Assembly (NCBI GenBank): GCA_017484065.1
Contig: JAFUTX010000031.1
Coordinates: 34,581 to 98,580 of the forward strand
Reading direction: 5' to 3'
Source of the DNA: Bacilli bacterium
GTDB taxonomy: Bacteria; Bacillota_I; Bacilli_A; RF39; UBA660
Length of the DNA: 64,000 nt
Below the pieces are notes generated by a model. The model made no database searches, was not told the origin of the DNA, and saw nothing but the letters and a program-made list of their open reading frames with translations. Positions 1 to 64,000 of this stretch are shown here, piece by piece. Position 1 is the first letter of the stretch. The number at the start of each line of letters is the position of its first letter. The position numbers and the translations under genes are program-made.

Positions 1-1
1 C

Positions 2-30
2 TTGGCAATAAAATAAATATGTGGTATAAT
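2..30 (+). promoter_or_regulatory. sigma-A type promoter (TTGGCA-17 bp-TATAAT, TG at -14) for the rimP-nusA-infB operon
   Basis: TTGGCA at 2-7, 17-bp spacer, TGG-TATAAT at 22-30, about 55 nt upstream of the first gene. Confidence 0.5.
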
Positions 31-40
31 TGCGTTAATT

Positions 41-66
41 AGTGAGAAGGAATTCTCACTTTTATT
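41..66 (+). promoter_or_regulatory. leader stem-loop plus U-tract (possible attenuator) between promoter and rimP
   Basis: AGTGAGAA-ggaa-TTCTCACT perfect 8-bp inverted repeat followed by TTTATTAT. Confidence 0.3.
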
Positions 67-85
67 ATAGTTTAGGAGTGTGTTT

Positions 86-337
86 ATGGATAGTGTATTA
101 GCTACAATTAAAAAAGAAGTTGAAGTTGCAATGAATAAAATGGATATTATTCTAACTAATATTGAATATGTTAAAGAAGGAAAGTATAACTTTTTAAGAA
201 TTGAACTTGATAAAGTAAATGGTATTGATTTGGATACTATTGTAGAAGCTACTAACGTAATTAATCCAATATTAGATGAACTAGATTTAATAGAAGATAA
301 TTATATCTTAGATGTAATAAGTAAGGAAAGAGGTTAA
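86..337 (+). CDS. rimP: ribosome maturation factor RimP, N-terminal domain only (84 aa; C-terminal domain absent)
   Basis: position upstream of nusA; the YVKEGKYNFLRIELDK motif resembles the RimP N-domain; ATG at 86 with AGGAG 7 nt upstream; ends where the SSPGLDRP-containing C-domain would start. Confidence 0.55.
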   Translation: MDSVLATIKKEVEVAMNKMDIILTNIEYVKEGKYNFLRIELDKVNGIDLDTIVEATNVINPILDELDLIEDNYILDVISKERG

Positions 338-341
338 AATT

Positions 342-1457
342 ATGGATAATAAAGAATTTATTAAAGCTTTAAAAAATATTGTTGAAGAAAAAAATATTAG
401 TGAAGATGTAATATTTGATGCTTTAGAAGTTGCACTTACAACTGCTTACAAAAAGAATTTTGATTCAAAAACTAATGTTAGAGTAGATATTAATCGTGAA
501 ACAGGAGATATTAAGGTTTATTCTTATTTAGTAGTTGTTGATGATGTTGATTTTGGTAGTGAAGAAATTGATGAAGAAGGAAATGTAGTTAAAATACCTC
601 CTGAAATCAATATTGATGCACAAATTATTCATGAACAAGCGGTAGAAATGGTACCAGGTATTAAAGTAGGAGAAACTATTGAAAAAGAAGTAACACCTAA
701 AGATTTTGGTCGTGTAGCAGCGGGTATTGCTAAACAAGTAGTTATGCAAAAAATAAGAGAAGCAGAAAAAGAAAGTATTATGGCAGAATTTGCTGATAAA
801 AAAGATGAAATGATGTTAGGTTTAGTTGCTCTTGAAGATAGTAAAAACTACTATATTGATTTAGGACGTACTAGAGGAATACTTCCTAAGTCAGAAATTA
901 TTCCAGGTGAAACTATTAAAATGGGTTCTAATATCCGTGTATATATTACTAAAGTTGAAAGTAACACCAAAGGTCCACTTATTCTTTTATCAAGAAAACA
1001 TTATGGTTTTGTTAAAAGATTATTTGAAAGTGAAATACCTGAATTAATGGATGGAACTATTATGTTATATGCAGTAGTTAGAGAAGCTGGTATACGTAGT
1101 AAAGTAGCAGTTTATTCTACTAATGAAAAAATTGATGCTGTAGGTTCTTGTATTGGTGAAAGAGGAAGTAGAATAGCAAGTATCTTAAAAGAATTAAATG
1201 GTGAAAAAGTAGATTTAGTGTTATATAGTGAAGATCCTGCTGAATTTATTAAAAATGCTTTATCTCCAGCAAAAGATGTAATAGTAAATATTACTGATCC
1301 TGTGAAAAAAGAAGCATTAGCTATAGTTAATAAAGATAATCTATCTTTAGCTATCGGTAAGAAAGGTACTAATGTTAAGTTAGCTAATCGTTTAACTAAA
1401 TATAAGATTGAAGTTAAAACATTAGAACAAATTAACGAAGAAGGAAACCAAGAATAA
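342..1457 (+). CDS. nusA: transcription termination/antitermination factor NusA
   Basis: N-terminal NusA domain, S1 and KH motifs, conserved operon context. Confidence 0.95.
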   Translation: MDNKEFIKALKNIVEEKNISEDVIFDALEVALTTAYKKNFDSKTNVRVDINRETGDIKVYSYLVVVDDVDFGSEEIDEEGNVVKIPPEINIDAQIIHEQAVEMVPGIKVGETIEKEVTPKDFGRVAAGIAKQVVMQKIREAEKESIMAEFADKKDEMMLGLVALEDSKNYYIDLGRTRGILPKSEIIPGETIKMGSNIRVYITKVESNTKGPLILLSRKHYGFVKRLFESEIPELMDGTIMLYAVVREAGIRSKVAVYSTNEKIDAVGSCIGERGSRIASILKELNGEKVDLVLYSEDPAEFIKNALSPAKDVIVNITDPVKKEALAIVNKDNLSLAIGKKGTNVKLANRLTKYKIEVKTLEQINEEGNQE

Positions 1458-1717
1458 TGAAAATGAAAAAAATACCAATGCGTTCTTGTGTAGTAACTCA
1501 CGAAAAATGTGAAAAGAAAGATTTAATTAGAGTAGTTAAAAATAAAGATAATGAAATATTTGTTGATACTACTGGGAAAGCAAATGGTAAAGGAGCTTAT
1601 CTAAAAAGAGATATATCTGTAATAGAAAAAGCTAAAAAAAATAAAGTATTAAATAAGGTATTTGAAAGTGAAATACCTGATAGTATTTATAATGAATTAA
1701 TAGAATTTATAAAATAA
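1457..1717 (+). CDS. ylxR: YlxR/RnpM family RNA-binding protein (DUF448)
   Basis: RSCVVTHEKCEKKDLIRVV motif; between nusA and infB. Confidence 0.8.
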   Translation: MKMKKIPMRSCVVTHEKCEKKDLIRVVKNKDNEIFVDTTGKANGKGAYLKRDISVIEKAKKNKVLNKVFESEIPDSIYNELIEFIK

Positions 1718-1737
1718 AAAAGAGAGGATGGATAATT

Positions 1738-3852
1738 ATGATGTCAGTAAAAGAATATGCGAATGATATGAATATGTCTGTTGCAGAAATACTAAAAAAA
1801 TGTAATGAAATGAGTATTGAAGTAAAAAGTGCTGATGATGAATTAAGTGAAGATGATATCATTATATTAGATAATGCTTTATCACTTATTTCAACTGAAG
1901 AAGAAGTAACATTTGAGGAAGCTGATGAAATCGACGATGTTGTTGATGATATTATGGAAAGTAACAACTTTACAAAGAAATTAAATACTACTGATAAGAA
2001 ACAAAAACTAAAAAAGAAAAGTCAACAAAGTAAAAATGAATTCTTAGAACAACGTAAAGCTATGTATAAACATAAAGAAAAATTACAAAGTAATACAGTA
2101 GCAGATAATGTAGTAATTTATAAAGATGGCATGAGTGTTAGTGATTTAGCTAGTAGCTTAAATGTTAGTGGAACTGAAATAATTAAGAAGTTAATGAGTT
2201 TAGGTTTAATGATTAACTTAAATCAAAGTATTGATTATGAAAATGCTGAAATAATTGCTCTTGATTATGGAAAAGAACTAAAAAAAGAAGAAACTCAAGA
2301 TGTATCTAATTTTGAAAATTTTGAAATAGTAGATAAAGAAGAAGATTTAGTTAGTCGTCCTCCAATTGTAACTATTATGGGTCATGTTGACCATGGTAAA
2401 ACAACTCTTTTGGATTATATTAGACATAGTAATGTAGTAAGCCAAGAATTTGGTGGTATTACTCAACATATTGGTGCTTATCAAATTGAAAAAAATGGTA
2501 GTAAAATTACATTTATTGATACTCCAGGACATGCTGCTTTTACAGAAATGCGTGCTCGTGGAGCTAATGTAACTGATATAGTAATTATAATCGTAGCCGC
2601 TGATGATGGTGTTATGCCTCAAACTAAAGAAGCAATTGACCATGCTAAGAGTGCTAATGTACCAATAGTGGTAGCAGTTAATAAAATAGATAAACCAGAA
2701 GCTAATATTGATAGAATTATGACTGAAATGGCTGAGGCTGGTATTACTCCAGAAGCATGGGGTGGAGAATATCCATTCGTTAACATTTCGGCTGTTACTG
2801 GTGAAGGCATTGATCTTTTATTAGAAACTATTCAAACTATTTGTGAAGTTAATGGTTATAAAGCTAATCCAAATCGTTATGCAGTCGGTTCAGTTATTGA
2901 ATCTCGTCAAGATAAAAAAATAGGTGGAGTAGCATCACTACTTATTATGAATGGTACACTTCGTCTAGGTGATCCAATAGTAGTTGGTACAACTTTCGGT
3001 AAAATTAGAACTATGAAAGATGCTGATGGTAATTCACTAGTAGAAGCTGGACCATCAACTCCAGTAGAAATAACTGGTTTAAATGATAATCCTTCAGCAG
3101 GAGATAAATTTATGGCTTTTGAAACTGAAAGTGAAGCTAAAAATGTTGCTAGTAAACGTTTAGAAGCATCTAGACAAAATAAATTTAAAAAAGAAACTAT
3201 TTCTTTAGATGATTTATTTGCTAAGATTAATGCTGGTCAAAAAGAGATTAATGTTGTCTTAAAAGCAGATGTTCGTGGTAGTGAAGAAGCTGTAAAGAAT
3301 GCTTTACAAAAAATAGACGTTGAGGGTGTACGTGTTAATGTAATTCGCAGTGGTATTGGTACAATTACTGAAAGCGATGTAGTACTTGCAAATGCTTCAA
3401 ATGCTATAATTATCGGATTTAACGTAAGTCCATCTAATATAACTAAAGAAGTAGCTAAAGAATATAATGTTGAAATTAGACTTTACACAATTATTTACAA
3501 AGTAGTTGAAGATATTGAACTTGCAATGCAAGGTATGTTAGATCCTGAATATGAAGAAAAAGTATTAGGTAATGCTGAAATTAGAAAGATATTTAAATTC
3601 TCTAAAGTTGGTAATATCGCTGGATGCTATGTAGTTGATGGTATTGTTAAGAGTAATGCTAAAGCTAGAGTTATTCGTGATGGAGTAATTATCTATGATA
3701 ATAAAATAGCAAGTATTCAAAGAGAAAAAGACACTGTTAAAGAAGTTAAAAAAGGTTTTGAATGTGGTATAACGCTCGAAAACTTTAGTGATATTAAAGA
3801 AGGAGATATTATTGAAGTTTATGAAATGGTTGAGGTGAAACGCCTTGGCTAG
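1738..3852 (+). CDS. infB: translation initiation factor IF-2
   Basis: [13 protein letters not shown]-domain, [13 protein letters not shown]; conserved position. Confidence 0.95.
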
Positions 3853-4189
3853 TCATAAAATAAATAGAGTAGAAAGTGATATTACTAGAGTAATTAGTGA
3901 AATAATTTTAAGTGAATCTCGTGATTCTTTACTACACAATATCACGATTACTGGTGCTAAAGTATCGAAAGATTTAGGCTATGCTAAAATATATTTTACT
4001 TCTATTTTAGATATGGAACACAGTACTTTAGAAAAAGAAGTTAACGAAGCAAGTGGTTTTATTCGTAGTGGTATAGCTTCTAAACTTGATTTAAGACACA
4101 CTCCAAAACTAACTTTTGTATATGATGATTCAATTGAATACGGTAATAGAATCGAAAATATAATTAAAGAAATACATGAAGATGAATAA
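3845..4189 (+). CDS. rbfA: ribosome-binding factor A
   Basis: RbfA-like 114 aa; TTG start overlapping the infB stop; GAGGTGA 8 nt upstream. Confidence 0.8.
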   Translation: MASHKINRVESDITRVISEIILSESRDSLLHNITITGAKVSKDLGYAKIYFTSILDMEHSTLEKEVNEASGFIRSGIASKLDLRHTPKLTFVYDDSIEYGNRIENIIKEIHEDE

Positions 4190-5027
4190 TGGAATATTAA
4201 TTGTTAATAAAGAAAAAGGTATGACTAGCCGTGATGTAGTAAATAGATTGAATAAAATATTTAATACTAAAAAAATAGGACATACTGGTACGCTTGATCC
4301 AATAGCAGAAGGTGTGTTAGTAACTTGCATAGGTAGTTATACTAAATTAGTAGATATGTTAACAAGCTTAGAAAAAGAGTATATTGCTGAATTTGAATTT
4401 GGTTATGAAACTGATACATTAGATAATACAGGCATTAAGATAAATGAAGATAATAAAAAGATAAGTAAAGATGAATTAGTTAATATTTTAAATTCTTTTG
4501 TTGGTGAGTATAATCAACAAGTGCCAAAATATTCAGCTGTTAAAATAAATGGTAAAAAACTTTATGAATATGCTAGAGAAAAAATTGATATAGAACTTCC
4601 TAGTAGGCTAGTTAATATTCATAATTTAGAATTACTAGAATTTAATGATAATAAAGTAGTAATTAAAACTAAAGTATCTAAAGGTACTTATATTCGTTCT
4701 TTAATTAGAGATATTGCATATGAATTAGACACTTATGCTACTATGACTAAATTAATTAGAACTAAACAAGGTAAGTTTAATATAGAAAATAGTTACTCTT
4801 TAAATGATATAGAAAATAATAATTATGAATTATTAAGTTTATCTGATATATTTGATTATCCTATAATTGATATGGATGATGAGATGTATTTCAAAGTTAA
4901 AAATGGCAGGAAGGTAATACTTGATAATAATAGTGATTATATATTATTTAAATATCAAGGTAAAGAAGTAGCTATATATCAAAAATATGAAGATACATTT
5001 AGAATGTATATTTATTTAGAAAAATAA
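4176..5027 (+). CDS. truB: tRNA pseudouridine(55) synthase TruB
   Basis: GHTGTLDPIAEGVL catalytic-Asp motif; follows rbfA. Confidence 0.9.
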   Translation: MKMNNGILIVNKEKGMTSRDVVNRLNKIFNTKKIGHTGTLDPIAEGVLVTCIGSYTKLVDMLTSLEKEYIAEFEFGYETDTLDNTGIKINEDNKKISKDELVNILNSFVGEYNQQVPKYSAVKINGKKLYEYAREKIDIELPSRLVNIHNLELLEFNDNKVVIKTKVSKGTYIRSLIRDIAYELDTYATMTKLIRTKQGKFNIENSYSLNDIENNNYELLSLSDIFDYPIIDMDDEMYFKVKNGRKVILDNNSDYILFKYQGKEVAIYQKYEDTFRMYIYLEK

Positions 5028-5058
5028 AGGATACACCTTAAAGGTGTATCCTTTTATA
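5027..5058 (+). terminator. intrinsic terminator after truB
   Basis: AAAGGATACACC-ttaa-GGTGTATCCTTT hairpin then T-rich tail. Confidence 0.65.
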
Positions 5059-5279
5059 TAAAAGTCGTATTATGGTAAGTTTTGACAACCTTTGTCGAAT
5101 CGGTTGAAATTCATAAAGATTTATCTATAATAAGATACTTAGAAAGCAAGTATTAGGAGGATTTCCGGCTTTTCAGGAGGGGTTTTGGATAGCCGCTAAA
5201 AAATAAAACATCTTATTGACTGATAATCGTTATGTATGATAATATTTACTTGTAATAAATTCAGGGGGAGCTAATAAAA

Positions 5280-6098
5280 ATGAATAACTTAGAAATATAT
5301 ACAGAAAAAGTATTTGAAGATATTAAACATATTGATGAATTTGGTAATGAGTATTGGTTAGCTAGGGAGTTAATGAAAGCATTAGATTATAAAGAGTGGA
5401 GAAAATTTAAAGGTGTAATTGAAAAAGCAATAATGTCTTGTACTCAAAGTGATATTAACTTTTATGACCATTTTGTCGGAGCCGACAAAATGGTCAAAAC
5501 GGGAGATTCAACTAGAAAAATTGTAGATTACAAATTATCACGTTATGCTTGTTATCTTATAGCTCAAAATGCAGATAATAGAAAAAAAGTAATAGCACTA
5601 GCTCAAACTTACTTTGCAATCCAAACAAGAAAACAAGAATTATTAGAAAGAGATTATGAATCTTTATCTGAAGACGAAAAAAGGCTTTATCAAAGAAGTT
5701 TAACAAAAAAAGGTAATTCTTCTTTAAATAAAACTGCTAAAGAAGCAGGAGTAAAGAACTTTGATAAATTTCATAATGCTGGTTATAAAGGACTATATAA
5801 TGGAGAAACTGCTAATGATATTGCCAAAAGAAAAGGCTTAAGATATAGAGAAGATATTTTAGATAATATGGGTAGTGTTGAATTAGCAGCTAATTTATTT
5901 AGGATTACCCAAACAGAACAAAAAATAAAAAATGACAATGTGGTTGGAGAAGCAAAAGCAAATGATACACATTATAAAATCGGTAAAATTGTTAGAAATG
6001 CTATTAAAGAAGCTGGAGGTACAATGCCAGAAGATTTACCAACACCAGATAAAAGTTTAAAAGAGTTAAAAAATGATAATAAAAGAAAATTAAAATGA
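5280..6098 (+). CDS. dinD: DNA-damage-inducible protein D family (DinD-like)
   Basis: RYACYLIAQN...AQTYFAIQTRKQEL block characteristic of the DinD family; own promoter TTGACT-17-ATAATA upstream. Confidence 0.65.
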   Translation: MNNLEIYTEKVFEDIKHIDEFGNEYWLARELMKALDYKEWRKFKGVIEKAIMSCTQSDINFYDHFVGADKMVKTGDSTRKIVDYKLSRYACYLIAQNADNRKKVIALAQTYFAIQTRKQELLERDYESLSEDEKRLYQRSLTKKGNSSLNKTAKEAGVKNFDKFHNAGYKGLYNGETANDIAKRKGLRYREDILDNMGSVELAANLFRITQTEQKIKNDNVVGEAKANDTHYKIGKIVRNAIKEAGGTMPEDLPTPDKSLKELKNDNKRKLK

Positions 6099-6150
6099 TT
6101 GCTTTAATCGCTAATTTATATTAAAATACCCATAGAAATGGCGTGATTAG

Positions 6151-7344
6151 ATGCAAGAAATAATAATGTTGAAATACGGGGAGTTATCAACAAAAAAGGC
6201 TAATATTAATTTCTTTTTAAAGACGTTAAAAAATAATATTAATAAGAAATTAAAAGATTATAATTGTAATGTCCTATATGATAAAGGTAGAATGTATGTT
6301 ACAAATATTGACAGTAATATAGATGAAATAATCGAAAAATTACAAACTATATTTGGTATTCATGAATTAGTAGTTGGATACTCATATAATGAATTAGATT
6401 TTAATAAAATAAAAGATATTGTATTAGAGTTAGTTAATACGAAAGCATTTAATACTTTTAAAGTGCAAACTAAACGTAGTAATAAAAAATATCCGTTAGA
6501 TAGTATGGAAATAAGTCGTAGTGTAGGAGCGCATCTTCTTAAAAATATTTCTAATATTAAAGTGGATGTTCATAATCCAGATTTATTAATTAATCTTGAA
6601 ATTCATAAAGATAGTGTAGTAGTTTATTTTGATACATATAAAGGTATAGGCGGATATCCAGTAGGAACTTTAGGTAAAGGATTACTTATGTTAAGTGGAG
6701 GTATAGATTCTCCAGTGGCTGGTTATCTTGCGATAAAAAGAGGAGTAAATATTCATGCATTGTATTTTGAAAGTCCTCCTCATACTTCTATTGAAGCTAA
6801 AAATAAAGTAATAGAACTAGCTCGTAAGTTAGCTAACTACAATAATGGTATTGTACATTTACATGTCATTAACTTTACAAACATTCAAGAAGAAATATAT
6901 AAGAAAGCTCCTAATGATTATTTAATTACTTTAATGCGTAGATGTATGTATCGTATTAGTGAAGGAGTTTTAAAAAGAATTAATGGCCAAATATTAATAA
7001 ATGGTGAAAGTATAGGTCAAGTAGCTAGCCAAACACTAACAAGTATGAATTGTATTAATAAAGTAGTATCTACGCCAGTTATTAGACCAGTAGCATGTTT
7101 TGATAAAAATGAAATTATTGATATAGCAAAAAAAATAGATACTTATGAAATTAGTATCTTACCATTTGAAGATTGCTGTACAATATTTGTGCCAGAACAT
7201 CCAGTTATTAATCCTAGTGAAGAAAAATGTATAGAATATGAAAAACTATATGATTATGAAAGTATGGTTAAAGAATGTATTTTTAATCATGAAATTATAA
7301 AAGTAGAAGAAACAAAAGAAAATAAGTTTGAAGATTTATTATAA
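6151..7344 (+). CDS. thiI: tRNA 4-thiouridine synthase / tRNA sulfurtransferase ThiI
   Basis: THUMP region followed by PP-loop SGGIDSPVAGYL. Confidence 0.9.
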   Translation: MQEIIMLKYGELSTKKANINFFLKTLKNNINKKLKDYNCNVLYDKGRMYVTNIDSNIDEIIEKLQTIFGIHELVVGYSYNELDFNKIKDIVLELVNTKAFNTFKVQTKRSNKKYPLDSMEISRSVGAHLLKNISNIKVDVHNPDLLINLEIHKDSVVVYFDTYKGIGGYPVGTLGKGLLMLSGGIDSPVAGYLAIKRGVNIHALYFESPPHTSIEAKNKVIELARKLANYNNGIVHLHVINFTNIQEEIYKKAPNDYLITLMRRCMYRISEGVLKRINGQILINGESIGQVASQTLTSMNCINKVVSTPVIRPVACFDKNEIIDIAKKIDTYEISILPFEDCCTIFVPEHPVINPSEEKCIEYEKLYDYESMVKECIFNHEIIKVEETKENKFEDLL

Positions 7345-7548
7345 TCTTTCTATAAAACTATCACAAAAAGTTTCTTTTTTCTTTTTACTAGATTTACCAG
7401 AAACCATGATACTAGCTAAACGGCATTTACCACATTTATCATAGTATACACAATTTTTAACATTGCACTTTATAAATTGATTAAAATAAATATTATTTTT
7501 CATATTATCACCATTATTAGTATGAATAATTAAAAGTGTTTTATACAT
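7339..7548 (-). CDS. small Cys-rich (CxxxxC...CxxC) hypothetical protein, possible zinc ribbon
   Basis: 69-aa ORF with 4 spaced Cys and a Lys-rich tail; convergent with thiI; no homology recognised. Confidence 0.25.
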   Translation of the reverse strand: MYKTLLIIHTNNGDNMKNNIYFNQFIKCNVKNCVYYDKCGKCRLASIMVSGKSSKKKKETFCDSFIERL

Positions 7549-7839
7549 ACTAAGAGTAGGTGAATAAAATGCAAAGAGATATTAATTATCGTTATAAAAG
7601 TTTTGATTTTTGTAATAGTATAGGCATGGATAAAATAAGATATGGCTTATTTAATGAATATGGTTATAATTTAGATGCTTCTTCTAAAAGAATTTTAGAT
7701 AATGAAAAGAATACTACTAGAAGTATGAATAATAATACTAAAAATCATGGATTAAAAAAGAAATCAAAATAATTAATTAACTTCAATATAATATTGTAAA
7801 GCAAATAATATTTATATATAATTGTTATGAGTGATATTT

Positions 7840-8535
7840 ATGAAAATTATAGATGTTGTAGAAAATCCAGGTACTGCTGGATTATTAAAAAAATATTATG
7901 AAGATAATAATATAAATGATTATAATATAACTTTTTTATGGTTATGTTTAAGCAAAGGTTATTTACATAATCGTATTGATTTTCTAAAAGAATATTATGA
8001 GTTTTGGGATTATGATAATCTTGTTGATAACTTTATAAATAATTTATCACTAGATACTAAAATAAGAATATGGTCTAGTACAAGTAATAATGATGATTAT
8101 TTATTAATTTTATATTTATGTAATCTTTTAAAAGATAAGTATGATTTAAGCATTATTATGACTAATAAAAATATAAATGAAATAAATAGTAAAGATATAG
8201 GAAAGTTATTAAAGGAAGAAAAAATATTAGCAATTCAAGAAATAAATGATTATTCTAATAAATGGAATGAATTAGTTAGGGTTAACAGTGAGTTAAGAAT
8301 ATACAAAGATGGCATTATAGAGAATAAAAATTATGATGATTATGATGCGCTAATATTAGAAAGATTAAAAAAATTAGGTAAATGTAAAATATCTACTTTA
8401 GTTGAAAGTTTATGGGTAGAAGATGATAATAATTTTACTTTAGACGATTATGAGTATTTGGTAAATAGATTAATTAATAATAATAAAATAAACTTAGTAG
8501 AAGATAAAAATGGTATTGATAGTATAATAGTTTAA
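7840..8535 (+). CDS. hypothetical protein
   Basis: 232-aa ORF with consistent codon usage; ATG at 7840 preferred over GTG at 7831 (GAGTGA 6 nt upstream). Confidence 0.5.
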   Translation: MKIIDVVENPGTAGLLKKYYEDNNINDYNITFLWLCLSKGYLHNRIDFLKEYYEFWDYDNLVDNFINNLSLDTKIRIWSSTSNNDDYLLILYLCNLLKDKYDLSIIMTNKNINEINSKDIGKLLKEEKILAIQEINDYSNKWNELVRVNSELRIYKDGIIENKNYDDYDALILERLKKLGKCKISTLVESLWVEDDNNFTLDDYEYLVNRLINNNKINLVEDKNGIDSIIV

Positions 8536-8551
8536 ATTAAATAGGAGTAAA

Positions 8552-8579
8552 AAAGATAGTAATCTTATCTTTTTTTTTG
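8552..8579 (+). terminator. weak hairpin plus T9 tract upstream of ackA
   Basis: AAGATA-gtaatc-TATCTT followed by TTTTTTTTT. Confidence 0.4.
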
Positions 8580-8608
8580 TATAATGAATATGTAAGGATG
8601 TGAAATAA

Positions 8609-9784
8609 ATGAAAATATTATCAGTTAATGCCGGTAGCTCTTCTTTAAAATTTACATTATTTGAATTACCAGAAGAAAAACCATTAATTAGTGGATATTT
8701 TGAAAGAATAGGATTAAGTAATAGTTTTTATACAATAAAATATAATGGAGAAAAACATAAAACTGAAATAGAGTTAACTAGTCATCAACAAGCTTTTGAA
8801 ATTTTAGTTCAAGAATTAGAAAATTATAAAATTGTTGAAAGTTTAGATGAAATAAAAGGTGTAGGGCATCGTGTAGTTCAAGGTGGTTCATACTTTGATA
8901 AGACTGTAGTAATCGATGATGATGTAATAGGAAGAATAGATGAATTATCAAGTTTGGCTCCTTTACATAATCCTGCTGCACTAGTCGGTATTAGAGCAAG
9001 TATGGAAGTTATCCCAGGTGCAGTTCAAACAGCAGTATTTGATACAGCATTCCATCAAACTATGCCAGATTATAATTATATTTATCCAGTGCCATATGAA
9101 TGGCTAGACCAATATCGTATTAGAAAATATGGTGCACATGGTACAAGTCATAAGTATATCTCAATGGAAATGAATAAAATATTAGGTAGAGAAGATACAA
9201 AATTAATAACATGCCATATTGGTAGTGGAGCAAGTATTAGTGCTGTAGAAAATGGTAAGTGTTTAAATACTTCTATGGGTCTTACTCCTAATGCAGGTGT
9301 TATGATGGGTACACGTTGTGGTGATATTGATGCTACTATTATTCCATATATGTTGGATAAAAGTTCAATGCCTACTAAAGAAATTGATAGAGTATTAAAT
9401 AAAGAAAGTGGGTTACTTGGAATTGCTGGAATTAGTAGTGATATGCGTGATATAGAAGCTGCTATTAAAGAAGGCAATGAAAGATGTGAATTAGCAGTTA
9501 AAATGTATGTTAGAAGAATAGCTGATTATATTGCTAAATATTATGTTGAAATGGGTGGCTGTGATGCAATTGTTTTAACTGCTGGTGTATGTGAAAATGC
9601 AATAAACATTCGTAGGAGAATATTAGAAGAGATCAAAGTTCTAGGTGTAGTGTTAGATGATGAAGCTAACGAGACAAGAGGTGAGACTGTTTGTATTACG
9701 ACAAGTGATAGTAAAATACCTGTATATGTAATACCTACTGATGAAGAATTAATGATTGCAATAGATACTTATAATTTAATATAG
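8609..9784 (+). CDS. ackA: acetate kinase
   Basis: MKILSVNAGSSSLKF N-terminus, acetate/propionate kinase signatures. Confidence 0.95.
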   Translation: MKILSVNAGSSSLKFTLFELPEEKPLISGYFERIGLSNSFYTIKYNGEKHKTEIELTSHQQAFEILVQELENYKIVESLDEIKGVGHRVVQGGSYFDKTVVIDDDVIGRIDELSSLAPLHNPAALVGIRASMEVIPGAVQTAVFDTAFHQTMPDYNYIYPVPYEWLDQYRIRKYGAHGTSHKYISMEMNKILGREDTKLITCHIGSGASISAVENGKCLNTSMGLTPNAGVMMGTRCGDIDATIIPYMLDKSSMPTKEIDRVLNKESGLLGIAGISSDMRDIEAAIKEGNERCELAVKMYVRRIADYIAKYYVEMGGCDAIVLTAGVCENAINIRRRILEEIKVLGVVLDDEANETRGETVCITTSDSKIPVYVIPTDEELMIAIDTYNLI

Positions 9785-9787
9785 GAA

Positions 9788-10768
9788 GTGGTTACTATAA
9801 TCGATAGTATAATTAAAAAAATATATAAGAAAATTAAGAGTTATGATGTTATTGTTCTAGCTCGTCATGTTGGACCAGATCCTGATGCTATAACTAGTCA
9901 AATAGCTTTAAGAGACTCTATTAGAAAAACTTTTCCAAATAAAAAAGTGTATGCCGTAGGTAAGGGAGTAGCTAGATTTAAAAAGTTTGGATCATTAGAT
10001 AAAATTCCCGAAGATGAGAATGTACTTTTAATAACTTTAGATGTTCCTAATATGTCTAGAATAGATGGATTAGAAAATATTAAGTATAAAGAAATAATCA
10101 AAATAGATCATCATCCTAAGGAAGATATTCCAGCTAGTATTGAATGGACTGATACATCAGCTTGTTCAACTTGTCAAATGATTACTGAACTTATTTTAAA
10201 AACTAAATTAGTTTTAGATAAAGATATAGCTAGTAATTTATTTTTAGGAATTGTTTCTGATAGTGATAGATTTTTACTATATTATACAAGTGCAAAGACT
10301 TATAGTTTAGTCTCAAAATTAATAGAGCTTACTAACTTAGACTTTACTCCTTTATATAAAAATTTATATGAAAGACCATTTAATGAAATTCAATTTAAGG
10401 CATATATAACTAACAATTTAAAAATAAATGAAAATGGTTTAGCTTATATAATATTGAATCCAGAAATATTTAAAGAATATGGAGTTGATTCATCAACTGC
10501 CTCTAATATGATTAATGATTTTAATTATATTAATGAAATATTAGTATGGACATTTATATCTTATGATAGTATGAATGATATTTATAAAGTTAGTATTAGA
10601 AGTAGAGGGCCTATAATTAATACAATTGCAGGTAATTATAATGGTGGAGGACATATCTATGCAAGTGGAGCTCGTATTAAGAATGAGGAAGATATTCCAA
10701 AATTTTTGAGCGAGTTAGATGCTGCTTGTATAGAATATAATAAAGAAAACATTGTTGAAGAAGAATAA
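9788..10768 (+). CDS. nrnA: DHH-DHHA1 phosphoesterase, NrnA-like oligoribonuclease/pAp phosphatase
   Basis: GPDPDAI and IDHHP motifs, GGGH; GTG start. Confidence 0.8.
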   Translation: MVTIIDSIIKKIYKKIKSYDVIVLARHVGPDPDAITSQIALRDSIRKTFPNKKVYAVGKGVARFKKFGSLDKIPEDENVLLITLDVPNMSRIDGLENIKYKEIIKIDHHPKEDIPASIEWTDTSACSTCQMITELILKTKLVLDKDIASNLFLGIVSDSDRFLLYYTSAKTYSLVSKLIELTNLDFTPLYKNLYERPFNEIQFKAYITNNLKINENGLAYIILNPEIFKEYGVDSSTASNMINDFNYINEILVWTFISYDSMNDIYKVSIRSRGPIINTIAGNYNGGGHIYASGARIKNEEDIPKFLSELDAACIEYNKENIVEEE

Positions 10769-10871
10769 AAATGGAATAAAAAAAATTCTGTTTTTTTTAA
10801 TTTTTACATTGACGTACATATGTTCTATATGATATAGTTGGCTTATAGGAAATATTCAGGAGGCTTTATTT

Positions 10872-11792
10872 ATGAATGAACTAGCGTTAAACGAAGAATT
10901 AAAGATTGAAGATATGATTTATGAAATTAGAGGTAAACAAGTTATGCTTGATAGCGATTTGGCTCGACTTTACAAATGTAAAAATGGTACAAAGTCTATT
11001 AATTTAGCAGTTAAAAGACATATCTATAGATTCCCAGAAAGATTTATGTTTCAATTAACTGAAGAAGAAAGTAAAATTATTTGGTTTCAATTTGAAACCA
11101 AAAATGGTAAAGCAGAGACTCGTGGTGGGAAATTTGATAAACCATTTGTATTTACAGAACAAGGTGTAGCTATGCTTGCTACTGTTTTAAAAACTGAAGT
11201 AGCAGAAGAAGTTAGTATTAAAATAATGGATGCATTTGTAGTTATGAGACATTATATATCAAATAATTTGTTAGAGCAAAAATTTATTAATAATCTGGTA
11301 TTAGAAAATAATGAACGTATTAATAAAAACAGTAAAGATATTACTTTATTACAAGAATCATTTAATAAATTAGAAGAAAATAAAGAAATTAATGAAATAT
11401 ATTTTGATGGAAAGATATATAATGCACATTCTTTAGTTTTAGATATTTTTAATATGGCTAAAAAAGAGTTAATTATAGTTGATAGATATACTGATAAAAC
11501 TATATTAGATATGATAAGGAACTTAAACTGCAATGTAATATTAATTACAGGTAAAAATTCTAAACTAACTAAATTAGATATAGAAAAATATAATAAAGAT
11601 TATAATAACTTAAAAGTATATTATGACGATACATTCCATGATAGATATTTTATTCTTGATAGAAACATAATATATCACTCTGGTAATAGTGTTAATTATA
11701 TAGGATATAGAAAGTCATCGTTAAACTTATTAAAGGATAAATCGGTAAAGGCATCAATATTAAAAGATGTCGATAAAATAATAATGCTTTAG
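10872..11792 (+). CDS. ORF6N (KilA-N-like) domain protein with ~170-aa C-terminal extension
   Basis: ORF6N domain signature (RGGKF...FTEQGVAMLATVLKTEVA); C-terminal region contains FHDRYFILD. Confidence 0.8.
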   Translation: MNELALNEELKIEDMIYEIRGKQVMLDSDLARLYKCKNGTKSINLAVKRHIYRFPERFMFQLTEEESKIIWFQFETKNGKAETRGGKFDKPFVFTEQGVAMLATVLKTEVAEEVSIKIMDAFVVMRHYISNNLLEQKFINNLVLENNERINKNSKDITLLQESFNKLEENKEINEIYFDGKIYNAHSLVLDIFNMAKKELIIVDRYTDKTILDMIRNLNCNVILITGKNSKLTKLDIEKYNKDYNNLKVYYDDTFHDRYFILDRNIIYHSGNSVNYIGYRKSSLNLLKDKSVKASILKDVDKIIML

Positions 11793-11810
11793 TCGGAGGG
11801 GTTTTAAATT

Positions 11811-12224
11811 ATGAATGAATTACTAGTTAATGAAGAATTAAAGATTGAAGATATGATTTATGAAATTAGAGGTAAACAAGTTATGCTGGATAGTGACTTG
11901 GCATATCTGTATAAATGTAAGAACGGGACAAAAGAAATTAATCAAGCAGTAAGCAGAAACATTAATAAGTTTCCAGAAAGATTTTCCTGGAAATTAACTG
12001 ATAATGAATCCGAAAATCTTTTGGTCACAATTTGTGACCAAAAAGGAAAAATAGATAGAAGGGGTGGAAAATTTAAAAATCCAAGAGTATTTTCTGAAGA
12101 AGGCGTAGCAATGCTTGCTACAATTCTTAAAACAGAAGTTGCTGATGAAATTAGTATCAAAATAATGGATGCATTTGTAGTTATGAGAAAATATATTTCA
12201 AATAGTCTAGTAGAACTAAAATAA
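11811..12224 (+). CDS. ORF6N (KilA-N-like) domain protein, stand-alone paralog
   Basis: same domain; first ~56 nt of coding sequence identical to the upstream paralog. Confidence 0.8.
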   Translation: MNELLVNEELKIEDMIYEIRGKQVMLDSDLAYLYKCKNGTKEINQAVSRNINKFPERFSWKLTDNESENLLVTICDQKGKIDRRGGKFKNPRVFSEEGVAMLATILKTEVADEISIKIMDAFVVMRKYISNSLVELK

Positions 12225-12251
12225 ATAAATTAAAGAATAAGTAGGTGTAAT

Positions 12252-13004
12252 ATGAAAATATTAAAATATACAAAATATAAAAGTAATCAATATAAACTAT
12301 TATTGGAAAATAATGAAGAAATTGTTTTATATGATGAAATTATTTTAAAATATGAGTTGTTAATAACTAAGAAAATAAAAAATATTAATGTAATAATAGA
12401 AGATAATAAATATTTAGAAAGTTACTATTTATTATTAAAAAAGTTAAATAGAAAACAACTAAGTGTTAAAGAAGCTAGGAATTATTTAAAACTGAATGGG
12501 TATACTGATTATAGTGTAATTGATAGATTAGTAAAAGAAAAGTATCTTGATGATGAAAAGTATTTATCTTCTTATATTAATACTCAAGTAAAATTAAAAG
12601 TAGTTGGGCCAGATAAAATAATAAATGATTTAATAAAACTAGGATTTAGCGAAGAAGATATAAAAAATAAAATATATAATATAGATAATGATATATGGTT
12701 TAATAAAATAAATAAATATTTAGATAATAAGATTAAGATAAATAAAAAATACAGTAATAATACATTAAAACAAAAACTATTATTGGATTTAATTAACAAA
12801 GGTTTTTATAAAGAAGACATAGTAGAGTGTTTGAATAAGAAAAAATTAAATGATGATTATGAAATACTAATTAAAGATTATGAAAGAATTAGTAAAGTTT
12901 TAAAAAGGAAATATACAGGTATTGAATATAAGAATAAATTAAAACAAAAATTAATTACAAAAGGGTATAGTTTAAATGATATAAACAAAGTTATAAACGA
13001 ATAA
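12252..13004 (+). CDS. recX: RecX-like regulatory protein (three-helix repeat architecture)
   Basis: repeated LxxxGYxxxxIxxxLxxxKYLDDEKY-type helical repeats; size 250 aa. Confidence 0.5.
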   Translation: MKILKYTKYKSNQYKLLLENNEEIVLYDEIILKYELLITKKIKNINVIIEDNKYLESYYLLLKKLNRKQLSVKEARNYLKLNGYTDYSVIDRLVKEKYLDDEKYLSSYINTQVKLKVVGPDKIINDLIKLGFSEEDIKNKIYNIDNDIWFNKINKYLDNKIKINKKYSNNTLKQKLLLDLINKGFYKEDIVECLNKKKLNDDYEILIKDYERISKVLKRKYTGIEYKNKLKQKLITKGYSLNDINKVINE

Positions 13005-13060
13005 TATATATTTTAGTTAATAAAAGTGTTATAATAACTAATATGAAATGAGGTATTCTT

Positions 13061-14155
13061 ATGAAAGAAAATATAATTTTAACTGGAGATAGACCAACTG
13101 GAAAATTGCATATAGGACACTTTGTTGGCTCATTAAGAGAAAGAGTAAAACTACAAAATGAAGGAAATTACAAAGAAATGTTAATTATGATTGCAGATAT
13201 GCAAGCATTAACAGATAATTCTGGTAATCCACAAAAAGTTAGAGATAATATTATAGAAGTTATGTTAGATTATTTATCAGTTGGCCTAGACCCTGAAAAA
13301 ACAATCTTTTTTGTTCAATCAGAAATAAAAGCATTAACTGAATTGACTATGTATTACATGAATTTAGTAACCTTACCTAGGTTATTAAGAAATCCTACCG
13401 TTAAATCTGAAATAAAAATGCGTGGTTATGATAATGATACAACTGGAGTCCCTGTTGGATTTGCTAACTATCCAATAAGTCAAGCGGCAGATATTACTGC
13501 ATTTAAAGCAAATGTTGTTCCAGTTGGAGATGACCAATTACCAATGATAGAGCAAACAAGAGAAATTGTAAAAAGCTTTAATAATACATATAATGAAGTT
13601 TTAATAATGCCAAATGCTAAAATACCAGATAACAAAGTGTGTTGTCGTTTGCCTGGAACTGATGGTAATGCTAAAATGAGTAAATCTTTAGGCAATGGAA
13701 TATATTTATCAGATACTAAAGAGGAAGTTAAGCGTAAGGTTATGAGTATGTATACTGATCCAAACCATTTAAAGATTAGTGACCCTGGAAATGTTGAGGA
13801 GAATACAGTATTTACATATTTGGATGCTTTCTGCACAGATGAAGATTTTATTAAATATTTACCAGAATATAAAAATTTAGATGAATTAAAGAATCATTAT
13901 CGTCGTGGAGGTTTAGGCGATGTTAAAATAAAACAATTTCTTAACCAAGTACTTGAAGGGGTATTAGAACCTATAAGAGAAAAAAGAAAATACTATGAAC
14001 AAAGAATACCTGAGGTAATTGAAATATTAAAATTAGGTACAGCTAAAGCTAATAGTTTAGCAAATGAAACATTAAATGAAGTAAAACATGCTATTGGTAT
14101 TGATTATTTTAATGAAGAATTCTTGAATGAACAATTAAATAAGTTTTCAAAATAA
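13061..14155 (+). CDS. trpS: tryptophan--tRNA ligase
   Basis: class I HIGH (TGKLHIGH) and KMSKS motifs, size 364 aa. Confidence 0.85.
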   Translation: MKENIILTGDRPTGKLHIGHFVGSLRERVKLQNEGNYKEMLIMIADMQALTDNSGNPQKVRDNIIEVMLDYLSVGLDPEKTIFFVQSEIKALTELTMYYMNLVTLPRLLRNPTVKSEIKMRGYDNDTTGVPVGFANYPISQAADITAFKANVVPVGDDQLPMIEQTREIVKSFNNTYNEVLIMPNAKIPDNKVCCRLPGTDGNAKMSKSLGNGIYLSDTKEEVKRKVMSMYTDPNHLKISDPGNVEENTVFTYLDAFCTDEDFIKYLPEYKNLDELKNHYRRGGLGDVKIKQFLNQVLEGVLEPIREKRKYYEQRIPEVIEILKLGTAKANSLANETLNEVKHAIGIDYFNEEFLNEQLNKFSK

Positions 14156-14187
14156 AAATATCCGGAAGGATATTTTTTTGTGTAAAG

Positions 14188-14988
14188 TTATCTTCTTATA
14201 ATATTGTTTTGTTCAATTATATCTAATTTATAATTAGTATTTAATACCAAGTTTTCAAAAAATTTAATTAAGTAATCAGATGATTGTAAGCTCATTATTG
14301 GATGATTATCTATAGCTAAGGCATTTCTAAAATATAAAGAGTTTTCCATGAATACAGAATTATCTATGTTGTAGCCACGACTTTTTAAATACTTAATTAA
14401 AAAGACACTTATGGTTCTAGTATTTCCTTCTCTAAATGGATGAGCTTGCCAAATATTACTTATAAATCTAGCTAATCTTTTTATTCTTTTATCCATAGGT
14501 AATTCATCATAATTATAATTTAATTCAATATTGAAGTCATAATCTAAATAATCACTTATTTTATTATAGTCGGCATACATTACTGTATTCCCATTTAATA
14601 TATTTTCTTCTTTATCTAAATTACATTTTCTATAATTACCTGCAAAAGAGTAGACGTCCTTAAAAAGATTGTAATGAATTTCTTTTAACATATTAGGTGA
14701 TATTTCAAAAGATGTATCACTGTTTAAATAATCAACAATTCTATTACTGACAATATCACATTCCATTTTATTTCTTAATTCTTTATTACTTAAATCTTGA
14801 ACTTTATAAAACCTAGAAAGAATGGCTTCTAATTCTTCATTACTAATAATTCCATTGATGTTCTTTGTGGCTAATATTTGTAAAAATTTAGAAGGAGTTA
14901 AACCATCTACTTGTTGTAAGCCAATTGCTGTAGCCCATGATTTAATTGTTTCCTTTGTTTCATCGTCATAATTAGAGTTTATAAGCAT
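14188..14988 (-). CDS. Fic/Doc family protein with variant active-site motif HPFREGNTRT
   Basis: Fic fold motif at 14413-14442 (minus strand). Confidence 0.8.
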   Translation of the reverse strand: MLINSNYDDETKETIKSWATAIGLQQVDGLTPSKFLQILATKNINGIISNEELEAILSRFYKVQDLSNKELRNKMECDIVSNRIVDYLNSDTSFEISPNMLKEIHYNLFKDVYSFAGNYRKCNLDKEENILNGNTVMYADYNKISDYLDYDFNIELNYNYDELPMDKRIKRLARFISNIWQAHPFREGNTRTISVFLIKYLKSRGYNIDNSVFMENSLYFRNALAIDNHPIMSLQSSDYLIKFFENLVLNTNYKLDIIEQNNIIRR

Positions 14989-15032
14989 ATAATCACTTCC
15001 TAAACATTATTATAACATAAAAAAACTAGTAA

Positions 15033-16052
15033 TTATTTACTAGTTTGTGATTGTAATTTAACGTTAGAAATATAATTAGAATATTGAGTATTTAATTCAG
15101 AATCATTTATTTCCATTCCTTGTTTATTACGATAATGTTGTAGGGCAGTTACGCTTAATGAACTATCATCAGTAATAGCTTTATTAGCTAAATCTTCAAT
15201 AATATCATCTTTAATATCTTCTAATTTATCTTTTTCTTTAGTTTTTTCTCTTAATATTACATGGTAACCTAATTCAGTTTTAATAACTTCAGATGAGTAT
15301 TCACCATCTTTTAATTTATAAGCAGCATCTAATAGATTTTTATAGTTATCATCTAAAATATCATAGTTGATATAATCCATGCTACCACCATCTTTTTTAG
15401 TAGCGTCATCTTGTGAATATTCTTTAGCTAAAGAAGTGAATGTTTCTTTAATATCTTTTCCTTCTTTTTTAGCTGTGTTTAACTTTTCAATAACTTCTTT
15501 AATTTTAGCTTCAGCAGCTTCTTCTTTCTTAGTCTTATCTTCATCTTTATCATCATCTTTAACATCTGGTGTAATTAAGATATGACTAACTAAAATATCA
15601 GGATATACATCATTTTCATAATATTTATTAATTTGATCTTCTGTTATAGTAGTTTTAGCATATGCTAAAATAGCTTTTTGTTTTAAATTATTTAAATATA
15701 AATAATCTTGGTAAGCTTCAATACTTGGCATTCCAGTATATTGTTGAATCATTGTTTGTAATTGATCTCCATAGCTTTCCTTCATAGTTTTAATTGTTGA
15801 TTCAGCATCTTTTTTAGCTTTTTCAACATCACTCTTAAATTCTTTTTCTAATACATGTTTATCAATTAAATTCATTAGAGTATTTAATCCATAAGTGTTT
15901 TTTATTTCTTCGTATAAGGTATCAACACTTATTTTATCTCCATTTTCAAATGATACTACTGCTTCGCTGCCATCTTTTAGTTTTGGTATTTCTTTACCGC
16001 AACCACATAATAATATACAACTTAATCCTAATAATACAATTTTCTTTTTCAT
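15033..16052 (-). CDS. prsA: PrsA-like foldase lipoprotein (parvulin-type PPIase domain)
   Basis: lipobox LLCGC; VSHILI...GYHVI parvulin motifs. Confidence 0.75.
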   Translation of the reverse strand: MKKKIVLLGLSCILLCGCGKEIPKLKDGSEAVVSFENGDKISVDTLYEEIKNTYGLNTLMNLIDKHVLEKEFKSDVEKAKKDAESTIKTMKESYGDQLQTMIQQYTGMPSIEAYQDYLYLNNLKQKAILAYAKTTITEDQINKYYENDVYPDILVSHILITPDVKDDDKDEDKTKKEEAAEAKIKEVIEKLNTAKKEGKDIKETFTSLAKEYSQDDATKKDGGSMDYINYDILDDNYKNLLDAAYKLKDGEYSSEVIKTELGYHVILREKTKEKDKLEDIKDDIIEDLANKAITDDSSLSVTALQHYRNKQGMEINDSELNTQYSNYISNVKLQSQTSK

Positions 16053-16139
16053 TTACGTTTAATCCTCCTTTAAACAACAATTATTATATCACAACTTTAA
16101 TTAAAAACAATAACAACCCTCACACTATTTGAAAAAAAC

Positions 16140-16148
16140 CATATTATA
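16140..16148 (+). promoter_or_regulatory. CATAnnnTA -10-like element (mother-cell sporulation sigma type) upstream of the yjcZ-like genes
   Basis: CATATTATA with AC about 16 bp upstream. Confidence 0.25.
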
Positions 16149-16181
16149 TAAGTGAAAAGACAAATAAAGGAGGAAAGATTT

Positions 16182-16283
16182 ATGAATAATTGTGGAAATA
16201 ATAACAATGGCTACGGATTTGGCCCTGCTATAATTTTAGTATTATTTATTCTTTTAATCATCATCGTAGGGGCTTTCATTTAG
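16182..16283 (+). CDS. YjcZ-like small hydrophobic sporulation peptide (33 aa)
   Basis: MNNCGNNNNGYGFGPAIILVLFILLIIIVGAFI; AAGGAGG 7 nt upstream; too short for the ORF track. Confidence 0.5.
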   Translation: MNNCGNNNNGYGFGPAIILVLFILLIIIVGAFI

Positions 16284-16312
16284 TCTTTTAATAAAAGTTT
16301 AAGGAGGTGTCT

Positions 16313-16426
16313 ATGAGCTGTTCATGTAAAAATAAAGGTAATAATAGTATCTCTTGCAATGCATTTATGATAATTATATTATATATATTATTAGCTATAA
16401 TACTTGGTGGAGTACTATTTTATTAA
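16313..16426 (+). CDS. second small hydrophobic peptide (37 aa), tandem to the first
   Basis: MSCSCKNKGNNSISCNAFMIIILYILLAIILGGVLFY; AAGGAGG 5 nt upstream. Confidence 0.45.
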   Translation: MSCSCKNKGNNSISCNAFMIIILYILLAIILGGVLFY

Positions 16427-16431
16427 ATAAC

Positions 16432-16460
16432 AAGAAGGAAAAGATAACCTTCTTTTTTTG
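16432..16460 (+). terminator. intrinsic terminator after the peptide pair
   Basis: AAGAAGG-aaaagataa-CCTTCTT plus TTTTTT. Confidence 0.6.
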
Positions 16461-16518
16461 TCGTTTTTTGTCGACTGCTTTTTCTTGGCTAAATGTTTTA
16501 CAAATGATAGTATTGATT

Positions 16519-16527
16519 GGGGGGGGG
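16519..16527 (+). repeat. G9 homopolymer in the abi ribosome-binding region
   Basis: 9 consecutive G ending 5 nt before the ATG at 16533. Confidence 0.7.
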
Positions 16528-16532
16528 TTATT

Positions 16533-17501
16533 ATGGTTGAATATAAAATATTAACTTCAGAAGAGTTAGTAAATCACTTAAAAGAAAAAAATATTAAATT
16601 TAATTATATTAGTGAAGAAGATGCTGTTAAATATTTAAAGAAAAATAATAGTTATTATAATTTAACATCTTATTTAAATAATTTTAAAAAATATCCATCT
16701 CCTGCTGGAAGATACGAAGGTATGTATATTGATTTAGATTTTGCTTACTTAAAAGATATGGCAATAGTAGATTATAGATTAAGGCTCATATTATTTAAAA
16801 TGACGACAGCAATAGAACATCATTTAAAATTAGAAATATTAAATAATATAAGTAAGTATAGTAATGATAATGGTTTATCATTAGTTAATAGTTATTTAGA
16901 AAAAGATTTTAATGATGAATTGTTTCCTAAAAAAATCCATCATAGTATTATAAGAAAAGTAGATAGTGATTATTATAAGAAACTATTTAACAATTATGAT
17001 ATAGACGGAGATAAAAAATTAGAAAATATACCACTATGGTTATTCTTAGAAGTTATAACATTTGGAGAATTAGTTAGATTTTATGAATATTATGCCCGTA
17101 CATATAGTTTAAAGAAAATAGTACATAATATTCATAATTTAAAAGATATAGTTAAATTAAGAAATGCTTGTGCACATAATACTAATATATTAAATGATTT
17201 AAATCAAAAAAATCATAATGTTAGTTTAAATTATGATATAACTCGCTTTTTAGAAAAATGCAATATTAATAAAAAAAGTAGACACAATAAAATGAGTAAT
17301 GCAAGAGTTAGACAAATAACTTGTACATTATTTGTATTTAATGAAATAGTCATTAGTGAAGGTGTTAGAAAAAGTGTTAAAAACGCTTTAAATAAATTCT
17401 TTTTTATAAGAATAAAAAGAAATAAAAAATACTATAATAATAATGAACTACTTATATCAGTATATAAATATTTTGAAAAAATAATTGGAAAAATATACTG
17501 A
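16533..17501 (+). CDS. Abi_2 (AbiD/AbiF-like) abortive-infection family protein
   Basis: Abi_2 family pattern; ATG at 16533 preferred over the longer track ORF starting 16458. Confidence 0.75.
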   Translation: MVEYKILTSEELVNHLKEKNIKFNYISEEDAVKYLKKNNSYYNLTSYLNNFKKYPSPAGRYEGMYIDLDFAYLKDMAIVDYRLRLILFKMTTAIEHHLKLEILNNISKYSNDNGLSLVNSYLEKDFNDELFPKKIHHSIIRKVDSDYYKKLFNNYDIDGDKKLENIPLWLFLEVITFGELVRFYEYYARTYSLKKIVHNIHNLKDIVKLRNACAHNTNILNDLNQKNHNVSLNYDITRFLEKCNINKKSRHNKMSNARVRQITCTLFVFNEIVISEGVRKSVKNALNKFFFIRIKRNKKYYNNNELLISVYKYFEKIIGKIY

Positions 17502-17508
17502 AAGGTAG

Positions 17509-17650
17509 TTGACATAAACGAATATCAATGATATATTGTTTATGCGAGTAAAAAAGAAATGTCTTTTTGCAAGGACACTATGATAGGTAGAGTCCTACTT
17601 TTTCTTTTATGAGAGATTACTTGTTGAGTAATCTCTTATTTTTTATATTT
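17509..17650 (+). ncRNA. candidate small RNA or leader: promoter followed by two tandem intrinsic terminators
   Basis: TTGACA-17-TATATT at 17509-17537; hairpin AGGAC..GTCCT plus U-tract (~17575-17610); hairpin GAGAGATTACT..AGTAATCTCTT plus U-tract (~17611-17650). Confidence 0.3.
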
Positions 17651-17698
17651 ACCCATTTATTTATAGTCTTTTTTTTTATTTAATGATATAATTATCTT

Positions 17699-18325
17699 GT
17701 GATGTTTATGAAAGTAGTAAAAAATGAAGAAGTAGAAAACGATACAAAGAAATATCGTGGGAGAAAGATAGTTATATTTATTATACTATTAATTGGATTT
17801 ATCTATTTAGGAACAATTGATTATAGCAAAGATGCTAATGATAATGAGAAGTTTAGTAATGAGTTTAATTTAGTTAGTAAAGATAATCACTTTGAGTATA
17901 TTAGTGCGTCTCGTGTTACTACTATTATGAAAAAAGAACAAGGAATTATCCTTTTTGGTTTTAGTGGTAATGAATGGACTAATTATTATGCATCTATCTT
18001 AAATGATGTTGCTAATGAACTTAAAATAGATAAAGTTTATTATTATGATATTTATAATGATCGAAGAAGTAATAATGCTGATTATGAAAGGGTAGTAGCT
18101 AATTTATCAAATGAGTTATTATCAAATGATTTATCAGTTCAAGAAATTTATGCTCCAAGTTTGTTAGTTGTAGCTAATAATAAAATATTAGCATATGATG
18201 ATGAAACTAGTTATCGTACAGGTAATATTAAACCAAGTGATTACTGGAGTGAATATCAAAAAGATTTAAAAAAGAAAACATTAAAAGTAATATTACAAAA
18301 TTACTTAGATGAAATAAAACATTAA
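17699..18325 (+). CDS. hypothetical N-terminally membrane-anchored protein
   Basis: one TM helix near the N-terminus; start uncertain (GTG 17699, ATG 17702 or 17708). Confidence 0.45.
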   Translation: MMFMKVVKNEEVENDTKKYRGRKIVIFIILLIGFIYLGTIDYSKDANDNEKFSNEFNLVSKDNHFEYISASRVTTIMKKEQGIILFGFSGNEWTNYYASILNDVANELKIDKVYYYDIYNDRRSNNADYERVVANLSNELLSNDLSVQEIYAPSLLVVANNKILAYDDETSYRTGNIKPSDYWSEYQKDLKKKTLKVILQNYLDEIKH

Positions 18326-18339
18326 AAGGAGAGATAAAA

Positions 18340-18873
18340 ATGAATTTAGAAATTGAAAGTAAAATGGGTAAAGCAATAGAAAGTTTAGATAATAGACTTG
18401 TTAATATTAGAGCTGGTAGAGCTAATCCAGCTATGTTAAATGGAATTATGGTAAGTTATTATGGAACACCAACACCATTAAAACAACTTGCTAACATTAC
18501 AGTACCAGAAGCTACTGAATTAATGGTTAAACCTTTTGATAAAGGTATATTAAAAGAAATTGAAAGAGCTATTAATGAAGCTAATTTAGGAATAAATCCT
18601 ACTAACAATGGAGAGGTTGTTATTCTAAAAGTTCCTCAACTTACTGAAGAAACTAGAAGAGATTATGTAAAACAAGCTAAAGCTATAGCTGAAGAGGCTA
18701 AAATAGCTTTACGTAATATTAGACAAGATGCAAATAATGATATTAAGAAATTAGAAATTACTGAAGATGAACAAAAAAGAGAATTAGATAAAGTACAAGA
18801 ATTAATTAACAAATATAATAAAATTGTTGATGAAAAATTAGGTGTTAAAGAAAAAGAGTTAATGTCAATATAA
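18340..18873 (+). CDS. frr: ribosome recycling factor
   Basis: full-length RRF similarity. Confidence 0.95.
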   Translation: MNLEIESKMGKAIESLDNRLVNIRAGRANPAMLNGIMVSYYGTPTPLKQLANITVPEATELMVKPFDKGILKEIERAINEANLGINPTNNGEVVILKVPQLTEETRRDYVKQAKAIAEEAKIALRNIRQDANNDIKKLEITEDEQKRELDKVQELINKYNKIVDEKLGVKEKELMSI

Positions 18874-18894
18874 TTAAATAAAGGGGATTTTGTT

Positions 18895-19392
18895 ATGTTG
18901 GATAGTTTATTTAGAATATTAAAAAAATCACAAACATCAGAAGAAGTATTAGCAAACAATTATGATTTAAAAAGCTTTTATATAAAAACTATAAAAGATA
19001 TGGATTGTGAAGATATTTTTATTAAATTTAATATTAATCAAGATGAGTTTACTTGTAGCATTTCTAAAATGAATGATGAAAAAGAAGAAGTGGGTACTAA
19101 GCATTGTATTATATTTGATAATAATGCTAATGATGATATTTTGAACTTAATTGAATATTTATATCAAGATAATGAACGTATTGAATATATTGAAAAAGTT
19201 GATATTGCTAGGTTCGATAATGATAATAAGAGTAAACTTCTTATAGAGGTTGAATACAATGATTTAAATAAGAATTATTTATATATGATTGAATTAAATG
19301 CTAATAGTTATATTATTAATAATTATGAAAATAGTATTAATGTTATGATGGGTAATGATACAAAAACATTAACCAAAAAGTTACATTTATAA
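18895..19392 (+). CDS. hypothetical protein
   Basis: 165-aa ORF, RBS AAAGGGG upstream. Confidence 0.45.
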   Translation: MLDSLFRILKKSQTSEEVLANNYDLKSFYIKTIKDMDCEDIFIKFNINQDEFTCSISKMNDEKEEVGTKHCIIFDNNANDDILNLIEYLYQDNERIEYIEKVDIARFDNDNKSKLLIEVEYNDLNKNYLYMIELNANSYIINNYENSINVMMGNDTKTLTKKLHL

Positions 19393-19404
19393 GGGTGGTT
19401 TGCA

Positions 19405-19935
19405 ATGGAATATACAATTAATGAATTTTGGTCAGATGGCTTTGATAAAATAGCTCCTAATAGTTTTAAATTAGTATTTAATATTAATAATGAAAGTATT
19501 AAGGGTAAATTTGTTGCATTAGAAAAAGACAATAATAACATAATAGAGAATGAGAATACAATAATGTTTGCAAATTTTAATTATACTAAACCTAATTTAG
19601 ATGCAGTATTGAGCATAGTTGAATCATTTTATTTAGCAAGTAATGATATAAGTGATTGTAAGGTATATCAATATAATGATAATAGAAAAAGTTTAAGTAG
19701 ATTAATAGTTAAGTTTGTTATTGATCAAAATGATTATGTGTTTTTTGAAATAGTAGGATTAACTACTTTAATAGAGCAATATAGAAATATAATAAATAAA
19801 ATATTAGATTTAAAAGATATGAAGTATAATTATAATATGTATAAGGAGTTACAAAATAAAACTAAAGCAGAATTAGTTGAAGAGTTAGATAAGAATGATT
19901 TAGTAGATGCAGTAATACTAAAAAGGACAAGATAA
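19405..19935 (+). CDS. hypothetical protein
   Basis: 176-aa ORF, RBS AAGGGTGG upstream. Confidence 0.45.
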   Translation: MEYTINEFWSDGFDKIAPNSFKLVFNINNESIKGKFVALEKDNNNIIENENTIMFANFNYTKPNLDAVLSIVESFYLASNDISDCKVYQYNDNRKSLSRLIVKFVIDQNDYVFFEIVGLTTLIEQYRNIINKILDLKDMKYNYNMYKELQNKTKAELVEELDKNDLVDAVILKRTR

Positions 19936-19950
19936 AAGGTGGGATACTTT

Positions 19951-21105
19951 ATGGTAAATAAAAATAAAGATAAAAATGAAATTAACAAAGGTGAAATTAA
20001 TGAGACAGTAGGGCTTTTAAAAAGAATATTAAAGCTCCTTTATATTGTAATGATAGTAGCAGGAATATTCATTATTACACTAATAGCACAAAAATGGGGG
20101 ATACTTGGTTTTATATTATCCTTATTAAAAGTTATGTCTCCATTATTTATTGGATTTGCAATAGCTTGGCTCTTTAATCCAGCAGTAGAAAAAATGGAAA
20201 GGAAAGGTTTGCCAAGATTTGCTGGTACAATGATAGTTTATTTAATACTAATTGTATTTTTAATAATATTCTTTAAACTATTTATACCAACTATGTATGA
20301 TCAAATAAATGAATTAATTAAATCAATACCTAATATTATTAAAAATTTAGAAGATATATTAGATAAAACTTTAACGAAAATGGAATCACCTAATATTGAT
20401 ATAAGTAGTATAAAGGATAACATTCTTAATACTTTAGGTACATTTACTACTAATTTCACTGGTACATTACCAGCAAAAATATTAGATATTATTTTAGGAT
20501 TAATATCTGGCTTGGGTACACTAGTATTTGGTCTTGTTGTAGGTTTATATATGCTATTGGATTTCGAAGCTATAAAGAAACAATTTGTTAAGTATATTCC
20601 AATAAAATATAGACATGAAGCTTCTACTTTAATTGGAAATATTGGTAGTGAAGTTAGAAAAAGTATCAATGGTACTTTATTAGTAGCATTTGCGGTATTT
20701 ATTGGAGATTTCTTAGGATTTGCTGTAGTAGGATTACAAGGAGCATTAATTTTTGCCTTATTCTGTGGATTAACAGATCTAATTCCATATATTGGACCTT
20801 ATATAGGAGGAGCAGCAGCTGTTGTGGTAGGATTTAGTACAAGTACTCCAACTGGTATAGCGGTACTTGCAATAGTAATAATAGTACAATTATTAGAAAA
20901 CTTTGTATTGCAACCAGTTATTATGAGCAAAACTATGAAATTAAATCCAGTAACTATTATTATAGGTTTGTTGATTTTTAACCATTTCTTTGGTATTGTA
21001 GGTATGATTTTAGCAACACCAACTATTGCATTATTAAAAGTTATATATGAATTTATAGCAATGAAATATAATTTCTTTGGTGAAAATGAATTAAAAGAAA
21101 GTTAA
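19951..21105 (+). CDS. AI-2E family transporter (PerM-like)
   Basis: 8 TM helices, YIGPYIGG motif; ATG at 19951 with AAAGGTGGG RBS preferred over GTG at 19939. Confidence 0.8.
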   Translation: MVNKNKDKNEINKGEINETVGLLKRILKLLYIVMIVAGIFIITLIAQKWGILGFILSLLKVMSPLFIGFAIAWLFNPAVEKMERKGLPRFAGTMIVYLILIVFLIIFFKLFIPTMYDQINELIKSIPNIIKNLEDILDKTLTKMESPNIDISSIKDNILNTLGTFTTNFTGTLPAKILDIILGLISGLGTLVFGLVVGLYMLLDFEAIKKQFVKYIPIKYRHEASTLIGNIGSEVRKSINGTLLVAFAVFIGDFLGFAVVGLQGALIFALFCGLTDLIPYIGPYIGGAAAVVVGFSTSTPTGIAVLAIVIIVQLLENFVLQPVIMSKTMKLNPVTIIIGLLIFNHFFGIVGMILATPTIALLKVIYEFIAMKYNFFGENELKES

Positions 21106-21106
21106 G

Positions 21107-21655
21107 GTGAATGATATGAAATTAATCTTGTTAGCAGGAAAAGCGAATTGTGGTAAAACTTCAATGGCTAATTTTATAAGAGAATATTACGTAACAAGAA
21201 GAGTTAATTGTGTTGCTACTGAAATGGGTAAATATTTAAAAATGTATGCTAGAGAATTAACTGATTGGGACGGGAACGAAGCAACTAAACCTAGAAAATA
21301 TTTACAAGATTTAGGTATGCTTATTCGTAAAGATATGAATAATCCATTATTTTTAATTAATCGTATTAAAGAAGATATTGAATTATATCGTAGAGATAAC
21401 GAAGTAATTATAATTAGTGATGTCCGTTTACCAGAAGAGATAGAAGAATTTAGAAATAGTTATGATGATGTTGTAACTATTAATGTAGTTAATCAATATG
21501 GTAACAATACTCTAACTATGGAAGAACAAACTCATTATACTGAATTAGCTTTAGAGAATTATAGTGATTATGATTATACAGTAATTAATGAAGATTTAAA
21601 AACTGCTAGAGAAAAGATACATGAAATTTTAGGGGAGTTAGAAAATGAACATTAA
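21107..21655 (+). CDS. P-loop NTPase, dNMP kinase-like
   Basis: Walker A LLAGKANCGKTS near the N-terminus. Confidence 0.5.
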   Translation: MNDMKLILLAGKANCGKTSMANFIREYYVTRRVNCVATEMGKYLKMYARELTDWDGNEATKPRKYLQDLGMLIRKDMNNPLFLINRIKEDIELYRRDNEVIIISDVRLPEEIEEFRNSYDDVVTINVVNQYGNNTLTMEEQTHYTELALENYSDYDYTVINEDLKTAREKIHEILGELENEH

Positions 21656-23396
21656 AGATAAATATATTAGTTTTTTTGAGAGTAAAGGTCATAAACATAT
21701 ACCTTCAGCACCTATAATACCGGAAAATGACCCAACTAGTTTATTTAATACTGCTGGAATGCAACCATTAGTTCCATATTTGACTGGTAAAGAACATCCA
21801 TTAGGTAAAAGATTAGTTGATTATCAAAAATGTGTTAGAACTAATGATTTAGATGAAGTAGGAGATACAACTCATCATACTTTTTTTGAAATGTTAGGTA
21901 ATTGGAGTTTAGGAGATTATTACAAAGAAGAATCAATTAAGATGAGTTTTGAATTCTTAACTAAAGAATTAAATATCCCATTAGAAAGATTAGCTGTAAC
22001 TGTATTTGCTGGTGATCAATTTATTCCAAGAGATGAGGAATCTGTTGGTATTTGGAAGAGTTTAGGAATAAGTGAAGAAAGAATTGTTTATTTATCAGAT
22101 AATTTTTGGATAGCGGGTAATAGTGGGCCATGTGGTAGTGATACCGAAATCTTTTATTGGCGTAGTGATAAAGAGATTCCACAAGTTTTTGATCCAGAAG
22201 ATGATACTTGGGTAGAGATATGGAATAATGTATTTATGGGCTATTTCAAAGATGAAGAAGGCAATATTACTGAGTTGCCTAAAAAGAATGTTGATACTGG
22301 TATGGGCTTAGAACGTATAGTAGCGGTATTAGAAGGAGTTAATGATAATTACGAATCAAGTATATGGCGACCAATTATTAAAAAAATTGAAGAAATAACT
22401 GGTTTAAGTTATAGTGATGATGAAAATAAAAAAGCTATTAGAATTATAGCTGATCATATTAGAGCTATTGTAATGATTAGTGGAGATAATGCTAATGTTA
22501 CTCCATCTAATACTGATCAAGGGTATATTTTAAGAAGATTAATTAGAAGAACTATTCGTTATGCTAAAAAGTTGAATATCAATATTGAAAGTGATTGGGA
22601 TAAAGAACTTGCTTTAATCGTTATAGATGAATATAGTAAATATTATCAAGAATTAGAAGCTAATAAAGATAAGATATTAACTGTCTTGGAACAAGAAAAA
22701 ATAAAATTTAATCGTACATTAGAAAAAGGATTAAAAGAATTTGAAAAAGTAGTTAATGCTATGGATGGAGATACTATTAATAAAGATAATGCTTTTAGAT
22801 TATATGATACTTTTGGATTTCCAATAGAACTTACTTGTGAACTGGCTAGTGAAAAAAGTTTAAAAGTAGATGTTGATGGATTTAAAGAAAAGTTTAAGGA
22901 ACATCAAGAAAAATCTAAAATGGGAGCAGATAAGAAATTTGCTGGAGGTTTATCAGGACATGGTGAAATAGAAACTAAATATCATACTGCTACTCATTTA
23001 CTTAATGCTGCTTTAAAAGTAATATTAAATAAAGATGTTCATCAAAAAGGAAGTAACATAACTCCAGAGAGAATGCGCTTTGATTTTTCATTTGATCGTA
23101 AGATGACTGATGAAGAGAAAAAAGCTACTGAAGATTTAGTAAATAAGTGGATTAATGAAGGGTTAGAAGTTAGTTGTTTAACTATGAGTAAACAAGAAGC
23201 GATTGATAGTGGAGCAGAATGTATGTTTATAGAAAAATATCCTGATACTGTAACTGTTTATAAAATTGGGGATGTATCTTTAGAAATATGTGGTGGACCA
23301 CATGTTACTAACACTAAAGAAATAGGTACATTTAAAATAAAAAAGGAAGAAGCTTCTTCCGCAGGTGTAAGAAGAATTAAAGCTATAATTGAATAA
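21645..23396 (+). CDS. alaS: alanine--tRNA ligase, unusually short (583 aa; no C-Ala domain, shortened middle region)
   Basis: class II AlaRS motifs (FESKGH..NDPTSLFNTAGMQ, HHTFFEMLGNWS, GPCGSDTEIFYW, GMGLERI) plus editing-site HTATHLL and CGGPH. Confidence 0.8.
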   Translation: MNIKDKYISFFESKGHKHIPSAPIIPENDPTSLFNTAGMQPLVPYLTGKEHPLGKRLVDYQKCVRTNDLDEVGDTTHHTFFEMLGNWSLGDYYKEESIKMSFEFLTKELNIPLERLAVTVFAGDQFIPRDEESVGIWKSLGISEERIVYLSDNFWIAGNSGPCGSDTEIFYWRSDKEIPQVFDPEDDTWVEIWNNVFMGYFKDEEGNITELPKKNVDTGMGLERIVAVLEGVNDNYESSIWRPIIKKIEEITGLSYSDDENKKAIRIIADHIRAIVMISGDNANVTPSNTDQGYILRRLIRRTIRYAKKLNINIESDWDKELALIVIDEYSKYYQELEANKDKILTVLEQEKIKFNRTLEKGLKEFEKVVNAMDGDTINKDNAFRLYDTFGFPIELTCELASEKSLKVDVDGFKEKFKEHQEKSKMGADKKFAGGLSGHGEIETKYHTATHLLNAALKVILNKDVHQKGSNITPERMRFDFSFDRKMTDEEKKATEDLVNKWINEGLEVSCLTMSKQEAIDSGAECMFIEKYPDTVTVYKIGDVSLEICGGPHVTNTKEIGTFKIKKEEASSAGVRRIKAIIE

Positions 23397-23515
23397 ATTA
23401 TAGCTTTTTTAAAACAATCTAGTTGACTTTAAATAAAATATATATTATATTGATACAGAAAGTTGATATTTAGTAAACATGTATATTTATTAGTTTATAT
23501 TCCATAATATAAATA

Positions 23516-23992
23516 TCAATTTTTGATAGTAACACGTTTCTTAATTGTAAACATATCATCCACACGACAACAAACATAATCCATAGATACATTATATTTT
23601 TTACATATTTGATATGCAAAAGCAGTAAGTATACAAGTCTTACCAGTTTCATAAGCGGATATAGTAGATGAAGTAGTATTTAGTTCTTTAGCTAAACTTC
23701 TTAAGGAAAGATTAAAGTGCTCTCTGATTTTTTTTAATCTTAATCCTATCTCTTTTTTATTAATATTATCTTTTACTTTTAAGTTACGTGTACTATCACT
23801 TAATTTTAACATATAATCCATATCGACATTATAATAGTTACATAAAGTATTTAAATGGGTAAGAGGAATAATCTTGATTCCATTTTCCCATGCAGAATAA
23901 GCCGGCTGTGTTACTCCTAACATATTAGCAATGTATCTTTGACTTAAACCATTATAATCTCTTAAATAAAATAATCTATTGTACATAAGCAT
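23516..23992 (-). CDS. XRE family regulator with two HTH domains
   Basis: two Cro/C1-type HTH units; divergent from the paralog pair. Confidence 0.8.
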   Translation of the reverse strand: MLMYNRLFYLRDYNGLSQRYIANMLGVTQPAYSAWENGIKIIPLTHLNTLCNYYNVDMDYMLKLSDSTRNLKVKDNINKKEIGLRLKKIREHFNLSLRSLAKELNTTSSTISAYETGKTCILTAFAYQICKKYNVSMDYVCCRVDDMFTIKKRVTIKN

Positions 23993-24108
23993 ACACCATC
24001 TAAATTTTCCTATGTATATCTTAAAAATTATTAAAATATATAACCAAATACGAGCGACTTATGTTATAATGATTTTAGCATAGATAAAAATAGAAGTAGG
24101 AGGAGTAT

Positions 24109-25707
24109 ATGACAAATAAAAAGAAGATAATATCTTTAATACTTGTGTTGTGCTTATTAGTAGCACTAGGAGTAAGTTATGCTTTATGGACGACTAGTGA
24201 TAGCCAAAGTGATAATAATGAGTTAACTACAGATGATTGTATAGATATAGTATTTGAAGATAAAAGTAGTAATATAACATTAACAGATACAGTACCAGTA
24301 TTAGATAAGTTTGGTATGCAAAAGGCTGGTTATAGTTTTAAGATAACTAATAATTGTACTAAAAATGTCTCATATGATGTTAATTTAGAAAGTTTATCAA
24401 ATGTAGCAGAAGAAAATAGAACTAATTTAAATTATGTAAAGGTAGCATTAATAGAAAAGAGTAGTAATGAAACATATGCTTTTAATACATTAAATAATTT
24501 TGATACAACTAATAGTGTATTAGCTAGCGGTACTGCTTATGATACAAGAGTAATACTAAGAGATGTATTAAGGCCAAATAAATCAGTAGAATATACATTA
24601 AAGATGTGGATGGATGAGTCAACTCCTAATAGTGAACAAAATAAGACATATAATAGTCAAATTACTATATATGGAACACTAACTAATTCATATAATGCAG
24701 TAGAATATTTAACTGAATTAGCTAAGACTAATACAAATGAAATGTATTATGATGGAGCAAGTTATACTGATCCAGATACTAATGAATTAGTAGTAGATAA
24801 TAACCTAAGATATATGGGAGCTAATCCTAATAATTATGTCTGGTTTAATAATGAACCATGGCGAATAATAGGAGTGATGAACAATGTTAAAGGTTCATCT
24901 ACAGATGATGGTAGTGGTGAAACAAGAATTAAGTTGATTAGAGCAGAAAGTTTGGGAGAGTTTCCATACATTGATAGTTGTGCAGATGAATATTGGACAG
25001 ATAATGGTGATGGAACTTATACTTGTTCTTCTAAAAGATATAATAATAACTGGCCAAATAGTACAATAAATAGTTTATTAAATGATTTGTACTGGAATAG
25101 AAAAAATCATGAATCATATCATGGATGGGTTTTTAAAAATGGAACATGGCAAGATTATTTAACAGAAAAAATTGAATTTAAAAAGGATGGTTTAAGAACC
25201 AGTGATAAATCATTAATCGGAAATGCTGTATATTATTTGGGTGGCTACACAAAACAAAGCGAAAATAATTATTATGACTTAAATATGAATACTTCAAAAT
25301 GGTATGAAGCAGAACGAATAAATCAGGGAAATAATAACGAACTAACGTGGATAGGTAATTTGGGTTTAATGTATCCAAGTGATTATAGTTATGCTTCAAA
25401 ATATATATTATCTGATGATTGTAAAAATATCTCATTGTATTCTTGGGCTGAAAGTTTTAATAATAAATGTAAAAATAATGATTGGTTATATAATAGTGTG
25501 TTTTGGGAATGGACAATAACTCCGCGTGCTGATTCAAATGTAAGTTATGCTCATCAAAGCGGTGGCTACATCCGTAATAGTGATTATGGAACAATAGCCA
25601 GTTTTAGTATTCATCCTGTTTTATACCTAAAGAAAAATGTAGAAATGGCTAGTGGAGATGGGTCAAGAACAAATCCATATAGATTAACTATAGAGGAGGG
25701 AGTATAA
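24109..25707 (+). CDS. N-terminally anchored extracellular protein of unknown family (paralog 1, 532 aa)
   Basis: N-terminal TM/signal anchor; shared blocks DGASYTDPDT, NNYVWFNNE-WRIIGVMN, SSKRYNNNWPNST, NELTW-GNLGLMYPSDY, C-terminal NPYRL. Confidence 0.7.
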   Translation: MTNKKKIISLILVLCLLVALGVSYALWTTSDSQSDNNELTTDDCIDIVFEDKSSNITLTDTVPVLDKFGMQKAGYSFKITNNCTKNVSYDVNLESLSNVAEENRTNLNYVKVALIEKSSNETYAFNTLNNFDTTNSVLASGTAYDTRVILRDVLRPNKSVEYTLKMWMDESTPNSEQNKTYNSQITIYGTLTNSYNAVEYLTELAKTNTNEMYYDGASYTDPDTNELVVDNNLRYMGANPNNYVWFNNEPWRIIGVMNNVKGSSTDDGSGETRIKLIRAESLGEFPYIDSCADEYWTDNGDGTYTCSSKRYNNNWPNSTINSLLNDLYWNRKNHESYHGWVFKNGTWQDYLTEKIEFKKDGLRTSDKSLIGNAVYYLGGYTKQSENNYYDLNMNTSKWYEAERINQGNNNELTWIGNLGLMYPSDYSYASKYILSDDCKNISLYSWAESFNNKCKNNDWLYNSVFWEWTITPRADSNVSYAHQSGGYIRNSDYGTIASFSIHPVLYLKKNVEMASGDGSRTNPYRLTIEEGV

Positions 25708-27323
25708 TGAAAAATAAGAAAGTATTAGTAATAGTTATAGTTCTTCTTCTAGTAGTAGTTATTCTAGGTGCTTCATATGCTTTATGGACAACTACAGCAC
25801 ATCAAGATGGTAATAATAGTGCAGCGTTATCTTGTTTAGATATAACTTATGAAAGTATTAGTGAAAATAATATAGAATTAAATGAAGTTTTACCTATAAC
25901 AGATGAAGCAGGTTTAGCTTTAGAAGGATACACTTTTAAAATAACAAATAATTGTAATAGTATAGTAAGATATCAAGTTAATTTAGAAACATTAAATATA
26001 AGTAATGATACTAAGTATTTAAATATAGATTATTTAGATGCTACTATAGATAATGAGTTTATTGAAACATTAGGTAATTATGAAAGTACAACTACACTAC
26101 TAAGTGATAATGAAGCTAGAGATGCTAGAATAATAAAAGAAGGATTATTAGATAAAAGTAGTAATACATCTACTAATAGTGTAATTCATACTTTAAGAGT
26201 ATGGTTAGATAAAGATACTCCTACTAGTGAGAAGTATGCACAATGGAGAGGTAAGATAACTATAAATGCTACAACTCCAACAGAAGATATAATCTATGAT
26301 ACAGCAGCTAACTATTTAACAAATGTAGTAAAACCTACAACAGATGAACTTGTATATGATGGAGCAAGTTATACTGATCCAGATACAGGAGTAGAAATAG
26401 TAGATAATAACTTAAGATATGTTGGAGCCAATCCAGATAACTATGTTTGGTTTAATAATGAGTTATGGAGAATTATTGGTGTAATGAACCATGTAAAAGG
26501 TGGAGAGAATGCACCTAGTGAAGGAGAGACAAGACTTAAGTTAATAAGAGATGAAAGTTTGGGAAATTTTCCGTATTATGAAGATTGTTTAGAAGAAAAT
26601 ATGAATTATGACGCTCAAACTGATAAATGGACATGTTCAAGTAAAAGATACAATAATAATTGGCCAAATAGTACGGCTAATGAAATACTAAATGATTTGT
26701 ATTGGAATCGAAGGCCTCATGCTCCATATAATGGTTACATGTATTTAAAAACCGGCAATCAAACATCTTTTACATGGCAAGATTATAAAACTGAAGCTGT
26801 CGATTTTAGGAATAGTGGACTTAAGAAAGTTTATCAAAATATGATGGAAACTGCTACATATTATTTAGGCGGATATACTTGGGATAATGGTGGTACTTAT
26901 GATGGAGTAACAATGAATACTAAACAGTATTATACAGCTGAAAGAACAAATCAAGGAATTAATAACGAGTTAACGTGGGCAGGAAATTTAGGCTTAATGT
27001 ATCCAAGTGATTATGGCTATGCAAGCAGTGGTTCTGTATCAGGTAGTAGCTGTAGAAATATAGTCCTTAGTACATGGAGTCAGGCAGCAAATGCAAATTG
27101 CAGAAATAACAACTGGTTATTTAGCAGTGCATTCTGGCAATGGACAATGACTCTGCGTGTTGATTATACAATCAATGTGGCAGATGTGAGCATTAGTGGC
27201 AATGTTTCCCACGATAACACGCATATCGGTTTTGGCTTGCGCCCTGTAGCATACCTAAAATCACAAGTCAAAATAATTGGTGGTATAGGTTCTTCAGATA
27301 ACCCATATCGCTTAAGCTTATAA
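25707..27323 (+). CDS. N-terminally anchored extracellular protein of unknown family (paralog 2, 538 aa)
   Basis: same conserved blocks as paralog 1; start overlaps the stop of paralog 1. Confidence 0.7.
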   Translation: MKNKKVLVIVIVLLLVVVILGASYALWTTTAHQDGNNSAALSCLDITYESISENNIELNEVLPITDEAGLALEGYTFKITNNCNSIVRYQVNLETLNISNDTKYLNIDYLDATIDNEFIETLGNYESTTTLLSDNEARDARIIKEGLLDKSSNTSTNSVIHTLRVWLDKDTPTSEKYAQWRGKITINATTPTEDIIYDTAANYLTNVVKPTTDELVYDGASYTDPDTGVEIVDNNLRYVGANPDNYVWFNNELWRIIGVMNHVKGGENAPSEGETRLKLIRDESLGNFPYYEDCLEENMNYDAQTDKWTCSSKRYNNNWPNSTANEILNDLYWNRRPHAPYNGYMYLKTGNQTSFTWQDYKTEAVDFRNSGLKKVYQNMMETATYYLGGYTWDNGGTYDGVTMNTKQYYTAERTNQGINNELTWAGNLGLMYPSDYGYASSGSVSGSSCRNIVLSTWSQAANANCRNNNWLFSSAFWQWTMTLRVDYTINVADVSISGNVSHDNTHIGFGLRPVAYLKSQVKIIGGIGSSDNPYRLSL

Positions 27324-27335
27324 AAAATTCAATGA

Positions 27336-27365
27336 AAATTACTAAGAAATTAGTAATTTTTTTAT
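27336..27365 (+). terminator. intrinsic terminator after the paralog pair
   Basis: AAAATTACTAA-gaaa-TTAGTAATTTT plus T-run. Confidence 0.6.
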
Positions 27366-27368
27366 GCC

Positions 27369-27385
27369 TTCGACACCATTCGACA
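27369..27385 (+). promoter_or_regulatory. two TTCGACA (Spo0A-box-like) motifs 10 bp apart in the repeated YhcG leader
   Basis: TTCGACAccaTTCGACA; reverse complement is TGTCGAA. Confidence 0.35.
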
Positions 27386-27468
27386 AATTTTTGAAAGTAA
27401 TTGTGTTATAGTCTGATTAGAAAAGGGAAATAGTTGATTTACTAAACTATAGAAAAGAGGATAACACA

Positions 27469-27813
27469 ATGAATAAAGTAAAAAAATTAGATAAAAATGC
27501 AACACAAGATTTTAAAAATATAGTTAATAATATTAAAAATGAAATTAAAACAACTCAAATTAAAGTTGCAATAGAAGCAAATAAAAATTTAATTAATCTT
27601 TATTTTAGAATAGGAAAAATATTAAATGATAATTTTAAATATGGCAATAAATTTATAGATGATGTATCACGTGAAATAAAACTAGAATTCCCAAATATTG
27701 AAGGCTTCTCGGTTAGAAATCTCAAATATATGAAAAAATTTTATTTAGAATATAAAGATAATGAAGTTGTGCAACGCGTCGTTGCACAACTTCCGTGGAG
27801 ACAAATTATTTAA
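27469..27813 (+). pseudogene. YhcG/DUF1016-family nuclease, N-terminal fragment (copy A)
   Basis: LEFPNIEGFSVRNLKYMKKFY...QLPW motifs; ends after 114 aa. Confidence 0.55.
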
Positions 27814-27838
27814 GTCTTATATGTTATAGTGCTTTTAA

Positions 27839-27846
27839 GGGGGGGG
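27839..27846 (+). repeat. G8 homopolymer inside a repeated leader copy
   Basis: AAGGGGGGGGAAAA where the other leader copies have AAGGGAAA. Confidence 0.6.
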
Positions 27847-27889
27847 AAAATTAGTTGATTTACTAAAATATAGAAAAGAGGATAACACA

Positions 27890-28810
27890 ATGAATAAAAC
27901 TAAAGATTTAAAAGATGATTATTATAATGAAATTAAAGAAAAATTAATTGAAGATATAGCTTATAGTGCTGTAAAAGATATGTCTAAAGAAAGACATAGA
28001 GTAGCAACTTATTATGATGTTGGCAAAATATTAGCAGAAGCTGGTAAACATTATGGTGATGGTATCATTAAAGAATATTCTAACAAATTAAAAAATGAAC
28101 TTGGAAAAAAATACAACGAACGAACATTGAGAAGTATGCGTCAGCTATATTTATTTTTTGGAAAACAAAAATGGTCCCCAGTGGGGACCAAATTGTCAAT
28201 CAGTCATATTAGACTGTTATTTTGCTTTGATGATAACAATAAAGTAAATTATTATGCTGAACAAGTGGAAAAAAGAAGTCTTTCAAAAAGACAACTGGAA
28301 GAATTAATTAAATCTAAAGAATATGAAAGATTAGATGAAGAAGCTAAATTATAATTAATTAATAAAGAAGATACTGCAATTACTGATTTAATACCAAATC
28401 CTATTATTATTAAAAATACGGCTAATGTTAATGAAGATAATCTAAAAGAAAAAGTCCTTCAACAAATAATTATGGAAGATATTCCATCATTTTTAGAAAA
28501 TCTTGGTAATGGCTATACTTTTATTAAAAATGAGTACAAAATAAAGATAGGTGATCATTTTAATTACATTGATTTGTTACTGTACAATTATAAATGTAAT
28601 TCGTTTGTAGTTGTCGAGTTAAAGGTATCAGAATTAAAGAAAGAACATATAGGACAGATTCATGTATATATGAATTATATTGATGATAATGTAAAGACTA
28701 TAAATCAAAATGCAACTATTGGGATTATTTTAGTTAGAAAAAATAATGAGTTTATTATGGAATATTGTAGTGATGAAAGAATAAAAGCTCGTGAATATGA
28801 ATTAGTTTGA
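27890..28810 (+). pseudogene. YhcG/DUF1016-family PDDEXK nuclease interrupted by a single in-frame TAA at 28352-28354 (copy B)
   Basis: ORFs 27890-28354 and 28472-28810 share a frame; the only stop between them is the TAA; downstream part carries PDDEXK-like D..ELK (IDLLLYN...VVVELKVSELKKEHIGQ). Confidence 0.65.
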
Positions 28811-28821
28811 TTTTTTATCTG

Positions 28822-28838
28822 TTCGACACTATTCGACA
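28822..28838 (+). promoter_or_regulatory. two TTCGACA (Spo0A-box-like) motifs 10 bp apart, second leader copy
   Basis: TTCGACActaTTCGACA. Confidence 0.35.
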
Positions 28839-28921
28839 AATTTTTGAAAGCAGTTATGTTATAGTCTAATTAGAAAAGGGAAATAGTTGATTTACTAAAC
28901 TATAGAAAAGAGGATAACACA

Positions 28922-29518
28922 ATGAAGAAAACGAAAAACTTAAAAGATAATTATTATAATAAAATTAAAGAAAAATTAATTGAAGATATAGCTTATAGTG
29001 CTATAAAAGATATGTCTAAAGAAAGACATACAGTTCAAACTAATTATGAGGTAGGTAAAATACTAGCAGAAGCCGGTAAAAATTATGGGGAAAATATTAT
29101 AGGAAAATATGCTGAAAAATTAGTTGCTGAAGTCCATAAAAAATACCACGAGCGGACATTAAGAAGATATCGTCAATTCTATCTTACTTTTGAAAATCAA
29201 AAATGGTCGCAAGCGGCGACCATTTTGAACTGGTCTCATTACGTAGAACTTTTACCTTTAAAAAATAGTAATGCAATATTATATTATATAGAACAATGTA
29301 AACAATTACATTTAACTAGGAATAAATTAAGAAATAAAATTAAGTCAAAAGAGTATGAAAGATTAGATGATGAAACTAAATTAAAACTAATTAATAAAGA
29401 AGAAATTACTTTAAATGATTTAATTCCTAATCCTATTATTATAAAGGCTAGTAGTATAGAAGATAAGGAGCATATTAAAGAGTATATGTTAAAGAAAATA
29501 ATAATATTAAGAAATTAG
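28922..29518 (+). pseudogene. YhcG/DUF1016-family N-terminal domain fragment, no nuclease domain (copy C)
   Basis: 198 aa with DUF1016 N-domain motifs; ends before the PDDEXK region. Confidence 0.5.
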
Positions 29519-29589
29519 AATTATTAGAAAATGATAGCAATTTATTGATTAGTAATAAGAATTAATAATTTTTTATTTCTTTACATCAG

Positions 29590-29596
29590 TTCGACA
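29590..29596 (+). promoter_or_regulatory. single TTCGACA (Spo0A-box-like) motif upstream of spoIIGA
   Basis: same heptamer about 60 nt upstream of the spoIIGA start. Confidence 0.3.
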
Positions 29597-29656
29597 ATTT
29601 ATTCAAATCTTATGTGATATTCTGATAATAGAAAGGAGCAAAAATATGGAATTATT

Positions 29657-30409
29657 ATGAAAGTATATCTTGATATAGTTATAATACTTAATTTTGTAAT
29701 AGATAGTATGTTACTTTTTACAGTTGCATCTATATTAAAAAGACAAACTAGTATTAAAAGAATAATACTAGCTAGCTTAGTCGGAGAACTATCTATTATT
29801 CATTTATTTATTCATATGAATACTTTTATTTTATTTATATATAAAATGTTAATAAGTTTTATTATGGTAATAGTAGCATTTAAATATGAAGATATTAAAT
29901 TTACTTTAAATAACTATGTATATTTATTTATGACTAGTTTTATTTTGGGAGGTACGTTAACATTTCTTGATAGCGAAGGGATAAGTTACTATATCTTATT
30001 AATATTTATACCAATCGTATTATATGGATATATTAAGACACAAAAGAAAATAACTACTGATTATAGTTTTTATTACAATATAAAAATAGTATTTAATAAT
30101 AATAAAGAAGTGTGTCTAACCGCATTTTTAGATACTGGTAATAAACTAGTAGATCCAATTACTAACGAAGGAATTATTTTAGTAGAAAAAGAAGTATTAG
30201 ATGGTTTAGTAAGAGTAAGAAGTCCTATCTATGTACCATATAATAGCTTAAATAATCATAGTTTACTTAAGTGTATTAAACCAAAGTATATTGAAATAAA
30301 TAATCATAAATTCACTAATTACTTAATAGGTATTAGTGAAGTTAAATTTAATATTGATGGAGTAAAATGTATTTTAAATTATAAGATAATGGAGGATATT
30401 AATGCTTAA
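29657..30409 (+). CDS. spoIIGA: sigma-E processing peptidase SpoIIGA
   Basis: 5 N-terminal TM helices, aspartic protease DTGN motif, followed by sigE. Confidence 0.8.
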   Translation: MKVYLDIVIILNFVIDSMLLFTVASILKRQTSIKRIILASLVGELSIIHLFIHMNTFILFIYKMLISFIMVIVAFKYEDIKFTLNNYVYLFMTSFILGGTLTFLDSEGISYYILLIFIPIVLYGYIKTQKKITTDYSFYYNIKIVFNNNKEVCLTAFLDTGNKLVDPITNEGIILVEKEVLDGLVRVRSPIYVPYNSLNNHSLLKCIKPKYIEINNHKFTNYLIGISEVKFNIDGVKCILNYKIMEDINA

Positions 30410-31082
30410 AAAATTTATAATATGGTTAAAAAGAAAATGCAGTAAATGTTTTTATGTTGGTAGTACAGATAAATTACCACCACCTTTATCCAAAGAAGAA
30501 GAAATGCATTATTTAGTATTAAGTAAAGAAGGAGATAAAGATGCTACTAATAAATTAATTGAACATAATTTAAGATTAGTTGTATTCTTAGCCAAAAAAT
30601 ATGAAGGTACGGGAGAATCTATAGAGGATTTAGTTAGTATTGGTTCAATAGGACTTATTAAAGGAATTAATACTTATAAAATAGATAAGAATATTAAACT
30701 TGCCACTTATGCTTCTCGTTGTATTTCCAATGAAATATTAATGTTTTTAAGAAAAAATAAAAAAAGAAAAATGGAAGTTAGTTTAGAAGATAGCCTAAAT
30801 TATGATAGTGAAGGTAATGAATTAAGATTAGAAGACGTACTTGGTACAGAAGATGATATTGTCCCTAAAGAATTTGAAAATAATATGGATAAAGAAAGAT
30901 TAAAAGAACAAATAAGTAAATTAAATAAAAGAGATAAACAAATTATGATACTTAGATATGGTTTAAATAACGGAGATGAATATACACAAAAAGAAGTAGC
31001 AGAAATGTTAAATATTAGTCAGTCGTATATATCAAGAATAGAAAAGAAAATAATTAGTAATTTACAAGAAACATTAAATTAA
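30402..31082 (+). CDS. sigE: sporulation sigma factor SigE (pro-sigma-E)
   Basis: pro-sequence, sigma-70 regions 2 and 4, follows spoIIGA. Confidence 0.85.
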   Translation: MLKKFIIWLKRKCSKCFYVGSTDKLPPPLSKEEEMHYLVLSKEGDKDATNKLIEHNLRLVVFLAKKYEGTGESIEDLVSIGSIGLIKGINTYKIDKNIKLATYASRCISNEILMFLRKNKKRKMEVSLEDSLNYDSEGNELRLEDVLGTEDDIVPKEFENNMDKERLKEQISKLNKRDKQIMILRYGLNNGDEYTQKEVAEMLNISQSYISRIEKKIISNLQETLN

Positions 31083-31083
31083 A

Positions 31084-31111
31084 AAAGTTCCGATAGTGGA
31101 ACTCTTTTTTT
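31084..31111 (+). terminator. intrinsic terminator after sigE
   Basis: AGTTCC-gatagt-GGAACT plus T8. Confidence 0.65.
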
Positions 31112-31137
31112 AGATGATGCTTAAAAATCAAGTGACT

Positions 31138-31166
31138 TTGTAATTGATGATAATTTATGGTATAAT
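31138..31166 (+). promoter_or_regulatory. sigma-A type promoter TTGTAA-17-TATAAT
   Basis: TG at -14; precedes the S1-domain gene. Confidence 0.45.
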
Positions 31167-31177
31167 TACCTTATTAG

Positions 31178-31519
31178 GTGATTAAAATGATTATTAAAGG
31201 AAGGGTTGTTGGAATTCAAAACTATGGGGTATTCTTAGAATTTGATAATGGTTATACTGGATTACTTCATATATCAAGAATTGGAACTAAATATATTAAA
31301 GATATAAATACTTTATTTAAAAAAAATGATGAAATATATTGTAAGGTAATAGAAGAAGATAAAAAAGAAAAACATTATTTATTAACTACTTTAGACATTG
31401 ATTATCATACTGGAGACAAATTTAAATACTATAATAATGGATTCTATATATTAAAAAAGAATTTACCTAAATGGGTAGAAGATAAAAAGAAAGAATATAA
31501 TATTACTGTAGAAAGTTAA
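31178..31519 (+). CDS. S1 RNA-binding domain protein (YugI-like)
   Basis: S1 domain GRVVGIQNYGVFLEF...GLLHIS. Confidence 0.7.
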   Translation: MIKMIIKGRVVGIQNYGVFLEFDNGYTGLLHISRIGTKYIKDINTLFKKNDEIYCKVIEEDKKEKHYLLTTLDIDYHTGDKFKYYNNGFYILKKNLPKWVEDKKKEYNITVES

Positions 31520-31635
31520 CAAAAATACTACTATTTGACAATTTTTTATAATTTGAATTAAAACTCATTGCAAAGTTAGCTATTATTTGATAAACTTATT
31601 TAGTAGAATAATGAATACTAAAGGAGGATTTAATC

Positions 31636-32034
31636 ATGGCATTTAATAAATTTAAAAAGATGTTTACTGATGAAGATGAAGAGATGGGTGCTGAAGATGA
31701 ATTCTATAATATAAGTGATAACCCATTAGAAGATGCTAGCAAAGTAGGCAATAAAATGATTTTACTAGAACCTAGAGCATATTCTGAGTCTCAACAAATA
31801 GCAGATCATTTAAAAAATCGTAATAGTGTAGTAGTTAACTTAAAAAGAGTTACTTCTGCTCAAGCTAAAAGAATTATTGACTTTTTAAGCGGATGTATTT
31901 ATGCTATTGGTGGAACTATGCAAAAAATAGGTGTTGGAATTTATCTTTGTACACCTAAAAATGTAAATGTTCAAGGTAAAATATCTGATGAAAATGAAAA
32001 AGCAAAAACAAATGAAGAAGATATAGAATGGTAA
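31636..32034 (+). CDS. sepF: cell division protein SepF
   Basis: DUF552 core LLEPRAYSESQQIADHLKNRNSVVVNLKRV. Confidence 0.8.
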   Translation: MAFNKFKKMFTDEDEEMGAEDEFYNISDNPLEDASKVGNKMILLEPRAYSESQQIADHLKNRNSVVVNLKRVTSAQAKRIIDFLSGCIYAIGGTMQKIGVGIYLCTPKNVNVQGKISDENEKAKTNEEDIEW

Positions 32035-32058
32035 GATAATTAGTCTCGAGGTGAGATG

Positions 32059-32484
32059 ATGAAAAGTTTTAATACAAGTAGAAAAGGATATGCTAAAGAA
32101 GAAGTTAATGAATTTGTTAAAGAAGTAACTAAAGAATATGAAAGTATGTTAAACAAATTGAAAGAACGTGATACAGAAATAAATAATCTTAAAGCTTCTT
32201 TACAACAATATAAAAATATTGAAGATTCATTATCTCGAGCTGTTACATTAGCAGAAAATAGTGCGGCAGAGATTAAAAAAGCGGCTAGAGAAGAAGCTAA
32301 AAGCATTGTTGATGATAGTAAGAGACAAGCTTCTCGTATCTTAAATGATGCTCTTATTAAAGCAGATAAAGTAGAACAAGAAGCAGTAATCCTTAAAAGA
32401 AGAGTAGTATCGTTTAAAAAAAGGTTTAAAACAGCTATAGAAGAACAAATAGATTTTGTCGATAATATTCCTGAAAATATATAG
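32059..32484 (+). CDS. DivIVA domain protein
   Basis: DivIVA N-terminal motif FNTSRKGYAKEEVNEFV then coiled coil; ATG at 32059, 4 nt after GAGGTGA. Confidence 0.7.
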   Translation: MKSFNTSRKGYAKEEVNEFVKEVTKEYESMLNKLKERDTEINNLKASLQQYKNIEDSLSRAVTLAENSAAEIKKAAREEAKSIVDDSKRQASRILNDALIKADKVEQEAVILKRRVVSFKKRFKTAIEEQIDFVDNIPENI

Positions 32485-32547
32485 ACTAATAAATGTTTGT
32501 TTATTGGTCATTTTTTGATTAAATATAAAGATAGTTTGGTGGTAAAT

Positions 32548-33339
32548 ATGAAGAAAAGAGTTATAAGTGCAATAATAGCATTACTTATTGTTGTTCCATT
32601 AGTATATTTTGGTGGTAAGCCATATATTATTGGAGTAGGTATTTTAAGTGTATTATGTTTAAAAGAAGTATTTGATTTAAAAGTTAGTCATAAAGAAATA
32701 CCTAACATAGTTAAAATATTAAGTATAGTTTGTATGCTATTACTAGTTTATTCGGAATTTGATGGATATTCATTAATGTATGGTTTAACTTATCGAGGAC
32801 TTGCAATAACCATGTTATCCTTACTAATTCCAACATTGTTTTATAAAAATGAAAAATATACAACAAAAGATGCATTCTTTTTAATCGGCTCTGTTATTTT
32901 TTTAGGATTATTCTTTAATGGCTTAATATTAGTTAGAATAATAGATATTAAATTATTTATATATTTAATACTAATTGCAACTATGACAGATACATTTGCT
33001 TATATAGTTGGATCATTAATTGGTAGAAATAAAATAGTGCCTAGAATTAGTCCAGGGAAAACTTGGGAAGGTAGTATAGGGGGTTCCTTACTTGGTAGTT
33101 TTATTGCCATAAGTTACTATAGTATAGCTATATCATCAATTAGTTTTAAATTACTAGTTATAACAGTTGTTTTATCAATAATAGGCCAACTAGGGGATTT
33201 ATTATTTAGTAAGATTAAAAGAGAAAATAAAATTAAAGACTTTTCAAATATTATGCCTGGACATGGTGGTATTTTAGATAGATTAGATAGCATATCATTT
33301 ATTGTATTATCTTATTTAATTATATATTCTTTAATATAG
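32548..33339 (+). CDS. cdsA: phosphatidate cytidylyltransferase
   Basis: multi-TM protein with CdsA C-terminal signature (GKTWEG...PGHGGILDRLDS). Confidence 0.8.
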   Translation: MKKRVISAIIALLIVVPLVYFGGKPYIIGVGILSVLCLKEVFDLKVSHKEIPNIVKILSIVCMLLLVYSEFDGYSLMYGLTYRGLAITMLSLLIPTLFYKNEKYTTKDAFFLIGSVIFLGLFFNGLILVRIIDIKLFIYLILIATMTDTFAYIVGSLIGRNKIVPRISPGKTWEGSIGGSLLGSFIAISYYSIAISSISFKLLVITVVLSIIGQLGDLLFSKIKRENKIKDFSNIMPGHGGILDRLDSISFIVLSYLIIYSLI

Positions 33340-33351
33340 GAGGAAAATAAA

Positions 33352-34407
33352 TTGGACATAATTGTTAATATTTTATTATTAATTCTAATATTAGGTATTA
33401 TTATTTTGATTCATGAATTTGGCCATTTTATTTGGGCCAAGAAATTTGGTGTGTATATTTATGAATTCTCTTTAGGTATGGGGCCAGTAGTTTATTCTAA
33501 AAAAGGAAAAGATGGAATAGATTATAATATTCGTGCTTTACCTATTGGTGGATTTGTGCAAATGGCTGGAGAAGTTTATGAAGATGATAAAAAGGTTAAA
33601 AAAGAAAAATTTATGTGTAATAAGCCTTGGTATCAAAGAATTATTATTGTTGTAGCAGGAGTTGTTAACAACTTTATACTTGCTATTGGCTTACTATTTA
33701 TAATTGCTCTTATTTGGGGAGCACCTAAACAATCAATGGTTATTAGTGATGTAGTTGCAGATTCAGCATTTAGTGAAGCGGGGATAGTAGCAGGAGATAG
33801 AATTTTAGAAATAAATAATCATAGTGTTAGTAACTTTGATAAAGCTCAAATTCTTTTATATATGAAGAGTAAGAATAATAATTATGAATTTGTTGTAGAA
33901 AAAACAAATGGTGATAAAAAAACATATAATATTACACCACATATAAAGAAAGATAAAGATGGTAATGAAACTAAAACTTTTGGTTTTCAAGTAGAATCTA
34001 CTAAAGAAAAAGGAATAATAGCAAGTATTAAATTTGCATTTAAAAAGTTTTGGAGTTTAATTGAAACAATGTGGTTAACTATTAGTGGTTTAGTTACAGG
34101 TAAACTTTCAGTTAAATCATTATCAGGTCCTGTTGGTATATATCAAATAGTTGGCGAAACTAAAAAGAGTGGAATTGAAAATATCATTTATTTAATTGCA
34201 TTATTAAGTGTTAATGTTGGTTTTATTAACATTTTACCATTCCCAGCTTTTGATGGTGGTAGAGCCTTATTTATGTTAATTGAAAAGATTAAAGGTAGTC
34301 CAATTAATAGTAAGATAGAAAACACTATTCATACTATTGGATTTATTCTACTAATGATTTTAATGATTTTTATAACTGGACAGGATATATTGCGAATATT
34401 TAAGTAG
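33352..34407 (+). CDS. rseP: RIP site-2 metalloprotease RseP/RasP
   Basis: HEFGHF zinc motif, PDZ, LDG motif; TTG start with GGAGGA 8 nt upstream. Confidence 0.85.
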   Translation: MDIIVNILLLILILGIIILIHEFGHFIWAKKFGVYIYEFSLGMGPVVYSKKGKDGIDYNIRALPIGGFVQMAGEVYEDDKKVKKEKFMCNKPWYQRIIIVVAGVVNNFILAIGLLFIIALIWGAPKQSMVISDVVADSAFSEAGIVAGDRILEINNHSVSNFDKAQILLYMKSKNNNYEFVVEKTNGDKKTYNITPHIKKDKDGNETKTFGFQVESTKEKGIIASIKFAFKKFWSLIETMWLTISGLVTGKLSVKSLSGPVGIYQIVGETKKSGIENIIYLIALLSVNVGFINILPFPAFDGGRALFMLIEKIKGSPINSKIENTIHTIGFILLMILMIFITGQDILRIFK

Positions 34408-34489
34408 ATAATTAATTTGATTATCTATTTTTTTAATCTTTTATTTTGATTTATTTCTTGATATAATTGTATAGTCAGGATGTGATGTG

Positions 34490-35677
34490 ATGGCAACAAC
34501 AAAAAAAAGAAATGTTAGTAAATCTCCTAGTAATAAGAAGAAACAAAGTACTAAGGTAAATAGTACTAAAAAAAGGAATACTAATCCTAAAAAAACAGTT
34601 AAAAATAGTAATGTGTCGAAAGCAAGAAAAAGTAATCAACAAAAGAAAAGTAATTCAGAGAGTATTAAAAATCCAGAAATTAAAATAGAGAAAAAGATAG
34701 AAAATGTTTCAATAGATAATAAGAAAAAAAGTCATCCATCTGTTTATGTCTTATTGGTATTATTAATAGTTATAGTTTTGTTAGGTATGCAAGTAATCAT
34801 TCTCATTAAAGAAAGTGTTGCTTTTAATTATAATAAAGTAGTAGAGGCAGAACCAATTATGTCAGATAATAAAATATATGATTATAATTATTGTATTAAT
34901 GAATTTAGTAATAATTTAAGTGATAATATTAATAATAAAATAAATGAGATTAATGAATATATAAAAAAATATAATGTGTATGTTAAATATGAAGATTTAA
35001 AAACTGGATTTAGTTATGGATATAGGGAAGATGAGCCTTTATATGGGGCAAGTCTAATTAAACTAGTTGATGCTTTATATTTAATAGATAAGGATATAGA
35101 TTTAAACGATACAATAAAATATACTAACAATTATCGTCGAGCTGGTAGTGTTAATATGAATGATGAAAAAATCAATTCTTTGATAAGTTTAAAAAAATTA
35201 ATGGAATATTCTATAACATTAAGTGATAATACTGCACATATAATGTTAATAGATTATATTGGTAAAAATAATCTAAAAGAATATGGTCATAGTTTAGGAG
35301 CAATTAATATATTGAATAGCTCAGATGAATTTGGTAGTCAATCTGCTAGTGATATGATCATTTATTTAAAAAAAGCTTATGAGTTAAGTGAAAAAGAAAA
35401 TGGTAAATTACTAATTGATTATATGAAAAATTATTATCAAAATAATCTATATTTAAGTGCTGTAAATAATGTGGCTCATAAATACGGGGCATATAATGAG
35501 TATTATCATGATGTAGGCATTGTATATGATTTTAATCCATATGTAATTGCCGTTCTTACTAAAGAGGGAAATAATGGTAATGTTATTAAAGAAATACATC
35601 AAAAAATATATGAATTACATCAGTTATATTATCAAGAAATGATGGACATTTGTAATAATAAAGTATATAATGGCTAG
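34490..35677 (+). CDS. membrane-anchored class-A beta-lactamase-like serine hydrolase with Lys-rich N-terminal tail
   Basis: SxxK (ASLIK), SDN motif, one TM after an ~80-aa basic region. Confidence 0.5.
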   Translation: MATTKKRNVSKSPSNKKKQSTKVNSTKKRNTNPKKTVKNSNVSKARKSNQQKKSNSESIKNPEIKIEKKIENVSIDNKKKSHPSVYVLLVLLIVIVLLGMQVIILIKESVAFNYNKVVEAEPIMSDNKIYDYNYCINEFSNNLSDNINNKINEINEYIKKYNVYVKYEDLKTGFSYGYREDEPLYGASLIKLVDALYLIDKDIDLNDTIKYTNNYRRAGSVNMNDEKINSLISLKKLMEYSITLSDNTAHIMLIDYIGKNNLKEYGHSLGAINILNSSDEFGSQSASDMIIYLKKAYELSEKENGKLLIDYMKNYYQNNLYLSAVNNVAHKYGAYNEYYHDVGIVYDFNPYVIAVLTKEGNNGNVIKEIHQKIYELHQLYYQEMMDICNNKVYNG

Positions 35678-35695
35678 AGTGGTAGGTGAAGTATT

Positions 35696-37018
35696 GTGAA
35701 AAAGAATAAAAAGACTAAGTTGGAAAAGAAAAAAGAAAAATTAGAAAATAAGTTAAGAGTAAAAGAAAATGAGATATTAAAATCTAAAAAAATAATTATA
35801 TTATCATTAATAACAATTCCATTTTTATTTGTATTATTTGTTATTTCAAGACATAGCAATAGATTGGTTACTAAACCATTAGCAATAATTGTAACTATCT
35901 TACTTATTATGTTTTTAATATGTTTATTATATGGAATATATAAGTATATTAAAGAGTTTAAACATCATAAAATGAAATACATTCAAAGTAAAATAAAAAA
36001 AGTATTATTAACAATCTTTTTGATAGTTTATATTTCAGGATGTACAACATTTTTAATATTATTATACTCTCCATATGAAGCGTTCCGTAATTGGCTTATT
36101 ACAACTGCGATGCAAACAATGACACATAAGTATTTATGTCAATGGTTCTATAGTGATGAAGAAATAAATAAAGTAATGAGTAATAACTATATTATTGAAT
36201 CTGAGGAAGATACTAATTTGGATTTAATTAATAAAGAAGAGGAAGTTACATATGCAAATGAATATGAAAAAACAGTATTGCAAAGGGATAAAGATGCTAC
36301 ATATAAAATGGTTAAATTTGAAGTAAATGGATGTAATGCTTATTTGGCGATAGTTTATGATCCAGCTGATGTAAGTGTGGCTGTATCTAAGTATGTTCAT
36401 AAATCTGGTCAATATGTAGTAGATATGGCAAAAGAGAATAATGCTGTAGTAGCCATTAATGGTGGAGGATTTGTTGATCCAAACTATAATGGTTCAGGTG
36501 GTAATCCAATTGGTGTTACATATTCTAATGGTAAATTAATAACTAATAATACTTATGGTATGAGTGGAACTGGAGGTATGATTGGATTTACTAGTGATAA
36601 TAAACTTGTATTAAAAAGACAAGCTACTGCAGCACAAGCAGAGGCTTTAGGTGTTAGAGATTCTGTAAGTCATGGACCATTTTTAATTGTTAATGGTAAA
36701 CCTGCCTTCATTAAAGGTAATGGTGGTTGGGGTTATGCAGCTAGAAGTGCTATAGGCCAAAGAGCTGATGGTATTGTATTATTGTTAGTTGTTGATAGTA
36801 ATGCAACTCGTACTAAGGGTGCGGATATGGTTAATTTAACTGAAATAATGCAAAATTATGGAGCAGTAAATGCAGCTAATTTAGATGGTGGTACATCTAG
36901 TGTAATGGTTGAAAATGGCGAACTTATTAGTAATCCTATAGATGGAGCCCTAAGACATAGAACAAGACCTATAGCAACATCTATAATAGTAAAAGAACAT
37001 AAGAAACAGGTGGAATAA
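35696..37018 (+). CDS. phosphodiester glycosidase (NAGPA-like) family membrane protein
   Basis: C-terminal NLDGGTSS motif typical of PF09992; GTG start. Confidence 0.65.
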   Translation: MKKNKKTKLEKKKEKLENKLRVKENEILKSKKIIILSLITIPFLFVLFVISRHSNRLVTKPLAIIVTILLIMFLICLLYGIYKYIKEFKHHKMKYIQSKIKKVLLTIFLIVYISGCTTFLILLYSPYEAFRNWLITTAMQTMTHKYLCQWFYSDEEINKVMSNNYIIESEEDTNLDLINKEEEVTYANEYEKTVLQRDKDATYKMVKFEVNGCNAYLAIVYDPADVSVAVSKYVHKSGQYVVDMAKENNAVVAINGGGFVDPNYNGSGGNPIGVTYSNGKLITNNTYGMSGTGGMIGFTSDNKLVLKRQATAAQAEALGVRDSVSHGPFLIVNGKPAFIKGNGGWGYAARSAIGQRADGIVLLLVVDSNATRTKGADMVNLTEIMQNYGAVNAANLDGGTSSVMVENGELISNPIDGALRHRTRPIATSIIVKEHKKQVE

Positions 37019-37956
37019 TGGCATATATACTCTTAGTAGTAGGTTTCATTTTATTAATTAAAGGTGCAGACTTTTTTGTAGATGGAAGTTCTAGTATTGC
37101 AAAAGTACTAGGTGTTCCTTCTTTAATTATTGGTTTAACTATAGTAGCTTTTGGAACAAGTGCTCCAGAAGCTTCTGTTAGTATTTCAGCAGCACTTCAT
37201 AACAGTAATGAAATAGCTATTGGTAATGTAGTAGGGTCAAATATATGTAATTTATTATTAGTATTAGGCGTAAGTTCAATATTTGGTGAGATTACTACAT
37301 CTAGAAAAGTAGTTTATAAAGATTATTTATATTCAATATTAGCTTCACTTGTATTATGTGCATTAGTTATAGTTCCTTTTATGAATAAAGCAAAATCAGT
37401 TAATATTGGTTTTAAAGGAGGAATTGTTCTTTTAATTTTATTGGCTATTTATTTAATAATGTTGCTAAAAGAAGGATTAAGTAAAGAAAAACTAACTAAA
37501 AATAAAGAAAAATTTAAAATTAAATATATATTATTTTTTGTAGTTGGTTTAATTGGTGTAATATTTGGTGGAAATGTAGTTGTTGAAAATGCTACTAAAA
37601 TAGCTCAAGATTTAGGGCTAAGTGAGCATTTTATTGGGTTAACAGTAATAGCTATTGGTACCAGTTTACCAGAATTAGTTACTAGTGTAGTAGCAGCTAA
37701 AAAGGGTGAAGATGATATAGCAATTGGTAATGTAATAGGATCTAATATATTTAATATATTATTTATTTTAGGAGCATCAGCTGCTATTAGTCCTCTTACT
37801 ATGAGTTTATCAGTATTTAAGGCATTAATATTCTTAATAATTGTTAACATATTAGTATTCTTTGTATTGAGAAGCAAATATTCTTTAGTAAGAAGAGAAG
37901 GTATAATAATGTTTATACTTTATATTCTATATACTGTATATTTGATTTATAATTAG
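37018..37956 (+). CDS. CaCA family cation/calcium antiporter (YrbG-like)
   Basis: duplicated alpha-repeats GTSAPE and GTSLPE. Confidence 0.8.
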   Translation: MAYILLVVGFILLIKGADFFVDGSSSIAKVLGVPSLIIGLTIVAFGTSAPEASVSISAALHNSNEIAIGNVVGSNICNLLLVLGVSSIFGEITTSRKVVYKDYLYSILASLVLCALVIVPFMNKAKSVNIGFKGGIVLLILLAIYLIMLLKEGLSKEKLTKNKEKFKIKYILFFVVGLIGVIFGGNVVVENATKIAQDLGLSEHFIGLTVIAIGTSLPELVTSVVAAKKGEDDIAIGNVIGSNIFNILFILGASAAISPLTMSLSVFKALIFLIIVNILVFFVLRSKYSLVRREGIIMFILYILYTVYLIYN

Positions 37957-37963
37957 AAATTAT

Positions 37964-37992
37964 TTGACATTCAGCTGATATTATAATATAAT
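37964..37992 (+). promoter_or_regulatory. consensus sigma-A promoter TTGACA-17-TATAAT for rpsO
   Basis: exact consensus hexamers. Confidence 0.6.
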
Positions 37993-38077
37993 CTACATTG
38001 AAGTTTTTACTTTGTTGTAACTTTCTCCAAATTACTACAAGGTTTAAACCGATTAATATTTATAAGGAGGAAATATA

Positions 38078-38347
38078 ATGGATATTACAAAGATGACAAC
38101 TGCTGAGATCATTAAAGAATTCGGTGAAAATGAAACTGATAGTGGATCTTCAAGTGTTCAAATAGCTCTTTTAACAAAAAGAATTAATATCTTAACTGAT
38201 CACTTAAAAGAACACATTCATGATTTTCATTCTAAACGTGGATTATTAATGATGGTAGGTAAAAGAAGAAAATTATTAAATTACTTAAAAAATAATGATG
38301 TTGTTAAATATCGTGAAGTAATTAAAAAATTAAATTTAAGAAAATAG
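38078..38347 (+). CDS. rpsO: 30S ribosomal protein S15
   Basis: full-length S15. Confidence 0.95.
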
Positions 38348-38397
38348 GCACTGTACTTTTTAGTGTCTATTTTTTTATTAATAAAAAGGAGTAATAT

Positions 38398-40584
38398 ATG
38401 AAAAAAGTTTATGAATTAGATTTTTTAGGGAGAAAATTAGTTGTTGAAACAGGAGAACTTGCTAAACAAGCAAATGGTTCTGTATTAGTTAGATATGGCG
38501 ATACTGTAATATTATCAGTATGTGTAATGGGGAAAAATCAAGTAACTCAAGATTTCTTTCCATTACAAGTTCTATATCAAGAAAAATTATATTCTGTAGG
38601 TAAAATACCTGGTGGGTTTATTAAAAGAGAAGGTCGTCCTAGTGATGAAGCAACACTTGCTGCAAGAATTATTGATAGACCAATAAGACCAATGTTTGAT
38701 GAAAATTTACGTAATGAAATTCAAGTAGTTAATACTGTATTAAGTGTTGATCAAGACAATAGTCCAGTTATGGCAGCGTTATTTGGTTCTTCTTTATGTT
38801 TAGGAATAAGTGAAATACCTTTTGATGGTCCAGTTAGTGGTGTAGTAGTAGGTAAAATAGGTAAAGAATTTATTATTAATCCAACTGCAGAACAAATGGA
38901 AGAAAGCGAGCTTAATTTAACAGTAGCAGGTACTAAAGATGCTATATGTATGGTTGAAGCTGGTGCTAGTGAGTTAAGCGAAAAGGAAATGTTAGATGCT
39001 ATTATGTTTGGTCACGAACATATTAAAATGTTATGTGAATTCCAACAACAAATAATAGATGAAATAGGTAAAGAAAAAGTTGAACTTCCTCTCGCTGAAT
39101 TAGATCCTGATTTAAAAAAAGAAGTAGAAGAATTTGCAACTGAAAAAATGTTAGAAGCAATCCAAATTAAAGATAAATTAGCGAAGTATGCCAAAATTGA
39201 TGAAGTTAAGGAAGAAACTTTAGCAGAATTTACTGAAAGATATGCGAGTGACGAAGAATTAGAAGAAGTAATTAAACAAGTACAAAAGATTGTTAATTTA
39301 ATTGAAGGTAACGAAGTTAGAAAATTAATTACTGATAAAAAAATTCGTCCAGATGGTAGAAAAATGGATGAAATAAGAGATTTAAGTGCTATGATTGATA
39401 TCCTACCAAGAACTCATGGTTCAGCTGTATTTACTAGAGGAGAAACTCAAAGTTTAGCAACAACTACTTTAGGAGCTATTGGTGAACATCAAATACTAGA
39501 TGGTTTAGGCTTAGAAGATGCTAAGAGATTTATGTTACATTATAACTTTCCAGCATTTTCAGTAGGAGAAACTGGTCGTTATGGTTCGCCTGGAAGAAGA
39601 GAAATTGGTCATGGAGCTTTAGGTGAAAGAGCCTTAGCTCAAGTTATTCCTAGTGAAGAAGAATTCCCTTATACTATCAGAGTAGTTAGTGAAATATTAG
39701 AAAGTAATGGTAGTAGTAGCCAAGCTACAATTTGTGCTGGATGTTTAAGTTTAATGGCAGCAGGTGTACCTATTAAGGCACCAGTAGCAGGTATTGCTAT
39801 GGGATTAATTCAAAATGGGAAAAAATATACTATACTAACTGATATTCAAGGTTTAGAAGATCATATGGGAGATATGGACTTTAAAGTAGCAGGAACAACC
39901 AAAGGTATTTGTGCTTTACAAATGGATATAAAAATAAAAGGTGTTACTAAAGCTATATTAAAGGAAGCTTTAGCTCAAGCTAAAAAAGCTCGTTTAGAGA
40001 TTCTAGATGTTATGACTGATGTAATTGAAAAGCCAAGAAAAGAGTTAAGCCCTTATGCACCTAAGATTGATACATTTATGATTAATCCAGAAAAGATTAA
40101 AGATGTAATTGGTCGTGGTGGAGAAATGATTACAAAAATTATCTTAGAAGCAAGTAATGTTAAAACAGTTAATGATAAAGATGCTGTTAAAGTTGACTTA
40201 GAAGATGATGGTAGAGTAATTATTTATCATACAGATGCTAATATTATTGCTAAAACACGTAAAATGATAGAAGATGTAGTTAAAGAAGTAGAAGTAGATA
40301 AAATTTATACAGGTAAAGTTGTAAAAGTAGAAGACTTTGGCGTATTTGTAGAGTTATGGCCTGGATGTGAAGGACTTGTTCATGTATCACAACTTGCCCA
40401 TGAAAGAGTTGATAAGCCAAAAGATATAGTTAGTGTTGGTGATGAAATTATAGTTAAAGCTACTGGCTATGATAATCGTGGTAGATTAAATCTATCTCGT
40501 AAAGATGCTTTACCTAAAAAAGATAAAAAAGATTACAAAGATAAAGATAAAGACAAAAAGGATAAACATAAACATAGGGATTAG
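38398..40584 (+). CDS. pnp: polynucleotide phosphorylase
   Basis: two RNase PH domains, KH, S1; Lys/Asp-rich tail. Confidence 0.95.
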
Positions 40585-40587
40585 AAA

Positions 40588-41001
40588 ATGAATAAAAAAA
40601 GTTTATTAGCTATAGAAAGAGTTATTACTTGTATAAATGAATTAACTATATTAACCAAAGATAAAAAAGCTGAATATTTCTTTGATAGTTGGACAATAAA
40701 TGCTTTAATAGATTTGATTTATGAGGTAGAAGATAATTTAGATAAAGTTAGTATTAAAATAAAAGAAAAATATCCTGATATTAAATGGGATATTATTAAC
40801 AAAAGTAAAGAATATGATAAAATATTTGGTGAATCTACAGATATGAATCTTGGAAAAGTGTGGTTACTTGCTAGTGAATCTTTAAGAAAAGAAATCCTGT
40901 ATGATTTAGAAGAAGTATTAAATAATGAATTATTAGATTATTATACTGAACTTTGTAATAATGAACATGAAAAAGCTATAAAAGAAAAGGCATTATCATA
41001 A
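40588..41001 (+). CDS. hypothetical protein, weak DUF86/HepT-like pattern without the RxxxxH motif
   Basis: KYPDIKWDII and VWLLASESL resemble DUF86 helices. Confidence 0.35.
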   Translation: MNKKSLLAIERVITCINELTILTKDKKAEYFFDSWTINALIDLIYEVEDNLDKVSIKIKEKYPDIKWDIINKSKEYDKIFGESTDMNLGKVWLLASESLRKEILYDLEEVLNNELLDYYTELCNNEHEKAIKEKALS

Positions 41002-41014
41002 TTGATAATGTCTT

Positions 41015-42079
41015 TTAATGTGCTATATATAAATCATAGTATTCATCATAGGTTAATCCTGATTCTGTTACTTTAGTAGCAAACTCAACTCCTAGATATC
41101 TTAAATGCCAAGATTCTTCTATATAACCAGTTATTGGAGTGCTACCTTTTGGATATCTTAGAATAAAACCAAACTTATAACAGTTTTTCTTTATCCAATC
41201 ATAATCACTGTCACTTAGTCTAGTACCGCTAACATTAGGATCTCTAACATCTACTGCATAACCAGTTTGATGTTCACTAAATCCAGGGCGAGCAGAGTAG
41301 GTATCAGCATTAACAACTCCATCCTTATTAACATAATTAGTATATAAAGTATTTTGAAATGAATAACTACGATAAGCAGTTGTAGCAAGTAAACTAAATC
41401 CTCCTTCACTTTTAGCAGCAGCAACCAATTCTTCGAATGCATCAGCAGCAACTTTAATCATTTTTGCACCCATAGTAGTGCTTTTAATATCTACTATATT
41501 ATCTGGTACATAATCTTTTGGTAAATAATTATATTTATTGAGAAGGATATCTATATCACTTGGATTTTCTATTTCTTTAGTATGAGTATATTGTTCATAG
41601 TCTAAATTCAAATTTACTCTAGTAACAGCATCTTGATAATCTATATTATTTTTATTTTTGTATTCAACATATCTGCTATAATTTTCTAGTTCAAAGTTTC
41701 TTAAATCAATGTAATTTTCTAATTCCATCTTTTCATTATCAATGATGTATTCAATTTTAGTACTATCATATTTTTTCAATATTTTATTAATGATTTCTGT
41801 ACTATAACCTTTATCTAGTAATGAATTAACATATTCTTCAAAGTTATCTATATTAGTGTATTCGATTTCTTTATAAACATTTTTGTATTTAGAATTGTAA
41901 TTATCGCTTTCTTTTAAACGCTCAACTGTTTTATCATTATTAGGATTATTACCTTTGCTATCATTTTTTAATAAAAATTTTATTAAAAACAGAATAATTA
42001 TTACTACTATAATAATGTTAATAATAAATAAAATTAATTTCTTTACTTTTAATTTTTTCTTTTTCCTTCTTGGATTCAT
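41015..42079 (-). CDS. M15B (VanY-type) D-alanyl-D-alanine carboxypeptidase, membrane anchored
   Basis: SARPGFSEHQTGYAVDV zinc-ligand motif; N-terminal TM. Confidence 0.8.
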   Translation of the reverse strand: MNPRRKKKKLKVKKLILFIINIIIVVIIILFLIKFLLKNDSKGNNPNNDKTVERLKESDNYNSKYKNVYKEIEYTNIDNFEEYVNSLLDKGYSTEIINKILKKYDSTKIEYIIDNEKMELENYIDLRNFELENYSRYVEYKNKNNIDYQDAVTRVNLNLDYEQYTHTKEIENPSDIDILLNKYNYLPKDYVPDNIVDIKSTTMGAKMIKVAADAFEELVAAAKSEGGFSLLATTAYRSYSFQNTLYTNYVNKDGVVNADTYSARPGFSEHQTGYAVDVRDPNVSGTRLSDSDYDWIKKNCYKFGFILRYPKGSTPITGYIEESWHLRYLGVEFATKVTESGLTYDEYYDLYIAH

Positions 42080-42138
42080 ATAATATCACCTAGTATGATT
42101 ATATCATTAAATAAAAAAATTAGTTACATAATTTATAA

Positions 42139-42738
42139 CTAATTTTTAAAGTTATTTTCATACCAAGATTTAGAATGTGTTTTTACATATTCTTTAGCAT
42201 CATCAGCTTCATTTTTTAAATAATCATACGCATTATCTTTAGCATTACCTATTTTTTCATATCTTTCATCACCAATTAGATTTTTGAACTTATTACCTGC
42301 ATCAGTTTTATATTGATTTAATTTATTGCTTACATTTTCTTTATAATCAGGATCAAATTCTTTAATAGAATCATCTAATTCTTTAACATCTTCTAATAAT
42401 TCTTTTTTAGCTTCTTCACTTAAATCATCATAAGTAATACCATTTATTTGTTTACCATAATAGATAAAATCAATAGTATTTGTAAAATAATCAGCAACAT
42501 CATCTTTAAGTTCTGCTATTGCATCATTTTCTATGTCTTGTTCTATTTGTTCTTTTTGCATAACTAAATCCAATTCAGTAGTAACTTCACTAGTAGGTTC
42601 AATTGTACTTTGTTCTATTACTGGTTCTGGTTTTATTATTTCAGGATTATTATTCTTGTTACTACATGCAGTAGTAGATATTAAAATACTATATATTAAT
42701 AAGCTTTTCTTTAAATATAATAATTCCTTTTTTTTCAT
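42139..42738 (-). CDS. acidic lipoprotein, hypothetical
   Basis: lipobox TTAC-S; start placed at MKKKELL (GAAGGGG RBS) rather than the longer track start. Confidence 0.5.
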   Translation of the reverse strand: MKKKELLYLKKSLLIYSILISTTACSNKNNNPEIIKPEPVIEQSTIEPTSEVTTELDLVMQKEQIEQDIENDAIAELKDDVADYFTNTIDFIYYGKQINGITYDDLSEEAKKELLEDVKELDDSIKEFDPDYKENVSNKLNQYKTDAGNKFKNLIGDERYEKIGNAKDNAYDYLKNEADDAKEYVKTHSKSWYENNFKN

Positions 42739-42830
42739 ATAATTCATCCCCTTCAAATGCGTATTATAACATATTTCTTAGTATTTTACAAATTGACTAA
42801 ATTATAGTATATTATTTCTGGTGATAACTT

Positions 42831-43079
42831 ATGAATTTAGAAGATAGTATAAAGAATATAATTAATAATAATAAGCTAGTGAAAATAAATGATAATATTT
42901 ATTTATCAAAATATCAAATAGAGATATTGGATAAGTATCAAATAAATTATAATGTTAGTAGTGTAAGTGAAATATTATTTGAAATAGATGAAGTATTAGA
43001 ATGTATTGATGCTCCTGATTTAGAAGAAGTAGCTAATAGCTTACAAGAATTTGAATATTATAATAATACAAACAAATAA
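42831..43079 (+). CDS. hypothetical small protein
   Basis: 82-aa ORF. Confidence 0.35.
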   Translation: MNLEDSIKNIINNNKLVKINDNIYLSKYQIEILDKYQINYNVSSVSEILFEIDEVLECIDAPDLEEVANSLQEFEYYNNTNK

Positions 43080-43081
43080 AA

Positions 43082-43108
43082 AAAGCCTTTAATAAGGCTT
43101 TTGAATTC
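43082..43108. terminator. bidirectional terminator hairpin
   Basis: AAAAGCCTT-taat-AAGGCTTTT between convergent genes. Confidence 0.55.
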
Positions 43109-43112
43109 AATT

Positions 43113-43189
43113 TGGTGGAGAATAAGGGATTCGAACCCTTGACCCCCACGGTGCAAGCGTGGTGCTCTAGCCAGCTGAGCTAATTCCCC
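43113..43189 (-). tRNA. tRNA-Ala (anticodon TGC)
   Basis: cloverleaf with GGGGAAT acceptor, TTCGAAT T-loop, CCA end; anticodon loop cTTGCAc. Confidence 0.85.
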
Positions 43190-43328
43190 AAGAACAAAAA
43201 TATATTATCATACTTTTTTTTACTTGACAAGTATTTTTTTGACTTTTGTCTAATTTTTATGATTATGAATAGATAAATATAATCTATTCTATTTAAATAT
43301 AAGCATATCTTATAGTAAGGTGGTAATT

Positions 43329-43583
43329 ATGAAAACAATTAAATTAAGTGAATATCAAACTTATATGGGTATACTTATTGATATTAGAAATCCTTTAACG
43401 TATAAAGAAAAGCATATTGATGGAAGTACTAATATTCCTTATGATAAATTATTATTGCATTATAAAGAGTATTTAGATAAGAATAAATCTTATTATATTA
43501 TGTGTTCTAGTGGAATAAAAAGCAAAAAAGCTGTTAGAATCTTAGAATATTACGGATATGATGTTACCCAAGTTGAAACTTAG
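43329..43583 (+). CDS. rhodanese-like single-domain sulfurtransferase
   Basis: active-site Cys loop IMCSSGIKS. Confidence 0.7.
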   Translation: MKTIKLSEYQTYMGILIDIRNPLTYKEKHIDGSTNIPYDKLLLHYKEYLDKNKSYYIMCSSGIKSKKAVRILEYYGYDVTQVET

Positions 43584-43618
43584 TAACATTTTTTCTTATT
43601 TCATGTTATAATAATATC

Positions 43619-44203
43619 GTGATTATTATGGAAAATATATTTGATTGGTTTAATAGTTTTATTGATAGTTTAGTAAATAATTTAAGTATTACTAGTGCTT
43701 TAATATGTTGTTTTTTAATAACAATAGAATCGATAGTACCAGTGCTTCCTTTATTTGCTTTTATTACAGTTAACTTTTTAGTATTTGGTAAAATAATTGG
43801 ATTTATTATTTCTTATATTTTTACAGTAATAGGATGTAGTATATCTTTCTTTTTATTTCGTAAATTAAAAAATGGCTATTTTAAAAAGAAAAGTAAAGAA
43901 GCTGGTAAAATTATCAAAACTCTTAATAAAATAAAATTAACTCATTTAGCAGTAGTACTAGCAGTACCATTTACACCAGCTTTTGCTGTTAATATAGCAG
44001 CAGCTTTAAGTAAAATGCCTTATAAAAAATATTTAACAGCATTACTTATTGGAAAAATATTTTTAGTTTATTTCTGGGGCTTTGTGGGTACTAGCTTACT
44101 TGATAGTATAAAAAATCCAATTGAATTAGCTAAAATAGGGGTTATGATGTTAATAGCTTATTTAATAAGTGTAGTAGTTAATAAAAAATATAAGTTAGAT
44201 TAG
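43619..44203 (+). CDS. TVP38/TMEM64 (DedA-related) family membrane protein
   Basis: DedA-like TM pattern. Confidence 0.65.
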   Translation: MIIMENIFDWFNSFIDSLVNNLSITSALICCFLITIESIVPVLPLFAFITVNFLVFGKIIGFIISYIFTVIGCSISFFLFRKLKNGYFKKKSKEAGKIIKTLNKIKLTHLAVVLAVPFTPAFAVNIAAALSKMPYKKYLTALLIGKIFLVYFWGFVGTSLLDSIKNPIELAKIGVMMLIAYLISVVVNKKYKLD

Positions 44204-44211
44204 GTGGTATT

Positions 44212-45309
44212 ATGTTATACATAGTCATTAGTTTATTAGTTATAATAATTATCCTTTTAATAATACTTTTATTAAGAAAAAATGGTAGTATAGAGCTTAC
44301 TGATCGAATGGGTAGATTAGAGACCAATATGATTAAAGAAATAGCTGATTTTAAATTAAATTTTACTAGTGATTTACGAAAAGATTTTGACAATATGAAT
44401 GATAGAGTAGATGCTAGACTTAAATTAATGGATGCTCGAGTTAGTGAAAGATTAGACCAAAATTATGAAAAAACTAATAGAACTTTTAATAGTGTTTTAG
44501 AACGTTTATCTAAAATAGATGAAGCTCAAAAAAAGATAGATGGTTTATCTACTGATATTGTTTCTTTACAAAGTGTATTAACCGATAAAAAGACCAGGGG
44601 AATATTTGGTGAAGTTAATCTTAATTATATATTAAATAATGTATTTGGTGATAAATCTAATGGTATATATGATTTACAACATAAATTAAGTAATGGCTAC
44701 ATAGCTGATGCTATTCTTTATGCTCCGGATCCTTTAGGGACTATTGTCATAGATAGTAAATTTCCTTTAGAAAACTATCAAAGGATGATTGATAGAACTT
44801 TATCTAAAGAAGCCAGAGAACTAGCTGAAAAAAATTTTAAATTAGATGTTAAAAAACACATTGATGCTATTAGTAATAAATATATAGTACCTGGGGAAAC
44901 TGCTAATGAAGCTATTATGTTTTTACCAGCTGAAGCTATATTTGCGGAAATAAATGCTTATCATAGTGATATTTTAGCATATGCTTATAATAAAAAGGTA
45001 TGGATTACTGGACCAACTACCTTAATGAGTACACTATCAATTATTAGTATGATTCTTAAAAATATGGAAAGAGATAAATATGCCCAAGTAATTCATGATG
45101 AATTAAATAAGCTATCACAAGAATTTGCAAGATATAAAGAACGTTGGGATAGGTTATCAAGAAATATTGACACTGTAAATAAAAGTGTTAAAGAATTACA
45201 CACTACTAGTGAAAAGATTACAAAAAGGTTTGATAGTATAAATAAAGTGGATATGAATAATCTGATTGAATATAATGATGAATTATTATTAAATGATGAA
45301 ATAGAGTAG
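44212..45309 (+). CDS. rmuC: DNA recombination protein RmuC
   Basis: N-terminal TM, coiled coil, RmuC C-terminal domain. Confidence 0.8.
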   Translation: MLYIVISLLVIIIILLIILLLRKNGSIELTDRMGRLETNMIKEIADFKLNFTSDLRKDFDNMNDRVDARLKLMDARVSERLDQNYEKTNRTFNSVLERLSKIDEAQKKIDGLSTDIVSLQSVLTDKKTRGIFGEVNLNYILNNVFGDKSNGIYDLQHKLSNGYIADAILYAPDPLGTIVIDSKFPLENYQRMIDRTLSKEARELAEKNFKLDVKKHIDAISNKYIVPGETANEAIMFLPAEAIFAEINAYHSDILAYAYNKKVWITGPTTLMSTLSIISMILKNMERDKYAQVIHDELNKLSQEFARYKERWDRLSRNIDTVNKSVKELHTTSEKITKRFDSINKVDMNNLIEYNDELLLNDEIE

Positions 45310-45352
45310 TGAAAACTACTTTTTTCTATGAAAAAAGTACCTTACGGTACTT
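45305..45352. terminator. two adjacent hairpins between convergent rmuC and the glucosaminidase gene
   Basis: AGTAGT-gaaa-ACTACT plus T6, and AAGTACC-ttac-GGTACTT. Confidence 0.55.
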
Positions 45353-45977
45353 AAGCATTTTTAATTCTTTCGATATAATTATTAACTTTTCTAGCCCATT
45401 CAGTGCTTTCAGCATATTTATGATTCATTTTTTCTGGAGTGTCTAAACCATAAGCATAGTAATTTCTAGCTAAGTTAGATATAAATCTATCTATACCTTC
45501 TTCCATAGTAGAAAAACTTGCAAATGATCCACCATTACATCCAGGAGCACCTTTCATACCACCAACATTGTGGCAGTACTTAGTTAAGGAGCTACATGAA
45601 CCATTACCACAACCACTTTCAAGTAAAGTAATAGATACTGCTACATATGGATCAACTCCATATTCTAATGATTTACTTGCATATGTATAACCATAGTTAG
45701 TTAAATCACTTTTTAAAACTCTATTTAATTTATTGGTTAATTCTACTATAGTCATTCCATCATAAACTATCTTATTAGCTTCTAAATCTTCAATTATATT
45801 AGCATCATTCATTTTATAGGAAAATGATGTGTTACTTAATTTAGTATTATTTACAATTTTTTGATTTATTAATAAGCTCGAACTAGAATCAACTGTTAAA
45901 AATACTGTTAAAAGAATTAAAATCATTCCAAGATGTATAAAGTATTTAGGAATACTAATTATCTTCTTGTTTTTCAT
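45351..45977 (-). CDS. membrane-anchored glucosaminidase-domain (endo-beta-N-acetylglucosaminidase) peptidoglycan hydrolase
   Basis: YVAVSITLLESGCG glucosaminidase motif. Confidence 0.7.
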   Translation of the reverse strand: MKNKKIISIPKYFIHLGMILILLTVFLTVDSSSSLLINQKIVNNTKLSNTSFSYKMNDANIIEDLEANKIVYDGMTIVELTNKLNRVLKSDLTNYGYTYASKSLEYGVDPYVAVSITLLESGCGNGSCSSLTKYCHNVGGMKGAPGCNGGSFASFSTMEEGIDRFISNLARNYYAYGLDTPEKMNHKYAESTEWARKVNNYIERIKNA

Positions 45978-47214
45978 CTTCTATCACCTTATTAAACTCT
46001 TTTGCTAATGTTCCATTTTTATATAAAGACATATAAGCTTTATGATTAATAATTAAATCATATTCACCTATGAATTCATATAATTTAGGATTAAATCCAA
46101 TTTTAAATTGGTTTAAACCATGATATGGACTTTCTTTACTGAAATCCCCTGTAATTCCATTTAAATCAGCAAAAGCAAATTTATCTTTATAATATTCTAA
46201 TATTTTATAATATAAGAAATGATTTGGATTAAATGAACCATAGTTTTTATCAAAACCACTAATTACTATATTAATGCGATTATGATGTTTCATAACTAAT
46301 GCTCCAGCTATATAGGTTTTAGCAAATTGGTTCATTCCTTTAGTAGCTAATGTTATATCATTTTTGTATGCTGCTAAAGCTTTATCTGAATTCATTTTCT
46401 TATTTACTAAATGAGGATTGTTACTACGAGATAACATAATGTTTAGATTATTATTTTTTTCTTCTTCAATAGAGTACGCTTCTCTTGAATTTAACATAAA
46501 ATCATTATAGTCTAAATTAACTAAGAATAAATCTATATTATCAAATTTATTAAATATATTATAATAATCTTTATAGTATATTACATCTTTATTCTTTTTA
46601 TCCTTAATAAACTCATATAGGATATCGATACCACGACGATCACTTATTTCAAAGTGTAATCCTTTTCTAGTAGCTTTTTTTACTTTATTTCTTGTATTTT
46701 TACTAATACTATTAATATTAAATTCTTTTAATGGAATAATAGCATTAAATCTAGGAAATAAAGATTCAAAATATAAGTTATCTTTTAATTTTAAGTAATC
46801 CATTTGTAATAAATAATCTTTAATTCTAATGTTAGAATTATAAGATATTTCATGAGTTTTAGGATTTATTTCTCCAATTGCTATTTCTGGATTTATTTTA
46901 ATAAAAGCAAAATTTTTATGCTTGTAGTATTCTTTTAAATCATTGGTGAAGTTTCTTAATAAATTTAAGTCATAGTAATCTATTAAAAAACCTTTAGGAG
47001 CATAACCATATTTTGAAAACATGGATATTTTTTTATAAAGAATAAGAGTAGCTGCTTTAATATTATTGTTATCATCTAGATAACCAATTAAGTCATATTC
47101 AAACCCGTTTTCAGCCATTAATAGGGCATAGTTTGAACTTTGATAATAATTCCCTAGTGGATGATTAATAGCATAGTTATCAAATTGGGGAATTGTTAAT
47201 TCTACTATTCTCAA
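45955..47214 (-). CDS. FemAB-family peptidoglycan cross-bridge aminoacyl/peptidyl transferase
   Basis: 419-aa FemABX-like N-terminus MRIVELTIPQFDNYAINHPLGNYYQSSNYALL; overlaps the downstream glucosaminidase gene by 23 nt. Confidence 0.8.
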   Translation of the reverse strand: MRIVELTIPQFDNYAINHPLGNYYQSSNYALLMAENGFEYDLIGYLDDNNNIKAATLILYKKISMFSKYGYAPKGFLIDYYDLNLLRNFTNDLKEYYKHKNFAFIKINPEIAIGEINPKTHEISYNSNIRIKDYLLQMDYLKLKDNLYFESLFPRFNAIIPLKEFNINSISKNTRNKVKKATRKGLHFEISDRRGIDILYEFIKDKKNKDVIYYKDYYNIFNKFDNIDLFLVNLDYNDFMLNSREAYSIEEEKNNNLNIMLSRSNNPHLVNKKMNSDKALAAYKNDITLATKGMNQFAKTYIAGALVMKHHNRINIVISGFDKNYGSFNPNHFLYYKILEYYKDKFAFADLNGITGDFSKESPYHGLNQFKIGFNPKLYEFIGEYDLIINHKAYMSLYKNGTLAKEFNKVIEDEKQEDN

Positions 47215-47293
47215 AACATTTTCCTCCTCATTAGTACATAATTATACCATAAAATAGGATAAATTTCAAATCGAGGGCACTTGTATACGTATT

Positions 47294-48856
47294 TTAACTA
47301 TTTTTTAATACCGCATGAACTACTAATCTAGTGTTATTATAACTACATGTCGATAGGGTAAGTATCTTATCATCATTACCAACTTGGGCATCAAATTTAG
47401 CTATACTTCTATCTCTAAGCATTTTAATAAAACTTTGCCATTCTGTATTATTATCAAATTTTATTTGTAAATAATCACTAGTTTTAGGAATCTTATATGT
47501 ACTAAATATTTCAAATTCATAAGTATCATATAAAGTACTTAATGTAATAATCAAATTATCTTTATTAGTATACCATTTCTTTTCTTGCATTTTATATAAA
47601 GTACCAAACATAATACCACTATAATATCTATTATGACCATAAAGAATAGTGTTTTTATCTAAATCAATAGTATTATTACGGTAATCCATGAATATCCAAC
47701 CATTTTGATCTTCTTCATCATTAAAATTATGTTTAAGATAGTAATCATTATCTACTGTTTGTAGTACTGAATAGTCAATGTTAGTATTTTTTACATTCAC
47801 CCATGCTACAGTATTAGGATTAATACTTAATAATGATGCTATATATGGATTAGTAATTACTTTATCATTATTATTACTTGGTTCAGTAGGAATTACATTA
47901 TTCTTTTCATCTTCTTTTATTTTTTTGCTAATATTCTCTTGTATTTTAGTTACTTCCTTCATAGAAGTATAATTAGTAATAAGTATATAACCAGATACAA
48001 AGACAATTAAAGAGAATATAATAAAACCACATATTTTTAAAATATTTACAAGCAATTGATTAAATACATTATTTTTTAAATATTCATTAGAGTATTTTAA
48101 ACCAAAAGATATTCTATATCTTCTTTTATATTTACGGTTTATTTTCTTTAAATATTCGACAGTTTTTTCGTTAGTAATATTACTATGTATTACTATTTTT
48201 ATGTTACTAACTTTATTACTTTTTAATATATTTACTATATAATCAATATCATCTTTATCAGCTTTGTTTATGTGAATAGTTTGTAAATATCTATTAATTT
48301 TAAAGAATGTATTAATATCTTCTTTTTCATCTTTATTAAGAGGAAATCTTATTCTTATAGATAATTTATAATAGATTGTACTAAATTCATTTAAGTTATT
48401 TCCTTGCATGAAATCACTAGTAAAGAATAGTTCTATTCTTGATTTAACAATAATTCCATTTTTATCTAATAAATCAATCATAAAAGTAGGTACGTTATAA
48501 CAATTTAAATATTTTATAAATTTGTTTTTAACAATTTTTTCACATATTTCATATGGTAATGATACATCTTCAAGTAAACATAAATGTTCAATCAATGGGT
48601 TATTTTTTATAACACTTAAAACAAGTAAAGCTAAGTCATTAACTTCAACATTTACTTTAGTTATATTTTTTTCTTTACATAACTCTTTTATGAATAAACT
48701 AACTATTTTAGTATTATTAACTATATATTCATCTGTAAATAACAATTTGTTATTATTTATTACATTAGTATTGAGCATTTTAGTTTCATCGGTCTTAACA
48801 TTATTATAAGAAAATATAAGAGTATTATTGTTAATAGTAATTAAAACTTTTTTCAT
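47294..48856 (-). CDS. class B sortase catalytic domain fused to a novel ~265-aa N-terminal cytoplasmic domain, single TM between them
   Basis: C-terminal half resembles the SrtB catalytic domain (NPY..SLL...NIDY..L...YYL..NF, NTILYGHN, TLSTC, R in TRLVVHA); the N-terminal 265 aa matches no family I recognise. Confidence 0.8.
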   Translation of the reverse strand: MKKVLITINNNTLIFSYNNVKTDETKMLNTNVINNNKLLFTDEYIVNNTKIVSLFIKELCKEKNITKVNVEVNDLALLVLSVIKNNPLIEHLCLLEDVSLPYEICEKIVKNKFIKYLNCYNVPTFMIDLLDKNGIIVKSRIELFFTSDFMQGNNLNEFSTIYYKLSIRIRFPLNKDEKEDINTFFKINRYLQTIHINKADKDDIDYIVNILKSNKVSNIKIVIHSNITNEKTVEYLKKINRKYKRRYRISFGLKYSNEYLKNNVFNQLLVNILKICGFIIFSLIVFVSGYILITNYTSMKEVTKIQENISKKIKEDEKNNVIPTEPSNNNDKVITNPYIASLLSINPNTVAWVNVKNTNIDYSVLQTVDNDYYLKHNFNDEEDQNGWIFMDYRNNTIDLDKNTILYGHNRYYSGIMFGTLYKMQEKKWYTNKDNLIITLSTLYDTYEFEIFSTYKIPKTSDYLQIKFDNNTEWQSFIKMLRDRSIAKFDAQVGNDDKILTLSTCSYNNTRLVVHAVLKNS

Positions 48857-48954
48857 ATAATCTCGACCTCACTATTTATTCTATATAGATTTTAACATAT
48901 TTTACATAGTTTTGGGAAAAAAATATATAAAAATACAAATCTTTTTATCTAATC

Positions 48955-48983
48955 TTGAAATTAATACAACCCTTTGTTATAAT
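48955..48983 (+). promoter_or_regulatory. sigma-A promoter TTGAAA-17-TATAAT for essC-esaB
   Basis: in the divergent intergenic region. Confidence 0.5.
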
Positions 48984-49013
48984 TATAGATAGTAGAATAT
49001 TGGGGTGAATCAT

Positions 49014-52000
49014 ATGAAGGTATTAATTATTAAAAATAATCAAATCATTAATTATGATTTGCCTTCTAAAATCTTTGGTAATTATTGGATTAAAGATACT
49101 GATTTAAATGGTAATGAAAGAAATCTAATAAATGTTGAAGAATATAATGGAAAATGGAAGATAAAAAGCAATAATGATTGTAAAATTATTTATAATAATA
49201 CTTATCAAGAAGCGGTTTATTTAGCTGAATATAGTTATTGTGAATTAGAAGTAAAAGGGGAAGTAGAACACTTTATACTTTATTGTTGTCCAGTTTATGA
49301 AAAATCTTATAATATTTATGCTATTAAAGGAACTAGAGTACTACTAGTAGGTAATGATTCATCTAACCATATTATTTATAAAAGTAATGATATAGCACGC
49401 CAACAAATAAAGTTAACAAGCAATAATGTTTTTTGGAACTTGCAAAATATTCAAGAGAATAGGAAAGTGTATGTTAATAACTTAGCAGTTACTAACAAAA
49501 ATCTAGTATATGGCGATATTATATTCTTAATGGGATTAAAAATAATTGTTTTAAACAATTATATATTAATAAATAATCCTAATAATTTAGTAGAGGTTAA
49601 TACTCAGAATCTTGAATTAATTAATTTAACAGAAGTTGAAGATAATCCTGAAGAAGATGATGATACATTAGAAGTTTATTCTAAAAATGATTATTATTAT
49701 CGTTCTCCTAGATTTAAAAGTAATATAGCTAAAGAAGATTTAACAATTGATCCTCCTCCTGGAGCTCAAAATAACAATCAACTACCTTTTTGGCTAGCTA
49801 TGGGTTCAATGATGGTTATGGGCATGCGTTCTGTATTTGGTTTGATGGATGTTATTAATAGTGTTAGTACTGGAAAAACTACTTGGGGCGACGCAATGCC
49901 TAGCTTACTTACTAATGGTTCAATGATTTTTGGGTCATTAATGATTCCAGTAATGACAAGAATGTATCAAAAAAAAGCAGCTAAAAAATACGAAAGAAAA
50001 AGACAAAAAAAATATAGTGATTATTTGGCAATGCAACGTAATGTTATTAGTAATATTATGAAAAAGCAAAAAGATATTTTACTTAATAATTATCCGTCAG
50101 TAGAAGAGTGCTATAACATAATAGTTAATCGTAAAAGAAATCTTTGGGAAAGAAAAATTGATAATGAAGACTTCTTAACATTGCGGGTAGGTTTAGGCAA
50201 TACTAAAGTAGAATTAGATTTAAAGTATCAAGAAAAGCATTTTTCGATGGATGAAGATAATTTACTTAATGATATGTATCGAATGACTGATGAATTACAA
50301 GAATTAAAAGATGTGCCAGTTACTATTTCTTTAACTGAAAAATTTGTATCAGCTATTCTTGGTAATAGCAACGTTATATCAAATTATTTAGAAACATTAA
50401 TTATTCAAATGATTACATATCATAGCTATGAAGATTTAAAAATAGTAGTTCTTACTGATGAAAAGAATGCTTATAAATATGAATACTTAAAAGTATTACC
50501 TCATTGTTGGAGTAATGATAAAAGCATTAGATTCTTTGGTACTAATAATGATGATATAAATAAAATATCAATGTATTTAATGAATGAATTTAAAGAACGT
50601 AAGTATCAAGATGAAGAAGAACAAAACTCTTCTAAAGAAGATGATTATAAGAGTTATTCACCGTACTACATGATTATTACAGATAATTTTGCTAATGCCA
50701 GAAAAGTAGAGATAATTAGAAATACTTTAGAACAAACAATTAATTATGGGTTTAGTTTGCTTATACTTGCTAATAGATTAAATGAGTTACCTAATGAATG
50801 TACGTCTTTCTTAAATATCGATACTAACATATCAGGTATGATTGAAAATGATTTATCATTAGAAAGTCAAAAGCCGTTTAAAGCTGATTTTAATAGTAAG
50901 GTAAATATTTATGAATGTGCTACTAGACTTGCTAATATACCAATAGAATTATCTAATGGTAGCTATGATTTACCTAATATGATTAGTTTTTTAGAAATGT
51001 ATAATGTTGGTAATGTTGATCAATTAAACTCTATGGAACGTTGGAAAAACAATAATCCTGTTGCATCTCTTCAAGTTCCAGTTGGAGTTAACGAAAGTGG
51101 CGATTTATTCAAACTAGATTTACATGAAAAAGCTCATGGCCCTCATGGTTTAATTGCAGGTACTACAGGTAGTGGTAAATCAGAATTTATTATTACTTAT
51201 ATTTTAAGCCTTGCTGTTAATTATCATCCTTATGAAGTTAGTTTTGTTTTAATTGACTACAAAGGTGGAGGATTAGCTGGGGCTTTTGAAAATAAAGATA
51301 CTGGTGTAAAATTACCACACTTAGCAGGTACAATTACTAACTTGGATATCACTGAGATTAATCGTTCGCTAGCTAGTATAGAAAGTGAACTTAAAAGACG
51401 TCAAAGAATATTTAATGAAGCTCGTGATAAACTAGAAGAAAGTACAATAGATATTTATAAATATCAAAGATATTATCGTGAAGGTTTAGTTACAGAACCA
51501 GTAAGTCATTTGTTTATTATAAGTGATGAGTTTGCTGAATTAAAAGCACAACAACCTGAGTTTATGGCACAACTTATACAAACAGCTCGTATTGGTCGTA
51601 GTTTAGGAGTACACTTAATTTTAGCAACACAAAAACCAAGTGGGGTTGTAGATGATCAAATATGGTCTAACTCTAAATTTAGAGTATGTTTAAAAGTTCA
51701 AGATAAATCAGATAGTAATGACATGATTAAATGCCCAGACGCAGCAAAACTATCAAATCCTGGTAGATTCTATTTACAAGTAGGATATAATGAGTTGTTT
51801 GCTTTAGGACAATCAGCATGGTGTGGAGCACCTTATTATGCAACTGATATGCGTAAAAAGACTATTGATGCTAATCTTAATTTCTTAGATACAGTTGGAG
51901 AAGTAGTAAAAAGTGTTGATCGTCAAAAAGGTGTAAACGCTGTAAAAGCAGATGGAGAAGAATTACCTCATATTGTCAAATATTTGACAAAGATAGCTAA

Positions 52001-53642
52001 GGCAGAAAATATTAATATTAGACCTTTATGGATTGATAGAATACCTGATGTAATCTTTATTGATCAGTTAAAAGAAAAATACAATTATAAACCTGAGAGA
52101 TTAAAACTTAATCCTATAATTGGTGAATATGATGATCCACATAATCAAAGACAAGATATTCTTACATTACCAATAGAAGGTAATAGTGTTATTTATGGTA
52201 TTACTGGTAGTGGTAAAGATTTACTTATTAATTCAATTATATATTCTTGTGTAACTAATCATTCAGTAGATGAAATTAATTTCTACTTACTAGATTTTGG
52301 CTCTGAAACACTTAGAATGTTTAAAAATATTCCACATGTTGGAGATGTATTATTCTCAAATGATGCTGATAAAATAGACAATCTATTTAAAATGTTAAAA
52401 GAAGAATGTGAAATAAGAAAGAATCTATTTGCTGATTATAATGGTAGTTATGAATATTATTGTAATAATAGTGGTAATGTGATTCCAAAAATTGTTGTAA
52501 TCTTCAATGCCTTTGAAGCATTTACAGAATTATTCCCAGATTATAATGATATCTTAGTTACATTAACTAGAGAAGCTACTAGATATGGAATATATTTCAT
52601 AATAAGTACAAGTGGTACTAATTCAATTCGTTATAAATTAGCTGCCAACTTCACACAAAGTATTGCTTTACAATTAAATGATAAGAGTGATTATACATCA
52701 GTTCTAGGAAATACTGGCGGAGTTCTTCCAAGTAAAATATATGGTCGTGGAGTAATTAATCTAAATGGTGGTTACTATGAGTTCCAAACTGCATACATGT
52801 ATGAAAGAGATAAAACTTTAGAATTTGTTAATGCTTTATCTAAAAAACTTAACGAAGTTTATAAACATCGTGCTAAAAAGATCCCAGTATTACCTGAGGT
52901 AGTAACTATTGAAGAAATAGAAAGTGAAATAAATACACTAGATAATGTACCAATTGGTATACGTAAAGATGACTTAGTAATAGAAACATTTGACTTTGAT
53001 AGTAAATTTGTTACTAATATTGCAAGTCAAGATATTGAAGCTTTTACACCATTTGTACCATCATTAATTAATTTATTATGTACTAAATATAAGAATAAAA
53101 TATCTATATTAGATGCTGCTGGTATATTTAAGAAGAATAAATTCACTTGTGATTATGTATCAAGTGGCTTTAATAAATACTTTGATAGTTTAGAAGCTAC
53201 TATAAATGAGTTAGACAAAGAGGCTAGTAGCAAAGGATATAGTGATGATTATTTAAATACATTTGAAAAAAGATTTATCATAATTACGGGAATTCAAGAT
53301 TGGTCAGTTAATATGGGTGGTACTGAATTTGGTAAACGTTATGAAGAATTCTTAAATAAATGTAATAAATTAAAAGTAGTTAAAATTATTTATGTAGATA
53401 TGATTGATAAATTAAAGAAACTAGATTTTGAATCATGGTATAAAAACTTTAATGAAGCTAATCGTGCTATTTGGGTTGGTAGTGGACTAGGTGGACAATT
53501 TACTATTAAGTTAAATAAAAATCCAAGATATTTAAATGATCAAATTGATAATAATTATGGTTATACTATTAACAATGGTAATGTATCTACATTAGTTAAA
53601 TTACTTGATGACCAGCCTAAAAGTGGTATGGACACATTATAG
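49014..53642 (+). CDS. essC: type VII secretion system FtsK/SpoIIIE-family ATPase EssC
   Basis: N-terminal FHA-like region, two TM helices, three FtsK-like ATPase domains (D1 Walker A GTTGSGKSEF); ATG at 49014 with GGGGTGA RBS. Confidence 0.9.
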   Translation: MKVLIIKNNQIINYDLPSKIFGNYWIKDTDLNGNERNLINVEEYNGKWKIKSNNDCKIIYNNTYQEAVYLAEYSYCELEVKGEVEHFILYCCPVYEKSYNIYAIKGTRVLLVGNDSSNHIIYKSNDIARQQIKLTSNNVFWNLQNIQENRKVYVNNLAVTNKNLVYGDIIFLMGLKIIVLNNYILINNPNNLVEVNTQNLELINLTEVEDNPEEDDDTLEVYSKNDYYYRSPRFKSNIAKEDLTIDPPPGAQNNNQLPFWLAMGSMMVMGMRSVFGLMDVINSVSTGKTTWGDAMPSLLTNGSMIFGSLMIPVMTRMYQKKAAKKYERKRQKKYSDYLAMQRNVISNIMKKQKDILLNNYPSVEECYNIIVNRKRNLWERKIDNEDFLTLRVGLGNTKVELDLKYQEKHFSMDEDNLLNDMYRMTDELQELKDVPVTISLTEKFVSAILGNSNVISNYLETLIIQMITYHSYEDLKIVVLTDEKNAYKYEYLKVLPHCWSNDKSIRFFGTNNDDINKISMYLMNEFKERKYQDEEEQNSSKEDDYKSYSPYYMIITDNFANARKVEIIRNTLEQTINYGFSLLILANRLNELPNECTSFLNIDTNISGMIENDLSLESQKPFKADFNSKVNIYECATRLANIPIELSNGSYDLPNMISFLEMYNVGNVDQLNSMERWKNNNPVASLQVPVGVNESGDLFKLDLHEKAHGPHGLIAGTTGSGKSEFIITYILSLAVNYHPYEVSFVLIDYKGGGLAGAFENKDTGVKLPHLAGTITNLDITEINRSLASIESELKRRQRIFNEARDKLEESTIDIYKYQRYYREGLVTEPVSHLFIISDEFAELKAQQPEFMAQLIQTARIGRSLGVHLILATQKPSGVVDDQIWSNSKFRVCLKVQDKSDSNDMIKCPDAAKLSNPGRFYLQVGYNELFALGQSAWCGAPYYATDMRKKTIDANLNFLDTVGEVVKSVDRQKGVNAVKADGEELPHIVKYLTKIAKAENINIRPLWIDRIPDVIFIDQLKEKYNYKPERLKLNPIIGEYDDPHNQRQDILTLPIEGNSVIYGITGSGKDLLINSIIYSCVTNHSVDEINFYLLDFGSETLRMFKNIPHVGDVLFSNDADKIDNLFKMLKEECEIRKNLFADYNGSYEYYCNNSGNVIPKIVVIFNAFEAFTELFPDYNDILVTLTREATRYGIYFIISTSGTNSIRYKLAANFTQSIALQLNDKSDYTSVLGNTGGVLPSKIYGRGVINLNGGYYEFQTAYMYERDKTLEFVNALSKKLNEVYKHRAKKIPVLPEVVTIEEIESEINTLDNVPIGIRKDDLVIETFDFDSKFVTNIASQDIEAFTPFVPSLINLLCTKYKNKISILDAAGIFKKNKFTCDYVSSGFNKYFDSLEATINELDKEASSKGYSDDYLNTFEKRFIIITGIQDWSVNMGGTEFGKRYEEFLNKCNKLKVVKIIYVDMIDKLKKLDFESWYKNFNEANRAIWVGSGLGGQFTIKLNKNPRYLNDQIDNNYGYTINNGNVSTLVKLLDDQPKSGMDTL

Positions 53643-53656
53643 TTAGTGAGGCGTTT

Positions 53657-53908
53657 ATGAATAAAGTACTAGTAGAATTATATGTTCCTAAAATAGAAAA
53701 AAAATATGAAATATTCTTACCAGTTTCTAAACAAGTAAGAACCGTAATTAGATTATTAGTTAAGTCTATAAACGAACTTACTAATCAAGAATTTCCTTTA
53801 GATTATAAAGCAATTCTATGTGATAAATTTACTGGAAATATATTTGATTTAAATAAAACTATTAAAGAATTAGGAATAATGAATGGAGCTAAATTAATAT
53901 TAATTTAG
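53657..53908 (+). CDS. esaB: EsaB/YukD ubiquitin-like T7SS protein
   Basis: 83 aa, YukD-like pattern ending GAKLILI, immediately downstream of essC. Confidence 0.75.
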   Translation: MNKVLVELYVPKIEKKYEIFLPVSKQVRTVIRLLVKSINELTNQEFPLDYKAILCDKFTGNIFDLNKTIKELGIMNGAKLILI

Positions 53909-53967
53909 TTCTTTTTTTATTGTTTTTGTAAGTTTTAAAGTTATAATTTGTACTGTTAGTTAAAAAA

Positions 53968-53996
53968 TTGACAAAATATAAATATTATGATAATAT
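53968..53996 (+). promoter_or_regulatory. TTGACA-17-TAATAT promoter for the candidate antisense RNA, copy 1
   Basis: identical element at 54362-54390 in copy 2. Confidence 0.4.
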
Positions 53997-54002
53997 GTAT
54001 TT

Positions 54003-54101
54003 ATCAAAGAAATTTGAATAAAATAAAAAGAGGAACATTCAATTTCGTACGTTGAATGTCTACCTCAATATATTGAGTTAGACATTTCAGTTCATATTTT
54101 T
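54003..54101 (+). ncRNA. candidate cis-antisense antitoxin sRNA, copy 1, convergent with the toxin gene
   Basis: hairpins ACATTCAA..TTGAATGT and AATGTCTA-cCTCAATATATTGAGt-TAGACATT followed by a T-run; co-varying stems in copy 2. Confidence 0.3.
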
Positions 54102-54118
54102 AAATATGTTCTGAAGTG

Positions 54119-54232
54119 TCATTTTTTTATACTAATAATTATTAGTAATATTACAAAACCTAAGAAGGCTAAATGTAACACAAGGACAGAAAACTTAGAG
54201 ATAAGCTTTAAAATGAAAGATTTTGTTTTCAT
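54119..54232 (-). CDS. 37-aa hydrophobic type I toxin-like peptide (MKTKSFILKLISKFSVLVLHLAFLGFVILLIIISIKK)
   Basis: hand-translated from the minus strand; SD GGAAGGA lies inside hairpin ATCCTT-aatgg-AAGGAT; single TM then a KK tail; paralog in copy 2. Confidence 0.55.
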   Translation of the reverse strand: MKTKSFILKLISKFSVLVLHLAFLGFVILLIIISIKK

Positions 54233-54296
54233 TCAATAAACATCCTTCCATTAAGGATAAGAGGTAGACACCAACAACTGAATGATCCATATTGAC

Positions 54297-54325
54297 ATTA
54301 TATCAACTTCTATGATATTTATCAA
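54297..54325 (-). promoter_or_regulatory. minus-strand TTGATA-17-TATAAT promoter for the toxin mRNA, copy 1
   Basis: reverse complement of 54297-54325; conserved as 54679-54707 in copy 2. Confidence 0.45.
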
Positions 54326-54361
54326 TAACAAATATTACAAAATGTAATACTTGTTGGAAAA

Positions 54362-54390
54362 TTGACAAAATATAAATATTATGATAATAT
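54362..54390 (+). promoter_or_regulatory. TTGACA-17-TAATAT promoter for the candidate antisense RNA, copy 2
   Basis: identical to the copy 1 element. Confidence 0.4.
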
Positions 54391-54503
54391 GTATTTATCA
54401 AAGAAATTTGAATAAAATTAAAAAAGGAAGTATTCAGTATTCGTGTGCTGAATGCCTACCCTAATTAATGGTGCGACATTTAAGTCAAATACTTAAGTGC
54501 CTT

Positions 54504-54611
54504 TTATTTTGCTAAAAATATTAGCAGTATTACTAAGCCTAATAAGGCTAAATGTAATATTAGAGAGGAAACTAGCGAAATAAGTTTTAAAATAAAATTT
54601 GTTAGTTTCAT
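54504..54611 (-). CDS. 35-aa hydrophobic type I toxin-like peptide (MKLTNFILKLISLVSSLILHLALLGLVILLIFLAK)
   Basis: hand-translated; SD GAAAGGAAGGG lies inside perfect hairpin CCTTTCAT-tctag-ATGAAAGG; conservative substitutions relative to copy 1. Confidence 0.55.
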   Translation of the reverse strand: MKLTNFILKLISLVSSLILHLALLGLVILLIFLAK

Positions 54612-54678
54612 CTTAAACCCTTCCTTTCATCTAGAATGAAAGGGTAGACACTCAGCTACTAAATAATTCCATGTTGAC

Positions 54679-54707
54679 ATTATATCAATTTTTATGATGT
54701 TTATCAA
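54679..54707 (-). promoter_or_regulatory. minus-strand TTGATA-17-TATAAT promoter for the toxin mRNA, copy 2
   Basis: reverse complement gives TTGATA aacatcataaaaattga TATAAT. Confidence 0.45.
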
Positions 54708-54799
54708 CAGTAAATGTTGCAAAATGTAATACTTTTTAACCTTTACTTTTAGTATTTTAAGTGATAAAATACACTTAATTGATGAAGAAATTATCTAAG

Positions 54800-55010
54800 T
54801 AGTTATATTAAAAACTTAAAAGAGAATAGTAATCATGGCTGGAAGTTACTAAAGTAAATTTAATATAATGAATTTCAATAATGGAGTCAAATCGTTATAG
54901 AGCGTTAATCTAATAGAGTGCTAATTAATTTTAGAACAAAGGTGGTACCGCGGATTTAACAGTAATTCGTCCTTTATAAGGATAATTACTGTTTTTATAT
55001 TGGAAAGGAT
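54800..55010 (+). ncRNA. T-box riboswitch leader of pheS-pheT
   Basis: AGAGA stem I start, T-box sequence AAAGGTGGTACCGCGG at 54938-54953, terminator AACAGTAATT..AATTACTGTT plus TTTTAT at 54959-55000. Confidence 0.8.
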
Positions 55011-55018
55011 AGATAATA

Positions 55019-56071
55019 ATGAATGATAAGATTAAAACTTTAAAAGAAGAAATAGCTAAAAATATTCAAGAAGTAAAAGATGAAGTTAATCTAAATGTAC
55101 TTAAAGCTAAGTATTTAAGTAAAAAAGGTGAAATAGGAGAATTATCTAGTTATTTAAAAGAATTACCTTATGAAGAAAAGAAATCATTTGGAATGATGCT
55201 AAATGAATTAAAACAAGAAGTAACTAATCTATTTGAAGAAAAGAAAAAGAATATTGAAGAAGCTATTCTTAATAAAAAGTTAGCTAGTGAAAATATAGAT
55301 ATTACTTTACCTGCTACAAAAATTGAATTAGGAAAACCTAATATATTAGAAAAGCTAATTGAAGAAATAGAATCTGTTTTAATGAGCATGGGGTATGATG
55401 TAGTGGATGGACCGGAAATAGAAGAAGATAAGTTTAATTTTGAAATGCTTAATATACCTAAAGGTCATCCAGCTCGTGATGCTCAAGATACATTCTATGT
55501 AAAAGATGAAGAATACTTACTTCGTAGTCAAACATCTCCTGTTCAAGTTAGAACAATGTTACAAGCTAATGGCGATAAACCAATTAGAATGATTTGCCCA
55601 GGTAAAACTTATCGTAGAGATGATGATGATGCTACTCATTCACATCAATTTATGCAAATTGAAGGATTAGTTGTTGATAAAGATATAAGTTTATCTGATT
55701 TAAAAGGAACTATAGATATTGTTGTTAAAAAATTATTTGGTGAATCTATAGAAACTAGATTTAGACCAAGTTATTATCAATTTACTGAACCATCCGTTGA
55801 AGTTGATATCAGTTGTTTTAATTGTAAAGGTAAAGGCTGTAACATTTGTAAACAAACAGGTTGGATTACTGTAGCAGGAGCAGGTATTGTCCATCCTAAT
55901 GTATTAAGAAATGGTGGATATGATCCAAATGTTTGGAGTGGTTTTGCATTTGGTTTTGGAGCAGAGCGACTTGCAATGCTTAAATATGATATTAAAGATT
56001 GTCGTACTTTTTATAATAATGATTTAAGAGAGAATAAAATATTTGATAGAGAGGAGCCAACTAATGATTAG
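55019..56071 (+). CDS. pheS: phenylalanine--tRNA ligase alpha subunit
   Basis: class II motifs; 350 aa. Confidence 0.95.
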   Translation: MNDKIKTLKEEIAKNIQEVKDEVNLNVLKAKYLSKKGEIGELSSYLKELPYEEKKSFGMMLNELKQEVTNLFEEKKKNIEEAILNKKLASENIDITLPATKIELGKPNILEKLIEEIESVLMSMGYDVVDGPEIEEDKFNFEMLNIPKGHPARDAQDTFYVKDEEYLLRSQTSPVQVRTMLQANGDKPIRMICPGKTYRRDDDDATHSHQFMQIEGLVVDKDISLSDLKGTIDIVVKKLFGESIETRFRPSYYQFTEPSVEVDISCFNCKGKGCNICKQTGWITVAGAGIVHPNVLRNGGYDPNVWSGFAFGFGAERLAMLKYDIKDCRTFYNNDLRENKIFDREEPTND

Positions 56072-58433
56072 TTTAGAATGGGTTAAAGATTATATTGATA
56101 TAGCTGATGAAGATTTAAAAGAGTTAGCTGTTAAAATAACAAAGGCTGGTATTAATATTGAAAAAGTAATATCTAATACAATTGATAACTTGGTTATTGG
56201 TGAAGTAGTTGAATGTGTTAAACATCCTGATAGCGATCATTTACATATTTGCCAAGTAAATATTGGAGATAGTACTACTCAAATAGTTTGTGGTGCACCT
56301 AATGTTAGAACCGGTCTTAAAGTTATAGTAGCTTTACCTGGTGCTAAATTACCAGAATTTGAAATTAAGAAAAGTAAAATTCGTGGAGTAGAGTCTAATG
56401 GTATGTTATGTGCTTTATGTGAAATAGGGTTAGAAGAAAAAACAGAAGAAAACTATAATAAAGGTTTACATGAGTTAGATGCTCAAGCTCCAGTAGGTAA
56501 AGATCCTATTGCTTATATGGGGTTAGCTGATACTTTATATGAATTAGATGTTCATAAACATCGTAATAATGATTGTTATTATCATATAGGTTTTGCTTAT
56601 GAAATAGCATGTATTCTAAATAAAAAGGTAACATTACCTAACGATGACTATAAAGAAATAGATGATGATATTAATAATCATTTCAAGTTGGAAATAGAGA
56701 CTACTAAATGTCCTTATTATTTAGCTAAAATGGTTACTAATATATCTGTAGGAGAATCTCCAGAGTTTATTAAGAAAAGACTTATTAGTGCTGGAATGCG
56801 CCCTATTAATAATGTAGTAGATATATCTAACTATGTAATGCTTGAGTATGGTCAACCTCTACATTTCTTTGATAAAGATAAATTAGGTAATAAAGTTTTA
56901 GTAAGAGATGCATTAGATAATGAAGAAATAACTACATTAGATAGTAAAGTTAGAGTACTTAATAGTAATGATATAGTTATAACTGATGGTGAAAAAGCTG
57001 TATGTATAGCTGGTGTTATGGGCGGAGAAAATACCGAAGTAACTGAAAATACTAAGAATATCTTAATTGAAAGTGCGATATTTGATGCTGTTAGCATACG
57101 TAATACTGCTAGTAAGTTAAACTTAAAAAGTGAAGCTTCTGTTCGTTATGGTAAAGGACTTAACTATGAATATACTTTAAAAGCTATTAATAGAGCTTGT
57201 CATTTATTAGAAAAGTATGCTAACGCTAAGATATTAAAAGGCATGGTTACTTATGATAAAGTAGATAAGAGTGAAAAGAAAGTTGAATTCTATCCAGAAC
57301 AAATTAATAAAATGTTAGGTATTACTATAAGTAGTGAAGATATGGAATATGAGTTACAAAGATTAGACTTTCCTTATACAATTAAAGATAATAAATTTAT
57401 TGTAACTATTCCAAAAAGAAGATTAGATATTGATCCTTATGTTAATGATATAGCAGAGGAAATAGGTCGTTTATATGGTTATCATAATTTAGTATCAACA
57501 TTACCAGTATCAACTACTAAACAAGGTAAATATGTTGGTGATGTGTATACTAGAAAAATAATATCTAAAAGATTAAGAGCACTTGGTTTAAATGAATGTA
57601 AAACTTATACTTTAACTAGTAGAGACATGGCTAATACTTTTAATTATGATGAAAAGATACAAAAAGAGTTGCCAAATCCAATGAGTATGGATAAGAGTGT
57701 TATAAGAACAACTTTAATACCTTCATTAATCAATGTTTATGAATATAATAAAATGCGTAAAATAGAAGATATATTCATTTATGAAATAGCTAAAACTTAT
57801 GATAATGAATTTAATGAAGAAAGTAAGATAGCAATACTTATGAAAGGTAATTACTTAGCTAGTAGTTGGAATAATGCTATAGTTAAGACTAACTTTTATT
57901 TAATAAAAGGAATAATAGAAAATTTATTAGATTATTTAGGATTTAAAAATCGTTATGATTTTGTTAAGAGTGAGAAGCCTAATATGCATCCAGGTATTTG
58001 TGCTACTATTAGATTGGATAGAAAAGAAATAGGTATAGTAGGTAGAGTTCATCCATCTACGCAAAAAGATGATGTTTATGTAGCAGAATTATCTTTAAAT
58101 GAATTAAGAAAAACTAATAAACAATTAAAATTTAAAGAAATAAGTAAATATCCAAGTATTAATAAAGATATGGCTTTCATTGTTGATGAATCAGTTGAAT
58201 CAAATGAAATAGAAACTATTATCAAGAAAAGTGGAGCAAGACTTCTAACGGATTTAAAAGTATTTGATGTATATGTAGGTCCTAATGTAGGATTAGGTAA
58301 GAAATCGATTGCTTATAGTTTAACATTTAATAGTAGTGAAAGAACTTTAACTGATGATGAAGTTACTGAAGTATTTAATAAAATAATAAATGATGTAACT
58401 AGTAAAACAAATGCTGTATTAAGGGATAAATAA
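56043..58433 (+). CDS. pheT: phenylalanine--tRNA ligase beta subunit
   Basis: 796 aa with tRNA-binding, B3/B4, B5 and FDX-ACB domains. Confidence 0.95.
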   Translation: MIERSQLMISLEWVKDYIDIADEDLKELAVKITKAGINIEKVISNTIDNLVIGEVVECVKHPDSDHLHICQVNIGDSTTQIVCGAPNVRTGLKVIVALPGAKLPEFEIKKSKIRGVESNGMLCALCEIGLEEKTEENYNKGLHELDAQAPVGKDPIAYMGLADTLYELDVHKHRNNDCYYHIGFAYEIACILNKKVTLPNDDYKEIDDDINNHFKLEIETTKCPYYLAKMVTNISVGESPEFIKKRLISAGMRPINNVVDISNYVMLEYGQPLHFFDKDKLGNKVLVRDALDNEEITTLDSKVRVLNSNDIVITDGEKAVCIAGVMGGENTEVTENTKNILIESAIFDAVSIRNTASKLNLKSEASVRYGKGLNYEYTLKAINRACHLLEKYANAKILKGMVTYDKVDKSEKKVEFYPEQINKMLGITISSEDMEYELQRLDFPYTIKDNKFIVTIPKRRLDIDPYVNDIAEEIGRLYGYHNLVSTLPVSTTKQGKYVGDVYTRKIISKRLRALGLNECKTYTLTSRDMANTFNYDEKIQKELPNPMSMDKSVIRTTLIPSLINVYEYNKMRKIEDIFIYEIAKTYDNEFNEESKIAILMKGNYLASSWNNAIVKTNFYLIKGIIENLLDYLGFKNRYDFVKSEKPNMHPGICATIRLDRKEIGIVGRVHPSTQKDDVYVAELSLNELRKTNKQLKFKEISKYPSINKDMAFIVDESVESNEIETIIKKSGARLLTDLKVFDVYVGPNVGLGKKSIAYSLTFNSSERTLTDDEVTEVFNKIINDVTSKTNAVLRDK

Positions 58434-58452
58434 ACAAAAAAGTTATTGAAAT

Positions 58453-58496
58453 ATTTACAGATTAGTGTTAGAATTAATTCTGTAAATATTTTTTAT
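58453..58496 (+). terminator. intrinsic terminator after pheT
   Basis: ATTTACAGA..TCTGTAAAT 9-bp stem plus T-run. Confidence 0.65.
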
Positions 58497-58572
58497 GTCT
58501 CCTTAGCTCAGTTGGTAGAGCAACTGACTCTTAATCAGTGGGTCTAGGGTTCGAATCCCTAAGGGGACACCA
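58497..58572 (+). tRNA. tRNA-Lys (anticodon CTT)
   Basis: GTCTCCT acceptor, TAGCTCAGTTGGTAGAGC D-arm, anticodon loop cTCTTaa, GGTTCGAATCC T-arm, CCA. Confidence 0.85.
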
Positions 58573-58584
58573 GTTAGTATGTTA

Positions 58585-58609
58585 AAGCCTTTAAATAAAG
58601 GCTTTTTTT
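58585..58609 (+). terminator. intrinsic terminator after tRNA-Lys
   Basis: AAAGCCTT-taaata-AAGGCTTT plus T7. Confidence 0.65.
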
Positions 58610-58610
58610 A

Positions 58611-58638
58611 TTGACAAAATGAAGATTTTTTGTATAAT
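58611..58638 (+). promoter_or_regulatory. sigma-A promoter TTGACA-16-TATAAT for the downstream hypothetical genes
   Basis: consensus hexamers. Confidence 0.55.
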
Positions 58639-58666
58639 AATGTAATCAAAAAAGGGGGATTTCATT

Positions 58667-59710
58667 ATGGATTTATCTAATCCTGATTTCAAAGAAGTAT
58701 GTAAAGAAGTTATAGCTGAATTATCAAACAGTTATGGTTTTGTACCATTAGCTGATTTTGAACATGAAATAGGTAAAATATTAACCGAAGGATATCAGTA
58801 TAATCGATTATTATTACATGTATTAAAAAATAATATTAAAGTTATTAAAAACATTCAACATAATAACGATGAATTATCTAAGCAACAAAGAGAATACTCT
58901 AAATTGGTAGTAGAACCAACTATAGAGTTAGAAACATTTGAAAAAGATATTAAATCTTCAAAACTAAATAAAACAAATAATAGTATAGTTGATAAAATAG
59001 TTAGCTTTAGAAATAGTGACGATTTAGGAGAGTATCTTGAAGAAAATAATAGTCTAATTGATGAAAAAACTTTAAAACTAGCTATATTAAAGCTAAAAAT
59101 AGAAATTAATGAATATTACAAATTAAAAAAAGAAGTAACAACAGAAGAGGATTTAGATATTATTAATCTAGATATAGATGAATTAAAAGATAAGATTGAA
59201 GTATTACATTATTTTATTGATATTATAAATGGTAAAACAGATATTAGTGAATCTGATAAACCAATTAATGATATTTTCTTTTTTGAAAGTAGTGCTTTAA
59301 ATCCATTAATATTAAATGATTTAAAAGATATGGATCGTAATTATTTAAAACGTGTTAAAGGCTTAATTGATTCATTAATATATGATAAACCAAAATGTAT
59401 AAAGAAATTTGTTCATAATTCTAATATTAGTAATATTTATGAAGTGCGCGATATTAGTGGTAAAGTTCGTGTAACATTTGTTTATATAACACCAAATAAA
59501 CTCATGCTATTATCAGCATTTAAGAAAAAGAATAATGGAGTAGTAGGTTATGAAATGGCTAATTTATCCGAAATTAATAAAAAGTATTTAGCTAATTTAA
59601 GTACTATTAAAGAAGATATTAATAATGAATCATCTGATTATTATATTCGTAATCAAAAAAACTTATTAGAATTAAATAATATATTAGACGTAGGTAAAAA
59701 GAGGGGTTAA
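58667..59710 (+). CDS. hypothetical protein (347 aa, no signal peptide)
   Basis: long ORF with RBS AAAGGGGGA; no family recognised. Confidence 0.5.
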   Translation: MDLSNPDFKEVCKEVIAELSNSYGFVPLADFEHEIGKILTEGYQYNRLLLHVLKNNIKVIKNIQHNNDELSKQQREYSKLVVEPTIELETFEKDIKSSKLNKTNNSIVDKIVSFRNSDDLGEYLEENNSLIDEKTLKLAILKLKIEINEYYKLKKEVTTEEDLDIINLDIDELKDKIEVLHYFIDIINGKTDISESDKPINDIFFFESSALNPLILNDLKDMDRNYLKRVKGLIDSLIYDKPKCIKKFVHNSNISNIYEVRDISGKVRVTFVYITPNKLMLLSAFKKKNNGVVGYEMANLSEINKKYLANLSTIKEDINNESSDYYIRNQKNLLELNNILDVGKKRG

Positions 59711-59712
59711 TA

Positions 59713-61581
59713 ATGGAAAAAATATTAAAACAATTAAAAGAGTTAGTGAATAAAGTAGCAATGGAATCATTGTCAAAAGAATATACTGAATCATATGAAG
59801 AAAAATTATTAGCAAAAATAAATCATATACGTACTTATGAAGACTTAGCCAATAATGAATTAATAGACCTTTTTAATTTATTTAAGTATTTAGAAGATGA
59901 TGAAACAAATGAAAATGATAATTCAAATGATTATAATATCTTAATTAATCTTTTAGAGAAGATGAACTTTAAAAATGTATATGAGTTTGCTTATTTTTAT
60001 ACATATTTATATAGTTTAAGATTTACATTTCCTACTGTTTATGATTATATTAATAATCCTGATGAACAAGCTCTATTAGATGATGAAGAATATTTACATT
60101 ATCTTATGTACCAAAAATATTCACAAGATTTTTTTAGTGAGAATAAAAGTGTTAAAGAAAAGACTTATAATGCACTAGTAGAAGCCTTAAAGTCACGATA
60201 TTCTGTAACATTTCTACATTTATATTGTTTAATACGTGAACAAAGAGCAAGCGAATTAGATATTAAACTAAATCGCCGTTATCGAAATATGATATTTGAA
60301 GCAAAAGTTGTTAATACAGGTGTTTTCCAACTTATTAAAAATGCTAAAAAGAAATATGTGGAAGATAAAGATAATTTTAATAAAAAAATGATTAAAATAA
60401 CCAGATCCTTAAAAGATTTTTACGTATACTTAAATAGTATTAAAGAAAATGAAATAATTGATATATCTAAATTAGATACTGAATTATTAAGTCTTAAAGA
60501 TGCTCAATATATAATTGAATATGTTATAAAGTATAATGAACAGATTTTTGATAAAGAAATACAAAGTTATACAAACTATATAAATGATAAATATACGGTA
60601 TTTAAAAATATTTTTAAAAAATATAATTTTGATTTTACTAAATATACATATGATCAACAAGAGTATTTAATGAATACTCTAGAAATGAATGATTTATTTG
60701 AATTATTAGAAATAATAAATGAATTATTTCATAAAAATACTATACCAATGGATATGTTATTTTATATATTAAAGGAATCAGATATAAAAGATTTACAATC
60801 GATAGCTACTATGCATATTAATCCAGAATTTTTACTTAACAATTATACTATTTTTAATAAAGGTATATTAAATAATGTTCATAATAATGTTCAATTATTT
60901 AAAGAAAAAGAAATTAAATGGCGTAGAGAAGAGAATAAAAATAATCCTGTTATATTAGTTGATAACTCATTCTTAAGTTATAATATTAAACTATTAGAGT
61001 TATATCGTAAAAATATGAAAGATAAAGAATTAACTAATTTTGATTATTTAAAAAATGAAGATTATATTATTAATATTGAAAGATTAATTGAACTAGGTAT
61101 AGAACAAAAAGAAATAAATAAAATAATTAATAATCCTGCTATTTCTGTAAAACATTTAACTTTATTAGTAAAAAGATTGTTAATTGAAAAAGAGTTAGGA
61201 AGTAATAATATTACAGAAGATTATTGGTTAGAGGATGAAGTTTTAGATGAATTTATTATCAATGACATTAATGATTATATAGATAATGATACTAATAATA
61301 TTATTAATAGTAGTTATCAAATTAATATAAGTGGTGATAATCCATATATTACTATTTTAGATAAAGAATATAAAATAGATAATTATAGGTATAATATTAA
61401 TGGTATAAATATTTCTAGAAATAAAGTAATTAGAAATATAAGTAAATTAAATAAAGAAGTATTATCAAATAATGAATTATTAACTATATTAATTCATAAT
61501 AGTATACTTAATACTTATGAAATAGAAATAGTAAAAGAAAGTATTACTAAGTTATTTAATACTAATATATTAAAAAGATAA
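59713..61581 (+). CDS. hypothetical protein (622 aa, no signal peptide)
   Basis: long ORF translationally coupled to the previous gene; no family recognised. Confidence 0.5.
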   Translation: MEKILKQLKELVNKVAMESLSKEYTESYEEKLLAKINHIRTYEDLANNELIDLFNLFKYLEDDETNENDNSNDYNILINLLEKMNFKNVYEFAYFYTYLYSLRFTFPTVYDYINNPDEQALLDDEEYLHYLMYQKYSQDFFSENKSVKEKTYNALVEALKSRYSVTFLHLYCLIREQRASELDIKLNRRYRNMIFEAKVVNTGVFQLIKNAKKKYVEDKDNFNKKMIKITRSLKDFYVYLNSIKENEIIDISKLDTELLSLKDAQYIIEYVIKYNEQIFDKEIQSYTNYINDKYTVFKNIFKKYNFDFTKYTYDQQEYLMNTLEMNDLFELLEIINELFHKNTIPMDMLFYILKESDIKDLQSIATMHINPEFLLNNYTIFNKGILNNVHNNVQLFKEKEIKWRREENKNNPVILVDNSFLSYNIKLLELYRKNMKDKELTNFDYLKNEDYIINIERLIELGIEQKEINKIINNPAISVKHLTLLVKRLLIEKELGSNNITEDYWLEDEVLDEFIINDINDYIDNDTNNIINSSYQINISGDNPYITILDKEYKIDNYRYNINGINISRNKVIRNISKLNKEVLSNNELLTILIHNSILNTYEIEIVKESITKLFNTNILKR

Positions 61582-61606
61582 AACATATAATTTCTTAGGT
61601 GATAAC

Positions 61607-61846
61607 ATGTTTAATAACCTAAGAAATTATTTTTTTGATGATAATTATGTTATTAATATTTATGAAGGATATTTTCATATATGTAATTATACTAGAGTTG
61701 ATCATTTAAGTGATAAGGAAGTTATAATAACTATAAATAACTTTAAAATAGATGTTAAAGGTAAAGATTTTTTAGTTAGTAAAATGTTAGATAATGAAAT
61801 ATTAATTAAAGGTAGTATTGCTGATATGAGGTTTATTTATGAATAA
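61607..61846 (+). CDS. yqfC: sporulation protein YqfC-like
   Basis: 79 aa immediately upstream of and overlapping yqfD. Confidence 0.5.
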   Translation: MFNNLRNYFFDDNYVINIYEGYFHICNYTRVDHLSDKEVIITINNFKIDVKGKDFLVSKMLDNEILIKGSIADMRFIYE

Positions 61847-63008
61847 ACATAAGGTTATTATCAAAATTATTACTAATAACTTTAATAAATTAATAAATAA
61901 AATAAATGATTTAGATATAATAATATATAGTATTAGTTATCTTAATGATTCAATAATTATTAAAGTTAATTATGATGATTATGTAAAGATAAAGAAGAGA
62001 TTATTTTATTATGATATATATTTATTAAGTGATTTAGGTATTTATAAAATAAAAAATAAAATAAGAAAATATTATATATTATTAATATCTTTAGTAATAG
62101 GCTTAATACTATTTTTCTTTTTAAATAATATAATTATTAAAGTTAATGTTATACATTCTAATTCTTATATTAGATATATTGTATCTAAAACTCTAGAAGA
62201 AGAGGGTATAGCTAAATTTAGACTAAAAAAGAGTTATGATGAAATAGCTAAGATTAAAGAAAGAATATTAAATAAATATCCAGAAGATTTAGAATGGATT
62301 GAAATTGAAGTAGTGGGTATGACTTATCAAGTTAAAATTGAACAAAGAGTATTAACTAAAGAAAAACAAGTAGATAAAGCTTGTCATGTAGTTGCAAGTA
62401 AAAATGCAGTTATTACAAGAATAATTCCTGAAAAAGGGGAAAGTATAGTAAATGTAAATAAATTTGTCAAGAAAGATGATATATTAATTACGGGAGAAAT
62501 TAAATATAATGAAGAAGTAAAAAGTAATGTATGTGCCAAAGGTTTAGTTTATGGTGAAGTGTGGTATACGGTTAAAGTTACATTACCACTAGAATACGAA
62601 AGTAATAATTATACCGGTAAGAAAAGATTTAATTTAAGTTATGAATATAAAAAGAGTAGTAAGACTATATTTAAAAATAGATTAAAGAATTATGTAACCA
62701 AGAAAAAGAAATTATTTAGTTTATTTGGTGCTACAATTTATTTAAATACTGATTATGAAGTAGTAAAAGAAAATAAAAAATATAGCCAAAAAGAAGCTTT
62801 AAATAAAGGTTTAGAACTGGCTAAAGAAAAGATTTTGCTTGAATTAAATGAAAATGAACGTATTTTGTCACAAAAAGTTTTGAAAAAAAGTATAAATGAT
62901 AGTAAAATGGAATTAGAAGTTTTTACTTCTGTGGAAGAGTTAATTAGTAAGAGTGTTTATTATGATGCCCTACCACCAGAGAATAAGGAGAGTAATGATG
63001 AAAGTTGA
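61839..63008 (+). CDS. yqfD: sporulation protein YqfD-like (stage IV)
   Basis: 389 aa, central TM, YqfD-like organisation. Confidence 0.65.
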   Translation: MNKHKVIIKIITNNFNKLINKINDLDIIIYSISYLNDSIIIKVNYDDYVKIKKRLFYYDIYLLSDLGIYKIKNKIRKYYILLISLVIGLILFFFLNNIIIKVNVIHSNSYIRYIVSKTLEEEGIAKFRLKKSYDEIAKIKERILNKYPEDLEWIEIEVVGMTYQVKIEQRVLTKEKQVDKACHVVASKNAVITRIIPEKGESIVNVNKFVKKDDILITGEIKYNEEVKSNVCAKGLVYGEVWYTVKVTLPLEYESNNYTGKKRFNLSYEYKKSSKTIFKNRLKNYVTKKKKLFSLFGATIYLNTDYEVVKENKKYSQKEALNKGLELAKEKILLELNENERILSQKVLKKSINDSKMELEVFTSVEELISKSVYYDALPPENKESNDES

Positions 63009-63618
63009 TACTTTAGTAGATGCCTTGTCAGGTATATGGCCAATGCTTACTATATTTTTAGTAGTAATAGTTACAATTAGAGTAGTATATTTATTACAAA
63101 ACCATGAAAAGATAGTATTTTATAAAGAATTTATGATGCTAGTTTCAGTAATCTATGTATTATTATTATATCAATTACTTACTAGTACTGAACTTAATAA
63201 TACTAGTGGTGGATTAAATTTAGTACCATTTACAGAAATAATGCGTTATAAGTTTGGCAGTCCACTTTTCTATACCAATGTAATAGGGAATATACTTATA
63301 TTTGTACCCTTAGGATTTTTTATATCTAAATATATTAAACCACAAAAGATAACACCTATCTTTATAGTAAGTTTGGTAATAAGTGTTACAGTTGAATTAG
63401 TTCAATTAAATATTGGTAGATCATTTGATATAGATGATATTATCTTAAATATAATCGGAGCCATTTTAGGTTTTTTAGTTTATATATCATTAAATGCTAT
63501 CAATAAACATTTACCTAAGGTATTACAAAGCGATTTATTTTATAATATTATTTGTATAATTATTATAATCGTAGCTTTTCTATATTTTGCAAATAATTGG
63601 AAGGGATTAATGATTTAA
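62996..63618 (+). CDS. VanZ family membrane protein
   Basis: VanZ-like TM pattern (GNILIFVPLGFF); start moved to the ATG after AAGGAG. Confidence 0.6.
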
Positions 63619-64000
63619 TGAAGTATGATTATGTCGACGAATATGGTTTTAAAGAGGATTATTCTTATTTAGATGGAGTAATTGACGCAACTTTAAAACA
63701 TGAAAATGTTAAAAATGCTATTTTTACTATTATATTCGTTGATGAAGAAAAAATTCAGAATTTAAATCGAGAATATCGTAATATCGATAGAGTTACTGAT
63801 GTAATAAGTTTTGCATTAGAAGATAATAGTGATTTTAAATTTGATGACTTTAGAGTACTAGGGGATATCTATATATGTATACCTAGAATGATAGAACAAG
63901 CTAAAGATTATGGACATTCTATTAAAAGAGAGTTATCATTTTTAACAGTACATGGCTTACTTCATTTACTTGGATATGATCATATGACTAAAGAAGATGA
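63618..64000 (+). CDS. ybeY: endoribonuclease YbeY, 3-prime partial at window end
   Basis: HGLLHLLGYDH zinc-binding motif. Confidence 0.85.
   Translation, partial: MKYDYVDEYGFKEDYSYLDGVIDATLKHENVKNAIFTIIFVDEEKIQNLNREYRNIDRVTDVISFALEDNSDFKFDDFRVLGDIYICIPRMIEQAKDYGHSIKRELSFLTVHGLLHLLGYDHMTKED

Follow-up and report, generated by a model that had tools for sequence, protein, structure and literature searches.

[quoted passage not shown] The bsrG RNA is folded such that nucleotides 1–35 pair with nucleotides 232–262 (helix P1), with the Shine-Dalgarno sequence located in the stem-loop that follows; SR4 pairs with the 3′ region of bsrG, the 3′ arm of P1 included, and nucleotides 1–33 stay single-stranded (PMC3834814). 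Loci of the Fst/Ldr family often occur in tandem on chromosomes (PMC7472228, PMC2887945), and the Fst signature consists of a Trp that separates the helix from a charged tail at the C-terminus, plus P/D/S/T-xxx-G (PMC7472228). A hydrophobic helix together with positive charge are general traits of membrane type I toxins (PMC8309996).

The DNA analyzed here, a window of 64,000 nt from a metagenome-assembled genome of an uncultured Bacilli bacterium, contains two tandem units between an esaB-like secretion-system gene and pheS, each of which is probably a type I toxin-antitoxin-like module of the Gram-positive 3′-overlap class, built like bsrG/SR4. An initial annotation had read the pair as two diverged copies of the txpA/RatA and bsrG/SR4 class, and this reading is supported at every point that sequence can address. 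As the units show no sequence homology to a known family of toxins or antitoxins, they are said to work like type I systems; membership in a known family is not claimed.

Layout of the two units

The esaB-like gene ends at 53908 and pheS starts at 55019; the region between them had been described as having no ORF in the six-frame track, and no ORF of more than 37 aa is found there. Alignment confirmed the proposed tandem duplication of a unit of ~390 bp (53950–54345 and 54346–54745), with an identity of 85% and a start-to-start spacing of 394 and 382 nt. The protein accessions of esaB and pheS are consecutive, with nothing annotated between them. In each unit a strong minus-strand promoter precedes a hairpin covering the Shine-Dalgarno sequence and a lysine-flanked one-helix peptide; the plus strand carries a convergent promoter leading into a predicted structured RNA of ~115–125 nt with its own terminator. 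All four promoters (two per strand) were found with the proposed elements and have, in addition, a TG extension. Neither the repeated block nor the degenerate peptide-codon pattern occurred once in shuffled windows. The features are, in order of position:

53964–54024, no strand: identical block of 61 nt, copy 1 (alignment, exact-match search, identity profile)
53968–53996, plus strand: promoter of antisense RNA 1, TTGACA-17-TAATAT with TG extension (10/12 match)
54003–54128, plus strand: predicted antisense (antitoxin-like) RNA 1, ~125 nt (fold −35.2 kcal/mol, z −5.2)
54017–54290, minus strand: predicted peptide (toxin-like) mRNA 1, ~270 nt (fold −76.9 kcal/mol, z −7.2, 0/200 shuffles)
54032–54066, minus strand: 3′ arm of the long-range helix, copy 1, within the terminator hairpin (duplex −31.8 versus local hairpin −12.4 kcal/mol)
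54119–54232, minus strand: ORF 1, 37 aa, MKTKSFILKLISKFSVLVLHLAFLGFVILLIIISIKK, stop TGA (ORF list, dN/dS, hydropathy)
54241–54259, minus strand: Shine-Dalgarno hairpin, copy 1, UAUCCUU-AAUGG-AAGGAUG (sequence and fold)
54261–54288, minus strand: 5′ arm of the long-range helix, copy 1, GGAUCAUUCAGUUGUUGGUGUCUACCUC (fold; 2–3 nt from the predicted 5′ end)
54297–54325, minus strand: promoter of peptide mRNA 1, TTGATA-17-TATAAT with TG extension (11/12 match)
54358–54418, no strand: identical block of 61 nt, copy 2 (alignment, exact-match search)
54362–54390, plus strand: promoter of antisense RNA 2, TTGACA-17-TAATAT with TG extension (promoter scan)
54397–54512, plus strand: predicted antisense RNA 2, ~115 nt (fold −27.9 kcal/mol, z −4.4)
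54412–54672, minus strand: predicted peptide mRNA 2, ~260 nt (fold −77.7 kcal/mol, z −7.3)
54426–54462, minus strand: 3′ arm of the long-range helix and terminator, copy 2 (duplex −38.6 versus local hairpin −9.3 kcal/mol)
54504–54611, minus strand: ORF 2, 35 aa, MKLTNFILKLISLVSSLILHLALLGLVILLIFLAK, stop TAA (ORF list, dN/dS, hydropathy)
54623–54643, minus strand: hairpin over half of the Shine-Dalgarno sequence, copy 2, CCUUUCAU-UCUAG-AUGAAAGG (sequence and fold)
54641–54670, minus strand: 5′ arm of the long-range helix, copy 2, GGAAUUAUUUAGUAGCUGAGUGUCUACCCU (fold and duplex)
54679–54707, minus strand: promoter of peptide mRNA 2, TTGATA-17-TATAAT with TG extension (11/12 match)

Both peptides read exactly as first quoted. 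They have GRAVY values of 1.58 (37 aa) and 1.99 (35 aa), net charges of +6 and +3, and each contains a single hydrophobic helix of ~19–22 aa between lysines (hydrophobic window score 2.8–3.0), that is, they have the generic make-up of a type I toxin peptide (<60 aa, hydrophobic, one predicted transmembrane helix, terminal charge). The substitutions between them, called conservative in the initial annotation, are so inside the hydrophobic core, where His20 and Gly25 in mid-helix are shared, but not at residues 3–5, 13 and 16. Between the copies the peptide frame has a dN/dS of 0.34, with 12.5 synonymous changes on 25.2 sites (including a two-step change from TTA to CTG) and 18.5 nonsynonymous ones on 79.8; the remaining two frames have pN/pS ratios of 1.4 and 2.0 and contain stops. 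Judged from this comparison, the peptide ORF is under purifying selection.

The hairpin adjoining the peptide stop codon is not followed by a U-run on the minus strand; the sequence suggests that the mRNA should continue past it and end at a hairpin and U-run of its own (54030–54066 followed by 54017–54029 in mRNA 1; 54426–54462 followed by 54412–54425 in mRNA 2). Taking the first hairpin with a U-run as the end predicts an mRNA of ~260–275 nt, in place of the ~200 nt originally estimated, and with the mRNA ending at this downstream terminator the plus-strand RNA would be complementary to its entire 3′ UTR. Hairpin and U-run are one-directional and separate for each strand. A simple terminator scan called no terminators, because it demands three G-C pairs and the stems here are A/U-rich.

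Long-range and antisense pairing

The 5′ end of each predicted mRNA can pair with the 3′ UTR in a helix of 27–29 bp. The 5′-3′ duplexes reach −34.2 and −40.3 kcal/mol versus −14.7 ± 3.0 and −15.1 ± 3.2 kcal/mol for shuffled sequences, and none of 1000 shuffles was equally good; when the arms are swapped between the copies, pairing drops to −28.0 and −26.2 kcal/mol, weaker than that of the cognate arms. Comparison of the two helices revealed five two-sided compensatory changes, three one-sided changes of the G-U (wobble) type, two compensated indels (one the insertion of an A/U pair, the other an added A that fills a bulge) and no disruptive change, all from one pairwise comparison, since the only two sequences are paralogues from one metagenome-assembled genome. 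Depending on the fold considered, each copy of the helix contains two to three G-U pairs; as these would be A-C mismatches on the opposite strand, the constraint on the helix acts on the minus-strand RNA.

Local hairpins lie next to this helix, and both of those proposed earlier (ATCCTT-aatgg-AAGGAT and CCTTTCAT-tctag-ATGAAAGG) are present; that of copy 2 has 3 nt in common with the long-range helix. They had been considered compensatory. They do occupy equivalent positions, but they differ in length and register and are not compensatory column by column. The strong covariation lies in the long-range helix, a feature absent from the initial annotation. Shine-Dalgarno sequence and AUG are paired in every modelled state of both copies. 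Modelled antisense binding shifts the accessibility of the Shine-Dalgarno sequence from 0.43 to 0.44 in copy 1 and from 0.24 to 0.18 in copy 2; because this shift is inconsistent between the copies, a bsrG-like translational effect of antisense binding is not supported by the modelling.

Antisense RNA 1 is predicted to consist of a 5′ stem-loop, a hairpin, a terminator hairpin (54081–54120) and a U-tract (54121–54128) which is the antisense of the Lys-Lys-stop codons; in antisense RNA 2 the terminator hairpin (54477–54499) is followed by a U-tract over the Lys-stop codons (54500–54512). The initial annotation had placed the T-run just past the peptide stop and the RNA length at ~100 nt; the U-tract instead covers the last Lys codons and the stop codon, and the predicted length is the ~115–125 nt given above. 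Its claim that the two transcripts converge and overlap at their 3′ ends agrees with the predicted pairing of each antisense RNA with its cognate 3′ UTR (117 and 107 nt, −180 and −177 kcal/mol), an extent within the ~100–140 bp of the class comprising txpA/RatA, bsrG/SR4, bsrE/SR5 and yonT/SR6; the 3′ arm of the copy 1 helix is fully complementary to antisense RNA 1. At the level of sequence the plus strand thus has what an antisense gene comprises, that is, its own promoter, its own terminator and complementarity to the mRNA. No significant complementarity was found between the antisense RNAs and the mRNA 5′ region, for which 11 and 181 of 500 shuffles were as good, and a par/Fst-like mechanism via 5′ complementarity was rejected on this ground.

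The perfectly conserved block of ~60 nt noted earlier was measured at 61 nt and is 100% identical between the units; it comprises the antisense promoter and the first ~20 nt of the antisense RNA and is the sole perfectly conserved part of the unit, while the body of the plus-strand RNA is the most diverged (37–53% identity).

Relatives and alternative readings

Neither peptide matched a family in Pfam-A, NCBIfam or PHROGs (E ≤ 10) or a chain in the PDB, and no homology was found to the peptides of named toxin families (TxpA, BsrG/BsrE/BsrH, YonT, Fst/Ldr, SprA1, SprG and others); the Fst signature is likewise missing from both, which have no Trp, no charged tail beyond K/KK and a Leu four residues before Gly25. 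The Rfam comparison proposed for the plus-strand RNA, carried out with cmscan on 53400–55400 against all 4227 families (E ≤ 10), matched no antitoxin RNA family and returned the pheS T-box and three chance-level matches (E 1.3–9.5). Exact look-up of both peptides gave no match; a word-indexed phmmer search among predicted proteins, for which the two peptides were joined because each alone is below the 40-aa minimum, gave no relative, and the sole match of a profile search of 1.84 billion representatives was a spurious repeat protein (P0001). Viral contigs yielded neither related loci nor degenerate codon patterns, and JGI metagenomes yielded no such pattern in two scans, the second of which tolerated any hydrophobic substitution. 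Among species-representative genomes, a set in which the source species was not found, the degenerate codon pattern had three matches, to proteobacterial or Thermodesulfobacteriota metagenome-assembled genomes by title, which are read as chance, judged from the record titles alone. Plasmids and phages contained no homologue by blastn and tblastn, where the low-complexity filter of tblastn may have masked the query. None of these searches gave a homologue, so the evidence for conservation comes from the two copies in this one genome. There is no third copy of the unit elsewhere in the 64-kb window; a stretch at 42889–42910 was rejected as a further copy, being a chance 22-nt match inside an 82-aa ORF.

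The locus is not in a recognisable prophage. A related metagenome-assembled genome has different genes after esaB, and upstream of the nearest PheS homologues (76–77% identity) the gap is merely of the size of a T-box; from this synteny, the cassette pair is an insertion in a variable spot, absent from relatives.

A genome of metagenomic origin raises the question of whether the repeat is an assembly artefact, made of two stitched strain variants, or else a MITE-like remnant whose terminal inverted repeats mimic a helix. Independent short-read contigs from two samples (L001/L006, L002) end within the identical block, contigs of independent assemblies in general end there or downstream of pheT, and an imperfect inverted repeat of ~28–35 nt flanks each unit. 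Breaks inside the block are, however, expected from a genuine repeat; the junction between the units (54335–54361) is a distinct sequence, 88% like the stretch upstream of unit 1, and must therefore derive from real reads, and the dS of 0.81 between the copies is far above strain variation, next to flanking genes that are identical. Inverted repeats bound by a transposase would be conserved rather than co-varied and would lack strand-specific G-U pairs, and a mobile element of this kind has no other copy in the window; we regard artefact or remnant as highly improbable. Equally improbable is a reading in which the minus-strand ORF is incidental and function resides in the plus-strand RNA, for instance as a trans-acting sRNA or cis-regulatory leader. 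That the only perfectly conserved part of the unit belongs to the plus strand would fit, as would the good folding of the plus-strand RNAs, but selection acts in the ORF frame and not in the others, the ORF has its own near-consensus promoter and Shine-Dalgarno sequence, the G-U pairs favor the minus-strand RNA, the body of the plus-strand RNA is what has diverged most, and no Rfam family matches. Further, the plus-strand RNAs, by their sequence, are ended by terminators and are not pheS leaders; pheS has a promoter and a T-box of its own.

The same anatomy might also serve a non-toxic small membrane protein, for example a regulator or a subunit of a complex, tuned by a cis-antisense RNA. All of the sequence evidence fits this equally well; type I toxins predicted in the YhzE group (e.g., YhzE-2) were not toxic when overproduced (PMC2887945), and His20 and Gly25 could form an interaction surface. 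Tandem duplication, a strong antisense promoter, insertion in a variable spot and a heavily locked mRNA (Shine-Dalgarno hairpin, AUG hairpin, 5′-3′ closure), on the other hand, are hallmarks of type I toxin mRNAs (PMC3834814, PMC8167048, PMC8594479) and unusual for ordinary small membrane proteins, which makes the non-toxic variant unlikely in our judgement.

Proposed mechanism and comparison with known systems

For the toxin-antitoxin-like module, transcription, the order of pairing, the RNases involved and the toxicity of the peptides are inferred by analogy. The minus strand would give rise to an mRNA of ~260–275 nt for a single-helix membrane peptide of 35–37 aa, which local hairpins over Shine-Dalgarno sequence and AUG would keep translationally quiet; the helix of 27–29 bp between its extreme 5′ end and 3′ UTR would close it into a panhandle, which should shield the 5′ end and make for a long-lived mRNA. 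From its consensus-like promoter the plus strand would produce an RNA of ~115–125 nt that matches the entire 3′ UTR with perfect complementarity, the 3′ arm of the closing helix included. Exposed hairpin loops of the 3′ UTR are the probable starting points of pairing, which would spread to a duplex of >100 bp, displacing the 5′ arm of the mRNA; the duplex would be a substrate for RNase III and the freed ends for exonucleases, and peptide synthesis would stay off as long as the antisense RNA is produced.

A bolder version, which we put forward tentatively and consider rather doubtful as a whole, is that of a type I toxin family not described before and restricted to a single uncultured lineage of Bacilli, in which ~35 nt of the mRNA would act, in mutually exclusive ways, as intrinsic terminator, as the 3′ partner in the 5′-end lock and as landing site of the antitoxin RNA, so that the antitoxin would unlock the mRNA as much as recruit RNase III. 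The 61-nt block, identical despite a dS of ~0.8 elsewhere, would then be a control module used by both units, perhaps as a joint operator or promoter, and the identical 5′ ends of both antisense RNAs could let each touch both mRNAs.

The locus is a clean case of a module of this sort being recognised in an uncultured organism by its anatomy alone, and its internal duplication supplies evidence that is usually missing, namely selection on a very short ORF and compensatory changes in a long-range helix of the mRNA. One more toxin family would be added if the locus is confirmed; the current understanding of how type I systems work is unchanged.

In the Gram-negative systems hok/Sok and aapA1/IsoA1 a long-distance 5′-3′ lock likewise stabilizes the full-length toxin mRNA (PMC8167048, PMC8594479); there, the target of the antisense RNA is the 5′ part of the mRNA, to which it binds only once 3′ processing has opened the lock, whereas here the antisense gene lies at the 3′ end and its predicted RNA complements the lock's 3′ partner, not the 5′ part, and the peptides are unrelated. 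The par locus of the Enterococcus faecalis plasmid pAD1 (Fst/RNA II) has convergent promoters and an “upstream helix” which hides the 5′ end for mRNA stability, directly followed by a Shine-Dalgarno stem-loop (PMC7472228, PMC2887945), as is the case here by prediction; Fst differs in one shared bidirectional terminator, as opposed to a one-directional terminator per strand, and in repression via the direct repeats DRa/DRb at the translation start, no equivalent of which was found in the units. The transcripts of txpA/RatA also converge and pair at their 3′ ends, with degradation of the duplex as the mechanism (PMC6562991), and the ribosome-binding site lies in a double-stranded region as it does here, but TxpA is longer and a defined family in several Firmicutes (PMC2887945), to which there is neither similarity nor an Rfam match.

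As in bsrG/SR4 and bsrE/SR5, which belong to B. subtilis prophage regions, a convergent antisense RNA is predicted to cover the mRNA 3′ end. With bsrG/SR4 the units share a structured mRNA (~270–300 nt there, ~260–275 nt predicted here) for a one-helix peptide of <40 aa, an extreme 5′ end (~30 nt) held in a long helix with the 3′ UTR (27 and 29 bp), a Shine-Dalgarno hairpin directly after this helix and, by prediction, an antisense RNA that targets the 3′ arm and frees the 5′ arm. They differ from it in the setting outside a recognisable prophage and in having no detectable peptide or RNA sequence similarity to it; the models suggest an extension of the Shine-Dalgarno helix as caused by SR4 in copy 2 but not in copy 1, and it was rejected as a conserved feature. 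A further difference is that the terminator of the bsrG RNA (SL4) follows P1, whereas here the 3′ arm of the helix and the terminator hairpin occupy one stretch, so the two structures are mutually exclusive. If confirmed, the locus would extend the bsrG/SR4 design (5′-3′ closing helix and 3′ antisense RNA) beyond Bacillus, in a variant with terminator and lock on one shared strand.

Locus and tandem arrangement

The source contig, 213,710 bp of an uncultured 'Bacilli bacterium' metagenome-assembled genome (MAG) with 25.7% G+C, carries the cassette pair in a 1,110-nt gap with an 83-aa gene on one side and pheS on the other; the GenBank accessions of the two flanking products, MBR1414133.1 (83 aa) and MBR1414134.1 (PheS), are consecutive, which indicates that nothing is annotated between them. 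The 83-aa gene (53657-53908, +) comes after a 1,545-aa FtsK/SpoIIIE-domain EssC-like gene; its label 'esaB' reflects this position and a weak YukD/EsaB match (E 0.0027, under the Pfam cut-off), and GenBank names the product 'methyltransferase'. The cassette is insulated on both sides, as the upstream gene has its own hairpin and T-run, and pheS its own promoter-like site, which adjoins the peptide mRNA 2 promoter in divergent orientation, and T-box.

Terminators and flanking signals of the cassette pair (window positions)
53886-53911: terminator-like hairpin and T-run of the upstream gene
54030-54066 (hairpin) and 54017-54029 (U-run), minus strand: terminator, copy 1
54426-54462 (hairpin) and 54412-54425 (U-run), minus strand: terminator, copy 2
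54742-54770: promoter-like site of pheS
54776-54977, plus strand: T-box leader of pheS (Rfam match, 67.8 bits, below the gathering score of 93, E 4.6e-14; Stem II region shortened)

Elsewhere in the window, tRNA genes were found for Ala(UGC) (43113-43189, -) and, right after pheT at the break point of other assemblies, Lys(CUU) (58497-58572, +). At 58667-59710 (+), GenBank gives the label 'type II toxin-antitoxin system RelE/ParE family toxin' to a 347-aa protein whose length greatly exceeds that of such toxins and of which only residues 218-291 match Gp49/DUF891 (E 2.3e-05, just above cut-off); a 622-aa protein without Pfam family comes next.

The features listed in the initial annotation are all present in the sequence, and its observation of tandem ~390-bp units is confirmed (53950-54345 and 54346-54745; alignment identity 85%, spacings 394 and 382 nt). 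Each unit has the minus-strand TTGATA-17-TATAAT and the plus-strand TTGACA-17-TAATAT promoter, all four with a TG extension; the Shine-Dalgarno (SD) hairpins and peptides quoted there proved exact in an ORF and sequence check. The perfect block of ~60 nt amounts to 61 identical nt (53964-54024 and 54358-54418), compared with which identity in the remainder of the unit drops to 37-87% (30-nt windows); no shuffled window contained the block or a degenerate codon pattern of the peptide.

That the tandem arrangement was created by assembly is unlikely, because the unit-to-unit junction is distinct, just 88% similar to the sequence preceding unit 1, because the copies have diverged to a dS of 0.81, and because Logan short-read contigs (L001/L006/L002) assembled independently from two further samples, SRR12529329 and SRR12529324, stop within the identical block (window ~53990), as expected of a true repeat. 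Since they end there, most short-read assemblies of the source organism are likely to lack or interrupt the cassette.

The block spans the antisense promoter, the spacer and some 20 nt from the start of the antisense RNA, enough to cover most of its 5′ stem-loop; given the dS elsewhere, its identity requires either gene conversion or strong constraint. As the antisense RNAs have identical 5′ ends, each could touch the 3′ tails of both mRNAs. Within the block, the antisense promoter is flanked by TTGACAAAATA and TATTTATCAA, which together make an imperfect inverted repeat (53968-54010, 54362-54404), a possible operator that might be the reason for the perfect conservation. Further, a perfect palindrome, ATTACA-AAA-TGTAAT (54333-54347), lies where the promoters of peptide mRNA 1 and antisense RNA 2 diverge, with degenerate copies at the outer edges of both units (~53941-53958 and 54717-54731); it may bind a regulator or just mark the junction of the duplication.

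Peptides and predicted overlapping RNAs

Nei-Gojobori counting on the one available pair, ORF 1 and ORF 2, gave 12.5 differences for 25.2 synonymous sites and 18.5 for 79.8 nonsynonymous sites (dN/dS 0.34); a TTA-to-CTG replacement is a two-step synonymous change. In the two remaining frames on this strand, pN/pS is 1.4 and 2.0 and stops occur. Residues invariant in both peptides include Lys9, Ser12, Ser15, His20, Ala22 and Gly25. Each peptide is one very hydrophobic helix with lysines on either side (GRAVY 1.58 and 1.99, charge +6 and +3); membrane type I toxins are described in these general terms (PMC8309996), and the peptides may likewise be toxic.

The predicted plus RNA ends in a long hairpin followed by a U-tract and folds with -35.2 (copy 1) and -27.9 kcal/mol (copy 2; z -5.2 and -4.4). 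The C-terminal Lys (AAA) and stop codons of the peptides are antisense to this U-tract (54121-54128, 54500-54512), so that Lys tail and plus-strand terminator constrain each other. The minus-strand hairpin adjoining the stop codon has no U residues after it; the first hairpin with a U-run lies ~100 nt beyond, and the peptide mRNA, put at ~200 nt in the initial annotation, is therefore predicted to have 260-275 nt. Terminators are one-directional on each strand. The plus RNA is complementary to the entire 3′ UTR of the peptide mRNA: 117 nt pair in copy 1 (-180 kcal/mol) and 107 nt in copy 2 (-177 kcal/mol), against only -74 and -64 kcal/mol for non-cognate combinations.

A long-range helix and a possible mode of action

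Absent from the initial annotation is a long helix, 27 bp in copy 1 and 29 bp in copy 2, between the 5′ end of the minus mRNA and its own 3′ UTR. The mRNA folds have z ~-7.2 in both copies because the segment from nt 2-3 to nt ~30, counted from the predicted 5′ end, is paired with the 3′ UTR. [quoted passage not shown] When the predicted pair lists were lined up nucleotide by nucleotide, two-sided changes were found at five pairs (C-G to U-A, U-A to A-U, U-A to C-G, U-A to C-G, C-G to U-A) and one-sided changes through G-U at three; the outer end has one paired A/U insertion, another inserted A pairs with a U that bulges in copy 1, and no difference in the 27/29-bp line-up breaks a pair. Each copy of the helix has two to three G-U pairs, according to the fold; their plus-strand counterparts would be A-C mismatches, so that it is the minus-strand RNA, rather than the DNA, that is constrained. 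Because the 3′ arm also makes the local terminator hairpin (-12.4 and -9.3 kcal/mol), the long helix and the terminator are alternative structures. The SD hairpin follows directly 3′ of the helix and the AUG lies in a further A/U-rich hairpin; both stay paired in models of the free mRNA, of the mRNA with a blocked 3′ UTR and of one cut off at the stop codon.

Sequence shows the parts, their complementarity, the ORF selection and the helix covariation; the rest, from transcription and the nucleases to the pairing pathway and toxicity, is inferred. By analogy to bsrG/SR4, the long helix would shield the 5′ end and keep the peptide mRNA, once transcribed, stable and quiet. The plus RNA would nucleate on exposed hairpin loops of the 3′ UTR and zip to a duplex of >100 bp, displacing the 5′ arm; duplex and displaced arm together may then expose the mRNA to decay by nucleases. 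Modelling suggests that antisense binding would tighten the SD helix, as with SR4, in copy 2 only, and this effect is not claimed.

For the cassette, a mechanism of the par/Fst type is not supported. Fst RNA I resembles the cassette in having an end-sequestering helix followed by an SD stem-loop at its 5′ end (PMC7472228, PMC5608710). Pairing of the plus RNA with the mRNA 5′ region was not significant (11/500 and 181/500 shuffles as good), and the cassette has neither a shared bidirectional terminator nor the Fst peptide signature (PMC7472228).

Distribution and relation to known systems

No homologues of the peptides were found among 15 billion predicted proteins, which is weak evidence of rarity since short unannotated ORFs are easily missed. 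DNA pattern scans are stronger evidence but require conserved spacing; they revealed no homologue in JGI metagenomes or viral contigs, and only three matches in 185,579 species-representative genomes, read as chance from the record titles; the source species itself had no match there. Searches of plasmids and phages by blastn and tblastn gave no homologue either. Relatives lack the cassette at either flank: in a MAG with >90% identical EsaB (GCA_947629125.1; L007 3397-7241), five paralogous ~218-235-aa genes (without convincing Pfam family) replace it, and in the nearest PheS homologues (76-77% identity) the upstream gap is just T-box-sized. The cassette therefore looks like a lineage-restricted insertion beside an end of the type VII secretion locus which, judging from that replacement, is variable.

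By sequence, the module is not a member of any named family: the peptides have no family in Pfam, NCBIfam or PHROGs at E<=10 and no match among PDB chains, and for the RNAs Rfam gave no matching family. The type I toxin-antitoxin-like interpretation of the initial annotation gains strength from the ORF selection test and the covarying helix; together with a mode of action like that of the Gram-positive 3′-overlap class (txpA/RatA, bsrG/SR4, bsrE/SR5, yonT/SR6; PMC6562991, PMC8594479), it is supported to the extent that sequence allows. The cassette pair is taken as a new, unannotated member of a well-known kind and not as a kind of its own. It has the 5′-3′ lock in common with hok and aapA1, but there the antisense RNA acts at the opposite end of the mRNA (PMC8167048). 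The close anatomical match is the experimentally probed bsrG/SR4: in the 296-nt bsrG mRNA, nt 1-35 pair with nt 232-262 (helix P1) and the SD is contained in the stem-loop that follows; binding of SR4 to the 3′ region, 3′ arm of P1 included, leaves nt 1-33 single-stranded, and the duplex is then cleaved by RNase III (PMC3834814, PMC6562991).
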